From: Pseudogymnoascus verrucosus
Lineage: Eukaryota
Direction: 5' to 3' (one strand)
NCBI GenBank assembly: GCA_001662655.1
Contig: KV460233.1
Length of the DNA stretch: 64,000 nt
Shown: piece by piece, positions 1 to 64,000 of the stretch
Position numbering within the stretch: position 1 is the stretch's first letter
Layout: every line of letters begins with the position of its first letter
Program-made: the position numbers and the translations under genes
The notes under the pieces: model-generated
What the model was told of the DNA's origin: nothing
The model's input: only the letters and a program-made list of their open reading frames with translations
Database searches by the model: none

Positions 1-32
1 GCTCCATCCTTCCCACACCAACCGCCCCATCC

Positions 33-3000
33 CTAATTAAACCCCAAACCGCTCCGTCTCCTCCTACTCCTACTCCCACCCCCACCCTCATCATCCTCCA
101 TATCCTTCTCCTTCCCCTTCCCCTTCTGCTCCCCCCTCCCCTTTTCCGTCGTCCAATTCCGCATACTAAACACCCTCTTCAACCTCGATATCTTCTTCTC
201 ATCCATCGGGCCCTCGTCTTCCGAATCCTCTTCCGCTTCCGAGACCGCAGGAGGGCTGGTAGCAGGCGCGTCTTCGTCGTCTAGGGTTCGGGAGAAGGGT
301 GATGCGAGTTTTAGTCCTGCGGGTGGCAGATCCCAGGTCTCGATTTCGTCGAGGGTAATGGAGGCGTCGATGGGTATTTGAGGTCCTAGTCCTGGGTAGG
401 GGGGGTGGCTGGGAACCTCGTCATCGTCGTGGTCTGGGGTCGCTTCTGGGTCCCAGAGCGGCACAGGAGATGGTGGGTCTGGTGTATCAAATGGGCTGGG
501 TCCAGGAGCAACGTCGTGCTCCGTTCTGTGCCTAGGAGCGTCGGTCCCGCTAATCGGTCTCTTAGCGGCGGCGCGTCGTGCGGCTGCCAGCCTGTCTCCT
601 ATCCTTGGCTCGGGACGGGGAAGCGTCGGACGGGTGGTGGGATTCGTGGTTTGGGGAGGGGTGTCGATGGTGCTGTCAGAGATGGGGTTCCATTCGTAGT
701 TGCGAGGCGTGCTCTCCTGAGTGACGCGGATCTTTCTGGGGCGGGAGACGTGGGAGCTGAGGCGCTCAGACATGCTGCGGACTAACCCCTTTGTTTCGCG
801 GGATTCTCCTGATCGAGGTTCGCTGGCATCGAACAGTCGGGAGTTGTGGTTTATGACAGTAACATCGCGGTCGGTGGGCTTCTCTACTTCGTTCTGGTGC
901 TTGGTCTCTTGAACTAAGGAGTGCATTGCATCGAGAAAACTAAGGGTCTCTGGGCGTATCGACTGATCTGGAGATCCGTCGTCCTTGTCCTCATCGTCTC
1001 GGTCCGATGGCGTGGAAGACGTACCAAACTCAATGGTAGACACATCTGAACGATCGTTGTCGGGGTCAAGGGGTGAGCGGGATGGCACAGGAGGTGAGCT
1101 GGGTGCGGGACCGACGTCGTGCATTGTAGTGTGGTCATGAGGGGACGTCTGGCTCTCCAGTTGTTTAGCGGCGCGTGCGGCATCCCACTGTTGATTTTCA
1201 GCGACTACGGCTTCTAGCTTTGCTTTGGCACGGGCAAGCGCCCGACGGGCGGCGGTATTCTTAGCTTTAAGGAGGGTGTCATCAATAGGGGAGTTCTGGT
1301 TCTCCAGTTGGTTAACCAACGCGGCATCCCGCAATCGACTTTCAGCTATTGCGACGTCTAGCTTTGCACTGGCACGGGCAAGCGATCGACGGTTGAGGGC
1401 ATCATCAGCTTCAAGGCGAGCTTCAACATCGGCGTCGTCCATGGGCTTCCTCCCTTCGTCGCGGTGAGTCGTCTCGAGGGCATCGTAGTTCAGGCCTGAG
1501 CCTATAAACTCTGGCCGCTGGGGAGAAGCCAGATACTCGACCAATCCTGTATCGATGTCTAATGAGTCGGCATCCGAATCATCGTCTGAGGTCATGGACT
1601 TGGCTGATGGCGGACGGGGAGATTCTGCTTCGTGCTCAGGTGCAAATCTGACCGAAGCTTTCGCTTCGCCATGGTTCGTTGTCCGGTGAGTGGTGGGATC
1701 CGTAGTTGGGGGAGGCACCTCGAATCCGCTGTCGTCGACGGGCTTCTTCCCGTCGTTTGGGTTCTGTGCCTCCTCTCCCTTAGATTCTGCCTCCAAATCC
1801 CTCGCCACAGTCGCCTTTCTATCTTGCATTTTTGACCAGGCCTCATATGTCTTTCGTCGTGCCTCAGCCCCATCATCGTCGACGCGCTTCTTCACGTCGT
1901 CGTGAGAGGTATGGCCCATGTTTTGGGGAACGGTAGACGGGTCTAACACGACATTGTTCCGGTGCGAGGGTGTGATCGACGAGGCCGAGGGACCTGGAGC
2001 ATCGTCATAGGTGGGCTTTTCCTCATCGATTGAGTTATCCCGCGGCTTAAAGGGCATCCCCGCTTCGTAGAATAGCTCCCCCCCCAACTCTCTAACAGCC
2101 CCCTCCTTAATCGCCCACTCCAACAGCCCGCCTCCTTCCTCGGTCCATCCTCCCTCCTCCTCCCCCTTAGCTACCGCATCCCAATGCTTCGCCACATGTT
2201 CCATCCTCTCATCCCACGCCACGCTCCCCATCCAATTCCATTCCTCTATACACCCCGGCGCCGGACAGCGTATCTCCTGAATAAGGCTCCTGCCCGGCTG
2301 TTCCCCCCTCTTCGCCAGCGCCGCTACATGATCACCCGGGACCTCGTGCACCCACTTCAGATGTCCCTCGAGGAGGTCATCCGTGTCAAATAGGGGCCTA
2401 GGGCACGGTTTGAGAGGGCATTTCCAGTAGACGAAGCCCATGTGATTGTTAGCGACATGGCGCTTCCAATAGTCCTTTAAAGTGAACACTGAGGAACAAC
2501 CGGCGAAGGCAAAGGTGCATGGGAATGTGGTTGTAGTGATAGGTGCGGTGGAGGTAGTGCGGGAAGAATGAGGGTTGAAATAGGCAGAGGATGAAAGGGG
2601 TGGGCGAGCAGAGTAATTATTTCTTGGTAATCTTTTGTTATCGATTTTCGCGGATTGGTGGGAAGCGTTGGTGTTGCGCTCCGTGGCGGGCGAGGTGTCC
2701 ATACTGCTTCGGGGAATCGTATGCGGGTTTAGAACAACATCGTCGTCAAAGACAGACGAAGTGGCGGATGATGGTCGGAGGGGGTCTCCAGGTACGTCCT
2801 CAGTGCCAGGCTCATCCTCGTCCCGTGGTTCCCTCATGGTTATGTTGTCGGCCTTGTACAGCCCGATGTCCGGCACTCTCCAACCGCGCTCGTCGTCAGC
2901 TTCATCCTTCTTACGGTCCTCCGTTGAGGAGCCAGCGATGGTGTGAGGCTCAGGGTTAGGTAACGGTGTTCCCCCCATCTCTTTAATTGCGTCTGTAATG

Positions 3001-6000
3001 TTCGCTGGTTGCTCTTTGGCTATAAACCCAACATGCATATTAGTTGATATAAATCGAACATCCCTTATAACCCCCTGTACAAACTCTTCTGCTGGTAGTC
3101 TATTTTTAAATCGCGGTACTACCATATTTCTAGGCCGGGAAAGCTTTCCGTCTTCATCTATAGTAGGTTCTTCCTCTTTAAGGATTTTGTCGACCTTTCG
3201 GGCAATTTCTAAGCATGATATAAGTCTCTGCTTTAAGGCTTTTAGGGTAGCGTCGTCTAGTTCATGTTCCTTGACTTCAGATGTCTTAAGGAAGCCGAGA
3301 ACTGATTCCAAACGTTTAGCTTCCTCGAGGAATGCTTCGGGTGGGTCAATGAAACTGTGGAGGGCGTCCCATTTTTGTTGTATTCCGTCAGCTACAACTT
3401 TCAGAAGTTCGATGAAAGCGAGCGTCTGCTCCAAATTAATTTCATGTCTAGTCGGTATACGCGGCTGCTCTAGCATCGGCGCGCCTTTGCCCTCGCGCCT
3501 CTCGCGCACGTCGCCACCCTCTTCCATTATATCTGCTCGTGAAGCTAAGAGGGCAGCCGAGCTTCCAACTTCAACCTCATCTTCGTGCAAGAAGTTCATG
3601 ATGGATGACCAGGACTGGTCGTCCGTCAGGAGCTTCTTCTCTGCCCTGGCTAGCCGACTCATCAGCTCTGGCCTATCCTTATCATACCCATGATCCTTCA
3701 TAGTACTGCTCAGCAGCCTCAGAAACAGCGCCACATGTGGATATAGCAGATTCTTCCACGAGTCATCCCCTTGCAGCTTCCCCTTCTGTAGTGACTTAAC
3801 CGCATTCGAGTAAAATATCAACACCAAGTCCTCCACACGCCTGTCCTTCTCCATGCGCCTCCTAAACGCCGCCTCTGTGAACGCCGTATACGCTTCCGCA
3901 AAGCTCCTCTTCACTGCCGGATCACTATACCCCGGCAACCGCTCCTTCATCGTAAGCACGCCCGTCATCCGCTTCTCCAGCGCCCCCATAAAGCCATGCG
4001 GCAGCAGCTGGGCACTTTTTAACGACCCGACCCTAGGCGAGAAGCCACCCCTTTCCTCAAAAGGCTCACTTGCCGGGGTTATCGCCTCGGGGCTAAGAAT
4101 CAGGGGATCTATCTTCGTTCCGCGCGCGTCGCCGGGAATTTTCTCCTTTTGGAGGTCATGACTCTCCTGTTGAGTCTGTCGCAGCTGTGCTAGCTTGCGT
4201 TTGTAAGAGCGCTCAAACTCCGAGTTATTGCCCTCATCATCTCCATCAGACACATCCTCCTCAGGCTCTGGCGATGGTGGCGGTATGCGTTTGATTCTCC
4301 TCTCGTCGCGTGCATCGTCTTCAACTCCTCGTGCAGCTTAGTAGTGTTAGTGAATTTCTACAAAGGCTGACAAACAAGGGATAATGAACTCACCGCGAAT
4401 CTTCGCTGTTGCATCAGCATATGCCTGTATCTCCTCTTTACTCAATACTCTCAGCACAATCACGAAGTCATCTCTAGCCTCGTATCTCTCCCTACCATCG
4501 TCTAGCGCTTCGGGATTCACAAGGAGACGGTTTATCTTTGTCCAGCGTGCATCTGGCGGGGGTGCTCCTTCGGCACGCGATGGACGAACATACATCCCGT
4601 CATTTAGCTCGTCTCTAAGAAACGCGACACCCTCACGGGTGGGGCTTGGGTCCTCAGGGAACTTGTTGCGGCCGGTCTTGAGAATACCCTTGATGGGGCG
4701 TTCATCAATTATGACTGGGCCATTAATCGGTGTATAGCGTGTAGTATCGGCGGAGTCACGTTGACTAGCAATTAATTTAGACAGCTCTGATGTTTCATGT
4801 CCCACTTTGGAACCATCTTCTAGGCCTATGTCCTGTATATTGTTGGTATCCTGAGAGTTCTTGGGCGATTCTGGTCTCTGTTCCTGCTCGTCATCGCTAG
4901 ATAATCCGCTGCTGGATCTCGCGTTGTCAGCAGTGAGCGTGTGAGATTCTATAGATAGAGGGGAGATCAGTTCGTCTTGGTCGCGTCCGTTTTTGCGCAG
5001 GCGGCCTCTCGCATGGAGCTCAAGTGTATGATTTATTTCCTCTTCAACGCTCTGGCCGGAAGATACTAGCCGCAATTTATCCTCTCGGTACTGTTTTTTG
5101 CTACCCCAGCCTAATGTTTTTTGACTAACCAGGCCTAATCGAGTACTTTTCTTATATCTGTCTAAGAAAGTCGAGGCGTCTTCGAATAGCCGCTGGCATC
5201 TCGTATCAATTTGCTCAATAAATAGAACGATAGAGGGATCCAGGACGCCCTCTCGTAGCATAGCGATGAGTCTCGTAATAGATACGCATATGCCTGGGAA
5301 TATCCGCTTTAGTATAACTAGTGCGTTTGACTTGACCTTGCCTTCGGTAGCTATATCCTGCAATCGTTGTTGGATCGGCTGGGCTTTAGTTAACAACGAA
5401 GTTAGAGTAGCGATTAGAAAAGGGGCACTATCTCGTGTCGGCGATACGCCATCCTCAGCCGGTTTAGATGTTTCAAATTTATTGAGATCCATCGTCGAAA
5501 GAATAGAACTTGTTCTGTTAACTATACTGTCTGGGCTGCTATCTCGTATCGGAGAAGTAGCCTCTTCAGCTGAATCGGATGTTCGGGATCTGTCAAGGTC
5601 CATCGTCGAGAGCCTAGGACCTGTCCTGTTGACCACGCTGTCTGGACTACTATCTCGTGAGGGAGAGAGTTCTCCATCTGCTTGGTTTCGTTCGCGTCCA
5701 TCTTCTAGGCCTTGGTTGGAAAAACCAGCATCCATACCAAGCCTAGGGTGGGAGGAATCCAATGCAAAGTCAACTGCATATTCCTGAAGAATGCTGTCCA
5801 ATCTTTCCATTTGGAATATAAGCTCCGATGCACACTCTTGGAAGTCGTCTCCGTCGTCTGAGGCCACGAATTCCTTTAATTCTGTCAAAAGCCTTGGAAT
5901 AGTTTTAAAAACTGCTTTAAATTGGAGATCGACGTTGAGCTTATCCAATATCTCAGTCGGTAAGTTCACAATGCTTATCATCTGACGGTGTAATTTGTCG

Positions 6001-7819
6001 ACACCAGGAAAATATGCGTCACTGAAAACTGTCGACGAAATTCCTTGTGTCATCTTGACAAGCGTTTCAATTTCAGCTTTCTTGTCCTCGCTAGCAAATG
6101 CGTAAGATATGTCTGAAACTTCTGACTGGTCAGACCTGGCAATTGCGTGGTCAGAGATATTGGAGTTCTCAGGAGATTCTTCGTTTTCGTTGCCTTCAAC
6201 ATCTCTAGGCAATGCAAATGCCGCAAACCGCTCTAGATGATTTGCCAGGTGATTTTCCAGGCCATATGACGAACCGGCGTCCACGAAACAGATTGGGCAT
6301 ATTGTCCTGGAGTCAGGCCGAACAGTCTCGCAGATGGCGAGCAAATCGTCTAGGCCCATTCGCTGTAGAGACTCATGGTTTTCAGCCAATAGATGCCGCT
6401 TTAAATCATCTTGCGTTAAGAAGTGTGTCGAAGCATGCTCCGGACATTGCCAAGCTTTTTGGTGGGTGCGTTCATGGTTCAGCCATTCCTGTTTGGTTGC
6501 AAAGAGCTCATCCGGCTGTTGACAATGTTTATGAGTGCACATATAGGGCCTTAGATCCCGTAGCAAGTGTGTCCTAACTCTGTCAGTGCGGCTCTAAACC
6601 TAGAAACTATATTAACTATACATACCTCCAAGCACGTGGCATCTGATAATGCGGAGGACATATCATTAAGCAATAGGGGCATTCGAAATCTTTGCCTTTC
6701 TTGATGTCTTTTGGCAACTTAGGAAATTCAATCCTGCTGCCATCCAGACCACGGGCAGTTGTAGCATATGAGGTAACAGACTGGTTACCATCAGGCACAT
6801 TGGCCGGAGTAATGAAGAGGGTTGCAGTAGTTTCGGTGAGTGTGGTTTTAGGCCTAGAAGATTCCGTTTGAGCTTTGCCAATGACTGGCAACGAAGCACG
6901 CGGGCCGGCAACGGATTCCCTCATTTCATCTCCCTTAAGATGCACAGTTGGTGCGGGCTTAGGGATTTTCAAAATCTCCTTCTCAGCATGGAAACCAAGC
7001 TTTTTCCTATGATGCTTCCAATAAAGGAACTGTTGCCTTCTACGGGTTATACCCTGGGCAAGCCTTTTGATCATAGCCAGATCGCCATCGTCAAGAGTTG
7101 GACAGTTCGCATACTGATCCTGCGCATTTCGACGTAGCTGTGAAAACAGATCTTTCGTGAAGGCCAAGTCCACTGGAGCAAATTGTTGCACAACGTCAAC
7201 TCCAGTCTCTTTGTCGATCAGCTTATAAGACAGAGCTTTCAATGATCTAGAGTGCGATGCCGGCGCTCGTATTGAACGAGACAGGCGATAAAGGTTGTCA
7301 TTAATATTAGATAACGCAGACACTCGTCGACGCAGCTCGCTAGGGGCTAATTTCTCATCATCGCTGTCCGAGGAGCTGTCAGAGCTCGACTCGCTATCGC
7401 TAGACAACGAGGACGTGTCCGAGTCGTCCACGTGGCCCGCACGTGAAGATATTTGCGCTTCATATGGAAGTCTTGCGCCGGATAAGACTAGGCACACTAT
7501 TTTCAAATTAGAAAAGCTAGCATTCGTTAGGAAGAGGGGACCTACTTTGATGGAGCTCTTGCTGTAATTCATTAAGGAGCTTCAGAGCCCCTTCCAGAAC
7601 CAAAGGCGCATCACGAAGCCTGTAATCAAGCGAGCTGTGCCCTCTCGAAAGAGCGCCAATATTAGCCGCCCATAATCGAAATCTACCAAACTCGTCTTCG
7701 ATATCAGCATCGGGAACTTGCGCCGCAAACTCCGGTTTCGCCGCCTGGAGGTGGCTCCGAAGAGCTCCAAATGCTTCCAGGCATGACGAGGTTGCGACAT
7801 GCGCTTCCGAAGCCGACAT
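33..7819 (-). CDS. Large mosaic C2H2 zinc-finger protein, ~2542 aa; complement join(7546..7819, 6626..7496, 4394..6573, 33..4336)
   Basis: Four ORF-track segments join in frame through three short GT-AG introns (7497..7545, 6574..6625, 4337..4393) with CTAAC/CTGAC-type branch sites; total 7629 nt. N-terminal 'RFRLWAANIGA...SSLDYRLRDAP' domain, zinc-finger cluster 'FECPYC...HLLRDLRPYMCTHKHC...WLNHE...CPICF...HLANHLERFAAFALP', and a second C2H2 module at ~2090-2530. Confidence 0.75.
1130..1395 (-). repeat. Intragenic tandem duplication, 144-bp (48-aa) period, 2 copies
   Basis: ggcacgggcaagcg at 1227 and 1371; peptides RRSLARASAKLDVAIAES..QLENQNSP and RRALARAKAKLEAVVAEN..QLESQTSP. Confidence 0.8.
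5425..5670 (-). repeat. Intragenic tandem repeat, 111-bp (37-aa) period, ~2.2 copies
   Basis: tatctcgt at 5429, 5540 and 5651; peptide SPxRDSSPDSxVNRTxxxLSTMDL repeated. Confidence 0.85.
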
Positions 7820-8148
7820 GATTTCTCCTTGTCGTCAAGGCCGGCCTCCACTACTAGAGAGCTCCATAAACAGATCACAAGTATGGCAACAGAAGTCAGT
7901 TTTCAGCCGCGAGCGACGATGAAGTATTTTGGTAGTTGGAGGGGTTGCGTGGGATCAACAACCCTGTTGGTGCATGGACGCTTAGTTCAGCCGCAGCCTC
8001 ATCTTGGATTGTGACCACGCACGAAAAACCCCACACTTCAACACTCAGTAGTAAACGACAGAATGACTCTTATTGACTCCTGTGTTCTGTCGCTGTTCTT
8101 GTAAGCCATTAGAGGTTGGCAGCGGCATCTAGCAGCCGTGCCAGCACC
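7820..8148. promoter_or_regulatory. Short divergent (probably bidirectional) promoter region
   Basis: 329 bp separate the two outward-facing ATGs at 7819 (-) and 8149 (+). Confidence 0.5.
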
Positions 8149-10242
8149 ATGAGTGGTGTCGAGGTCGCCGGCATAATCCTTGCTGTTCTACCCCTCTTCA
8201 TCTCCGCTCTCGAGAACTACGAGAATGGACTGGACCCCGTGCGGGCATTTTTTGAGTTCGACTCAGAATGGCCAAATCAGATCCGGAAGCTCCGGGACCA
8301 GCATATCAATTATAACCTCACGATGAAGGGTCTGCTCTTGTCCGTCGCTGATGGCGAGGATGTGGATGAGATGATATCTGATCCGGGCGGTGCCTGCTGG
8401 AAAAACATCGGCATGCAGATAAGGCTCGAGGAGAGACTGGATGAAGCGTACCAGGCATATCTTGATGCGATCAAGCATATAGAGGAAATCATGAAGACTA
8501 TTGCGAAAGACCTCAAAATCGACCATGGTGATAGGGTAAGTTGAGCATTTCTCTCGTACGAATGTGGCTGATACAGATTCAAGACGACACGTGCGGACCT
8601 TCAATCGCTATTGATGAAGGCACCGCGAAAAGACAAACATTTTGAATTTGCGCGGCGTGTAAAGTTCGGCATGAAGCTCAAGAAATTTAAGAGGTTGCTT
8701 GACGATTTGGAAAGCGAGATTCGGAAGCTAGACCAATTCAACGACAAGACGGAACGGTTCGAGCCGTACCGGTCTGCTAAGCCAACGTCTATATTCAACC
8801 CGCCGCTCAATGATATTCGACAATATGCAAAAAACCTGTATGGAGTTTTGTGCGTCGGCGCTGGCTGCTCTCAATCTAAGCATCAGGCAAAGCTGCAGTT
8901 GGAGAAGAGATTGTACCCAAAACGTACGAAAGGTTCTTGGAAGCAATCAAAGGAGATCAACCAGAACACTCGGCCGTGCTTCAGGGTTTCTATGTATGCT
9001 TCTCGTTGGCAAGACGTCGAAGTTCAGATACTCGAAGCGGAATCTTCTGCTGACGAACAACGCTCAAATCAGCCCAAGCATGCCTCGCAACCACAAGGTG
9101 GTGGTTTACCCAGACCCAACTCTTCCACTGGGCCTGTGGCATTGTCGGCGGTGACAGGCAACAAAGGATTACAGTCAATTGAGGAGACCCATATCCTAGT
9201 CGAAAAGCAATCCACCATACATGGTATATCTACGAAGATGTTGATTTCTAGCAAAAAAGGAGTCGGGTATTCCATGAGCATGTCGGCTTCTGTTGGCCCT
9301 CTCCTTAACCAAAGTGCTAGCAAGGTCCAAAGCAGTATCATGAATGGCAAGTCGGTCAAGCCAGGCTCGAAGGCTGTCGGATGGGCCATGTCCGAAGCCC
9401 CGAAAATAACTCTCCATGAATTACCAATCCGCAACTCGAAACCGAACAGCCTGTTGGAGGTAATCGACATATGCTCGGCTATACGGAGATGTAAAACGAG
9501 AAAGATCTGTCTTGGGCTCTGTCTTGACCATGGCGGGACACTCCGCAGGGCACTTTCAATCCCACTACCGGAGAAACAAAGTGAAGAAAAGCCAGCCGAG
9601 GAGGTTCCCGAAAATGAAGCAACCAGCCTGAACAAGCTTCTGATGCCTGATCCGGATCATTATGGACATACTTTGTCTCGAAAAGACCGAATGTCTCTAG
9701 CACTGATACTAGCATCATCGTTTGTACAGCTAGAAGCCACACAGTGGATCCAAGAGTCATGGGGGAAAGAAGACATCGTCTTTGACCGGGCTCCAGATGC
9801 ACCCAAAGACGGCTCCGTCGACCTCAGCAAGCCCTACATCCTACATTCCATCGAAAAACGCACAGCAGACAACAAAACCCGACCTATTGAGAAGTCGCGA
9901 AATTACAGCCTCTTAAGTCTTGGCATCCTCTTGCTTGAGTTATCAACCGGACAGTCTTTCGAGCAGCACTTGTCACGTATAAAGGGCAAAAGCGCTGCCA
10001 GCCTAGACCCCCCTGAAGAATCCATTGAGAGGCTCATGAAACTCTTAGAAGTCAAGAAATGGCTCCTAGCCGTTCAGGATGATTTATCCAGCGGATTCCA
10101 TGGGGCAATCTGGCACTGTGTCAAAAGCTACTTCGACGAAGAATCTGGCAAGACTGAGGACGTCTACCGCCAAGGCGTGTTGGATCAAGTTGTCTTGCCG
10201 TTGCAGGAAGATCTACAGAGCTTCTTAGGCGCCAGAACTTAG
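8149..10242 (+). CDS. HeLo-like N-terminal domain protein with C-terminal kinase-C-lobe-like (DUF7580-type) domain, ~681 aa; join(8149..8535, 8584..10242)
   Basis: N-terminus MSGVEVAGIILAVLPLFISALENY is typical of fungal HeLo/HeLo-like proteins. Intron GTAAGT..gctgat..AAG joins in frame. C-terminus 'RMSLALILASSFVQL...W...DIVF...LLSLGILLLEL...AIWHC...VVLPL'. Confidence 0.7.
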
Positions 10243-10548
10243 TCACACCCAAGGGGAGTGGTCGAACGGTGGTTCAACTCCACCATCGGGGCTCCCGGTG
10301 GCAGCGTCTCTTTCCTACCTACCTAAGGAAACCAAAGACAACTACAACGCCTCTAGTAACAGTCAATAAATATCTTGCAAATAAATTTAGGTATAGCTAC
10401 GCTGGGTATAAATATTTGACAAAATGCCTGGACAATTGCTCGGCAGAATACATATGGATGAAACGAAAATATCCAAACATGAATACGCCAAATGCGCCAA
10501 CAGACAAACCCCCAAGAAACCACATATATCACCAAATCATCAACATCC

Positions 10549-12601
10549 TCACCTACCAGGATGACTCTCAAAATCTTCCTCGCTATCATAGGCCAGATGG
10601 AGGGCCTCTTCAGCGTCATCATCCTCCGCGCCTTCTATGCCGTCAGCTGCTTTAATCAACACACCTATCTTTTGCCCGTCTTTCCGCCCTCTATCCACGT
10701 CAATCCACACGAATATAAACCCTGGTGTGACGATTAAACAGAGCAGAAACCAAAACGACGGTCTAATACCGCCCGTTCGATCGACGATCATTCCAACTAT
10801 CGCGGGTCCAAACACGCTGCTTCCCTTGTCTGTGATCGCATACAGAGCGTAAAACGCAGCTTCGTATCCAGGAGGGATCAGTTCGCCATAGAGACTTCGG
10901 CAATATGACGACAGTCCGCCGAGGACAAAGCCATAGAGGAGCCCGAGAGGGTACATCTCCCATGGCCTTGTGAGCGTGGAGAAGATTGGGATATAGTTGA
11001 GGAGGCCGTACAGCGGGATGAGAGAAAATAGGAATATGCAGGCGAGAATCGTATGCAATGGAGTCAGTTTAAGGTAGCGGGAGATGTGCGGCCATGTGAA
11101 TGCTCCTATGAGACCCGCAATGGTGACGAGCACGGAGATCCCTGCCAACGCGAGAGGGGGCATGCCGAGCGAGGTTTTAGCGAAGAGAATTGAGACGCCA
11201 GATACGGTGGCGATGGCGTCAGATAGGAGGAACCACGATGCGAGGAAGAGGAGGACATCTGGTAGAGCGGGGGTAAGGCGGATAGTTCTATATAGCGACG
11301 CCCATGAGTGCTTGATATAGGTTAACCCTGAGGTAGCCATGTTCGTAGGCAGAGGTGGTCCTGGGCGAGGCCGGAGCCAGAGGGCGGCTGGTATCGTGAA
11401 TACGAACCACCAAAGCCCGATAATGAAGAGGACGAGTCGGAGAGAAAATGTGGATGACCCCAGACCGAAAAGGATCAAGACTGATAATATTTGGACAAAA
11501 AGGGCGGCAGAATAGCTGATCCCGATACCTAGACTGGATATCTGAGTTGAGAGCTTAAGAGCGGTGGAGGTAGCTGGCACGGCCAGAGGGGTCGGATTTA
11601 GGAGGGCGCTTGTCGAATTTGTAAGACTGAGCGGTGGTTCGTCTTCAGCAATTGATTCTTCATCCTCTGTATATTGCTCGTCGGAGTTTAAATCCTCATC
11701 TTGTACTTCCGGGTGATGTCTGACCAGTAGTGGTAGAAAGGAGTTCAGTAGAACAAAGGATGCGCCCAAACATGTATTTGCGATGATGCCGAGTAGAGCA
11801 CCTATCAGGTATACCGATGGGACAACAGGTAGGAAGAGCATCGTGGCAACAGCCCCTGTCCATGCAAATATCAAGAGCAGCCTCTTGCGATAATTGCCGT
11901 GGTCCGCGGCGCATGATATGGAGATAACAACGAGGAACTGAAACAGAACCGACATAGAAAACGAATACATCGCAAAGCTAGCAGTGTTGATTTCCATTCC
12001 AAGAAAGTATATGACGCATTGGTCTGGTTCGGGAACATGGTTCCCACGGGAAAATAACGAGGCTGCATTCCCAGTCGAGTTGGGATGGGTGGAAGTGGCG
12101 ACGCAAGGAGTCGTTCTATCGGACAGCAGGACGCCATTCTCTCTTGCCAGTTGTTCGAGTGTGATAGGAACGAAAGACCCTAAAGATCAGAATTAGCAAT
12201 CAGGTCCTTGCGAGTGAAGCGGTGAGAAAAGACACTCGACGAAGTGGAGAGGCGGGGAGACACTATATATTCCCAGCGCATTTCACGACGCATTATAACC
12301 CTCTAAATGAACACATTGACTCACCCATGCCGCAAATAACAAAGACCTCAGCTGCAAATCCGTATGCGTACCATCCTGCCAACTCGCGTTTGCTGGTCAA
12401 CCTCGTATCTTCTCCAGCATACTGTGACCCCGCGCGCCGATGACCTCCTATATCTGAACCCATGGTTCTTTCGACGTCGGAGCTCGATCTCTCGTCATCT
12501 GCTTCAAAGGAAGATGAGTGTGAACGCAATGAATACTTTATGCTCGTTGTCGATTGTAGTCGTTCCGGAAGTGGTCGGCGCGTACGACGTTCGTTGGGCA
12601 T
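10549..12601 (-). CDS. ATG22: Autophagy-related vacuolar effluxer Atg22 (MFS); complement join(12325..12601, 10549..12179)
   Basis: Motifs '[27 protein letters not shown]', '[16 protein letters not shown]', '[27 protein letters not shown]'; many transmembrane helices. Confidence 0.92.
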
Positions 12602-13512
12602 ATCGAGAGGTAGGCCACAGGTCAGCTAGCCATAAGCTTCAGCTGTCAGCCACAGGTGGATAACGGGGAAGCTTGGTGTAACAGCGCTTATCGTAATTCG
12701 TATATGCTGGAGCTGGTCAAATCCAAAACCTTCATATCAATACTTTTCGCTCATAAGATATGGTTGCATATATTGACATGAACATTAACCTTCAAGCTCA
12801 TGATCATTGTTTCCAGTCGCGGTGGAGTTCAGGCGCTCACAAGACTCAGAGGCTCAGTGAGTGATCCACATACAAAAGTACCCGGAGAGATAATGGTCGG
12901 CAATGATCAGCGCTACCACATGGTCCATCCACGTGACGTCAATCGCGCTCGGAGGAGGCTCGCGGGCTCCGTCCATCTCGTCCCTCTCTTGTCGCCCGTG
13001 CCTCAAAGAACTGAGCCTGAATAATATCATGTAACAACACAAACCACAACGCTCAACAGCACCCATATCCACCCCTACGGACTCTGTCACTTCCTCTATA
13101 CCATCTCCTTTGAAAGTGATTTCAACCTCAAAGCGAAAACTTTTCAGCATCCACCCCAAGGACACAGCCAATCCAGTGTCGAAATCGTGGTCCAAGGGCG
13201 CTGGGAACAGAGTTCCAAAGTCGCATCATCGCCAACGCATCGCACGCTTAGTTTCTACTTACGTGATTCTCTGAATCATAATCGCACGGTGGTTAGAGAC
13301 CACTTTACAGGTCACTTCAGACGCAGATGCGAACTGAAGAACGGTGACAACACGCTCTCACGACAGCTTCAGCGGACGCCCTCGTCACGACCAATGCAGA
13401 CGTCTTGGAAGCAGCCAAGATAGAGTCGCAAGTACAGCCCATATCGGGAGAGGATAGAGGTGGGGAGTTGCGCGACGGCGCTGGAGGGGCAGAGGCGCAA
13501 GTGGAAGGGAAC

Positions 13513-16500
13513 ATGCCCGGTGTCATAATGGAGAACGGTTATGGAACTGGGGCGCACACAAACCACGATAGAGATGGGGCCCCGAATAGACCGAATGGTG
13601 CAGTGCAAGCCTCGAGTCGACCTGCGGAAAAGACTGGCATGCCTGTCCACCAGCAACCACCGAATCAATCAGTACAACTGAACGGAGCGAACGGTGCGCC
13701 AATGACACAATCGGCAGGTCACCCAGCAGGATCAGTGTCAAAGGATGCCAATATCCAGACCAAAAGCACTCCTCCGGAGATAAACCACATCACTGAAGGA
13801 TTCGAATCGCTACCAAACCTTCTCGCGAGATTAGCGCAAGTTACACACAACCAGCTGTCCGGAAAGTTGCTCGAGCTGGCTGGAATGAACATACAGCAGT
13901 CGCCCGATAATTCGAATGCTGTGAGCTTTGTAAGTGGTCCGGACGATAACTCTGCCGAAAACATAAAGAAGAAGGTCAATCTGCTCAAGTTTGCGGAAGG
14001 GGTACATTCGAATTGGACAAAGGCGCTTGTCATCACGCAGTGGAGTAGGATCGGCGAAGAAGTCAGTCGGGTTATAGACCTCAAAGCCCATTTAGATGAG
14101 CAGAAGCTCTACTATGATATCGCGGTACATGAGTTGAGCGAGGTCAAGAGAAGCTTGGTGCATGCGAGGTTACCCAACCCTGATCTGAGGACGGCTGTGG
14201 AGGTGCTGTCCACGGGAAAGGCGTCATGGATGCCAGACGTAAGTTGTTGCCCTGAAAGTCTTTATTATTGCTAACATGATATAGCTTGGTTACATTGAGC
14301 CCCCGCCGTTAACAGCAAAGGAGATCCTTCAATCATTACAGAACCTGAACACATTACTATCGATACGATTGAATCTACACGATTACGACAAGATACCCTA
14401 CCACTTCAGAAGCTACACAATCAAATCTGGCCGCGTGACTTTCAGAGTCGAGGGAGAGTTCGAGGTCGATCTCACTATTGCCGATGAAGATCCTGAAAAG
14501 CAATTCTGGTTCATTGACTTCCGGTTTTTGTTTTCTCCGTCTCCCTCAGCCCTGACGGATCAGATGCGTTTCTCGTTAGAGGCGAAGGTCAACACGGTTC
14601 TGGAGAAGGATGGGTTGGCAGGATGCTACAAAGTTTTACACGATTTGACTCTAACACACAAGATATCCGAGCTCAGGCGGCAAGCTTATGAGATTGGCAG
14701 ATCGAGATGGATTGACTCTTTAATGGTTGAGCCGTTACGGAGATCGCTTTCAATCCAGTACTGGGTCGATAGATATGGAAAAGACGGACCAAAGAGTTGG
14801 ATTATCATTGGCGTTGTCAGTGGAAAGAAGAAGGGTGCCTACCCCGACGAAAAGGAGACAAGCCGGATTGGCATTCGCTGGTTCCGAGACTCGAAAGAGG
14901 TAAGGGATGTCGAAATACCTCTTGAACTCACTACCTTATCGGTGGAGGGGTTGTTGCGGTCTGTCATTACCATGCACGTTTCGCACATCCTGGAAAGCAT
15001 GTACAAAAGCCTCCGAACAAAACCCCTATACGAGAACAGGGATCTCGTCTTGTCATTCAAGAAACCAACGGCGGCCGAACAAGAGCCGGAGCTCCACGTG
15101 CAGCTTACTTCTCAGTATAAAATCAACGTCATCGTTGAGTATATTACGGGGAAGTTTGCCATCAGTCCGTCATCGAGGCTCACAAGCCAGGCCGAATATA
15201 GGCTCAATAACCAGACCGTTGATCCAGCTTCGAATGGACACGAGTATATTGAGAACCTCCACTGCGTCCTGATATCGGAAGACACCGTGAACCGGGCTTA
15301 TACCGTAGGCTGGTTGCCTGTCAGGAACCCTCGCCTACCACAAGACGAGTTAAAACCCTTCTTACCACGAGACACGCTGCAGCTGTCGTGGTTCAAGAAG
15401 CCTGGGTGGGATCCAAACTGGTACTTGGCTCTAAGCTCAGGCATGAGTGGGGAGCGTTGGTGGTTAATAGAGGTCACCAACGTCCCCGACGGACCCAGGC
15501 CGGCTGCAGATTCAATTGTACTTGAGGGGCCAACAGTCAGGAGCCACATCCAGCTGCCACTTAAATCTGTGTCCCCTGCTCCGACCTACGCATTCTTATC
15601 AAGCCTACATTTGCTCTCAACATCTATGATATCTTACTACACTAATATGCGAGCTCTGCATAGCCGCCGAGCGAAATTTATGCTTCGGAATCCCTCTAAA
15701 AGCTCGTTATCTTCTCGGCAAAGCCAGCCAGCTCTATATGTCATGCTGTCGACTTTATTGCCTTCAAAAAACAGATCGCCTCGGACAGGCAAGCCGTGGG
15801 CGAAAGACGTACTCAAGGTCTCGTTTCAAGGAATCGAAACGTTGGAGCAAAAAGAAGCGGCTACAAGTCCTGCTGGTGGCTCTAGCCAATCACCGTCGAA
15901 TCCATCAACAGCCCCAAGCGGACCAATTGCCCCTCGACAATCAGAACCCGAAGAGGGTGCAATCATGATTGCAGAGGGCCATATGGAAACAGCCATCCCA
16001 GCAGGGCTTCTCGTCAAGCAACATGTCGATAAGGACATTGCATTCCATCCGTCAACCAGCGCTTTCGCCTTCCGCCTTCAGGCCAAGGTTGGAGAGCCCA
16101 GCATTACCCCTCTCATAGAGCGCCTTCAACGTGTTGAGCGACTTGTAGACTTCGTACAGGTCATCAACGCGCACCCAGACTCGCTGCACTGCGAAAGCGT
16201 CTCCTTAAGCCGACTCATATTCAGCTACGGCTGTGTACAAAGCCCAAGCCCCAACCAACCCAAAACAGAATCCCCACGATACCAAGCCATCATCGATTTC
16301 TCCAGTCAAACCACCAAACTTGAACTCCAACTCGAAGCCGGGAATCCACATATCCGCATCCTTGACCACCTCACCAAGATCCTCAACTCCCCACTCGGTC
16401 TCCATGGACTCGCCACCATCCTTCCCCTCACTCTCCCAGTTCTCCGTGCGCTTGATGCTGCAGAAGACTCATGGGAGGACATTCCAAGTAGCGAGTTGCA

Positions 16501-17251
16501 GATATTATGCCGCGCAGCTGACTGGTACGCCGTACGGTACATCCTGACGCCTCCCAGCGAAGGTGACAACAAAGCACCGCCGCCTCCAAAACGCATTGTT
16601 TTCGAAATCCGACTACATCGCCGCGGAAACGTGCCGTGGTGGTGTATGCGCCGCGACCAGAAGCATAACGCTGCAACCGTGGACCCACTGGATCTGGCCT
16701 TGAAGGAGAAGGTGTGGACTGGTAGTGAGAAGGGGGTCTGGATGGGTATGCAGTGTGCGGCTATTGCTCAGACTGGCGGCGCAGAGGCTATGGTTTTACG
16801 CGTCGATTCAGCTATGCGTGATCTGGCAAAAGATGGCACTGTATTTGCCAATGCTGCGCCCGGTGTGACGGGCGTGAAGGGCGAGGGAGGTGCTGCGGAG
16901 ATGACTGATGTGCTGGGAAGCCAGAGTGGACAGATGCAAGCTCAAGTTGTGAATGCGCCGAACAAGGCCCAGCCACAACGCCCTCAGACAAAATCCCCGG
17001 TCCTCCAGAAGCAGGTGCAAAAGAAGGCCCAGGTGCCGCCGACCACCCAGCAACAGAGGACACAGGCGGCCTTGAATGAAGCGCAGCACCGGGCACAGTA
17101 CCAAGCCCAGCAGCAAGCGAGGCAAAAGGAGATGCATCGGCAAGCTCAAATTCAAGCGCGGCAAGGACAGGGCCAGCAGAGGCCGAACCCGAATAACGCG
17201 AACGGGGGGAATGGGAATTCGGGGAAGCAGGATGCGATTGTAATAGACTAG
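13513..17251 (+). CDS. MED14: Mediator subunit Med14 (Rgr1); join(13513..14238, 14285..17251)
   Basis: 'PPEINHITEGFESLPNLLARLAQ', 'ARLPNPDLRTAVEVLSTGK', 'GRVTFRVEGEFEVDLTIADEDPEKQFWFIDFRF'; Q-rich C-terminal tail. Confidence 0.92.
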
Positions 17252-17891
17252 GATTAATGAGGTGTTATTTGGGGGGTGTAATTGCGGGTGGGAGCAAGTT
17301 GCTTGTGTTTTTTTGGTAAATACCCGATGGCCGGTATTGGCGGGGTGCGATGCATGGAAATATGGGTGGGGGTTTTAGTTCCAGAGTTTTTTTTGCTCTG
17401 AAGGGGATAAATGAAAGTGAATATTTAATGATGAGTCTTTTATGAGGGGTTGTCAGGTGATGTGATTGATGCTTTTGTCATGATGTCGATCGTGGTTTCC
17501 TCATACCCGCTTATATGAGAAACGAGGCGTGTGTCTTATCCGGGCTCCCCCGTAGAGCTTATGTCCTGCTCTCTCCCCAAACACCTTTAACACTGCTCTG
17601 GATTAGATGCCAAGGAGTAACTCCGCGGAGCTCTTTATCTTGATCAATATCCAGCACTATGAGTTAGGGATTTTGGTGGTTAGCTCCCAAAATAGTACGA
17701 TTTTGACGCTGATAGACCACTAATGAACACTTTTATTTAGAGCCTCAAGTAAAACATTCTTACCAAGCACAAATCCCGAATTACATGTCGACTTCCCATG
17801 TGGGACTAGCAAGGAAATTGTACTTTTGGAGACGGAGGATTTTGTAAATATGGATTTCCTTCTGGTTTTCTCACCTGCTAACTTATCATAG

Positions 17892-18779
17892 CCCGTGCAG
17901 TCTCCAGTCCATGTTATCGTCGCAGGCATCAATCCATCCGACCCAGATAGTATCGATATACCAGAGGATAACGTCCCAAGCACGGGTAATATCCCAGTCG
18001 AGCTCGAGAGTACCGATATACCGAGGGGAGACTTCCCAAACACGGATAACCCAGTCGAGCCCGAAGTAAACGTCCCAAACATGGATAATATCCCAGTCGA
18101 GCCCAAGAGTACCGATATACCGGGGGTAAACGCCATAAATACAGAAAATATCCCAGTCGAACCCGAACGATCCATCCTACAGCCTCTGACCCTCGCCACT
18201 ACAACTATCGATGTCCTCGCCGGGACTCAAGTTCCAACCATCGATATCATCTTCAACAGCGCCGGCATAATGAACATCCAGGAATATACCCACAGGAGGG
18301 GAAGGATCGAGATGTACTTCTCCATAACCAACATCGGCTACTTTCTCTTCGCCTGTTTAATAGCGCCGCATCTTATTAAGCCAGCAGGCCACACCCCAAA
18401 CGAGCCGATGCTTGTAACAAACGATAGGCGGCCGTTTCGCAAAAGGTCGACTATAGTATGGGCCGATCTGCGTTACGGCATTTTAGGAAAGGAAGAGGAT
18501 GGCTGGTCGCCGATACGGAGATTTGGGGTATTCAAGAAGATGTCGCGTCGAATACCGGATGAAGAGTTAATCTTTTCAGATTGTGTGACAGAACTTCAGC
18601 GAGCGTGGACTTGGTATTGTTTTATACCGAGTCTTATGTTTGTGCTTCCCAGAGCTATCATTTACATGCTTGACTTGCTCGTGTTCGTTTGTCTTTCGAT
18701 TCTTGTTGTTGCGGGTGTTACTCGTTTTATAGCACTTGTACAGGAGTTTTATAGGGATATCAACTGGGAGGCGTTGTAA
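17892..18779 (+). CDS. Chimeric hypothetical protein (acidic Pro-rich repeats, short-chain dehydrogenase fragment, two C-terminal hydrophobic helices); 5' exons uncertain, possibly a pseudogene
   Basis: Open frame follows a gctaac..tag acceptor at 17891. 'IDIIFNSAGIMNIQE...IEMYF..TNIGYFLFACLIAPHLIK' resembles the NNAG/NHxGHF region of retinol-dehydrogenase-like SDRs, but no Rossmann GxxxGxG or YxxxK motif is present. Confidence 0.45.
   Translation, partial: PVQSPVHVIVAGINPSDPDSIDIPEDNVPSTGNIPVELESTDIPRGDFPNTDNPVEPEVNVPNMDNIPVEPKSTDIPGVNAINTENIPVEPERSILQPLTLATTTIDVLAGTQVPTIDIIFNSAGIMNIQEYTHRRGRIEMYFSITNIGYFLFACLIAPHLIKPAGHTPNEPMLVTNDRRPFRKRSTIVWADLRYGILGKEEDGWSPIRRFGVFKKMSRRIPDEELIFSDCVTELQRAWTWYCFIPSLMFVLPRAIIYMLDLLVFVCLSILVVAGVTRFIALVQEFYRDINWEAL
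17945..18170 (+). repeat. Degenerate coding tandem repeat (NIPVEPE / STDIP units; 99-bp higher-order period)
   Basis: cccagtcga recurs at ~17993, 18050, 18092 and 18152; taccgatataccg at ~18010 and ~18110. Confidence 0.75.
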
Positions 18780-19740
18780 GTTTCCCATTTCAGTGCGGAT
18801 GGATATGAGCTAACTGGGTTTAGGATATGGGAATCATCTGGGGAAGTGTGATTGATTGTGTATCGGAGTTTACAGACGTCAAACTACAGCGTTGAGCGAT
18901 GAAGATGGGAAGCGGAGTTGGTTGAGTGTTGGCCCTTGAAGCTCGGGGCCACAAAGCGACTTTTTTTTATACCTAGTATTCTCAAATAGAAAGTTTTTTA
19001 GGCTCATAAATCATAAGAGCTGCCAAGTTGATTTCCCTCCTGCCTATATTTTTGTATGGAAATAATTTCTATGCCAGTAGAAAATATTATGAGACTAAGC
19101 CATATAATGCCAAAAAAACAGATTATTTTCAAAATAAGGAAATATTATACTACAGTAGAAGGCGAATTGGGTGTCGCTGGTTTTTAAGTTAGTTTATTTT
19201 AGCGGGGTCCATTTCCAGACACTTGTGGCTGTGCAACCCTGCCTGCTTGTACTCTAAAGGTACCGCCCCTGGTTGTCTCGTAGAGCGGAGCCGAATCTTG
19301 CCGATCTACGCCTCACGCTCAAGTACAGTACACCTTCGGATGACCTACTGTACAGAATCGCTAGGGCGCTAAGTCAATGTCATTACCATACCATTTGTCG
19401 TACATATTTGCTCTGGTTTCCAATTAAAGCAGATTATCACATAATAATAAACTTTTATTGCTATTACTAAAAATTAGGACAGTAGTAGCCGCAGCGCAAC
19501 CAACTTTTGACATAGAAATAAGTACAGATTAACTAGTCCCTGTCCATAATAGTGATTGTAAGACACTAGTTATAAGCCTTTTCTAACCCACTTAAGATTG
19601 AATTACCCTTGCCATTGGGAACGCGACTAGACAACTACAAATTTCTCCTCCCACAGTAAACTACGCGCAGACATTATCCTCTGAAAATTGTCATACGTCG
19701 TTGCAACTTCGTAGGATGTCGCCAATCCTGTACTGTAGTT

Positions 19741-20070
19741 TTAGGCGGCAAAACAAACGAGACCAGTTCCATCAAAAACAGGCCTTGCGCAGCAGGGGGG
19801 AAACTTTGCTCTAGTAGCAGGGCAAGTAGTAGTACTAGAGACTGCGTTTTGTTAGACAGTCCTCGTAAAGCTACTTCAGATTAACTTACCTTTGATGCAG
19901 TCCTGTCCAACCCCTGTAATAGAGAACAAACTCAACGAAACAAATTGTTTACAGCAAAATTTAATAGTAGTAGTAGGACAAGTTGGTGCTCTTGCTTCAA
20001 GATCTTCTACAGGAGCTGTAGTAGCTGCAGTAGCTAGTATAAATAGAGCTAAGATCTTATTAAAGTGCAT
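19741..20070 (-). CDS. Hydrophobin-like small secreted protein, 93 aa; complement join(19890..20070, 19741..19841)
   Basis: Signal peptide MHFNKILALFILATAATTAP and propeptide-like LEAR. After splicing intron 19842..19889 (GTAAGT..CTAAC..CAG) there are 8 Cys in the pattern C-X7-CC-X17-C-X8-C-X9-CC-X11-C. Confidence 0.85.
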
Positions 20071-20258
20071 AGTGAAATGTTTAGTAGTGCTGATGGGAAG
20101 GTTGTAGGTTAATTGGTTGTATGAAGATATGAACAAAAAAAAATCGAATGATATGATTATGAACAGCGAGGTCGCTTCTTATAGGCAAATCACGAGCTCT
20201 AAACAGAGTGCAACTCTTTTCAGCTATACAGTAGGAAATAGCTGAAGATTAGCTCTAC

Positions 20259-20492
20259 AACCACGATCGGAGGAGGGTTGAAGATAGATCGGCTTGTTCC
20301 GGCCAACCACGATCGGAGGAGGGTTGAAGACAGATCGGCTTATTCCGTCTAACCACGATCGGAGGAGGGTTGAAGACAGATCGGCTTATTCCGTCTAACC
20401 ACGATCGGAGGAGGGTTGAGGACAGATCGGCTTATTCCGTCTAACCACGATCGGAGGAGGGTTGAAGACAGATCAGCTTGCTCCGGCCAACC
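20259..20492. repeat. Minisatellite, 5 x 46 bp (aaccacgatcggaggagggttgaagacagatcggcttattccgtct)
   Basis: Near-identical head-to-tail units start at 20259, 20305, 20351, 20397 and 20443. Confidence 0.95.
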
Positions 20493-20648
20493 TCTGAGGC
20501 CATATGAATCCTCACGCTCTGTAGCAAATATTATATATAGTCCAGCTACTCGAGATTAGATCGAATTCGCGAATGGTCTAGACTACCCATCGAATATCAA
20601 TGTTTGCAAATAGCGTAGACTACTTACGAAAGATAGCTGTAGTTTTTT

Positions 20649-21134
20649 TTACCACCCCCAACGTCTATATCCATCCCTTCCATCGCAGCCAGGCTCATCA
20701 ACGAAAGCAAGTTGGTATGACTTATATTGCGACATCTTATGTAGATAGTAGTCTCGAAGGTCGGCATTCCGTTGTTGAGCGATACGATGGATCATTGTTC
20801 TCGTACAGCCGATTGATCGCAGGAACCGACCGAGCGGTCTTTCCGAAATCCTTTTGCGAAACTTACGATAGAGGAAATCCGCCATCTCAGATCGGTACAG
20901 GTAGGGCTGCTCAAGTATTAGATCACAGAGGGCTTTGTCCATGGCTGGTGTAATGCAGCTACGACGGCCGGCACGCTTTGCTCGTTGGATGGGCATTTCG
21001 AACTGCTTCAGGCGGATTCTCTGGACGGCGCGTACGCTGCACAAGGCTACTGAGGCTGTTAGCTTGGTTTTAAACCCTTCTTTAAGCAATATTTTGATCA
21101 AACTATGCTTCACAGCATCCAGTTGCGGCGCCAT
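20649..21134 (-). mobile_element. Truncated Tc1/mariner-IS630 superfamily transposase relic
   Basis: HTH 'CSVRAVQRIR', 'GRRSCITPAM', 'PYLYRSEMADFL', 'IAQQRNADLRDYY', then the first catalytic Asp region 'LAFVDEPGCD...RRWGW' followed by a stop. The rest of the DDE domain is absent. Confidence 0.85.
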
Positions 21135-22053
21135 GATCGTGGCTGACACAAAGCGCTGACACGAGAGTGCTGACTCTGGTGGGTTTTAGAAGAAGATTGG
21201 GAGAGGGTGGAAGGAAAGCCAGTCTTGGGGTGAGCGGCCGATTTTACCTCTGTATCTGCAAAGCCACAACAAGCCGCTGGTCTACCCCACAGTTTCACAA
21301 ATAAAGTTATCTAAAATTCCACGACACCCGATTCGCCTTCTACTGTACGTCCAGCTAAAATGAAAGTAAACATTAATTCACCATTTCCCGAACTTGATAA
21401 TTAATAATTTCCGATCTACCGTTCCATCACTCCCCTACAAACACCTCTGATGAGTCAGTTATTTATTTCCCTGTACAGAAAGCCCGTCGTCGTCGTGAGA
21501 ATCCCGCAGAAAGCCACTATCCCCACTAACGCCACACGCCACCGCCACACCCACTTATATTACCCCACCCGCAACGACACGCGGCTACGCCAGCCTTGCG
21601 CCAATGACAGAGCAACCCCTACCATAAGCTTCCAGAAGCATCAAGAACCCCCCCGAACGACACCGAGGCAGACGGAGAGTTGTCGTCAGCCCGCGTTCTG
21701 TCACTTTACTATGGTGTGAGTCTTTCTTTTCCGTTCTGGACTGGTGATGGACAGGGTAGGTAGGGATGGCGTGCGTATGTCGGTGGGTTTGTGGATGTGT
21801 ATGGTGGAACTAGGGGGGCGCGGGAGGGGAGTTCGCCTCCGGGATGGGATGGCGTGGACAAGTTGTTACCTGTGTGGGTGCTGGGTATATATTCGGATGG
21901 TCTGCTGGTTTGTAGGTTCTTCTTTCTTTCATTATCATCTTCATCATCATCATCGGTTTTTTTATCTCTCCGATATCTCAGTCTACTACCAAAATCACCT
22001 ATCCAACACACAAACTTCTCACATCATCAACACCAACAAACAAACAACCAACC

Positions 22054-23007
22054 ATGGCCTACCCAAACAACCCCCTCTTCGAGCTCCTCCGCGCCCTCGA
22101 CCCTCAACAAGCCAACCAACAAACCGCCGCTGAGCAACCTTCCGCCGCCCAGCCACAAGCACAAGGCGCTGAAGCCACCGGAGCCGCCCCAGAGCAACCA
22201 CAACACCCCTTCGCAGCATTCGCCCCCTTCTTCCCCTTCCCCCAACAAGCACACCCGCACCCCCACCACGGCGGCGGCGGCAGACGAGGCGGTCCAGGCC
22301 GCCGCTGCGGTCCCCGCGGCGAGTGTCCCGCCATGAACCCCGAGGCGCGCGGCCCGCTCGACGCAGAAGCCGAGGGCCACGGTCCGCATCACGGACGCCA
22401 CGGACACGGCGGCGGTCGTCATGGACGCGGAGGCTGGGGTCGTGAGCCGCCTGCTTATGCTGCCTTTGGCGGACAGGGAATGCCGTTTGATATCTCCGCT
22501 TTCGTGAATAGTCTTGCTTCGCACCCGATTGCGGAGGCGTTGAGGACTTGTGTTGATGAGGCTGCGCGCGCTGGTGGTGCGGCGGCGGATCCGAATACTG
22601 CGCCTGCGGAGGGGGAGGCGAGGGGTGCTGCTGATGAGAGTGATGCGTTTGCGCCGGCTGTTGATACCTTTTCCACTCCTACCGAGTATGTTCTCCACGT
22701 TGCGCTGCCGGGTGCTCGCAAGGAGGATGTTGGTGTGAACTGGGATGCTGAGAAGGGGGAGTTGAACATCGCTGGTGTTGTTTACCGCGCGGGCGATGAG
22801 GAGTTCATCGCTAGTTTGAAGACTGGGGAGAGGAGAGTTGGTGTTTTTGAGAGGAGTGTCAAGTTGCCGCTTGAGGGGGATGAGAAGGTGGAGGTTGATG
22901 GGGAGGAGATCAGTGCGAAGTTGGAGGATGGAGTTTTGGTTGTGAGAGTGGGCAAGGTGGTTAGGGAGGAGGCTTGGACGGATTTGAAGAGGGTTGAGGT
23001 GTTGTAG
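22054..23007 (+). CDS. Small heat-shock protein (HSP20/alpha-crystallin domain) with Gly/His/Arg-rich N-terminus
   Basis: 'FAPAVDTFSTPTEYVLHVALPGARKEDVGVNWD...ERRVGVFERSVKLP...ISAKLEDGVLVVRV'. Confidence 0.9.
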   Translation: MAYPNNPLFELLRALDPQQANQQTAAEQPSAAQPQAQGAEATGAAPEQPQHPFAAFAPFFPFPQQAHPHPHHGGGGRRGGPGRRCGPRGECPAMNPEARGPLDAEAEGHGPHHGRHGHGGGRHGRGGWGREPPAYAAFGGQGMPFDISAFVNSLASHPIAEALRTCVDEAARAGGAAADPNTAPAEGEARGAADESDAFAPAVDTFSTPTEYVLHVALPGARKEDVGVNWDAEKGELNIAGVVYRAGDEEFIASLKTGERRVGVFERSVKLPLEGDEKVEVDGEEISAKLEDGVLVVRVGKVVREEAWTDLKRVEVL

Positions 23008-23389
23008 ATGCTACAGCCTCTGGGAGTCTCTTATTGTTTTTCTTATAATAGGTTGTTGGAGTTGGATTTCTTTGGATAGGGTATATTGATAATAGAGAAT
23101 AACTTAACTTGAGACTTGATGTTTTCAATTGCTACATCGTTAATTGTGACACCTTGTGACCCGCGACTACTTTGCACACCTCATCTCATTTGGGCCGCCA
23201 CTTGCCAAGGGGTGAAACTTGATACGAATCAAACATAAAAAACGTAATATTCGAATTCCGAATCTCCTTCATCCAAAGGGTATTCAACCATCTCCCATTC
23301 CGTCATGCTAATCTTTCACTCGTAATATTCATCCATATGCACGCACAATCACAACGCCTTTTCCCACCCTCCCCACCACCACCATCTAT

Positions 23390-24769
23390 CTACTCCACCT
23401 TCGCACTCTCCAACTTCTCCGCAACCTCCTCCACCACCCCCGTCCCCGTCCCCAACACGACCTCCTCCTTCACAGCCTCATTGTTGACCTCTACACTACC
23501 ATCTTCCTGCGCCACAACAGCCACGCCGCCCTTGCGCGCCGCGGCAGCAGCAGCGCGCTTGGCGGGGTCGCCTTTGTCCTTCTTGACTTTTGTCTTTATC
23601 TTCTCGACTTTGATGATGGGGTAGGCCTTTGCCTCGATCTCTTGCCATTCTTTGTCTGCGGCGAACTCGGCGCGGATGGGGTCGAGGAGGGAGTTGAGGG
23701 CGGAGGTGAGGGAAGATTTGAGGAGTTGGGGGGTTAGCTGGGGAAATGTTAGTCGCTGGTCTCATATGACTGGGTCTCGAAGAAATTTGACACAAAAAGG
23801 GGTGGGGGGGGATAAACTCACAATATCCGCCTCATAATCCCTCTTCAACGCCTCCACATCCTCATAAACCAACGGCTCCCCCTCCCTCCTCTCCACCACA
23901 TACTTGGCCGTCCCCCCACTCTTCAGCGCCACCGCGCGGAAGATAACATGTTCCACAAACGCAATCAGTCCATTCCCCTCCACCTTCCTCGGCACACACA
24001 CCGCCTTCTTCAGCTTCTTCTCCACCCCCTTCGCGTCGTCAAGGAGATCAATCTTACTATCCGGATCACTCGCGCTCATCTTCGCCGCCTCCCCCAAGCC
24101 CGGGATCATCGTATTCATTAAGTGAGCACGCACTTTATATCCGATGCGCGGGAGGTTCTCCATGGCGAAGGTGAAGATCTTCCTCTGATCCACGCCGCCG
24201 AACTGCGCGTCGACATCGAGGTACTGCTCATCCAGCGCCTGCATGAGGGGGTAGATCAGCCCCCCCAGCGTCGGGTCGTCGGTCTGCTTCACCACCTCCG
24301 CGCCGGCCTTCTGGGCGACACTGATGCGCGTCACGCCTTCGAGCTTGAAGCGGTCCATGGTGTAGTCCTTGCCGAGCTGGTAGGAGCTTCCAAGGACGAA
24401 TTCGAGGAGGGAGAGGTCCACGCCGACGGCGCGGAGGAGGGCTTTGATGAGGCGGCTGTAGTAGGCGGCGCGGAACTCGACGAGCTCGAGGGGGGCTTTC
24501 ATGTTATCGAGGTAGCCGTGGATGTCAGCCAGGAGGATCTTGACGTGGCATCCTGCGTGGAGGAGCTCGGCGATCTTGATGATGGGGACGAAGTAGGCGC
24601 AGTGAGGGCGTCCCGTTGTCGCAGTACCCCAGTAGACTTTCAGCGCGCGCTTCTGGGTGAGGATCACATCGTCGATGAGTTCGGGGTTGAGGACTTCGGC
24701 GAGGTTGGATTTGATGAGGGCGATTGAGGCGGCGGGGTCCATGGTGGTGGTGGGGGTAGGGGCCGCCAT
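23390..24769 (-). CDS. TYS1: Cytosolic-type tyrosyl-tRNA synthetase; complement join(23822..24769, 23390..23737)
   Basis: 'YWGTATTGRPHCAYF', 'YPLMQALDEQYLDVDAQFGGVDQRKIF', KMSAS motif; intron 23738..23821. Confidence 0.92.
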
Positions 24770-25248
24770 TGTTGTGTGATGAGGCTGGGTGTGGAGGGAG
24801 AGGCTGGAAGGAAGGAAGGAAAGGAGAGAGCGATGTGGCGGCGCGAGGGGCGGGGTGGGTTAATTTTTGAGGTTTTGCGAGGGGGCGGGGCAATGGGTGA
24901 TTTTGAGTCATGGAGCGAAGTGGGATGAGGGTCACGTGACATGGCGGGGTCGGGCACGGAGAAAACCCCTGAAGGATGAACGGTACCTGAGAGGGTTCTT
25001 GGCTTCAACATAAGTTAGATTGTTTGCGATAAAGGGTTCAATTTAATTTAACATATATGTAATTGAATAGCGGTATTAACTAACTTCATCCCCCCTCTTC
25101 GCATACCTGCCATAATGGTGAAACTGTCATGTCCAAGTAACCACCCAGCCCTCCCATAAACGCCTTCCGTCGTCAACCACCAACAAAGGAACAAAAAAAA
25201 ACATACAAAAATCCCCTACAAATATCTCACACCCCCTCCAAACCCAAA

Positions 25249-27578
25249 CTAATAAATCGGCCGCCCCTCCTGCCACCTCTGCTGCACAACCTCCGGCCCC
25301 CCATCCGTGCCACTAACCGGACTACTCGCCTCTCCAAACTCTCCCCAGCTAACCCGTCCACTCTTCCTCCTTTCCCTCTCCGCGACCTGTCCCGCAACAG
25401 CACCGATCCACTCCCACACCCTCGCGATCTCGCCGTTTCGATCTTGTCTTTGCGCCGAGCGCACGTTGGCGTTCATCTCGACGACGTTCCGGACTTTTTG
25501 CCATATGGCGTCGCGTTTCGTCAGCGAATGTTCGTCGCGGAGTACATCATCGCGCAGTTGCGAGATGGGGATATACGCCTCCGGACACGCCGCGGGGTCA
25601 ATACTATGTCTCGCAGCCTGCTCCGCCAGGCGATCAAGGGTAAGCGAAATAAGTTCTGGGATCTTCGCCGAGATAGCTAGGTAAGACGAGTACTTCGACC
25701 GGGCGTAGAGGAGGATAGTTGCGACTAGCGCAAGAATTGCAATTTGGAGTCGATGTCTTGCCACTGCGAGTCTGAGGGATCGGCGGAGGGCGCAGGAAAG
25801 AGGGAGCGCTGAGAGGGAGCTGCTCGAAAGGCGGGGATGTCCTGGGGTGGTTGGTCTAGGGGGGAGGGGGGGGACCTGGTTAGTTCGGCGTCGTCAGATG
25901 GTTGTAGTACTAGTTGTGGATGGATGGATGGGTGAGGATTTGATATGGGCAATGAAAACAGACGAGGACGCCTACCACTTGGTAGGTGCTTCATCCGAAT
26001 GAAATGTGGGAGTTGGGGCATAAAAAACAAAAACTGCATAAAAAATCAAGGGGGAAAAACTCACTCATCCCTAACAACCTCCACCTCCTCCCTCCCCATA
26101 ATCTCCCCAATCGCCCCAGCCCACAACTCCTCAAACTCCGCCTGTCCCATCCCCCTCCTCCTCTTATCACTAACCCTCTTCTTCAGCTCCTCCTCCCCAA
26201 TCTCCGGCTTCCTCACCACCTCCCCGCTCCCTCCCTCCTCTTTCGCACCACACTCAAACTTCGCCCTCCTCTGCCTCAACTCCGCCACCGCGCGGTCCGC
26301 GACGACTTTAATCCTCCTCACCTTCTCCCCATCCGGCTCGCACGTCGGCGGTAGCGGGACTACACCACCTAATGCAAGCGGGTGGGGGCGCAGGACGAAA
26401 TCGGGCTCACATGCCGTCTCAAGCCTCTCATAGCAAAACGCATGTTGTGGGCAGGCTTCACACTCCGGTTCCGCCAGCGCAAGCGCCCAATCTGGCAAAT
26501 GCTCGAGTTTGCTAGACACGATAGGTGCAGCGGGGCGACCGACGCCACAGTAGCCGACGGCCAATTTCTCCTGTCGGTACCAGGCTGCGTACCCGCCGAG
26601 CATGGTGAGGAAGACTACCCATAGGGGACCCTTGGCATTAAACCCACCACCCGAGGCTTTCTTCTTCGGCCGCCTCGCAACGGGTGCGGATGCCCGGCCA
26701 GCAGCGCGCTCAGTGTCAAGTTGCAGCTGCTCCTCCGGCGTGAACTCCTCGCTCGTCTCGACGGCATTATCATCAAAGTCGATAGAATGATCCATCGGCA
26801 CGTGCGCGAGTTCGAACGTCGCGCTGGAGGGCGGGATAATCCCATCATCCGCGCGGGTTTGCGGGATATCAGCCGTGCGACGACGGGGCGTGGTGGCGCT
26901 GGACTTGCGCTTCGCAGGCGTCTCGTGGAGTGTCTTTCTGCGTCTCTCGCCGCTGGAGCTGCGGGAGGAGGAGATGGGGGAGGAGCCGCTTTGGAAGGGG
27001 TTATCGTGGCTGAATGCCGCGCCTTTGCGGGGGAAATCTTCATCCAGGTCTTCGGACTTGACAACAGGTGCTTCGCTCTTGCGGGTTTTGCGGACTGTGC
27101 GACGGATTGTGTCAGGCTCACTGGAGTCTTCTGTTGCGGCGCGAGCGTGCTTGGCGCTCGTGACGCGGGGGGTTTGTTTGACGGGTGATCGCGATCGCGT
27201 TCTCGCGCGTGGCTCCTCGGAGTCGAGCGTGTCCTCTCTTATCCTCGCCGATGGTTTCCTTGCGGATTTAGTCCGGCTGGCAGATGGAGGGGGGAGGATG
27301 GGTTGGTCATCTTCTTCTAAGGCACCTGCATCGTAGCGATCTGCGTTGGTGATCCCCTTGCTTGTGCGGCGTGCGCGGGCGCGGGCGGAGAGGATCTTGC
27401 GGGACTGGGGGAGGACTTTATCGGTGAAGATCTCGATGAGTTGGGGTTTCTTCGCGCCGGAGGGGTAGGGGATGTCGTGGGAGACGAGGATGGAGCGGAG
27501 GCGGGGGACGGTGAGGGTGGAGGGCTCGAAGTTGGATTGCAGGTAGTCGAGGCTCTCTTGGCTTTCGTCGTCGGACAT
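25249..27578 (-). CDS. SRC1: Inner nuclear membrane LEM/HeH protein Src1/Heh1; complement join(26065..27578, 25249..25855)
   Basis: HeH domain 'DYLQSNFEPSTLTVPRLRSILVSHDIPYPSGAKKPQLIEIF', luminal 'PECEACPQHAFC...LPPTCEPDGEK', C-terminal 'QLRDDVLR...GEIARVWEWIG'. Confidence 0.9.
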
Positions 27579-28678
27579 GTTGGGCGTTTGTTGGCGGGAT
27601 GTCCGGAGGTGAGGTGGATGTGAAGGGAAAGTGAGGCTGCTGGGAGATAACAAGTGTCCGGATGGTTTGGGTTCGCTCGGCAAGAATTGGGCTTTGTCCG
27701 CTGGGGGAATTGCGAGGGCTGCCTAATTTCCTTTGAAAGTTTCTTCTTCTCCAGGTGCAGTTTCAGACCTCTTTGTCTTGCCGATAGTGCCGGACTATGT
27801 CTTCAGAGCTCCAAAAACAGAAACTATGTACACAATCACTCCACAGTGTCGCAATCAAACAGAACCTCGAAGCGCGATGCTCACGGCGAGAACAGCTATG
27901 GCCTCCTTGTAATAGCGACCGGTTGTTAAGTCTGCGCGAGGTCAAAGCTTTGGCAGCCCGTTGATGATGGTCAACAGTGTGGTGTTGGAGTAATAGGGCT
28001 ATCTGTCAACGATAGCAAATATAAATGGCGTCGTTGGCCCGAGAACGACGGGTGGGGAAGTCATCGCAGCTTCCGCCACAGTGGCGAATAAATGCTGCGC
28101 CACACGTTTTGAGTCCGTTTATCAGAGTCACTTTGAGACATTCCGTGGCGATACAGATTGTTTTCTAGAAGGAAGTTGGAATGTGCTACTTGTCGAAAGG
28201 CGACCTTGTATTTGGTGTATATGCGATAGCACTACTTTGACGAACTATTATGACCCTTGGGAAAGAGCCCTTGTTAAGATAATAAATATAGCAACTATCA
28301 CAATCACTTTCACATAAATAAACTCGTGGTTTTGACTTTTACAATCCAATTCTTCTCCTCATAACCATTCATTAATCTATACCGCCGTCCCCTTTCGTAG
28401 TCTAATCTCTCGTAACCGTCGTCTTACAATACAATCCCTCATTCTGGCCTCCTCATCCCCATCTATTTTCCGCATCCATGCGCCAATAACCCCATCCCAA
28501 TCCATCTATAGCCATCCCAAGTCCAGTCCAATACCAAAACGCTAATCAATGCCAACCAATCGCTAACCAATGCTCCCAAAAACGCTCAGTCGCTGCACAA
28601 AGATAATACTCATACAGAGGCAGTCCAGTCAGCCAGTCTCTCGCGAGACATCGCCTGCCTGCGTCAACTTTCCTCCAC

Positions 28679-29811
28679 TCAGCAGCTCAACCAAGCCGCC
28701 GCAACAGCAAAAACAACACCGGCAGCGACACCAACGATGCTAGGTCTGCTCACAGCCCCGGCACCGATAGGCACAATCTTTCCATTACTAGCCACGACCC
28801 ACCCGCTCGGCACGCCCTCCACCACAATAGTCTGGCTCGCCTCATCCGAGCTCGAGCCCAACCCCGCCGGCACACTCGGCGACAAGCTCGTCACAGCAGG
28901 GGCCTCATTCGTCGTAGCCGTCGCGCCCTTATTCGCTCCGATCTCCCCGCCGTTGGACACGATATCCGCCATATTCCCGCTATTCCCCTTATACTCGTAT
29001 GAGGTGCCCGTGGAGTAATCCGTGATAGCGATGGAAGACACGACCATACTGAACGGTCCGAGCGAGAAATCCGTCGGTCCGCGCGCCCATGCGATGGTGC
29101 CAGGTGCGTTTGCGGGGTCGCCGCCAGACCAGCTGCCGAATTTGACTTGCATGGGTGATTGCGGGTATTGGTTCGTGTCTGCGTCGACGGCGTTGAGGAC
29201 GCGGACGACGGAGCCGGAGATGGACCAGATGATCTGGGTGGCTGTCCACTCGATGTCGTAGGTGAGGAACTGGTTCTGGTTCTCGGCGGTCTGGTGGAAG
29301 GCGCCGCGGTTGTAGGTGGTTACTTGGCCTTTGCCGAAGTAGTTGGATTGGGCTTCGTTGGGGGTGGCGCCGAGCCATTCGAAGTCGATCTCGTCGGAGG
29401 TGTCGGAGACGAGGACGACGGAGCTGACGATGCCGGCGCCGGGGGCGGCTTTCATGGTTACGCTGACTTTGCCGAACATGATGTAGAAGCGGCTGTTTAG
29501 TTGGGGGGCGTTGCCCGAGGCGGCGACGCTGAGGTGCACGCCGTCGGATTCGTAGGTCGGGTTGCCTTGGGAGGTGAAGGAGTCGACGGCGCCTTGGGTG
29601 AAGTCGACGCTGATTGCTCGGCCTAGGGCTGGGTCTGGTGGGCAGGCTGGGGGGGTGTTAGTTGGTTTGGCTTGATGGTGATGGGGGGAGGTGGAGGAGG
29701 CTTACTGGTATGGAGAGGATCGCAGTTTGCGGTTGTCTGGGCAGTAGCTGGTGTTGATAGGAGAGATATGGATGCTGCTGCCAGCACGGCGGCGAGGTGT
29801 GAGAATTGCAT
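28679..29811 (-). CDS. GH16 Crh-family cell-wall chitin transglycosylase, probably GPI-anchored; complement join(29706..29811, 28679..29646)
   Basis: Signal peptide, 'QTTANCDPLHTTCPPDPALG', catalytic 'DEIDFEWLG', 'YPQSPMQVKFGSWSGGD', hydrophobic C-terminus. Confidence 0.9.
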
Positions 29812-31108
29812 GGTGAGGATTTGGTTGGTGGAATGAGTGGTAGCTTCGAGGGTGGTTGAGGTTGGAGTCGAGTAGGACAGAGAGCGAAGGTAGTGTAAAT
29901 ACCAACCTCGGTCAACAAGGGATGACAGCGGGTGAAGGCAGATCAAGATATTAGCCAAGGGATTGTAATATATTTCCTCGAATCAGTCTAGAATCCCTCT
30001 GGAATGTAAAAAAGTAGTAGTAGTAGTAAACTGGGTAAAGTAGGACAAGCAAAGCAAGGGTTAAGCCGTCTTTATGAGGTCCCCTCGTCTCTCTAATCCC
30101 AGCCACCTTTTCTCTCTCGTTCAGTAACCGACAAGGTAGCAAGGAAATAAAAGGGCGAAAAAGCGCGTCAGCTAAGGGTGGGGATTAGCATACGTGTTAA
30201 TGTGTGATAAGCCTCAATGGAGGAGCAGAAATGAGTGGGAAGTGGATATTTTTTGCTAGTTTGGAAGCATGTTAGTGGTGTGTTGGTTGGTATAATAAAG
30301 ATGGAGGTTGGTGATGTGAATGTTGACGCTTGGTGAGCTGGCTGGCGGTTGCTGTGGATGTTTTTTAGGTGGTGGCTGGGGAAGGTGTGGAGCTTACATA
30401 AGCGAGGTGGATGGGAAAGTTGAAGGGACCACCCATCCACCCACTAGTAGGGAGGCAGGCTTGCGCACGGACTATAGGTATTGTAAACACGTGACGGGGC
30501 TTAATCATCATGCAGCAACAATGGGCATTAATGGATGTACATTAATATACGTGGAACGGGGTGTAATTGTGTAATGGAAATTAAGTACCTCGAAGTAGCG
30601 GGTCGTTCGCTTCGACTTTCCCGCCCCCGCGAAAAAGAACGGCCGACACCGAGTACGGCAGGCATTTCAAGGGTGGATCTAGGTAGTCTGTGCTTTAGGA
30701 AACTGCAGTTAACAGTTCACAGTTAACAGAAGGATGGGACAGAGAAACACGTGATTGCAAGTGTATCGTATATCGTATATCGTATATATATTAACAGATG
30801 GAAGCTATCCATAGCACGTGACTGCGAATAGTTCCAGAGCGCCAATAACTCCTAGTTGTATTAGCGGACGGATGGTGGACGGACTGTGAACGGACTATCC
30901 ACAGCTCTGGTCTCTGATCTCTGACAGCTCCAAGAGCTCTAACGGCTAACCGTCTCACCTAACATTTCTACTACAGCAGCAACTTCAGACGGCGCGAGGA
31001 CCATTTCTAGCCATATCCGGGCCGTTACTCGACTCCTCTGATGCTACATTACCCGTCGACGTCGACATGGACATTCTGTGTAGCAAGCCACAGCAGGAGG
31101 ATGATAAT

Positions 31109-31179
31109 AACAAGTGACAGGACTCAACAAGTGACAGGACTCAACAAGTGACAGGACTCAACAAGTGACCACTCAACAA
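31109..31179. repeat. 17-bp tandem repeat (aacaagtgacaggactc) x ~4
   Basis: Three perfect copies plus one degenerate copy. Confidence 0.9.
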
Positions 31180-32244
31180 ATACCACATACACATTTACAC
31201 TCTTACAAAGATCCTACCACACAATAACACATACATAATACCACAGATACACACACTAGCACTCCCTACTCGGTATAGGTATAGGTATAACCAAACTTCT
31301 ATCTGTGGCGCAGAACCGTGGCGCACCGCCACCGCCGGATTTAAGGGATGGATCCCTCTAGGGATAATAGATGGATAATCTAATAGACGGATGGATAAAT
31401 AACGACGTACATGTCACTCCACCAGCAAACCCTTTTCTCCACCATTGGTATAATTTCTAGGGGTATAGGGTCCCTACTAAAGCTGGAGTTAACAGTTAAT
31501 ACTGATTTACAGTACCCTTCATACAGCATTTCACACTCAATTCAAGTTCATAGCGTTATCACCTGTAACCGTCGTAAATATATGTAAATAATATCCCAAT
31601 CCAATGTACCTCTACTCCCACAATACTACTGTAAGGTACATGTGTCCTGTGCGTCTGGCCTGCATTCAACCCCCCCCCCCCGTACAAATTACCCCATAAC
31701 ACCCGTAGTGTAGTATCGGGCTTCTCTTTTACCCGCGACTACTCGAGTACAGAGCATGAGATGAGCACAGTACAGACAGAATATGAATACAATTACCCCC
31801 CATTTGCTCTGATCTGGCTCCTACAAATAATACAAGTAAAATCCTTTATATCGAACTTATCTTATTCACCGCATTAGGAACCGCAATCCCTCTCTCTCGT
31901 CGTCCCAGTCCAAGTCCAGTTGCAGCCCCGTCAAATACGCCAAAAAACCCCAATCCCCCCATACCCCAACAGCCACCACCACTCATTTACCACCAGTACG
32001 GGTCCCCATGTCCCCCATACATACTCTGCTCCATCCACCTGCCAATGCCCAGTACATCAACCTTCACATTCCTTTGTGCCAATAATTATACTCTTCACAC
32101 CTTTCGTCGCCCATTTCCGTGCCAGCCATGATAATATTCCATAACCCACCACCAAACCGCTGCGACTAGATTAGCTCTTCATGACAAATAATTACATCTC
32201 GCTACTAGCTTAGAGCTTCCCGGCTCACCCAGGACCCGACCACC

Positions 32245-35200
32245 ATGACGAGAAGAGAGGGTTCGTCATCGGCGAGGACCAGTTCCACGGCGAGCTCCAG
32301 ATCCATCGACACCATCCATGCGCCCGTCCCGACACAACCTGTCAACGCCTCATTGTTCCGCTCGCCATCGCGCACCCGAACACCTATTCAGCTCAAGATA
32401 GCTAGGAAGGAAAAGTAAGTCAAGTCAAACCTCATCCTCCCTGCGCACGGCAGCCGCTGCTTGCACACCACCACCACCCACCCCCCTCGCGCGCTGCTGC
32501 CCCCAAACCGAAGCTTCAAGATTTTGGTCACAAAATCCCTTCCACCTGTCACATTCTGAGCATGGACTGATAATCTGCCGGGTGCCTGCACCCGCGTCCC
32601 TCAAAACAGGCTCGAAAACGAATCTCAAATCTCCCCAACCCAACTCACAGGCCCGCTGTCCGGTGATAGCACGACACCTTCTTCGAATGCTCCCGCCGCA
32701 GCCTCGTTCACCGCGTCGACCTCACCTCCACCCTCGAAGGAACACCGCCGATTAAGCAACGACTTCGCCAACTACCGCCGCGACCTCTCCGTGCTCGACA
32801 CCTCAGGCGGTCGCATCCCGAGCATACAGCACAATCCGCCGTCCGCGGTGAGTCCGCGACAGTACAGCGCGCCGTGGATGTCGCCGACGACGCAGAATGG
32901 CGCGACGATGCCGACGAGTGCGTTCGGGACGAGTTTTTACGATGACTCGAGCGATAATCATTCGATGAACTCGCAGTTGTCGCCGAGTATGAGGCCGGGG
33001 ACGTCGAGGACGTTTAGTGATCCCGAGGTGGAGGTAGGGCCGGATGATGAGAGGAGGCCGTCGCTGGCGAGTGTGGCGACGTCGGGGAGTAATGGGTCCA
33101 GGGGGAGTGTGGTTAGGACGGGGATACATAAGAAGTTACAGGGCTTCTTTGGGGAGGAGTATGGCTCGGATGTGAGTCTACCTGCGCAACAGCAGGCTGG
33201 GAAGGAGCAGAGGACGAATTCATATTCGAGGCATAGGGAACGGAAACCCTCATCCACGGCGGAGGCTAGAGATTCGTCTCCGGTGCCCAGCAGACCTCGA
33301 ACTCCAGTACCCTCGAGCGACGTGGTGCCATTCTTGTACCAGGATTCAGTTGTGAGTACTTCAGTTTTTACTACATATTCAGATGAACATCACTGACAAA
33401 CACAGGATATCTCAAGGTACGGCGAAGCGCCAGTTCGAACTAATCTCTCAGGTGTAGACAGAGAACGCTATATCGCAGAAGAACCACCCCAACCACCACC
33501 AAAACCATCAACAGCGCGAGCCCAAGCCTCAGCCAAAGTTCACCGAGTCGTCCACGGCCACCGCCACAACAAAAGCGACGAAGCCGCCAAAGCCGCCCGA
33601 CCCTCAACTGCCAGGGAAGACATGGCATACTCGGGGAGAGAACGCCAGAACACCGGCACGGGCTCTGGTTCTGGTCCCTCGAGGCTACAACCACAACCGC
33701 AAAAGCGCGCACCAAGTCCAACACCCAGCTACACGAGCCAGAATACCATAGGCCAGACTTCGACGGGATCGACGATTACGATACCGGGACAGACAAAGAA
33801 GCCGGGGATCCTGGCGCGATTTAGACGGCCAAAGGACAAAGAGGAGCCGGCGTCGGGAATATTAAAGCATCTCCCAGGCTCTGTGAGGTCTTTCGCAGGG
33901 CCGAGCGGAGAAGCACAACCACAAGCCCCTTATGAACAGCCGCCTATGGACGCTTATGGTCGAGGCGACGGTAGTCTTGGATACGCTGCACCTCAAGAAC
34001 CTCCTTTGCAAGCGTCAGGGAACGGTAGTGGTAACGGTGCGCCGTCGAGTGGTCGCCCACCCTCATCACGGCAGGGGGCGCGACAGGCGGCGTTTGGGAA
34101 ACTGCCTTTTACCAAGAAAGCGAAACGGAATCGGATCCAGGAGGAACGCGAGCAAGCTGAGGCTCAGAGAGAGCGGAAGCGCACGGAGATGAACTCGAAT
34201 CTCTTTAATTTCGACTCCGACCTGACGAATATGGAGGGTATATTGCAGAAGCCGCCGTCACATGAGCCGCTGGAGAGCGCGGTGCAAGGCAGTGAGCAAG
34301 AAGAGGTTGCAGTACCAGAATCGGGTGGAGGGCTGCTCGGCTGGAACGCCCCCGATAGTTGGGCAGTTAAGAAGGTCTCTGATTTGAACATGACGGGCCC
34401 TGAAGCCGATGAGACTGATATGCCGCGGAAGTTTGAGAAGTCGCAGCATCCGTACTGTATACGGATTTTCAAGGCGGATGGGACGTTTGCTACGTTGTCT
34501 GTGGACCTGTCTGCTACCGTTGCGGATGTCATTACGCAGTTTGGGAGGAAGACGCATATTACGGATAGTCTTGACAACTACCAGATCATCATGAAGAAGC
34601 ATGCTTTGCAGCGGATTCTCAGCGCTGGCGAGAGGCCGGTTATTATCCAGAAGAGGCTTTTGGAGCAGGCGGGATACCAGGAGAAGGATGATATTGAGGA
34701 TCTTGGGAGGGAGGACCAGACGTACCTTTGTCGATTCCTCTTTATTCCGCAGCGCGACAGTGGGTATGCGGCGATATCGCAGGATCTGGGCTTGAACAAA
34801 TCGCAGAAGTTCAGTCATGTTGACTTGTCTGGGCGCAACCTCATCACCATCCCCATCGTGCTCTATTCGAAGGCGACGGAAATCATATCACTTAATCTCT
34901 CCCGCAACCTTTCTCTCGGACTGCCAAAGGACTTCATACAGTCGTGTATCAACCTCCGCGACATCAAGTATGTCAACAACGAGGCACACAAACTGCCGCA
35001 AAGTCTTGGGCGAGCCAGCCGACTCACAATCTTGGACGTCTCCAACAATCGGCTGGAGCAGTTGGAGCACGCGGAGCTGGACCGTCTGGCGGGGTTGATA
35101 AGTTTGAAGCTCGCAAACAACAGGCTGACGCATCTCCCGCCGTACTTTGCCATCTTCAAGCAACTCCGGACGCTGAATGTGTCGTCGAACTTTCTGGAAT

Positions 35201-38200
35201 CGTTTCCAGAGTTCTTGTGTGACCTCCCTGGCTTGGTGGATTTGGATATGAGTTTCAATGCGGTTGACAAGCTGCCGAATGCGATTGGGAGGCTCACTAA
35301 TTTGGAACGGTTTGTTATTACGAATAATCGCCTGTCTGGCTCATTGCCGGATACGTTTTCTCAGCTGTGCGATCTTAAGGAGGTGGATGTTCGGTATAAT
35401 GCTCTATCGAGTATTGATGTTATAGCTGCCCTTCCGATGGTTGAGCAGATTTCTGCTGATCACAACTCCGTCTCTGTTTTTGAAGGGAGTTTCGATAAGA
35501 TCCGAATCCTTCGCCTCAATTCAAATCCTGTCACAAGATTTGAGATCAAAAGCCCCGTCCCGACGCTGACAACGCTCGTTCTATCAAATGCCAAACTGGC
35601 ACATATCGCAGACGGGTCGTTTGAGAGAATGCCAAACCTAGTCAAGCTCGTGCTCGACAAGAACCATTTCGTTTCTCTACCTCGACACATCGGGAAGCTC
35701 CGAAACCTAGAGCACTTCAGCATTGCCAGAAACGCCTTAAGCAGTCTCCCTCCCGAGATCGGCTGCCTAACCGAACTCCGCATCTTCGACGTCTCGCAGA
35801 ACAACCTCAAGAAGCTCCCCCAAGAGATTTGGTGGGCGAGCAAACTCGAAACCCTCAACATCTCCGCCAACGTGCTCGCGCACTTCCCCAAGCCCAGTTC
35901 CCGGCCGCCGCAAATCCCGACAGATGCCCCCTCGGCGTCGGATCGACAGGGCTCGTTCTCGCAGGCCAGCACGCAGCCCGCGTCGAGGAATCCGAGTCGT
36001 GAGGAGATAGGGCCGCTGGAGGGGTTCGGGCAGCGGAGACCGAGTCAGACGCTGGGAGGGTTGCTGGCGGTGGGAAGCTCGCCGGTGCCGAGTCCCGGGG
36101 GGGGGATTAGGAATGATTCTATTATATCGATTTATGGGAAGGGTGGGAGGCAGGCGGCGGTTGTGTCGAGGACGGGGTCGTTGAGTACGCAGGAGACGGC
36201 TACGGCGTCGTCGTCGACGCCGACGAGGAAGGAGAGTAGCTTGTCTGCGAAGCTGGCGAATACGTTTGCGGTTACGCTGAAGAATCTTTATCTGGCTGAT
36301 AATCAGCTTGATGATGATGTTTTTGATGAGCTTACCCTGCTTGGGGAGCTGAGGGTGCTGAATCTGTCGTATAATGACCTTAGCGATCTGCCGAGGAGGA
36401 CGTTGAGGAGTTGGCCTCAGCTTGTGGAGTTGTATCTCTCGGGGAATGATCTTACTTCGTTGCCGTCGGATGATTTTGAGGATTACAGTCTTTTGCAGGT
36501 GTTGCATATTAACGGGAATAAGTTCCAGACGCTCCCAGCGGAGCTGGGCAAGGCGCATCGTCTTACGGTGCTGGATGTTGGTAGCAACTCGCTCAAATAC
36601 AACGTCTCGAACTGGCCGTACGATTGGAACTGGAACTGCAATCCTAATCTCAAGTACCTCAACTTGTCGGGCAATAAGCGGTTGGAGATCAAGCCGAATA
36701 TTACGTATGGTTCTAGGGGTGAGGATCGTGATGAGATGAGCTCGACGGATTTTAGTGCGCTGGTTAATCTGAGGATTCTGGGACTCATGGATGTCACACT
36801 GACTATCCCAACAATCCCCGACGAGACGGAGGATAGGAGAGTTCGTACCTCCGGCACGCTAGCCGGATCGATGGCCTACGGAATGGCAGACACACTCGGC
36901 CGCAACGAGCACCTCTCCATCATCGACCTCGTCGTCCCGCGCTTCAACTCCAACGAATCCGAGACGCTCTTGGGCATGTTCGACGGCCAAGCCGCCACGA
37001 GCGGCGGCTCAAAGGTAGCGAAATACCTGCACGAGAACTTCGTCCGCATCTTCAGCGACGAGATCAAGATGCTCAACCCCGCCATCCACGACACCCCCGT
37101 CGACGCCTTGCGTCGTGCGTTCCTATCGCTGAACAAGGAGCTCGCGTCTGGCGCGACGCAGTACGTGGAGGATCGCTCGCTGTTGTCGCATCGCGGGTCC
37201 TCACCGCCTGCTGTGCTGACGCAGGCGGATTTGAATTCGGGGGGTGTGGCGACGGTGATGTTCCTGGAGCAGATGGAGCTCTATGTCGCGAATGTGGGGG
37301 ATGCGCAGGCGATGCTGATTCAGTCGGATGGGAGTCATCGTATTCTCACACGCAAGCACGATCCTGCTGAGCCGGCTGAACGGCAGAGGATTCGCGATGC
37401 GGGGGGGTGGGTGTCGAGACAGGGGAAGCTGAATGATATTATTGGTGTCTCGAGGGCGTTTGGGTATGTTCAGCTCCTGCCGGCTGTACAGGCCGCGCCG
37501 CATATTACGCAGATCACGCTCAAGGAGCAGGACGAGATGGTTATGATCGCCTCGAGCGAGCTGTGGGAGTACCTATCCCCCGAGCTGGTCGTCGACGTCG
37601 CTAGGTCGGAACGCAACGATCTCGTGCGCGCGGCGCAGCGGTTGCGCGATCTCGCTATGGCGTTTGGGGCCACGGGGAAGATTATGGTGATGATGATGGG
37701 GGTGAGTGATCAGAAGAGGCGGGATCGGATTAGGATGAATAGAGGCCCCAGCATGACGCTAGGACCGACGAGTGTCCTGGATGATGTGTACTTGCCTAAT
37801 AAGCGGATTAAGCGCACGAAAGAAGCGGTGGAGGATTCGATGCTGAGGCGGTTGGAGGCGGAGGTGCAGGCGCCGGTGGGGGAGATTAGTATTGTGTTTA
37901 CTGATATCAAGGGGTCGACTGCGCTGTGGGAGAATAACCAGAGTGCGATGCGCTCGGCTATCCGACTACACAATGAGGTTATGCGACGGCAGCTGCGGAT
38001 TATCGGCGGCTACGAGGTCAAGACTGAGGGAGACGCGTTCATGGTCTCCTTCCCCACCGCGACGTCGGCCTTACTCTGGTGTTTCTCGGTACAATCGCAG
38101 TTACTGGAGATCCAATGGCCGTCCGAGATCCTGAACCACACGATCGGGAAGGAAGTCATCGACGCGGACAGCAACCTCATCTTCCGCGGCCTCTCCGTGC

Positions 38201-39297
38201 GCATGGGCGTCCACTTCGGGACTCCGGTGTGTGAACACGATCCCGTGACGAGGAGGATGGATTATTTCGGGCCGATGGTAAATAAGACGTCTCGTATCTC
38301 GTCTACCGCGGATGGGGGGCAGATTGCTGTTTCTGCGGATTTTATATCTGAGATCCAGCGCTGTCTGGAGAATTATAGCGAGACTGAGCGGGAGGGTGCG
38401 GCGGGGGCGGGAGGGGGTGTGGATGAGGAGATGGAGGATCCTGCTGCGGAGAGCATTAGGAGGGAGTTGAGGAGTTTGTCAAGTCAAGGGTTTGAAGTCA
38501 AACCTATGGGTGAGCGCAAGCTGAAGGGTCTCGAGAACCCGGAGTACATATACCTAATGTACCCCCACTCGCTCGCCGGGCGCATAGTGCAGCAACCCCT
38601 CCTCGGCTGCGACCTGGCCGAAGCAGCAGCGACGAAGATGAAAGAGGAAGCTGGTCGCGGCGCGGAGGAAGGGAACCTGAGGCTGACGTTTGAGCCGAAG
38701 GGGGATTTGTCGATTGACCCTGAGTCGATTTGGGGGCTTTGGAGGGCGAGTTTGAGGCTTGAGATGGTGTGTGATGGGTTTGAGGATGGGGTTTCTAAGC
38801 CGCTTTATGGGGCGCAGACAGAGTTGGTGGAGAAGTTGGCGACGAGGGGGAGGGATATGACTGATGAGTTGCTGGTGGCGTTTATGAGGAATTTGATTTT
38901 GAGGATTGAGGTGTGTATTTTCTTCATTTTTCCTTTCTTTTCTTTCTTTCCTTCCTTCCTACTTGCCTGCGCCTTTTTTTGGACGGGGGAGAGAGGGGGA
39001 TGTGTGTAAGGACGCTTGGCTAACGAAAAGAAATAGGCATGCATAACCAACGTCTCCCTCCGCCGCGGCGTCGCAGCCACGAAGGACCATGTCGCCGCGG
39101 AAGCGGTGTCGGATTTCAAGAAGTATATTCGGCCGCTTGATGAGGTGCTGAATACGGTGGCGGAGCAGCAGAGGTTGGTGGAGAGGTATCGGGAGAGGTT
39201 TGGGGAGTTGGAGGTTGAGGAGGTGGGGGAGGGGGAGGGGGGGAAGGGGAAGAGGGTGAAGGGGGTTGTGGAGGAGGTTGTGGAGGAGGTTGAATGA
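32245..39297 (+). CDS. CYR1: Adenylate cyclase (RA, LRR, PP2C-like and cyclase domains); join(32245..32414, 32610..33351, 33406..38910, 39037..39297)
   Basis: 'RPRTPVPSSDVVPFLYQ', 'GWNAPDSWAVK', RA domain 'YCIRIFKADGTFATL', long LRR array, PP2C-like 'GMADTLGRNEHLS', cyclase 'IVFTDIKGSTALWE...VKTEGDAFMV...RMDYFGPMVN'. Confidence 0.95.
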
Positions 39298-39921
39298 GTG
39301 GGGAAGAAGGGGTGAGGGGGGAGATGGGGAAGGGGGGGGGGGTTTATGATGTACGACGATGATATCTTTATTCTGGCTGGCGGATTGCGGGCTGGTGGGA
39401 TTGGGGTTTTTGCATATACAGGAGGTTTTTACCCCCGGCCTATGTAGATGGCTTGGGGCGGAGAATTGGCGTTTGTTGTTTTGGGGGGTTTGGGATAAGG
39501 AATTGGATTGGGGTGGGGGTTGTTATTTTATGGAGTCGAGGGAAGACTGGCTGGAACTCTGCTTGTCTGGGCTGGTTTGGTGCGTATTTGGTGGACGGTG
39601 ATGCGATGGTTTGTTTGATGGAGTTGATAGATAGATACATAGTTGGAGGTGAGGGGGTTGGGAATATATTCTATTCTGTGCATTCTATTCCTCGTGTTCT
39701 GTGAACACCACGCCTTTCGTTCATTCGTTGGTTCGTGAGTAGTTCTCAAAAGGCCGTGGTTCATGAAAGCGGTGAGCCCAAAAGTCGAAATAAATCCGGC
39801 AGAAACATGATTACCGCCTCCATCAACCCTTGGAACCATAACCATGTGGAGCTCCAAGATACTAAAAACTATATTACTGTTCGTAGAAGAGCAATTATTT
39901 CCACCAACTTCATTCACCCTG

Positions 39922-41277
39922 ATGAGGTTACCCTTCCCTCTCATCAGGCGCCCACGATGCCTCCCCCTCACCCGGCCCCATAACCGCCGCCGAACCCTCC
40001 TCACCCTCGCCATCGAGACCTCCTGCGACGACACCTCCGTCGCCATCCTCGAGAAGCAAAAGGCCAAGAGCACTCTACACTTTCATGACAAAGTCACCTC
40101 AGATAACCGCGCATTCCAAGGCGTCCACCCCCTCATCGCGCTAGAATCGCACCAGAAATCGCTTGCGCTGCTGGTTAACAGGGCGTTACGAAGCTTGCCG
40201 GAGAGGGAGGCTGGATCGGCTACTTGGGGGAATGCGGTGCAGATCCGTGGTGCGAAGGGGGAGGCGGATACGCTGAGGGAGAAGCCGGATTTCATCACCG
40301 TTACGAGGGGGCCGGGGATGCAGTCGAATCTCATGACGGGGTTAGATATGGCGAAGGGGTTGGCGGTGGCGTGGCAGGTTCCGGTGCTGGGCGTCAACCA
40401 CATGCAAGCCCACGCCCTGACACCACGGCTTGTATCATCACTCAACGCATCCTCGGAATCAGCCGAATCACATCCCCGGTTCCCCTTTCTCTCTCTCCTG
40501 GTGTCGGGGGGGAATACGATGCTCGTTCACTCTAGTGATATAGTCTCGCACTCCATTCTTGCTGAGAAGACGGATATACCCGTCGGCAACGTGCTGGACA
40601 AGTGCGCGCGCGATATTCTGCCCAAGGCATTGCTGGAGAATGGGAAGAGCGTCATGTACGGTCCGATGTTAGAGGCATTCGCGTTCCCGAATGGGGCGAA
40701 GGACTACGATTATACCCCACCTGAAACACAGCGCGGTCTTAACACCATGAAGACGACCCAGTTTGGCTGGGCTATCAGACCGCCGCTGTCTGAAGACAAG
40801 TCATCGTCTATGGAGTTCTCATATTCGGGACTTGGCGCTATAATACGCCGTATTGTAGAGAGTAATCCAGAGATGTCAGATCCCGAGCGCCGACTCCTGG
40901 CGCAAGAGACGATGCGAGTCGCGTTTGAGCACTTGGCATCGCGGGTCCTCCTCGCTTTGGGGACGCCGGAGATGAAAGACATATCCACGCTCGTCGTGTC
41001 GGGGGGTGTGGCGTCGAACCAGTTTTTGAAGTATATGCTGCGGTCTCTTTTGGATAAGCGGGGATTCAAAGGCGTGGAGGTGGTGTTCCCGCCGATGAGT
41101 TTGTGTACGGATAATGCGGCTATGATTGCGTGGACGGGGATGGAGATGTGGGAGGCGGGGTGGAGGAGTGGGTTGGAGGTGAGGAGTTTGAAGAAGTGGG
41201 CTATTGACCCGGAGGCTGGTGATGGGGGGATTATGGGAGCGGAGGGATGGATAAGAGCGGATGATACCCAATTGTAG
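39922..41277 (+). CDS. QRI7: Mitochondrial tRNA N6-adenosine threonylcarbamoyltransferase (Qri7/TsaD)
   Basis: Arg-rich presequence, 'LAIETSCDDT', 'VTRGPG', 'GVNHMQAHAL', 'SGGVASN', 'CTDNAAMIAW'. Confidence 0.9.
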   Translation: MRLPFPLIRRPRCLPLTRPHNRRRTLLTLAIETSCDDTSVAILEKQKAKSTLHFHDKVTSDNRAFQGVHPLIALESHQKSLALLVNRALRSLPEREAGSATWGNAVQIRGAKGEADTLREKPDFITVTRGPGMQSNLMTGLDMAKGLAVAWQVPVLGVNHMQAHALTPRLVSSLNASSESAESHPRFPFLSLLVSGGNTMLVHSSDIVSHSILAEKTDIPVGNVLDKCARDILPKALLENGKSVMYGPMLEAFAFPNGAKDYDYTPPETQRGLNTMKTTQFGWAIRPPLSEDKSSSMEFSYSGLGAIIRRIVESNPEMSDPERRLLAQETMRVAFEHLASRVLLALGTPEMKDISTLVVSGGVASNQFLKYMLRSLLDKRGFKGVEVVFPPMSLCTDNAAMIAWTGMEMWEAGWRSGLEVRSLKKWAIDPEAGDGGIMGAEGWIRADDTQL

Positions 41278-41526
41278 TATATATGTAAAATATAATGTCT
41301 TGTAATAATATACGAAGGTTGGTTGGATTCTTCATTGTGATCATCATACTGTGGTGCGGTGACTGCAAAGCTTCGGATTGTCCAATCCCTGGTATCATTC
41401 TCGTCGAGCATTCTCTAAGAGAATCTATGTTTGTGAGAGTGTATATTGTATCTCTATATTATATATTACACATCTAAACATCTAATCTAAACACACGGAA
41501 GAAACCAAAACTTGCAAAGGCTAACA

Positions 41527-41901
41527 CTATCGGCAATTACCACTCATACGTCCCATACCTCCTCCCATACCCATACCTCCCATACCTCCCATACCTCCTC
41601 CCATACCCATACCTCCCATACCCATACCTCCCATACCCATACCTCCCCCATAACCCATACCGCCCATACCCATGCCGCCCATGCCGCCCATCGGGTACCC
41701 CATCCCCATACCCCCCACCCTTCTATACCCCCGTGCCCCAAACCTCGGTCCTCCTATAACAGTCGGTCCCATACCGGCATTCATAGACCGCCGGGGCAAA
41801 GTTGTCCGCGGATACACCGCTGGTCGCGTGCCGAGGAACGGACGGGGCCGCATAATCATTTCATCGTGGAGGCTTGAGCGAGGGCCGATGGGGAGACACA
41901 T
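41527..41901 (-). CDS. Small Gly/Met-rich low-complexity protein (GGMGM repeats), 124 aa
   Basis: ATG-initiated open frame; the repeat at ~41545-41715 stays in frame as GGM/GMG units. Confidence 0.55.
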   Translation of the reverse strand: MCLPIGPRSSLHDEMIMRPRPFLGTRPAVYPRTTLPRRSMNAGMGPTVIGGPRFGARGYRRVGGMGMGYPMGGMGGMGMGGMGYGGGMGMGGMGMGGMGMGGGMGGMGGMGMGGGMGRMSGNCR

Positions 41902-42779
41902 TGTTGATTTGGTTCTGTGTCAGACGGAGGAGGAGGAGGAGGAGGAGGAGGAGGCTTAGGTAAGTGCAGGTGCTGCCTCAGGGTAGTGAGACAAGTGTGT
42001 GTAGGTAGTGCGGTTTTCTTGATGGAGGGTGGACGAGAGATTTTAGATCGGATGAAATAGGTAAGTTGATAATGGGGAATGTATATACTCAAGCACTTTT
42101 GTGAGTCGATGATTCATGACATAACCGGTTCCAAGTCTTATAAGTAGTGTTTATGTTTCTCACGGCGGCTTATAACATGGGGTTTGCTGAGTCTTGGTGG
42201 GATTTGGATGGGGTTACTCGTGAGACGGCTGGCTTGTGTGCCATTGTCGCCAGTGTCCCTTATATGTGCAACTGATGCCGACGCATCCCTATCATGTAGT
42301 TATTCAAGCCTCAAAACTTATGATGCTATTGTGTATAAGCATATAATTCAGGGTTTTGAGGCGTTGCCAAACTGCCTGCCCGTACGCAGGATGACGTACG
42401 CTCCAGCCCAGAACCCAACCAATGATTAGTGCAACTTTGACAACATCATGATATCATCGTGCTTAGAGCTCCCCCACGATCATGCTACCCTTACAATAAA
42501 GCAAGGGTCGTGTGGACGATTACCTACTGGTAATTTTTTATCTCTTCGCACTCACTCTGGAATAATATATTCCTTCTAAAAAACAAACTTTTTCGTTCCG
42601 ATTAACTAGCTACGAGATCGCCTAGCTTGTTGATATTTGATATTGACCCCCAAGGTACGCTTACTGTTTACTCACCGCGTGATTCAGTGCGGGGTTTTGA
42701 TTCAGAGAAAGAAGGTGCTGACCACGTCGCAGTTGATAAACATATAACACACCCTGAGAACTGAGAATCCTCTTTTACA

Positions 42780-44034
42780 ATGTAAGTCAACAATCCAAAT
42801 TTCAATTTCTCAAGACATCATGTTCGGTCATCGCAAGTCTTGGAGCACCTCTTCCTCATCGGAATTCAAGTTATTTCCGCTGTGAGCCCTTGATATCTCA
42901 CATTACTGCGCTTTTGCACGACGTAAAGCTAACGCCCAGCTTAGGAATAGAGCAGCACTCTCCATTCGCTCGGGCGGGAACAAGAACCAGGGCGGCTCCT
43001 CACAAGGGGGTTCGCGCCGTGGCTTCACCTTCTCCAGCCTGCGCGGAGCCGGCCAGCCTGAGCTGTCCAAGAGACTCTTCCGCCTCATCAAGACCCAGAA
43101 CAACCTCATCGGCGCCTACGAAGCCGCCGGCAAAGAGCGTCTTTCCGTTGGCACACAGCTCTCCGACTGGGGCGAACAGACGGGCGATGATGCCATCTCC
43201 GAGCTTTCCGACAAGGTCGGTGTGTTGCTCAGTGAGTTGGGCGAGCAGGAGGATGTCTACGCGCACAACCTGGACGATGCCAGGTCTGTTTTGAAGACGA
43301 TCCGAAACACGGAGAAGAGCGTCCAGCCGAGCAGGGACAACAGACAGAAGATCCAGGATGAGATTCACAAGCTCAAGATGAAGGAGCCAGAGAACACGCG
43401 ACTGGTGGTCTTGGAGCAGGAGCTGGTTAGAGCAGAGGCGGAGAACCTGGTGGCCGAGGCCCAACTTACCAATATCGTATGTATACTGCATTATCAATTA
43501 TCTGAATGCCTGCTAACACACCTCTAGACTCGCCAAAAGCTCAAGGAGGCTTACGCCGCGGAGTTCGCTGCCACCATCGAGCGCGCAGAGAAGCAGATCA
43601 TTCTCGCCCGCCACGGCCGCCGCATGCTGAACCTCCTCGATGACACTCCAGTCATTCCAGGCGACACTCGTCCCCAGTTCGAGCACGTCGACCAAGCTCG
43701 CCAGATCCTCAACGACGCCGAGGAGGACTTGCGCGACTGGCGCCTTGAGGCCGAGGACGTTCCCGTTTCAAACCAGATTGATTCGAACCTGATGCCCACC
43801 AGTGTAAGAGCTGACACCAGCTATGAAGGCGAGGAAACTTTGCAGACTATCCCATCAGTCGATGAGAGCCGAACCCAAGGAGGCACCTACCTTCCCCACG
43901 GCACGACATTGGTGGGTGGAGGAAGCTCGAGCGGCGCAACGAACGGACAAGGCGGAGCTTCGAAGCCGAGGGCGACCTTTGTTGAGGATGTTGACACCCC
44001 TAATGTGACTAGAGAGAGAGCTGAGGTGGTTTGA
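42780..44034 (+). CDS. Eisosome BAR protein of the Pil1/Lsp1 family (PilB-like); join(42780..42781, 42945..43476, 43528..44034)
   Basis: 'QPELSKRLFRLIK', 'LSDWGEQTGDDAISELSDKVG', 'IRNTEKSVQPSR', 'LEQELVRAEAENLVAEAQLTNITRQKLK'; the ATG is split by an intron. Confidence 0.9.
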
Positions 44035-44520
44035 ATTTCATCAATAATGGGCGGTGGAGGAAGAAGATGGAGAGGGATGAAAGGGCGTTTGGAATGGAGA
44101 AGGCATCCTTCTTCGTGGGGACTCGGACTCGTTGCTTACGACCATATCACGAATGGTTTTAATTATTGTGCTGCTGTTTCCGTAGAGATAGTCTTTCTAG
44201 TAAGAAATTGTATATTATAAAATGAGCCAAAGTTCAAAGTTTAAAATTCCGTCGTTGAAGCTATCATCAACTAAGTCTCAAGTTCAGTCTAAATTCAGCA
44301 TCCCTGTAAATCGTGCATCACATCACGTGATTCATGCAGCTGTGTTCGCGGTTACAGCATGCCTGTTGTGACGCGAGCTCTCGCCTGCCTAAGCTCCAGC
44401 AAGCCCATACCAACAACGCCCAACAAGACAAGCTCTCATCAACCTCACCACCACATCTCCATCACATAAACCACACCCGAAACCACATCCTCACGACAGA
44501 TTGGAGGCACAGACGTCAAG

Positions 44521-45553
44521 ATGGACTCTCTCGTCGCCCGCTACAGCAGGCCGATGTTCGCGAATGAGGGATACGCAAAGGAGCAGCAGGAGGAGCTGGA
44601 GCTGGTCCAGGAGGTGCCAGCGTTAAGTCTGAAGTTCGCCATGCCGCCCGTTGCGCAAGTGAGTTTATATCCACTCTCTCCCTTCACACGGTTTCCTTGA
44701 AATCAAGCCACCTCCAGACGTTGGAACGACGGAATGCTGACATTACAACCGTAGCCGTCATCATGGCTCCGCGCGGCAACAGACGATTACTCCAACCCCA
44801 ACTGCCCCATCAAGATCGCTCACGGCACAACGACGCTGGCTTTCAGGTTCCAGGGCGGTATTATTGTGGCGACGGATTCGAGAGCTACGGCTGGGAACTG
44901 GATTGCCTCGCAGACAGTGAAGAAGGTTATCGAGATCAACAGCAGCTTGTTAGGCACGATGGCTGGTGGCGCAGCCGTAAGTTCCCTCAGTCCCTCAATC
45001 CCCTTCCTCCCCAGACGATCGATCCCAGGACCAGAACTGACGAATCCCCCAACAGGACTGCCAATACTGGCTCGCCTACCTAGGCATGCAATGCCGCCTC
45101 CACGAGCTCCGCCAAAAGCGCCGCATCACCGTCGCCGCCGCCTCCAAGATCCTCGCCAACATAGTCTACAGCTACAAAGGCATGGGCCTCTCCATGGGCA
45201 CCATGTGCGCGGGCGTGACCCCCTCCGAAGGCCCCGCTCTTTACTACATCGACTCCGACGGCACGCGGTTGGCGGGCAACCTGTTCTGCGTCGGCTCTGG
45301 ACAGACGTTCGCGTACGGTGTGCTGGATGCGGAGTACAGATACGATTTAACCGAGGAGGAGGCGCTGGAGCTGGGACGACGCAGTATTCTTGCCGCGACG
45401 CATAGGGATGCGTATTCGGGTGGGTATATTAATTTGTATCATGTTAAGGAGGAGGGCTGGGTCAAGCATGGGTTCAACGATACGAATCCGATTTTCTGGA
45501 AGACGAAGTTGGAGAAGGGCGAGTTCTCGAATGTGACGAGTGAGTTGGTTTGA
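44521..45553 (+). CDS. PRE2: 20S proteasome subunit beta5; join(44521..44658, 44755..44976, 45056..45553)
   Basis: Propeptide then '[27 protein letters not shown]', '[15 protein letters not shown]', 'RDAYSGG'. Confidence 0.96.
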
Positions 45554-45952
45554 GGGGCGGTGGTACGATAGGTGTGTGCTGTGTTTCCGATGGGATGGGG
45601 TGGGAATGGGGACGTGGGGAGTGGGATGGGATGGGGAGGATAATAACCGGAGAAAGGAGTACGATAGTAGCTTTTTTGCATCAAGATATTGGCGGGAAGT
45701 TCGGGGCTTTGCATGACGGAAGACTGAGTCGGAGACCGTTCGAGAGGGGGGAAGGGGACGGGGACGGGGACGGGGGACTCGTGTGTATTTTAGCTGTCGT
45801 GGGCGCGAGGAATAGAGAGTTACTTTGATCTACCCGTCAACCGCTGCCATTCTGCCGCTCATGTTCATGCATGTTATGACACTTATATTCTACACCACGG
45901 CCTATTTACAGATATATCATCCCCTTCCGCCGCATCACCCACCCCATCCTTC

Positions 45953-47499
45953 CTAACCCCCCCTCCTACCCCCTCCATTCCCAACCCCCCTAACACTCCA
46001 CTCCTCCCACCTCACCCCCTCCACCTCATCTTCCCCCTCCCACCCCCCCGCCACCCCAGCCCACCCCCTCACAAGCCCCCTCCAATAACACGCCTCCGCC
46101 GCCTGCCCCCCCATCCCTCCCAACAGCACCTCTTCCCTTCCCCGCCTCGCTATCCCCTCCGCCACCTCTGGGTTTGCTCTCAACCATATAATCGTGTCTT
46201 CTAGATCCGACCAATCCGGTTTCACGAAGATGATGTTCGCTTCGGAGGGGGGGTAGGAGGGCCATTCGGGGTGAGAGGTAGGGGGGGAGGGGAGGGTGGG
46301 TGAGTAGAGAGGGCGCAGGAGGTGGGTGGTGGGTTGGAGGTAGGTTGGGGGGGGAGTAATCAGCACAGAGGCGCAAGCTTGGTGGAAGGCGAGGCGGCCG
46401 GAGTATGTTACGCCCTGGGTGGGTTAGTTGACATTTTTTTTAATCCTTTGCTCACTTTTAGAGAAAAAAAAGGGGGCGATACGTACATCAGTGTAGATGA
46501 TATACTTATACCTACAAAACTCCTCAATCCGAATCTCATTCCCCTTCTCCACCACCACCCCAGTAGTAGCATTCTTCACTTCCGCCCTTCCAGCTTCTAT
46601 ATCCGCCCACTCCTTCCCTTTCGCCACTTTCACCAAATTCTTACGCAGGTCTTTATTCCCAATCGGACTAAACCACACCGTCCCCCTCCAAACCGCCTTA
46701 TCGATCTTCTCCCTCCACCTCGCCTCCCTCTCTATCCCCGCTATCCGATCGAGCACGGCGTCAAACGGGCCCACGAGGGGGTTCGGCCACGTCCAGTGCG
46801 AGAAATGGGGCATGGGCCAGTGGTTCTGGGCAGGGGAGGAGGGGGTGATGGCGGGGCGGGCGAAGGACCAGGAGCCAGTGCGGGGGGTGTCGGAGACGGT
46901 TAGGGAGAAGGTTGTTGGGGGGAGGGGGGTGGGGGAGGTGAGGATGGCGCGGTAGAGTTGGGAGAGGACGGCGAAGCGGTACTGGGGTTGTTTAGTCTCG
47001 GTTTTTGGAGATGGAGCGTGCTGGTGGAAGTGGAGGGGGGGGAGGCTTACGCGAACGGCGTCTTTGGACATATCATTTTCGCGCTGGGCGAAGATGATGT
47101 ATAGCTGGATAACATGCAGTTAGCCTAGCTTTCTATGTGGGACGATGTATGTGAGAAATGAATGAACAAACTCACCTTCCCATCTTTTATCCTCCCCCTC
47201 ACAGGCCCGAGTGAGTTCTCGGGATCATACGTATCCTGCACGAACTTCCCCCTCGCAACAGCATCATCGACTTCCTTCAGCAGCCCTGGGAACGCAGTCC
47301 TGCATTGTTCCTCCGTCAATGAGCGGGAGCGCAGGGTCTCTTCGGATGGGTAGTGGTTTGCTCTACTGGTGGAGTAGTTTGGGACAGCTATTTGGAAACT
47401 GACGGAGGAGCGGAGGGTATAGAGGATGAAGAGGATAAGAACGCCAAAGAGAAAGATGTGGGAGAAGGAAAAGACCATGCTTGAGGCTATGAGGGCCAT
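45953..47499 (-). CDS. Glycosyltransferase family 90 (CAP10 domain) protein; complement join(47176..47499, 47051..47104, 46487..46981, 45953..46414)
   Basis: N-terminal membrane anchor, 'LTEEQCRTAFPGL', 'WPMPHFSHWTWP', 'KIDKAVWRGT', 'FCRYKYIIYTDGVTYSGRL', 'VKPDWSDLEDTI'. Confidence 0.85.
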
Positions 47500-48258
47500 T
47501 GCATCGCCAGTCTACGCCCCGGAGGGACATCTGAGGAGGTATACTGCACCGTGTGAGAAGGAAGTCATTGAGACTGGACATGGTGGCCATAATAACCAAC
47601 TGCGCAGTCCGTCCAGAGAGGAAAGCTCAATGTAACCACCACCTCGACATCCCCAAGTGACCAACCAGCAAGGTATGCCCCCATACCCATCCTCCGCACC
47701 ATCTCAGTCACCCCTCCAAATCGAGAAGTTAACCATTCACGGAACCAAACCTCCACCTCCTCCCGGGCCGTCAAACTCTCACATCCCTGACCCTCTCCTC
47801 TAGCATTATCAGCACCAGTTGTGTTGCTGTGCTATGCTCAACGAGGTATCAAAGCGGGGTTCGGGGGGGTTTAATCAAAAAATAAATGAAATTCCACGCA
47901 GCGCAAATGAAATAACCCGCGTCCGTGTGTAGATTTCGAATGCTTGTTATTTTGCCGTTTCATGCAGCTAAACTAAGCTGGTCTTCTTGGGCCGTTCTGC
48001 TCCAGGCCCCTTGAAGGGAATCCTGGGGAAATACGGGTAGTGGTTTCCGACGACGCGGGGGAGGTGGAAGTAGTGTACTTCTCCATAGTTGTAGCAAACT
48101 AATACTCCTATGCAAAAATACAGCCAAGAAAGAACAGCATCACCTTCTCTACAGACACAGCTATCTCCTATCACCCATCAACCTCATCCTCTCGATGCGT
48201 ATATATAAAAATAAAAGACAAAAAAACAACAAAAAGATAATCCTAAGATATTGCGTGT

Positions 48259-48330
48259 TGCAACTGCCGTGAATCGAACACGAACCTCCACCTTGGAAGG
48301 GTGGAATCCTAACCATTGGACCACAGAAGC
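48259..48330 (-). tRNA. tRNA-Gly(TCC)
   Basis: GCTTCTGTGGTCCAATGGTTAGGATTCCACCCTTCCAAGGTGGAGGTTCGTGTTCGATTCACGGCAGTTGCA; anticodon arm CCACC-CTTCCAA-GGTGG, T-loop TTCGATT. Confidence 0.88.
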
Positions 48331-48626
48331 GGATTTGTTTTTGATGTACTGAGCTTGCCTATTGTGGATTATAAATGAGGGACGGAGTAAAAATGGACCG
48401 TACCAAAAGCAAAAGAGTAAAATTAATACGTCAGTCGGTTTGCCCACCAGACGTCATCAGAGAGTCTTTTATCGATTATCCGTACACAGAAACCTGGTCG
48501 TCGCCAAACACACAAAAACAGCACTCGCCTCGCCTCGCCTATCCCCATCGCCAAATCCTCGTCCTCCATATAAAAAATTAGCAAAAAAAATATACCCAAA
48601 AAAGGCAAAAAAACATCAAAAAGAAC

Positions 48627-48759
48627 AGGTCGTACCCGGGCTCGAACCGGGGATTCGGGAAAATTGTTTATATGTATACACATAATCAAAGTGTTTAATC
48701 CAATTTTGAAATTGAATCCGAATCAAAATCCCACGTGCTAACCACTACACTATACAACC
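48627..48759 (-). tRNA. tRNA-Gln(TTG) with 61-nt intron (48662..48722)
   Basis: 5' half GGTTGTATAGTGTAGTGGTTAGCACGTGGGATTTTGA; 3' half TTCCCGAATCCCCGGTTCGAGCCCGGGTACGACCT; intron at the canonical 37/38 position. Confidence 0.9.
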
Positions 48760-48965
48760 AGTGGATATAACCGAGGACCAGTATTGAGGATTATATAGGT
48801 GATTGTGATGCCTGAGGACGCTCAAGGGACAGTTACAGGGAAACGAACGTTGGCGAGATATGGGATTAACCCTTTCTTTCTCACAGTGGCACTACTTCAA
48901 AGTTTGCAACTATAAAATGTTTGAAAGTAATGTATTGTATTGTATAACAATCCCATTATCCATAA

Positions 48966-50798
48966 CTACACCCGTATCTCCCACAACTTAATCTTCCCCT
49001 GCTCATTCGCAATAGCCAAAAGCGAGCTCGACTGATTAAACGCCACCGCGCTCACCCTCCCCAACGGCGTCTGCCCAGTCGGCCAATTCCTATAAACCGT
49101 GCAGCTGGGGAGATGAATCAACCTCAGCGCATCCCTCTTCCACTTGCTAGAAATGACCAATAACTGTCCATCCGGGCTGATCTCCAAACAACTCGTCGGC
49201 GTCGTCAATTGCTTGAACACCCTCGTCGGCTCTGGTCGATTCGGGATCTTCACCTCGCCCTTGTTCGTCCACGCCCGGCGGTCGTAGATGTTAACGATAC
49301 CGCTCGATGACCCAATAACAACCCATCGATCACCACCAAGCTCTTTCTGCCCACTTCGTCCACCAAGAGTCAGTACCGAGGTGCCAACCGCGCCTTCGTC
49401 TTGCCAGAGCGCGATAAAGGATTTACTCTCAACGCTCCACTCTCCGACCTCACCGCCCTTCCCAGCAATCGTGAGACCTTCTCCATCTCTCCACCACGCG
49501 AAATCAGCAACACCATTCCGTCCCTCGATTCTTGCTGCGGCGATCCATTGGCACGTGTGCGCGTCTAGGATATTGACGATTCCACCTCCCTTCTTCGAGG
49601 AGCCGATCAAACCCATATAGCGCCCACACGGCGACAGCTTGAAGCGCTCCATACTGCGCTGCTCGTCCTTTTGCCCATAAACACTCGTGACCTTTGCAAT
49701 ATCGCCCGTTTCCAGATTCCAGCTATGGAAGTAGCGTCGACGACCAGAGAAGAAAATCTTATCGCCAGTAGGGCCGAGGAATGCGGTAGTGTGTAGAGGG
49801 GTAGATTTTATGTGAACGGAAGTGAGGAGGGGATTTGGAGTCGGAAGCGCATCTGGCGCAATGTGGTGGAGGTAGATGGTTGCTGCTGGCCCGGAGGAAA
49901 GGAGGACGGGGTGGATGGGGTGGAATTGGAGGGAGCTGATCGCGGATGGTTGGACCATGGGTATATCGCGAGTGCGCTGGATGTTTATGACTTCAGGGCG
50001 TAGCTTGCCGCGCTTGGAGTCCGCGGACGCGGTGATGAGGGAGTTGGAGCTGCGGAGGAGTTGTGCGAGGGGTTGGGCGGAGAGCGATTCGTCCATGTCC
50101 ATGTCGTCGTCTGAGAGGGAGGAGCTGGATGAGGCGGAGGACCTGCGGCGGCGTTTGGAGGGCGGCTCGGAGGTGGAGGCCCAGTCGGGGACGGGGTTTA
50201 GGCGCTCGAATTGTCGCCTTAGTCGCTTTACGTACTCTGGTCCCGTCACCATGTCTTCTGCTTCGCTGACTCGTAACTTGCGTAGTCGAGGGTTTCCGGC
50301 TAGGGAGATGGTCAGCCTCTCGTCGTCGCTGTCTTGCCAGGCTGGCTCGTCGCCGTCGGATTGTTCGTCGTCTGATCCGGGGCGTGCTATTAAATCTCTA
50401 TCGTTGACTTCCGAAGGGCCTGCATCCATAAAGAAAAGCTAGAATATATGTTAGCGGGGGTTATAAAAATCGGATGCGCCAAATAGTAATACCTCAGCAT
50501 CATCGACGTCTTCCAGGTTTTCCCCCTCCTCTCCCTCCACATCCAATTGAGATTCATTATCTTCATTGTCCGCCTCAAGATCAAGATCCCCCATCGTTTC
50601 CTGCCCCAGCTGAGCCATAAACCCCGTATCGTCACCAAGCACCAATCTCGCGAGTTCATCCTCATCCTCCCCAGCGTCCATCATCTCCACGCTCTCATTG
50701 TCGCTCTGTTCCCCATTTTGCTGGGAGAACTCTGATTGCGCCTGCTTCTCCACGGACTTTTGATCGCCGGACGATTTCTTTGAGCGTTGTCGTGCCAT
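48966..50798 (-). CDS. UTP18: U3 snoRNP WD40 protein Utp18; complement join(50493..50798, 48966..50438)
   Basis: 'EDELARLVLGD', 'PAWQDSDDERLTISLAGNPRLRKLR', 'LRLIHLPSCTVYRNWPTGQTPLGRVS'. Confidence 0.92.
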
Positions 50799-51187
50799 TA
50801 TTTTCTGGTGGTACTTGGCGTCGCAGCGGCAGCACTGCTTTCTAACTTTTTTTATGATTTTCCGTAAAGATAAAAGACATGGAGATCGGCGCTAGAATTC
50901 GATTGGTCCGTGCGCGACCAGCGACGAAATATTCTGAACCACTTACCACTCATGGGGTTACAGCAGTAACAATTCAGTTTTGATAAATTCATGTGCTACG
51001 CATATTTTCACTTATTTATTGAAACGGTTTCTATGTCTATAATACTATAAGCGAAATTGCTTGTTGAGAATGGTATATTGGAATGGAAGTGATTGGACTA
51101 AATTATCCAAAGTCCCTCTATCTCTACTCCGTTGTTATACACTATGTACCGGCCACCCAGCAGCCTGGTTATACACGCTATCGTACA

Positions 51188-53539
51188 TTAACTGGCCTTT
51201 TTCCAGCTCCCTACAACTGCCATCGCCTCCTTCCCACCATCTCGTACCCTCGAGTCTCCCAGGACATCCGATAGACATCTCCACGGATCTCTCCCACCAC
51301 CCCACCTCAGAACGCTCTCCTTCATCCTCTCCCCCCTTTCCCTATCAATACTTGCCCCGTCCTGTCCACCCTGGAACACCACCTTCCAGATCCGATCTGC
51401 TAGGACTTGATCAAATAAGTAGCTGTAATAGGTACTACCGTAGCCGCTGAGATGCCCGAAGAAACCCTGCCAGCTCGTCCCTTCTGGGTCCTGTGGTAAC
51501 ATCGCATGCTGCCTCTGGATCTCGTGGAACACTTGCGTGGAATCAAATGACTTATCAAGCGGTGCCTCCGAGTGGTATGCTTGATCAAGCATCGCGAGGA
51601 TGATTTGGGACTCGGTCTCCACGCCGCTGAACTGCTTATCAACCGCAAGTTTTTCCTCCACAAGTCGGTATGGGAGGGGTTGGTCAGTCTCATAATGCCT
51701 GGCAAAGAGACTGAGAACAGTAGGATCAGCCGCGAAGTGTTCCATAAGTACAGACGGCAACTCGGCGAAATCGGTGGCACAACGAGTACCAGAGACTTCT
51801 TGTAGCGAGGTGCGGCCTAGGATAGAGTGAATTGCATGGCCCATTTCATGGAAGAGGGTTTGCACCTCGCTGAAGCTGAGGAGACTGGCTTTAGCTGATG
51901 TGCGGAAATCGCAGATAAGCGCGATGGTAGGGAGTTGCCTCAGAGAGCCAGAGGCACGCGAGGTAGCCATGCCGTCGTTGGCAGCCTCCTCAGCCGAGGC
52001 AAAGATGCGGTCGTGGGAAACGGCAGCTTCTTGAACCTCCTCTTCTGCAATTTCACGCGAACAACGGAGTGTGAAATGTGCCGGGTTAGGCGACTTTCCA
52101 GGTCGTGAAAAGAGGTCACAGTAGAGCACAGCGACGTGTCCGTCAGTCTCTGAGATCACATCGAGGCGGCGCACATCGTTGTTCCATGCTTCTCCGTGAA
52201 CGGTTTCTCGAGGTGCAAATCGAATGCCATAAAGTCTTGTAAACAAACGGGACAAACCTTGCATGACGGTCCCAAGGGAAAAGTACGCCGACAGAAAGTC
52301 GGGGTTCCGAGATTTGGAGCGCATGGACGATCGCAGCTGGGACATGTAAAAATCCTTGTCCCAAGGTTGCAGCCTAGCAGATGTGCCATTTGTATGCCTG
52401 TCTTTAAGTTGCTGTAGTTGATCAACCTCCTGCTTCGCCTTTGGCTTGTTCCCTTCGGACAAGGCGCTCAAGAATTGATTGACAGACTCTGGGGACTTCG
52501 CCATCTTATCCCCTAGAGCTAGATGTCCATAGCTTTCGTATTGAGTGAGCTTCGCCAATTGTGCTCTCTTTCTCATCAAGTCATCGAGTCGCCGAATCTG
52601 TGCAGGGGAGGACGTCCTATTTGCAAGAAACAGATCTCTCCGTACGCTTTCATCTTGGACGGATCTGATGGCTGCAATGGAAATGTCACTGTGCGTTGGT
52701 ACCACAGCAGATCCCCACCTCGTGACACTCCTTACTAGGAGGGGATCCATTCCTTTGAGCTTGCCACTTGAGAATTGTAGTTCTCGCTGTGCTGGCTCCA
52801 TGGACTCCACGAAATCATGACCAATTTCACTAATTTCCTGCGATAATCGTACGAACTTTTCTCGAATCGCTTTTGGTAGGGCGATGGCCGATTTTGTGAA
52901 ATCCTTCTTGAGGGCTTGTGCAACAACCATCTCCTCTTCTGTCCATGTTGCTGTAATTTCCGGGTCGGCCATAGCTATCCCCAGCTGCTCATTAAGCCCC
53001 GTTGTCGTGTTCAGAACGTTCATAAACTCAAACATCATAGAGTGAGCTTGCGAGGCAGCGTATTGTATCCTCTCGTCGGGGTGTGTAGCTCGGACAAAGT
53101 CTGAGAGATCGATAACCCGGCATAGCATATCACTCAGTCTATCCAAATCTCTGGCGATGCTTTGATATTCATGCTTCGATGATGCATTCAGCACCTTGCT
53201 CACAATTCGTTTCGCCTTCTGAAGATTTGCATCGGCAAACCGTTCGAATCCTTTGGCATTGACAAGATATCTATTCTGGAAGAGCCCTATATTGTGCCCT
53301 TTCGCGCCGGCTTTGGACGAGGAAGAGAATTCCTTCCAAAAGTCCTTCGAGTCAAATATCTGCCTGAGAGTCCTCTCATCGTGAAGTGCTCCTGGAGCTG
53401 AATTGTCGACTGGTTTTGGTCGTGATTCGCGATCGATATATTGTGTTGCCGTACTATATTGCAGGCGCGTCTGGGCTCTGTATCGGTTTGAAATGCATTT
53501 TGCACATACCCACGGGCGATTACGTGCTACCGTAAACAT
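51188..53539 (-). CDS. OCT1: Mitochondrial intermediate peptidase (M3 metallopeptidase)
   Basis: 'DLDRLSDMLCRVIDLSDFVR', zinc motif 'TLFHEMGHAIHS', 'SGTRCATDFAELPS', 'GYGSTYYSYLFD'. Confidence 0.95.
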   Translation of the reverse strand: MFTVARNRPWVCAKCISNRYRAQTRLQYSTATQYIDRESRPKPVDNSAPGALHDERTLRQIFDSKDFWKEFSSSSKAGAKGHNIGLFQNRYLVNAKGFERFADANLQKAKRIVSKVLNASSKHEYQSIARDLDRLSDMLCRVIDLSDFVRATHPDERIQYAASQAHSMMFEFMNVLNTTTGLNEQLGIAMADPEITATWTEEEMVVAQALKKDFTKSAIALPKAIREKFVRLSQEISEIGHDFVESMEPAQRELQFSSGKLKGMDPLLVRSVTRWGSAVVPTHSDISIAAIRSVQDESVRRDLFLANRTSSPAQIRRLDDLMRKRAQLAKLTQYESYGHLALGDKMAKSPESVNQFLSALSEGNKPKAKQEVDQLQQLKDRHTNGTSARLQPWDKDFYMSQLRSSMRSKSRNPDFLSAYFSLGTVMQGLSRLFTRLYGIRFAPRETVHGEAWNNDVRRLDVISETDGHVAVLYCDLFSRPGKSPNPAHFTLRCSREIAEEEVQEAAVSHDRIFASAEEAANDGMATSRASGSLRQLPTIALICDFRTSAKASLLSFSEVQTLFHEMGHAIHSILGRTSLQEVSGTRCATDFAELPSVLMEHFAADPTVLSLFARHYETDQPLPYRLVEEKLAVDKQFSGVETESQIILAMLDQAYHSEAPLDKSFDSTQVFHEIQRQHAMLPQDPEGTSWQGFFGHLSGYGSTYYSYLFDQVLADRIWKVVFQGGQDGASIDRERGERMKESVLRWGGGRDPWRCLSDVLGDSRVRDGGKEAMAVVGSWKKAS

Positions 53540-53775
53540 ACTCTTCTCCTCTCGCTCACATAAACATGAAAATATACAAGAAATTCGATATAGAACCCAG
53601 CGCCGTCGTTTGGTTCCCGGTTCTGGAAATAAGGTTTATACGCGCCGCCGCTTTAAGAACTATCCGATAGCGCATACTTCCGCGATCTGCCGCTGCCGCG
53701 ACCAAGCTTCTGAGCCGACATCAGACATTTCTTCAACTGGTCAATTGAGTGTTTACGCCAGGTTCAATTCAAGCG

Positions 53776-54616
53776 ATGTCTTTCTCTCCGCTCCTGCGAT
53801 CGGTAAGAATAATTGAACAATTCATATCGACAAGAGCTAACTGGTTATAGAGGGCAATTGCACCCGCAGCCACTGCTTTGGTGGGCGCGGCTGCCATCCT
53901 CTATCCCAAAACCACTCTCCATGCCGAGGAGGTTAGATCAGAAGACGTATGGTATTCGCCTGGAATATATGTATCACAATGCTAATAATGTACAGTCCAA
54001 GCGGAAATCGATATACGATGACGAGCCGACAGCCCCCGCATCAACAGGCGCCGAGTCGTCTTCGCTCGTGACAGCTACCCGTCAGGCGCAGAAGTCACGC
54101 CAGTCACCTACCGACCAACTTGCTGTCCAAATTGGCAAGACTCGTCTGTTCATCCACGCACATGTCGCCGCTGCCGAGGATAAGATCAACTCGGCGATGG
54201 ACTCCCTCTTAGCCCTCGAGAACAACTTCACAAGCACGATCGCTTCTTTGGCGCCATCGCGTGCGTCCGGCGAGAGGATCATGCCCGGTGCTGTATACGT
54301 GCTTGTTGCCGCCATGGCTGGTAGCATTGCCACCCGCAACCGCAGCATACTTCTCAGAGGGTCCGCCCCTCTAGCAATCGGTGTTGCGGCCGGCTGGGTC
54401 GTTCTCCCGGTAACCATGCGCAACGTCAGCGACTTGCTGTGGAAGTACGAGCAAAAGTTCCCAGCTTTGGCCAATGGGCACTTGAAGGCGAAATCTGGCA
54501 TTGAGCGTGCGATTTATATGACAAGGGTGCACACAGAGCAGGCGGTTAGAGTTGTTGACGAGAAGGTCGGCGAGGGAAGGGAAGCGGTTGAGGGATGGGT
54601 GAGCAAAGGGAAATAA
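53776..54616 (+). CDS. MICOS subunit Mic26/Mic27 (apolipoprotein O family); join(53776..53802, 53851..53946, 53996..54616)
   Basis: 'RKSIYDDE', 'SPTDQLAVQI', 'SGERIMPGAVYVLVAAMAGSIATRNRSILLR', 'LPVTMRNVSDLLWKYE'. Confidence 0.88.
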
Positions 54617-54883
54617 ATGAGCTGCGGTATGAGTCGAGCTACTGTACAAAACTTCCCTTTTTGTTTAAGATATAAAATAAAGCATTAGAAATCACGTCAG
54701 TATGGAATCATCTGTTAGAACTCACGGCCGTTCTCAAGCCGAGTCCGCTGGTGAATTTTGCTCAAACAACAAGCCACAATTAACATTATCCTGTAGGGTT
54801 TTTGCTAACAACCTCACTCTCAAATATACAAACACCAACACTAGTCGTCTGCCCACAACATGATTCTCCTGTCAAAACCGGAT

Positions 54884-55900
54884 TCATGGTTCGTCATGGG
54901 CTATCAAAGGAGGGACTGGGGGACCGATTCCCTGTTCTGGGTTAAGCAATTGTCCTACTCCTATAGCCGTCCTAATTCTCTGCACGTTGACTAGCTTTCC
55001 GAGGAGATTCGCTTCTTTCCGCTCGCTGTGGTAGTCGGTAGGAGTCAACTGACTGTCTAAGCCAATATATGGCGGCATGTCAAGTTGATATGCAGCTGGG
55101 ATCAAATACCCATACGGGTTGACTCCTCTATGACTATCAGGGCCCCTGTTTCTGTGCTCTGGTTTTTCGATTTGGCTGACACCTCCATCACCGTCAGGCC
55201 TGCTGTTTCCGTTGTCTGGATTTTCGATTTTGCTGACGGCTTCATTACCAACTGTCCCCTCGTCTCCATTGTCTGGTTTTTCAGTTTGACTGACAGCTTC
55301 ATCATTAACTGGCCCCCCGTTTCCACTGTCCGATTTTCCAATTTGGCTGACACCTCCATCACCATCAGGCGCCCTGTTTCCTATGCGTGGGTTTTCGATT
55401 TGGCTGAGGATAACGCAGTATCGGGCTTCACAGCTATCCGGCGTATATTCTCGGTTGCTAATGTTCTTTGCACGCGATTCCTTTGTCATCTGGCGTGAAA
55501 TTCGGGGCCAGAAGGCCAGTATCTCGAAGCCGTAGCGGGCTCTTATTCCAGGAGGCGTGGCATATGGGATTTGCTCGAGGAGAAGACTGTCTTCCGCGCC
55601 TGTCCAGGGGCTATCTGTGTCTGGGATGCTGTACCTCGGATTTTGATATTGCCCTTCGGGATAAAGAGGGTGTGGGCTGCCATGAATATACTTGCTGGGC
55701 GCGTGGTGGTAGTGGTGGAGCGTTCTATGGCTATCGGGTTCGTTATTTGGAAGCGTAGGTAGCATGATTAAACGCTCCTCCTGACAGGCCTGTTCCAGCC
55801 GGTCCAGCTCTCGTCGGACGAGCTCCTGCCGGACGGGCTCCCACCAGGCGGGCTCTAGCCGGGCTTGCTCTACTCGGGCTTGCCCCTGCTGGGCTTCCAT
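54884..55900 (-). CDS. Hypothetical protein with a Myb/SANT-like segment and 19-aa tandem repeats
   Basis: Intronless frame from MEAQQGQ; 'PWTGAEDSLLL...FWPRISRQM...TPDSCEARY' fits Myb-like spacing. Confidence 0.55.
   Translation of the reverse strand: MEAQQGQARVEQARLEPAWWEPVRQELVRRELDRLEQACQEERLIMLPTLPNNEPDSHRTLHHYHHAPSKYIHGSPHPLYPEGQYQNPRYSIPDTDSPWTGAEDSLLLEQIPYATPPGIRARYGFEILAFWPRISRQMTKESRAKNISNREYTPDSCEARYCVILSQIENPRIGNRAPDGDGGVSQIGKSDSGNGGPVNDEAVSQTEKPDNGDEGTVGNEAVSKIENPDNGNSRPDGDGGVSQIEKPEHRNRGPDSHRGVNPYGYLIPAAYQLDMPPYIGLDSQLTPTDYHSERKEANLLGKLVNVQRIRTAIGVGQLLNPEQGIGPPVPPLIAHDEP
55125..55410 (-). repeat. Coding tandem repeat, 57 bp x 5 (VSQIEKPDNGNRGPDGDGG-like)
   Basis: gctgac anchor at 55175 and 55232 and continuing at a 57-bp period. 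Confidence 0.88.
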
Positions 55901-56324
55901 TGTGATTAGTAGAATATTAATGTAACTCATATAAATTCTTGTGTATTTATGTTGGATTGTTTGAACCAAAAGAGGTAAAACGAACTGCTGTCTTAGTTTG
56001 ATGTCCTGAAAATAAATCTATAGAGGGAAGGAGCGATGTTGAGTCGAAGACTTAGTGTAAGTGATATAATATGAAGTATATGAAATGAAAACGGCCAACA
56101 AATGACCGCCTGGAATGGTTGGAGCACTAAGAGTAATAGAGGGTTTCAAGTCCATGATGATATATATAATCATGAGAGCTATTTTGATAACTCAGTTGTA
56201 TTTAATATTACCTTCTGCCGGCCTAATCCGCCCAGAATTTAAACCCCAAGGCTTGTGTTAGAGCCTTGGGACTTGTAAAATCTAATAGTTGTCAACCTGG
56301 AACGTTCCACAGTTTGTCCCCATC

Positions 56325-57999
56325 TCAAGACTTGTCTTCCATCTTCCTCCTTTCCATTACTTTCAGCACATCCGCCGCGCTATTAGCATCACCCTTCCTC
56401 TTCTTCGGCCCACGCTTCCTCTTAGCCTTCCCATCGCGTCCACCTTCATCCCCATCATCGTCACCGCCCCAATTAGAAAGCTTGATCTTCTCATCGCCAA
56501 AGTCCTCCTCATCAGCAAACCTGCTGCTGCCAAATCCCATGTCAATATCATCAGCATCGCGATCCTGCGATTGAAGCATCTTCTGAAGCTTTGTCTCGCG
56601 CGCCGCGTCTTCTTCTGACTTGGCTTCCTTGACTTGACCCCCGATTTGCGACGCCTTTTTCAATGCAGCCAGAATCGTAGCATCTCCAAGAGCGGGCTTG
56701 GCGGAGGTTTTGGATGTCGTTGCCGTCTCGCCGAAATAATTCCTTGCTTTGACAACAGCTTTGGGTCGTGGAGGCGGTGGCATAGACAGCTTATCAAGTG
56801 AAGCCTTCTCCTCTTCAGGGGTTTGACTCGGACTCGGGACATCCTTGCTCGGTGCCTTCGCAATTTCGCCATCTTCGGCCTCGACCTCGGAATCCACATC
56901 ATCCTCTAAGCCAGCGAGAGGATCATAGTCGTCTCCAGCATCATCGAAAATGTCAAAGTCCTCATCTTCTTCAATCGTTGGGGTCGGTATATCAGGAACC
57001 TCCATTCCGAGCGGTGCTGCATCTTTATCCGGCATTAACAAGGCATGCTTCTCTTCTTTTGGTTGTTCCACCTGCACCCGTCTAACCTTTCGCTTCTCAT
57101 TCCCATGCTCATCCACAGTTATAAGCACTTCTCTCCCTCTTTCATCCCTTTCGATCCTTGGCTCGGCCCTTGAAGCGCCCACCTTCTTAAACTTCGTACC
57201 GAGTGAAGGTCCAGCCTTCGCTTTCGCCTCTGCCCTTGCGGCCTTCAGTTCAGCCAATATCTGATCTCTATTCCTCTTCTTTCCAGGAACTAAAGATGCC
57301 CTTGCCATCTCTCCGTGCTTAGCCACCTTCTCCCGGGCCACAGGGACAATCTCTTTCTCTTCCAGCTTTTCAAACTCGTCGTCGACGTCAACCTCATCTT
57401 CTTCCGTTTCCGCACTTTCATTCGATTTCCCTTGCAGCACATCTTCACCCCTTCTAACCCTCTCCAATAACTTGTAGTCGAGCCCCTTCATCAAATGCAC
57501 ACTGTTCACATCCCCACCAATAATCTCATCTCGCAGCTTCTCAAAGGTCGCTTGGTCGATTTGTTGTAACTTCATCATCTCCTCCAGTGCCTTGACTCTT
57601 TCCGCCTTCTCATCCTCCACCTCAGACTCTCGCATTTGTGTTCGATCAACATATCCACTTGCGAGTTTTGCGCCTTTCGGTGCGGCAACCGATCGGAATT
57701 TCTTCGTAGGCTGCTGCCCAGAGGCTTCTCGCTGGCGCTCTGCAAGTTGTCGCGCGAAATCGTTGCCTCCGGAGGTGGCCACAGATCGGCTAAAAGGGAC
57801 TGTTAGTTCTCATTCTGGTATATAGGTAAGAGGGGGGGACATACGGTGTCATAGGTATGCTTGAACGCATCCGTGAACCAAGGGCTGTCGCGCCACCATC
57901 GCGGCGTGGGGTGGCGCCGAGTGTCGCCTTATTATCGCCATTAAGACTCTGCCGCGCAGGAGTATCAAGTACCAGCTTCCGAAACTGCTGATTGTTCAT
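56325..57999 (-). CDS. RED/IK-like nuclear (spliceosome-associated) protein; complement join(57845..57999, 56325..57789)
   Basis: 'MNNQQFRKLVLDTP', 'LGSRMRSSIPMTPRSV', 'GYVDRT', 'GGDVNSVHLMKGLDYKLLERVR' (RED-like N-terminal motif). Confidence 0.8.
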
Positions 58000-58323
58000 G
58001 GTGACGGTTGTTGCAAGAGAGTGTAGAGGGTTTGGGTTGTGGCAATGGAGTGCAGCACCAGTTCACATCAGCGGCGATGCGAGGCTGCGCTTTGATGGCG
58101 AGGCTGTCGACTTAAATTTTGGTGCTCACCACTTATCAGCTCATCCCTATCTATCGAAAATCTAATGGTAGAATTCCTCCCTCTTATTTTGATTCTGGGT
58201 AACTGGCCTATTGAAAAGTTGAACTGCAATATAATAAATTATAGCTCTGATCGTGAGTTTCTATTGATCTATAGTTCTGAAAAATACTCAATACAACAAT
58301 GAGTTTTATGAACAATTCCCACA

Positions 58324-59771
58324 TCAATTCTTGCCCACAGCATTTATCGCATCTGCCTTCTCCAAACAATCCTCAATAACTCTCCAAAAGTTCTGCACAT
58401 CGAGACTTCTCGGAATCTTCACTCCCTCTTGCCCCGGCGGCAAAAGCGTGGCGATCGTCCTCCCCGTTTCCGTCTTCCCCTCCAGAGCTTCAGCGTGAGT
58501 ACCCTCCGTGATAACCTTCACGTTAAACCTCTCACGTCTACCCTGTTGTCCCTCCTCATAGTCGTATAACGCTATGGCGTATTCAGTGCCTTCAAACATT
58601 GCTGCTACTGCAATTGGATCATGGAGGGGTGGCCCTTCTGACAATCCGAAAACTTTGTCGTATGTTTCGGCGAAGAAGCATAGTAATTCAACCAGCATAG
58701 TTCGGAGAACTGATGGGGTTGAATCAGAAGGGCCTTTCTTTCCATAATGCAATAGTTTGATAACGTCTTTATTGGCGAGGACCTGGTGAGAGACATCTAG
58801 AGGGATAAGAGTGGTCTTAGCTGCCAACTCAGGGAGGTCGAATATAGTTGCTGCTGCCTCGGGGTCTACAACTATATTGAATTCTACCCGGTGTCAGTAA
58901 ATAAAAATCAACGTTCAAGTAACTCACCTGCATAAGGAGTCCAATTCCCGTATCGTTCAGTGCTACCCACCTTGCCCATCGGTGCAGCAGTAAACCCACC
59001 ACCAATAGCGCCTCCCATGATAGAAAGGCCTTTAAGATGCCCAACTACAGCTGGGTACTTCATAACCAGCCTGGCAACATTTGTTAATGTGCCCGTTGCC
59101 ACGAGCCAGCAGGTGTTTGGGGGTGTTGCAAGTATGGCTTTGGCCATGGCATCAACTGCTTCAATCGACAAATCCGCTGGTCGAGCTGGCGTTGGAAGCA
59201 GGTCAGTTCCAGCTAGCCCGGATTCACCTGGGAAATTTGTTAGCAGCTATACCTTGAGATCCAGCGAAGCGTTTCTATGCCGAATATTACATACCATGAA
59301 TAGCATCAGCATGGACGGCAGGCCGAACCAGCGGCTTGCTTGCCCCTCTGTAAACCGGGATATCTGGTTTCCCAATAGCCGTCAAAACACTCCCTGCGTT
59401 TGCCGTCGTGTTGACTAAGGCTGCATTTCCATGAACGGTACTTATGCCCAAAAGATCTGCGGCTGGATGATGAGCTGCTAGTAAAATAGCGAAGGCATCC
59501 TATAAATGGTGGTTAGCAATTAGTCGCGGGTTGAGATGTCCATATGTCCTAGAGTCAAGGTTTCCAGCACTCGAGGGCGGCAAAGATTGGTCTATCATGC
59601 ACAGAATTTGGCACGAAGACGCGCCACCGTCTAATAGACAGGTGTTGTCAAGCAATAAGGGGGACAAACATCATGACCTTACAATATTAGCCACAGCATC
59701 CGTAACTTGATAGAAAAAACTTTACCAGGATCGCAGTCTAGCCATACAGGTATTTTATTGGTTAACGTCAT
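58324..59771 (-). CDS. URH1: Inosine/uridine-preferring nucleoside hydrolase; complement join(59726..59771, 59670..59677, 59295..59499, 58928..59227, 58324..58883)
   Basis: Spliced 'VWLDCDPGHDDAFA', 'IHGESGL', 'GNWTPYAEFNIVVDPEAA', 'PPLHDPIAVA'. Confidence 0.9.
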
Positions 59772-60282
59772 CTGAACAGCGAATATTCAAAAAAGGAGCC
59801 GCCGGGCTGTTGCTTTGGACGATATTGAATCCCTGATATCCGGACTCCAGAGCGTGGGGTACAAATGGGCCAACCCCGCGATCTGTTTACGTAGGCCAAA
59901 TAGCGGTTCCACTTTTTTGGGCTTATATTCACTTTTTGGCTATTTTAATTTATAGATTGACATTTCATGATTATTGTACTGCCAATTGCATGCGAATGCG
60001 AAATTTTAGGGAGTTGAAGATGATTTATTTGATTGTGTTGTAATGCAAAATGGAAGTTGTGATCAAAGCGTAAATTCTTGAGAGATAAAATAATATATGG
60101 AAATAAATACAAGAAACTATTTTAGCAGTTGATATAAATAAACAAAACAATTATATGTATCAATATTAATACACAAATTTTATTTACTGTCCAGTACCAG
60201 AGTTCATGTAGCCGCTTCAAATTAAGAAAAATAAAATACAAACACAAATACACGTCGAGTATCAATACCGACTGATCCCCAC

Positions 60283-61777
60283 CTACCAATCCTTCACTTC
60301 ATGTCTGTCATCATGTTCAACACCTCCAGCAGCCCCCCTAGCATTTTTAATCTCCCACTCAAACTCCTTTAACGCCCTGAGCTCGCTCCCAACAAATAGT
60401 CCTCCGATCAAACCATCAATTACCCCAGCGCTCAAACCCAATGTGGATAGCAGCATGAGCAAGAAGGACACAAAGTTCCTCGGAGACCACCATATGGCAA
60501 TAAGACAGCCGATGGAGATGACAAGAGACCCAATAAAGTGGTACAATCTCCATCGCCGCTGCTTCCCTTCTCGGAGCGTGTAGGAATAGATCATTTCCAA
60601 TATCTCATCATATGTCGAGGGCGGGAGATACGAAACACTCAAAGACCTATACTTCTCGGATCCACTTTCTGTATGGCCATGTGTGACCGGTGGGCTGGAA
60701 AGCGCCACATTACTCTCCTGACCTGCAATACCACTCCATCGGAGTGTAGCTCCGACCGAAAAATGATCACTGAGAGAGCATTGAAATGTAGGATGCGGCT
60801 CCGTCATGCCAACATAAGCAGACTCCACTACCCACGCCCCAGCCTCTCCGTGCCTCTTCCCATCACCTGCAAAGATGTAATCAAGTCGCTTGGCCTTTGG
60901 ATCGCTAGTACTGAGCGGTATGGTAATGGCAGGTTTCCCCGGGCCCAACTTTTGCTGCTTTTCCTTGCTCCATCTCCACGTATTCAGCACACTGTCACAG
61001 GTAATACCGTTTTCGCTCAGGTTCATCGCAGCAGTTGGGACGCCTCGCATCCTGGCTTTCTCACTCTTGTCGATCGCTGCTCCTAGACTAGAATCTGGGT
61101 GCAGTGCCCGCCATACGTCTTGGACAGGTGCATGTGACGTGACTAGGCGATGGGCTAATGAGAGTGGAATCATATTAAAGTCTCCCAGAGCTATGGCAAG
61201 GTGACCGCGGTCTGCTGCCCCTCGGATGAGTTTTGCAATTTCCCATGCCTGAGCGGTCCTGTGGCAAATATAGGAGTCATGTGGCTCGACTTCGTAAGGA
61301 GCATGGAGCTGGGACCGTGTTAGTAGGTTGATAAACAAGGAAGGGGATAGACTGTACATGAGTTGTAAACACTTCGACAATATCCTTAGGACCTGAACCT
61401 ATGCGAATTCTTGCGCAGGCAACACCCTTTCCGACGTACCAATCTCCCCTGAAAAATGCAGTTGGCCGCCCATTAAGTCGATATGGCACCATGGAACTCT
61501 CCTCTATGGGCCATTTTGACAATATGGCAAGACCTGCTCCAAAGATTCCACCGTAGTACAATTTACCATATGGCAATATATGGCGAGTTTCCTTTCGGAT
61601 CGCTACATAGTCCTCGTGGGTCCAGAGTTCTTGGAGCCCAACGATTTGAGGTGTAGGCTCGGCGGTGACAATACGCTTCCCAATTTCCAAAAGCCGCTCA
61701 TGTTGAAGCGTCGAGATATACTTGAGCCCCCAGCAGTTGAGGGTTAATATGTGAAGCTCCTCAGGCGTGGAAGCCAT
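60283..61777 (-). CDS. ISC1: Inositol phosphosphingolipid phospholipase C (neutral sphingomyelinase family); complement join(61358..61777, 60283..61308)
   Basis: 'LTLNCWGLKY', 'GLQELW', 'LNGRPTAFFRGDWYVGKG', 'GDFN', 'KRLDYIF', 'SLSDHF', two C-terminal TM helices. Confidence 0.92.
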
Positions 61778-62495
61778 TTCGACAGCTATGCTTGGAAGTG
61801 GCGTTGGCTGATATGGGATATATGGTGGCATAAGACCTTTCAAGAGCAATTGCTGTTTCTTCTTCAAATCAGTAGAAAGGCTTATTGCTGGCAATAGTTT
61901 AGATAAACAAAATAACTGAAGAAAGTAACGGGGCTCTGGAATACAAACTTGCGAAGATATGGCACGGGATTTGGAGTCTGGAGTACGTTGCGAGAACATG
62001 GCCTCGACGCGCCAAGAAGGTCATAGCTCCGCCCCGCCAACGCCACCCACCTTCAACAAACTTTCGAACGTCATCCAAGTTGCTGGCTATGAAGGAAGTC
62101 ACCAACACGCTTTTATCTATTATCCTTATATTTTTTGAGAATATGTATAGGAGACACATCGGATTGAATGTAGATACTGATAATTATATCTTGGGATCTC
62201 TCTCTCCTATTTACTTTTTCGTGTATTACGCTCCAATGAAGTTAATTTGTATGATAATCACAATCATTGGCTTTCTCAAAGATTCCTCGTCCAATAGGCT
62301 TTATATGAGACATTTTTTTAAATTTTACTTTTAGCTAATAATAATCATTGAAGCAGGTTCATCTATCTAACCCAACTCCCAGCCCAGCCTTCACTCGTTG
62401 CCGCATGAAAGCTGTCCATTTAGTCTCTCATCTCTCATATTTATATAATTATATAAACTGCACTCCGATACACCCCGTTCCAACCCACAAACTAA

Positions 62496-64000
62496 CTATA
62501 TAGTTTCCCATCCTCCATTGTTGATATCCTGTTCCAGCTTCCGGCTAATTACACTGGGAATTCCGTGCTGAAGCCACGTGTTCCTCAATAATGCATCATA
62601 ACGCTTCTGATGGAGGTGAAGCTGTCGTCCATGGCGGAGACCTGGATCAACCTCGCCGAATTTGTCAATGTACGGTGCCACCATCCAGCTGCCAGAGTTA
62701 TGATGTAGGTAAAAGACTGTGCACTTCCGAATATTAATGAAGAGGCCAATGTGAATTTGGCACCTAAAGCACGTTACTAATGTTTCACAAAAATGTATGC
62801 GGACACTACTTACTTCCTCATGTGCTGTTGTGCACCACCAATCTTGGCAGAAGGTTTGCCTCTCGTCTTGGGTTCTTCTTTCAGGCAGCACATTGCTTGA
62901 CCGCAAAAGATTGTACCGCAGAATAAACAAAGCATGGGGTCTGTAAGATCTTTGCCGGTGGTCGGGCAGCGTCCTTTCATTGTCTCCTCCATCAGCGTAT
63001 CGTAGTTCTTGGGCAATCCGATAAGCTCGAAAATGGTAGGATGAGAAACAGAGATGTCTTTGGCCTTTTGGTCGGATTTTCCCTCTTCGGGAGTATTCTT
63101 TGTTTGCCAAGCGAAGTGGGCATGAATCCACCCCCAAATAATGTGTTGCGTGGTGGAGATATCATCGTATGACAAGTTATCGTCATTGTCAATGATATCG
63201 TCTATCTTGGCTGTGCTCTTTTGGCCAATAAGGTCACATATCTCGTCAAACGAAGGCAGTCGTAGGGCCTCAGAAAGACGTCCCAACTCATCATCAGAAT
63301 TATGGGGGAAGAAGCTGTTGAAATCCGTCCCATATCGAATATACAGTAACAGAGATGCTTTGCGGAGGAACACAAGAGCGTACTTCTTCACGAATTCCTT
63401 GCAGTCATCAATGCCGCTGAAGCACTCTTGATCAAATCCTTCCAACTTATCATCGGACTCTTCGAAGGGCTGCGCATTGCCCAAGCCTAGCATAACCCTG
63501 TGCCTCATATCTAGCTTTGTGATATATGAGCAAGCACGTTGGAACGAGTTATCCTCTTGAGCTTCCTGGTCATTGAGAAGGCCAGCCCAAGACAGCCACT
63601 TCGCGGCGGGTGTGTTGCGTGCCATGGCCAAAACCACCTTGACAATCTCCGCAACGTAGCAAAGACGTAAAATATGCATAATATCAAGGTCGAGAACCGG
63701 AGCCAAGCAGAGCGATGTTTCCGTGAGGAAGTTGAAAATGTCACAGTTGAACAACGGATAGTGGTCTCTCTCCTCAGAATGCGACCTCAATGCTTGAGGG
63801 TATCCGCAGAAAAGCTGTTCAAGTTGGCGATCATAGGCATTCGTGAATGCAGCTGCTGTCGGGTTGTTGCCGTCGTTCTTCAACCCTCCAATGGCTACGT
63901 AAGAAGCCGCCGTCTCTGAAAGAATTCGTAAATGAGTCAGGCTCTGTTGTGGAACCTTCTCTATGAAAGTTGAACCGCTCTCTGAATCAACGCCGCGCTG
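62496..64000 (-). CDS. UBR1: N-end rule E3 ubiquitin ligase Ubr1, 3' part (gene continues beyond window); intron 62764..62813
   Basis: 'HPTIFELIGLPKNYDTL', 'CPTTGKDLTDPMLCLFCGTIFCGQ', 'APYIDKFGEVDPGLR', 'ISRKLEQDINNGGWETI*'. Confidence 0.92.

What the first reader, a model, noticed from the sequence alone, without database searches (positions are those of the whole stretch)
2090..5420. In-frame chain of fragments apparently captured from unrelated host genes (integrated-decoy-like tail)
Seen: behind the first zinc-finger cluster one reading frame strings together several distinct blocks. (a) A helical domain at ~5030-5420. (b) ~4394-4700 'IKGILK..KFPEDPSPTREGVA..ARWTKINRLLVNPEAL..ERYEARDDFVIVLRVLSKEEIQAYA', which I recall as the C-terminal domain (DUF8035-type) of a conserved fungal protein. 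(c) ~3615-4025 'LLPHGFMGALEKRMTGVL..RMEKDRRVEDLVLIFYSNA..HVALFLRLL..RPELMSRL..KLL', which I recall as an N-terminal piece of the conserved fungal C2/Munc13-homology protein. (d) A second helical domain at ~3170-3440. (e) ~2090-2530, a different C2H2 module 'FPCTFAFAGC..WKRHV..WDERMEHVAKH..LLEWA'. Base composition visibly shifts between blocks: 3620-4030 is GC-rich and 3000-3450 is AT-richer. Inference: repeated gene-fragment capture kept in frame over kilobases implies selection, for example as baits for antagonist effectors.
Basis: partly seen in the sequence, partly recalled or inferred. Interest (0 to 1): 0.72.

Follow-up and report, generated by a model that had tools for sequence, protein, structure and literature searches.

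The report
Mosaic fungal gene with captured domain
One giant gene of a soil fungus has a long added tail that holds a recent in-frame copy of one domain of a housekeeping membrane-traffic gene, but most other blocks are native or family-typical domains, not captured pieces.

Summary
The five blocks exist as described and lie in one minus-strand gene of four exons (33..7819). It equals the annotated 2542-aa hypothetical protein VE01_06431 of Pseudogymnoascus verrucosus.

Block c is a true captured fragment. It is 87% identical (124 of 143) to residues 93-234 of the same genome's 1370-aa C2/MUN (Git1/Munc13-type) protein, with sharp edges. It is spliced into a truncated second DUF8035 repeat.

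Block b (DUF8035) is not captured. It is the native C-terminal domain of a widespread family with an N-domain, a C2H2 cluster and DUF8035. Block d is a SesA domain, a is a four-helix bundle, and e is a fungal C2H2 module; none has a recent donor.

The mosaic is collinear in three other Pseudogymnoascus species and in an independent DNA assembly. There all 5 exon indels are multiples of three.

The same donor domain was captured independently in other fungi (AU p 1e-11). In this gene c evolves at linker speed and without the donor's constraint. Fragment capture is shown for one block; the decoy function stays unsupported. No RNA data were available.

The parts
33..7819 (-). Whole gene (= VE01_06431, 2542 aa). 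Exons 7546-7819, 6626-7496, 4394-6573 and 33-4336; stop TAA at 33-35.
   Evidence: frames and splice signals; 100% identical database protein; tblastn of P0001 on the window.
7497..7545 (-). Intron 1 (49 nt).
   Evidence: GTAGGT...AG restores the frame; a 1-nt deletion at 7500 in a related strain lies inside it.
6574..6625 (-). Intron 2 (52 nt), inside the first zinc-finger motif.
   Evidence: a 1-nt insertion behind 6575 in a related strain lies inside it.
4337..4393 (-). Intron 3 (57 nt, with an in-frame stop), directly behind DUF8035. If retained, the protein would end 13 codons later, as an ancestral-type product of about 1127 aa.
   Evidence: GTGAGT, CTAAC, AG; homology to family members runs across the junction, to residues 1111-1139.
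6207..6693 (-). First C2H2 cluster (residues 360-505; precomputed PF26082).
   Evidence: precomputed Pfam; query 1-170 matches many representatives at about residues 366-540.
5007..5426 (-). Block a: four-helix bundle (residues 766-905).
   Evidence: pLDDT 83, pTM 0.78, four long helices. (MLKL N-domain Z 10.8, not above helical background). (Atlas lead to PigL_N/SesA clusters).
4398..4700 (-). Block b: DUF8035 (PF26118), the native C-terminal domain of the family.
4041..4136 (-). Truncated second DUF8035 repeat (residues 1176-1207). It ends 3 residues before the captured fragment starts.
   Evidence: local score 73 against a shuffle maximum of 47, 0 of 500 shuffles as high. The same holds in P0002, P0003 and P0126.
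3603..4031 (-). Block c: captured copy of residues 93-234 of the C2/MUN protein VE01_10457 (PF27826 region).
   Evidence: six helices, pLDDT about 90; GC3 0.71.
3057..3449 (-). Block d: SesA domain (PF17107), AT-rich.
   Evidence: 28.7 bits, cut-off 26.3, E 1.6e-6.. (GC 0.43, TpA/ApT 1.08).
2082..2525 (-). Block e: second C2H2/CCHH module of a fungal type, well conserved (91-98% among orthologs).
   Evidence: (46% to P0129, 29% to a Sclerotinia C2H2 protein).
36..2081 (-). Tail of about 680 aa, mostly low-complexity, with conserved islands and lineage-specific insertions.
   Evidence: 64-74% identity to the orthologs, in-frame indels. P0124 and P0128 share the C-terminal end.

Best explanation
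This is one real, lineage-specific mosaic gene. Residues 1 to about 1140 (exons 1-3 and the start of exon 4) are a complete member of a widespread Pezizomycotina family: an N-terminal helical region, a C2H2 cluster (PF26082), a variable middle and a C-terminal DUF8035. In the ancestor of the sampled Pseudogymnoascus species the C-terminus was lengthened by DNA insertion into a second DUF8035 repeat. The added tail now holds a domain-sized copy of residues 93-234 of the resident Git1/Munc13-type C2/MUN gene, a SesA helical domain, a second C2H2 module and a long disordered tail. Shown: the gene model by sequence signals, the donor, the junction, one capture event for this gene, and collinearity in four species. 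Inferred: since capture, c has drifted under relaxed constraint, at the pace of the linkers. Its frame is kept mainly because a frameshift would destroy the conserved module e downstream. The protein's working parts would then be the conserved N-domain, both zinc-finger modules, bundle a and DUF8035. The protein would act as a large zinc-finger scaffold of the kind that elsewhere carries NACHT, WD40, ankyrin, Macro or kinase modules. If c still has a role, the most likely one is as a spare partner-binding module that mimics the N-terminal localisation region of the Munc13-type protein.
For: Gene model. Donor: 124 of 143 identical to residues 93-234 of P0007 of the same species, with no other significant stretch. 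118 of the 120 listed hits to c are ordinary PF27826 C2/MUN proteins. Junction: a truncated DUF8035 copy ends 3 residues before the donor homology begins. Native status of b: at least 23 representatives combine the N-domain/zinc-finger part with a terminal DUF8035, for example P0138 and P0147, which end 11-25 residues after it. One capture for this gene: the four orthologous copies form a clade (95/91) nested among Pseudogymnoascus donors (97/94). Not an assembly artefact: the same order is seen in P0002, P0003 and P0126. DNA contigs of another strain bridge both ends of c and both introns. Coding: 5 of 5 exon indels against that strain are multiples of three (-6, +21, +93, +48, +6), while 2 of 2 intron indels are 1 nt. 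Relaxed constraint on c: genus donors are 98-100% identical while the copies are 68-87% identical to the donor. Identity among orthologs is c 70-86%, against N, Z1, b and e at 91-99%. Substitutions hit donor-conserved columns as often as variable ones in P0002, P0003 and P0126 (odds ratios 0.88-1.12).
Against: No RNA run was available, so splicing of intron 3 and a single transcript are inferred, not seen. In P0001 itself substitutions tend to avoid donor-conserved columns (5 of 66 against 13 of 74, p 0.13; p 0.048 at the 80% threshold), so some constraint on c is possible. The same donor domain, with nearly the same limits, was captured independently elsewhere. In two of those copies the donor-conserved columns are spared (P0121 p 0.005, P0083 p 0.003). 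That argues that the domain is useful as a module. The c block of P0003 is 70% identical to P0002 while their other domain blocks are 94-100% identical, linker l2 85% and the tail blocks 87-94%. Plain drift does not explain this.
Confidence: 0.6

Rival explanations
1. Integrated-bait reading. The tail carries mimics of host proteins that are targets of antagonists' effectors. Modification or binding of the mimic would be read out by the adjoining SesA or four-helix-bundle modules, as in plant NLRs with integrated domains.
For: c is a true copy of a host protein domain. The same domain was captured independently at least twice, probably 3-4 times; a single origin is rejected (delta lnL 108, p 1.2e-11). 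One of these copies sits on the same N-domain/zinc-finger platform (P0280). Relatives of the platform carry NACHT-type P-loops, ankyrin, WD40 and TPR repeats, kinases and Macro domains. Others carry pieces of other host proteins between the zinc fingers and DUF8035: a homeodomain in P0138, a Drf_GBD piece in P0140, GDH2_N in P0224. d is a SesA domain, a family known from the N-termini of fungal NLRs. Putative integrated decoys have been proposed for fungal NLRs (PMC12258605, passages read).
Against: Pfam found no nucleotide-binding domain in this protein. Only 1 of the 5 blocks is a capture. In 3 of 4 orthologs c is not kept like its donor, which a faithful mimic should be. The SesA and bundle modules are internal, not N-terminal. 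The P. destructans gene model is truncated and runs into another frame. No effector or partner is known.
Confidence: 0.13
2. Two products from one locus. Retention of intron 3 gives an ancestral-type protein of about 1127 aa that ends just behind DUF8035. The tail would be made only in the spliced isoform, or from a transcript of its own.
For: Intron 3 lies exactly at the end of the ancestral architecture and holds an in-frame stop 13 codons in. A relative's ORF-type prediction ends in the same way (P0133). Ordinary family members end 11-57 residues after DUF8035.
Against: Homology to the C-terminal tails of family members continues into exon 4. The stretch between intron 3 and c is conserved in frame and holds the DUF8035 remnant. 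The first ATG of the exon-4 frame lies inside c.
Confidence: 0.2
3. Assembly or annotation chimera: the blocks belong to different genes that were wrongly joined.
For: All protein models are automatic predictions. No transcript evidence was available.
Against: The same order is seen in four species' assemblies. Contigs of an independent run bridge 1871-3942 and 3916-6850. Exon 4 is one uninterrupted 1434-codon frame.
Confidence: 0.02

Closest known systems
Plant NLRs with integrated domains ('integrated decoys'; PMC4246468, search listing and abstract only), and the putative integrated kinase domains of Sordariales NLRs (PMC12258605, passages read)
   Same: A domain-sized copy of a host protein is fused in frame into a larger multidomain protein of a fast-changing family, and the copy diverges from a conserved donor.
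   Different: There is no NB-ARC or NACHT chassis here and no paired helper. The copy sits in a C-terminal extension of a zinc-finger protein. No effector target is known. The substitution pattern shows no retention of the donor's constraint in 3 of 4 orthologs.
Family with an N-terminal helical region, a PF26082 C2H2 cluster and a C-terminal DUF8035 (PF26118) in Pezizomycotina; uncharacterised, and 0 papers hold 'DUF8035'
   Same: Residues 1 to about 1140 match it end to end, including the terminal domain and the short tail behind it.
   Different: About 1400 further residues follow (c, d, e and the tail), and a four-helix bundle (a) lies in front of DUF8035.
Fungal UNC-13/Munc13 homologues (S. 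pombe Git1 and Ync13; PMC6249806, passages read)
   Same: Block c is 87% identical to part of the N-terminal region of the species' own homologue. N-termini of this family bind partners for localisation.
   Different: Only residues 93-234 of 1370 are present. The MUN/MHD and C2 domains are absent.
Gene-fragment capture by transposons (Pack-MULEs, Helitrons), recalled and not read here; and ordinary domain shuffling
   Same: A piece of a host gene is duplicated into a new transcription unit.
   Different: I saw no transposon features around the block. The piece coincides with a whole folded domain and is in frame.

Membership tests
Family with N-domain, PF26082 C2H2 cluster and DUF8035 | Homologous N-terminal region and C2H2 cluster at about residues 360-505 | tested here: met
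   3538 representatives at E <= 1e-3, with the zinc-finger stretch placed at about residues 366-540; blastp of residues 8-549 at 24-42% to many members; precomputed PF26082.
Family with N-domain, PF26082 C2H2 cluster and DUF8035 | DUF8035 near the C-terminus | tested here: not met
   DUF8035 is present (precomputed PF26118; up to 73% identity to terminal domains). Here it is internal, with about 1430 residues behind it. The core is a member; the whole protein is an extended variant.
SesA (PF17107) | Score above the Pfam gathering cut-off | tested here: met
   28.7 bits against 26.3 when block d is scanned alone. It scores 24.5-25.9 bits within the full proteins. Precomputed PF17107 on P0002 and P0126.
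SesA (PF17107) | N-terminal position on a NACHT or other P-loop NTPase | tested here: not met
   The domain is at residues 1423-1535 of 2542. Pfam found no NTPase domain.
NLR with integrated decoy | Central nucleotide-binding domain (NB-ARC or NACHT) with repeats | tested here: not met
   Searches found none in this protein. Some platform relatives have NACHT/NPHP3_N with ankyrin, WD40 or TPR repeats.
NLR with integrated decoy | Integrated domain derived from a host protein | tested here: met
   for block c only.
NLR with integrated decoy | The donor protein is a target of an antagonist's effector | not testable with these tools
   No data.
UNC-13/Munc13 (Git1/Ync13) family | MUN (MHD1/MHD2) and C2 domains | tested here: not met
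   homology is limited to donor residues 93-234. MUN and C2 lie at 733-1031 of the donor; neither is in P0001.
HeLo/MLKL-type four-helix-bundle executioner domain (block a) | Fold match standing above the helical-bundle background | tested here: inconclusive
   MLKL 4btf_A has Z 10.8, rmsd 2.6 and 100 aligned residues. Generic and designed bundles reach Z 12.4, and the tool warns that Z under about 13 is common for helical bundles. No Pfam hit.

The most novel reading that the evidence does not exclude
The N-domain/zinc-finger family is a fungal surveillance platform that needs no NLR core. It repeatedly acquires domain-sized copies of host proteins. These include the Munc13-type N-domain at least twice independently, plus homeodomain, formin GBD, GDH2_N, RPA_C and PAH pieces in relatives. 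They sit beside SesA or MLKL-like helical bundles, so that tampering with a bait (binding, modification or cleavage) would free or activate a membrane-targeting bundle. VE01_06431 would be one such multi-bait sensor, and the discordant, hyper-diverged c block of one ortholog would reflect diversifying or balancing selection.
Probability: 0.1. Interest if true: 0.85.

Novelty: new variant of a known kind. Interest (0 to 1): 0.5.

Why it matters
Integrated host-protein domains are a well-studied way for plant immune receptors to gain new recognition. In fungi they have only been proposed, and only for NLRs. This locus gives a clean, datable case in a non-NLR protein: the donor is known, the junction is mapped to within three residues, and there are four orthologs. 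The same donor domain was also taken up independently in other fungi. This makes testable whether such copies are baits, spare interaction modules or drifting passengers. It also shows that most of an apparent 'chain of captured fragments' can be ordinary family architecture, which matters for reading similar signals elsewhere.

Tried and rejected
1. No whole genome is held for the window. Donors could therefore only be sought in protein collections, and the donor's DNA, its introns and dN/dS could not be examined.

2. RNA evidence: no RNA holder was listed. The one run listed (X1) proved to be DNA contigs of a related strain.

3. Metagenome scans for orthologous DNA. A protein query of d plus the following linker found nothing. 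Alignment A1 found 4 loci, of which only L001 is close (91%), and it covers residues 142-683, not the tail. Per-block dN/dS was therefore not computed.

5. An Atlas look-up of the extra block of P0002 failed because the protein is over 2046 aa.

6. Foldseek of the c+d model against the PDB gave no match at E <= 0.001. The d part of that model was of low confidence.

7. Blocks a and d are not detectably similar to each other by BLASTP (best E 5.3).

8. The missing second half of the truncated DUF8035 repeat was not found downstream (score 33 against a shuffle mean of 34).

9. Tandem Repeats Finder found no array in the protein-level repeat region.

10. Earlier notes of this scan held nothing on this place, sequence or these words.

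11. Literature: 'DUF8035' occurs in 0 papers. The searches for acuF zinc fingers, Pseudogymnoascus gene fusion and SesA/HeLo-like/decoy gave nothing on this family.

12. Extra short pieces of X1 laid on 2174-2525 have loose ends, but they fall on a purine-rich conserved motif. I did not read them as a paralogous copy.

13. A RIP-type origin of the AT-rich blocks a and d is only hinted at by dinucleotide indices on stretches of about 400 nt.


Full report
**Observation.** On the minus strand four long stop-to-stop frames follow one another: 7517..7834, 6616..7581, 4347..6593 and 33..4337. They join through three short introns with canonical fungal signals:
- 7497..7545;
- 6574..6625, GTATGT...CTGAC...AG;
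- 4337..4393, GTGAGT...CTAAC...AG, 57 nt, with an in-frame stop.

The stop codon is TAA at 33-35. The product is identical to a 2542-aa database protein, hypothetical protein VE01_06431 of Pseudogymnoascus verrucosus (P0001, checked by tblastn). The composition shift is real. GC is 0.41-0.43 at 3001-3450 and 0.53-0.58 at 3601-4200. Third-position GC is 0.71 in c, 0.68 in e, 0.38 in d and 0.44 in a.

**One gene, not an artefact.** A search among longer proteins gave 3 hits among the 2989 candidates scored. They were P0001 itself and two full-length orthologs of other Pseudogymnoascus species, P0002 (2647 aa) and P0003 (2571 aa). The three are collinear over all blocks. The P. destructans model P0126 (626 aa) holds b, c and d in the same order and then runs into another frame.

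The only sequencing run found was DNA of a related strain. Its contigs span 1871-3942 and 3916-6850, so they bridge both edges of c and two introns. Against that strain all 5 indels in predicted exons are multiples of three (-6, +21, +93, +48, +6). The 2 indels in predicted introns are single bases, at 6575 and 7500. No RNA run was available, so splicing and a single transcript remain inferred.

**Block b is native.** A full HMMER search with exon 3 gave 3538 representatives at E <= 1e-3, of which the best 150 were listed. They fall into two classes: matches to the zinc-finger cluster at about residues 366-540 of the hit, and matches to DUF8035 at the extreme C-terminus of proteins of about 650-1100 aa, at up to 73% identity. 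BLASTP of P0001 against everything fetched showed at least 23 proteins that have both parts. Examples are P0138 (967 aa) and P0147 (809 aa), which end 11-25 residues after DUF8035.

Residues 1 to about 1140 are therefore a complete ancestral-type protein. The homology to family tails crosses the exon 3/4 junction, to residues 1111-1139, which supports intron 3. Intron 3 sits exactly at the end of this core. If it were retained, the frame would stop 13 codons later.

**Block c is a captured fragment.** A search with residues 95-250 of exon 4 gave 350 proteins at E <= 0.01 among 685 candidates. Of the 120 listed, 118 are ordinary C2/MUN proteins carrying PF27826. The best is the same species' own VE01_10457 (P0007, 1370 aa). 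Identity is 124 of 143 over donor residues 93-234, and nothing else in the two proteins matches. The donor's MUN and C2 domains lie at 733-1031.

Just upstream of c lies a 32-residue remnant of a second DUF8035 repeat, at residues 1176-1207. Its local score is 73 against a shuffle maximum of 47, with 0 of 500 shuffles as high. It breaks off at the point where the first repeat continues, 3 residues before the donor homology starts. The same holds in the three other species. Its second half was not found downstream. The tail was therefore built by insertion into that repeat.

With an alignment dominated by donors, c folds as a self-contained six-helix domain with pLDDT about 90.

**Age and rate of c.** Donors of four Pseudogymnoascus sources are 98-100% identical over 155 residues. 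The copies are 87% (P0001, P0002), 83% (P0126) and 68% (P0003) identical to the donor. In a careful tree of 43 rows the four copies form one clade (95/91), nested among Pseudogymnoascus donors (97/94 and 100/99). So there was one capture for this gene, after the genus split from the other Leotiomycetes sampled and before these species diverged.

By block, identity among the three full orthologs is 91-99% for N, the first zinc fingers, b and e. It is 89-99% for a, 70-86% for c and 73-95% for d. For the three linkers it is 67-80% against P0001, and 85-94% between P0002 and P0003.

Substitutions in the copies fall on columns conserved in 95% or more of the donors as often as on variable columns in three of the orthologs:
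- P0002: 8 of 66 against 10 of 74;
- P0003: 21 of 65 against 22 of 69;
- P0126: 13 of 65 against 13 of 71.

In P0001 they fall somewhat less often on conserved columns (5 of 66 against 13 of 74, p 0.13). The donor's constraint is thus largely gone. The open frame of c can be explained by selection on the conserved block e behind it.

One oddity remains. P0002 and P0003 are 94-100% identical in the other domain blocks, 85-86% in the two linkers beside c and 87-94% in the tail blocks, but only 70% in c. The c tree also groups P0003 with P. destructans.

**Blocks a, d and e.**
- Block d scores 28.7 bits for SesA (cut-off 26.3) when scanned alone. It scores 24.5-25.9 bits inside the full proteins.
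- Block a is predicted with confidence (pLDDT 83, pTM 0.78) as four long helices. The MLKL N-domain (Z 10.8) and plant CC domains (Z 8.9-9.3) are among its matches, but generic bundles score higher (Z 12.4). The fold class is therefore only consistent with a HeLo/MLKL-type bundle. The Atlas gave a weak lead to PigL_N/SesA clusters.
- Blocks a and d are not similar to each other by BLASTP.
- A search with residues 1354-1900 (d and e with the linkers beside them, and the first 40 residues of the tail) among shorter proteins gave only 9 hits of 7999 candidates scored. These are orthologous pieces, two other Pseudogymnoascus mosaics and a Sclerotinia C2H2 protein at 29%.

No recent housekeeping donor exists for d or e within the reach of that search.

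**Variation between relatives.** P0002 and P0003 carry a further block of about 235 residues after residue 765, which the window lacks. A 42% identical copy of that block occurs in another Pseudogymnoascus mosaic, P0121. P0121 also holds a Munc13-type fragment, a Myb/SANT domain and an RRM. P0134 (1702 aa, 79% identical in the N-part) has b, e and the tail but lacks a, c and d.

**Recurrent capture.**
- P0280 (839 aa) has the same N-domain/zinc-finger platform at 29% identity and ends in a Munc13-type fragment.
- P0083 (1463 aa; a prediction from an 8.8-kb contig that I did not verify) strings AhpC, bromodomain, RWD, AMPK-CBM, the Munc13-type fragment (donor residues 79-237) and ARID.

In the careful tree these two copies lie with non-Pseudogymnoascus donors, across a 100/94 branch. 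None of 200 bootstrap trees holds all seven copies together. The AU test rejects one clade (delta lnL 108.2, p 1.2e-11). The group was defined by architecture, but I had seen a quick tree first. In P0121 and P0083 the donor-conserved columns are spared (p 0.005 and 0.003).

**The platform.** Of the 149 representatives other than P0001 I scanned 102 against Pfam. These were 27 long ones chosen by me (which also scanned two proteins) and 75 more in list order. The other 47 were not scanned. In one search, 20 of 75 had a hit at E <= 1e-5.

Partners of the zinc-finger platform include Macro (the commonest), an EVH1-like PH domain, RPA_C, PAH, WD40, ankyrin, TPR, NACHT/NPHP3_N, kinases, SH3, BAG and NmrA. 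Three relatives also hold a homeodomain (P0138), a formin GBD piece (P0140) and GDH2_N (P0224) behind the zinc fingers; in P0138 and P0140 the piece lies between them and a terminal DUF8035. The local Pfam copy lacks PF26082, PF26118 and PF27826. Those assignments come from the precomputed columns, and the name 'DUF8035' from a source's protein name.

**Reading.** The finding is a real mosaic gene. Capture of a fragment of an unrelated host gene is shown for c only. Block b is native, and a, d and e are domain modules without identified donors.

The decoy idea is not excluded. Recurrent capture and the company the platform keeps speak for it. For this gene, however, the evidence points to a copy that has lost its donor's constraint.

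Putative integrated decoys in fungal NLRs have been discussed (PMC12258605, passages read). N-termini of Munc13-family proteins bind partners for localisation (PMC6249806, passages read). I found nothing in print on DUF8035 or on this family.

**Surroundings.** The window starts 32 bases beyond the stop codon, so the downstream side is unseen. Upstream lies a divergent gene with DUF7580, followed by ATG22, MED14, an HSP20 gene and a class I tRNA synthetase. This is an ordinary neighbourhood.

Noticed in passing
window 8113-10242 (+): A divergently transcribed neighbour has an N-terminal helical exon and a DUF7580 domain (E 4.8e-27). Its start lies about 300 bases from the start of the mosaic gene, so the two may share a promoter region.
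   Followed up: partly
P0126 (P. destructans VC83_07940), corresponding to window about 2480-4700: The ortholog model in the bat pathogen has only 626 aa. It starts inside DUF8035, holds b, c and d, and then continues in a frame that matches an alternative frame of the window (2477..2728). The gene looks broken or mis-modelled there.
   Followed up: partly
P0002 and P0003, alignment A1 columns 766-999; would lie at window about 5426: A block of about 235 residues is present in two orthologs and absent from the window. It is shared at 42% with another Pseudogymnoascus mosaic (P0121). Its origin is unknown.
   Followed up: partly
window 3603-4031 (block c) in the orthologs: P0003 is 70% identical to P0002 in c, against 94-100% in the other domain blocks, 85-86% in the linkers beside c and 87-94% in the tail. 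Its c groups with the P. destructans copy (100/99). Local hypermutation, gene conversion or an old polymorphism could explain this; it remains unexplained.
   Followed up: partly
window 3057-3449 and 5004-5423: The two helical blocks d and a are AT-rich (GC 0.43-0.45). TpA/ApT is 1.08-1.15 and (CpA+TpG)/(ApC+GpT) is 0.92-0.97, against 0.71 and 1.21 for the whole window. This resembles repeat-induced point mutation, but the stretches are short.
   Followed up: no
window about 1270-1410 and 1760-2000 (tail): P. verrucosus has two tail segments that both orthologs lack, at alignment A1 columns 2140-2219 and 2338-2385. The second looks like a duplication of a coiled-coil stretch.
   Followed up: no
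window about 5520-5750: Two protein-level repeats of about 37 residues (SP.RDSSPDS.VNRT...STMDL) lie in front of block a. A relative (P0133) has three. Tandem Repeats Finder does not see them at the DNA level.
   Followed up: partly
P0083 (unnamed ENA prediction, 1463 aa): One predicted protein strings partial AhpC/TSA, bromodomain, RWD, AMPK-CBM, a Munc13-type N-domain fragment and ARID. It is a far more extreme 'chain of host-gene pieces' than the window's gene. I could not check the gene model.
   Followed up: partly
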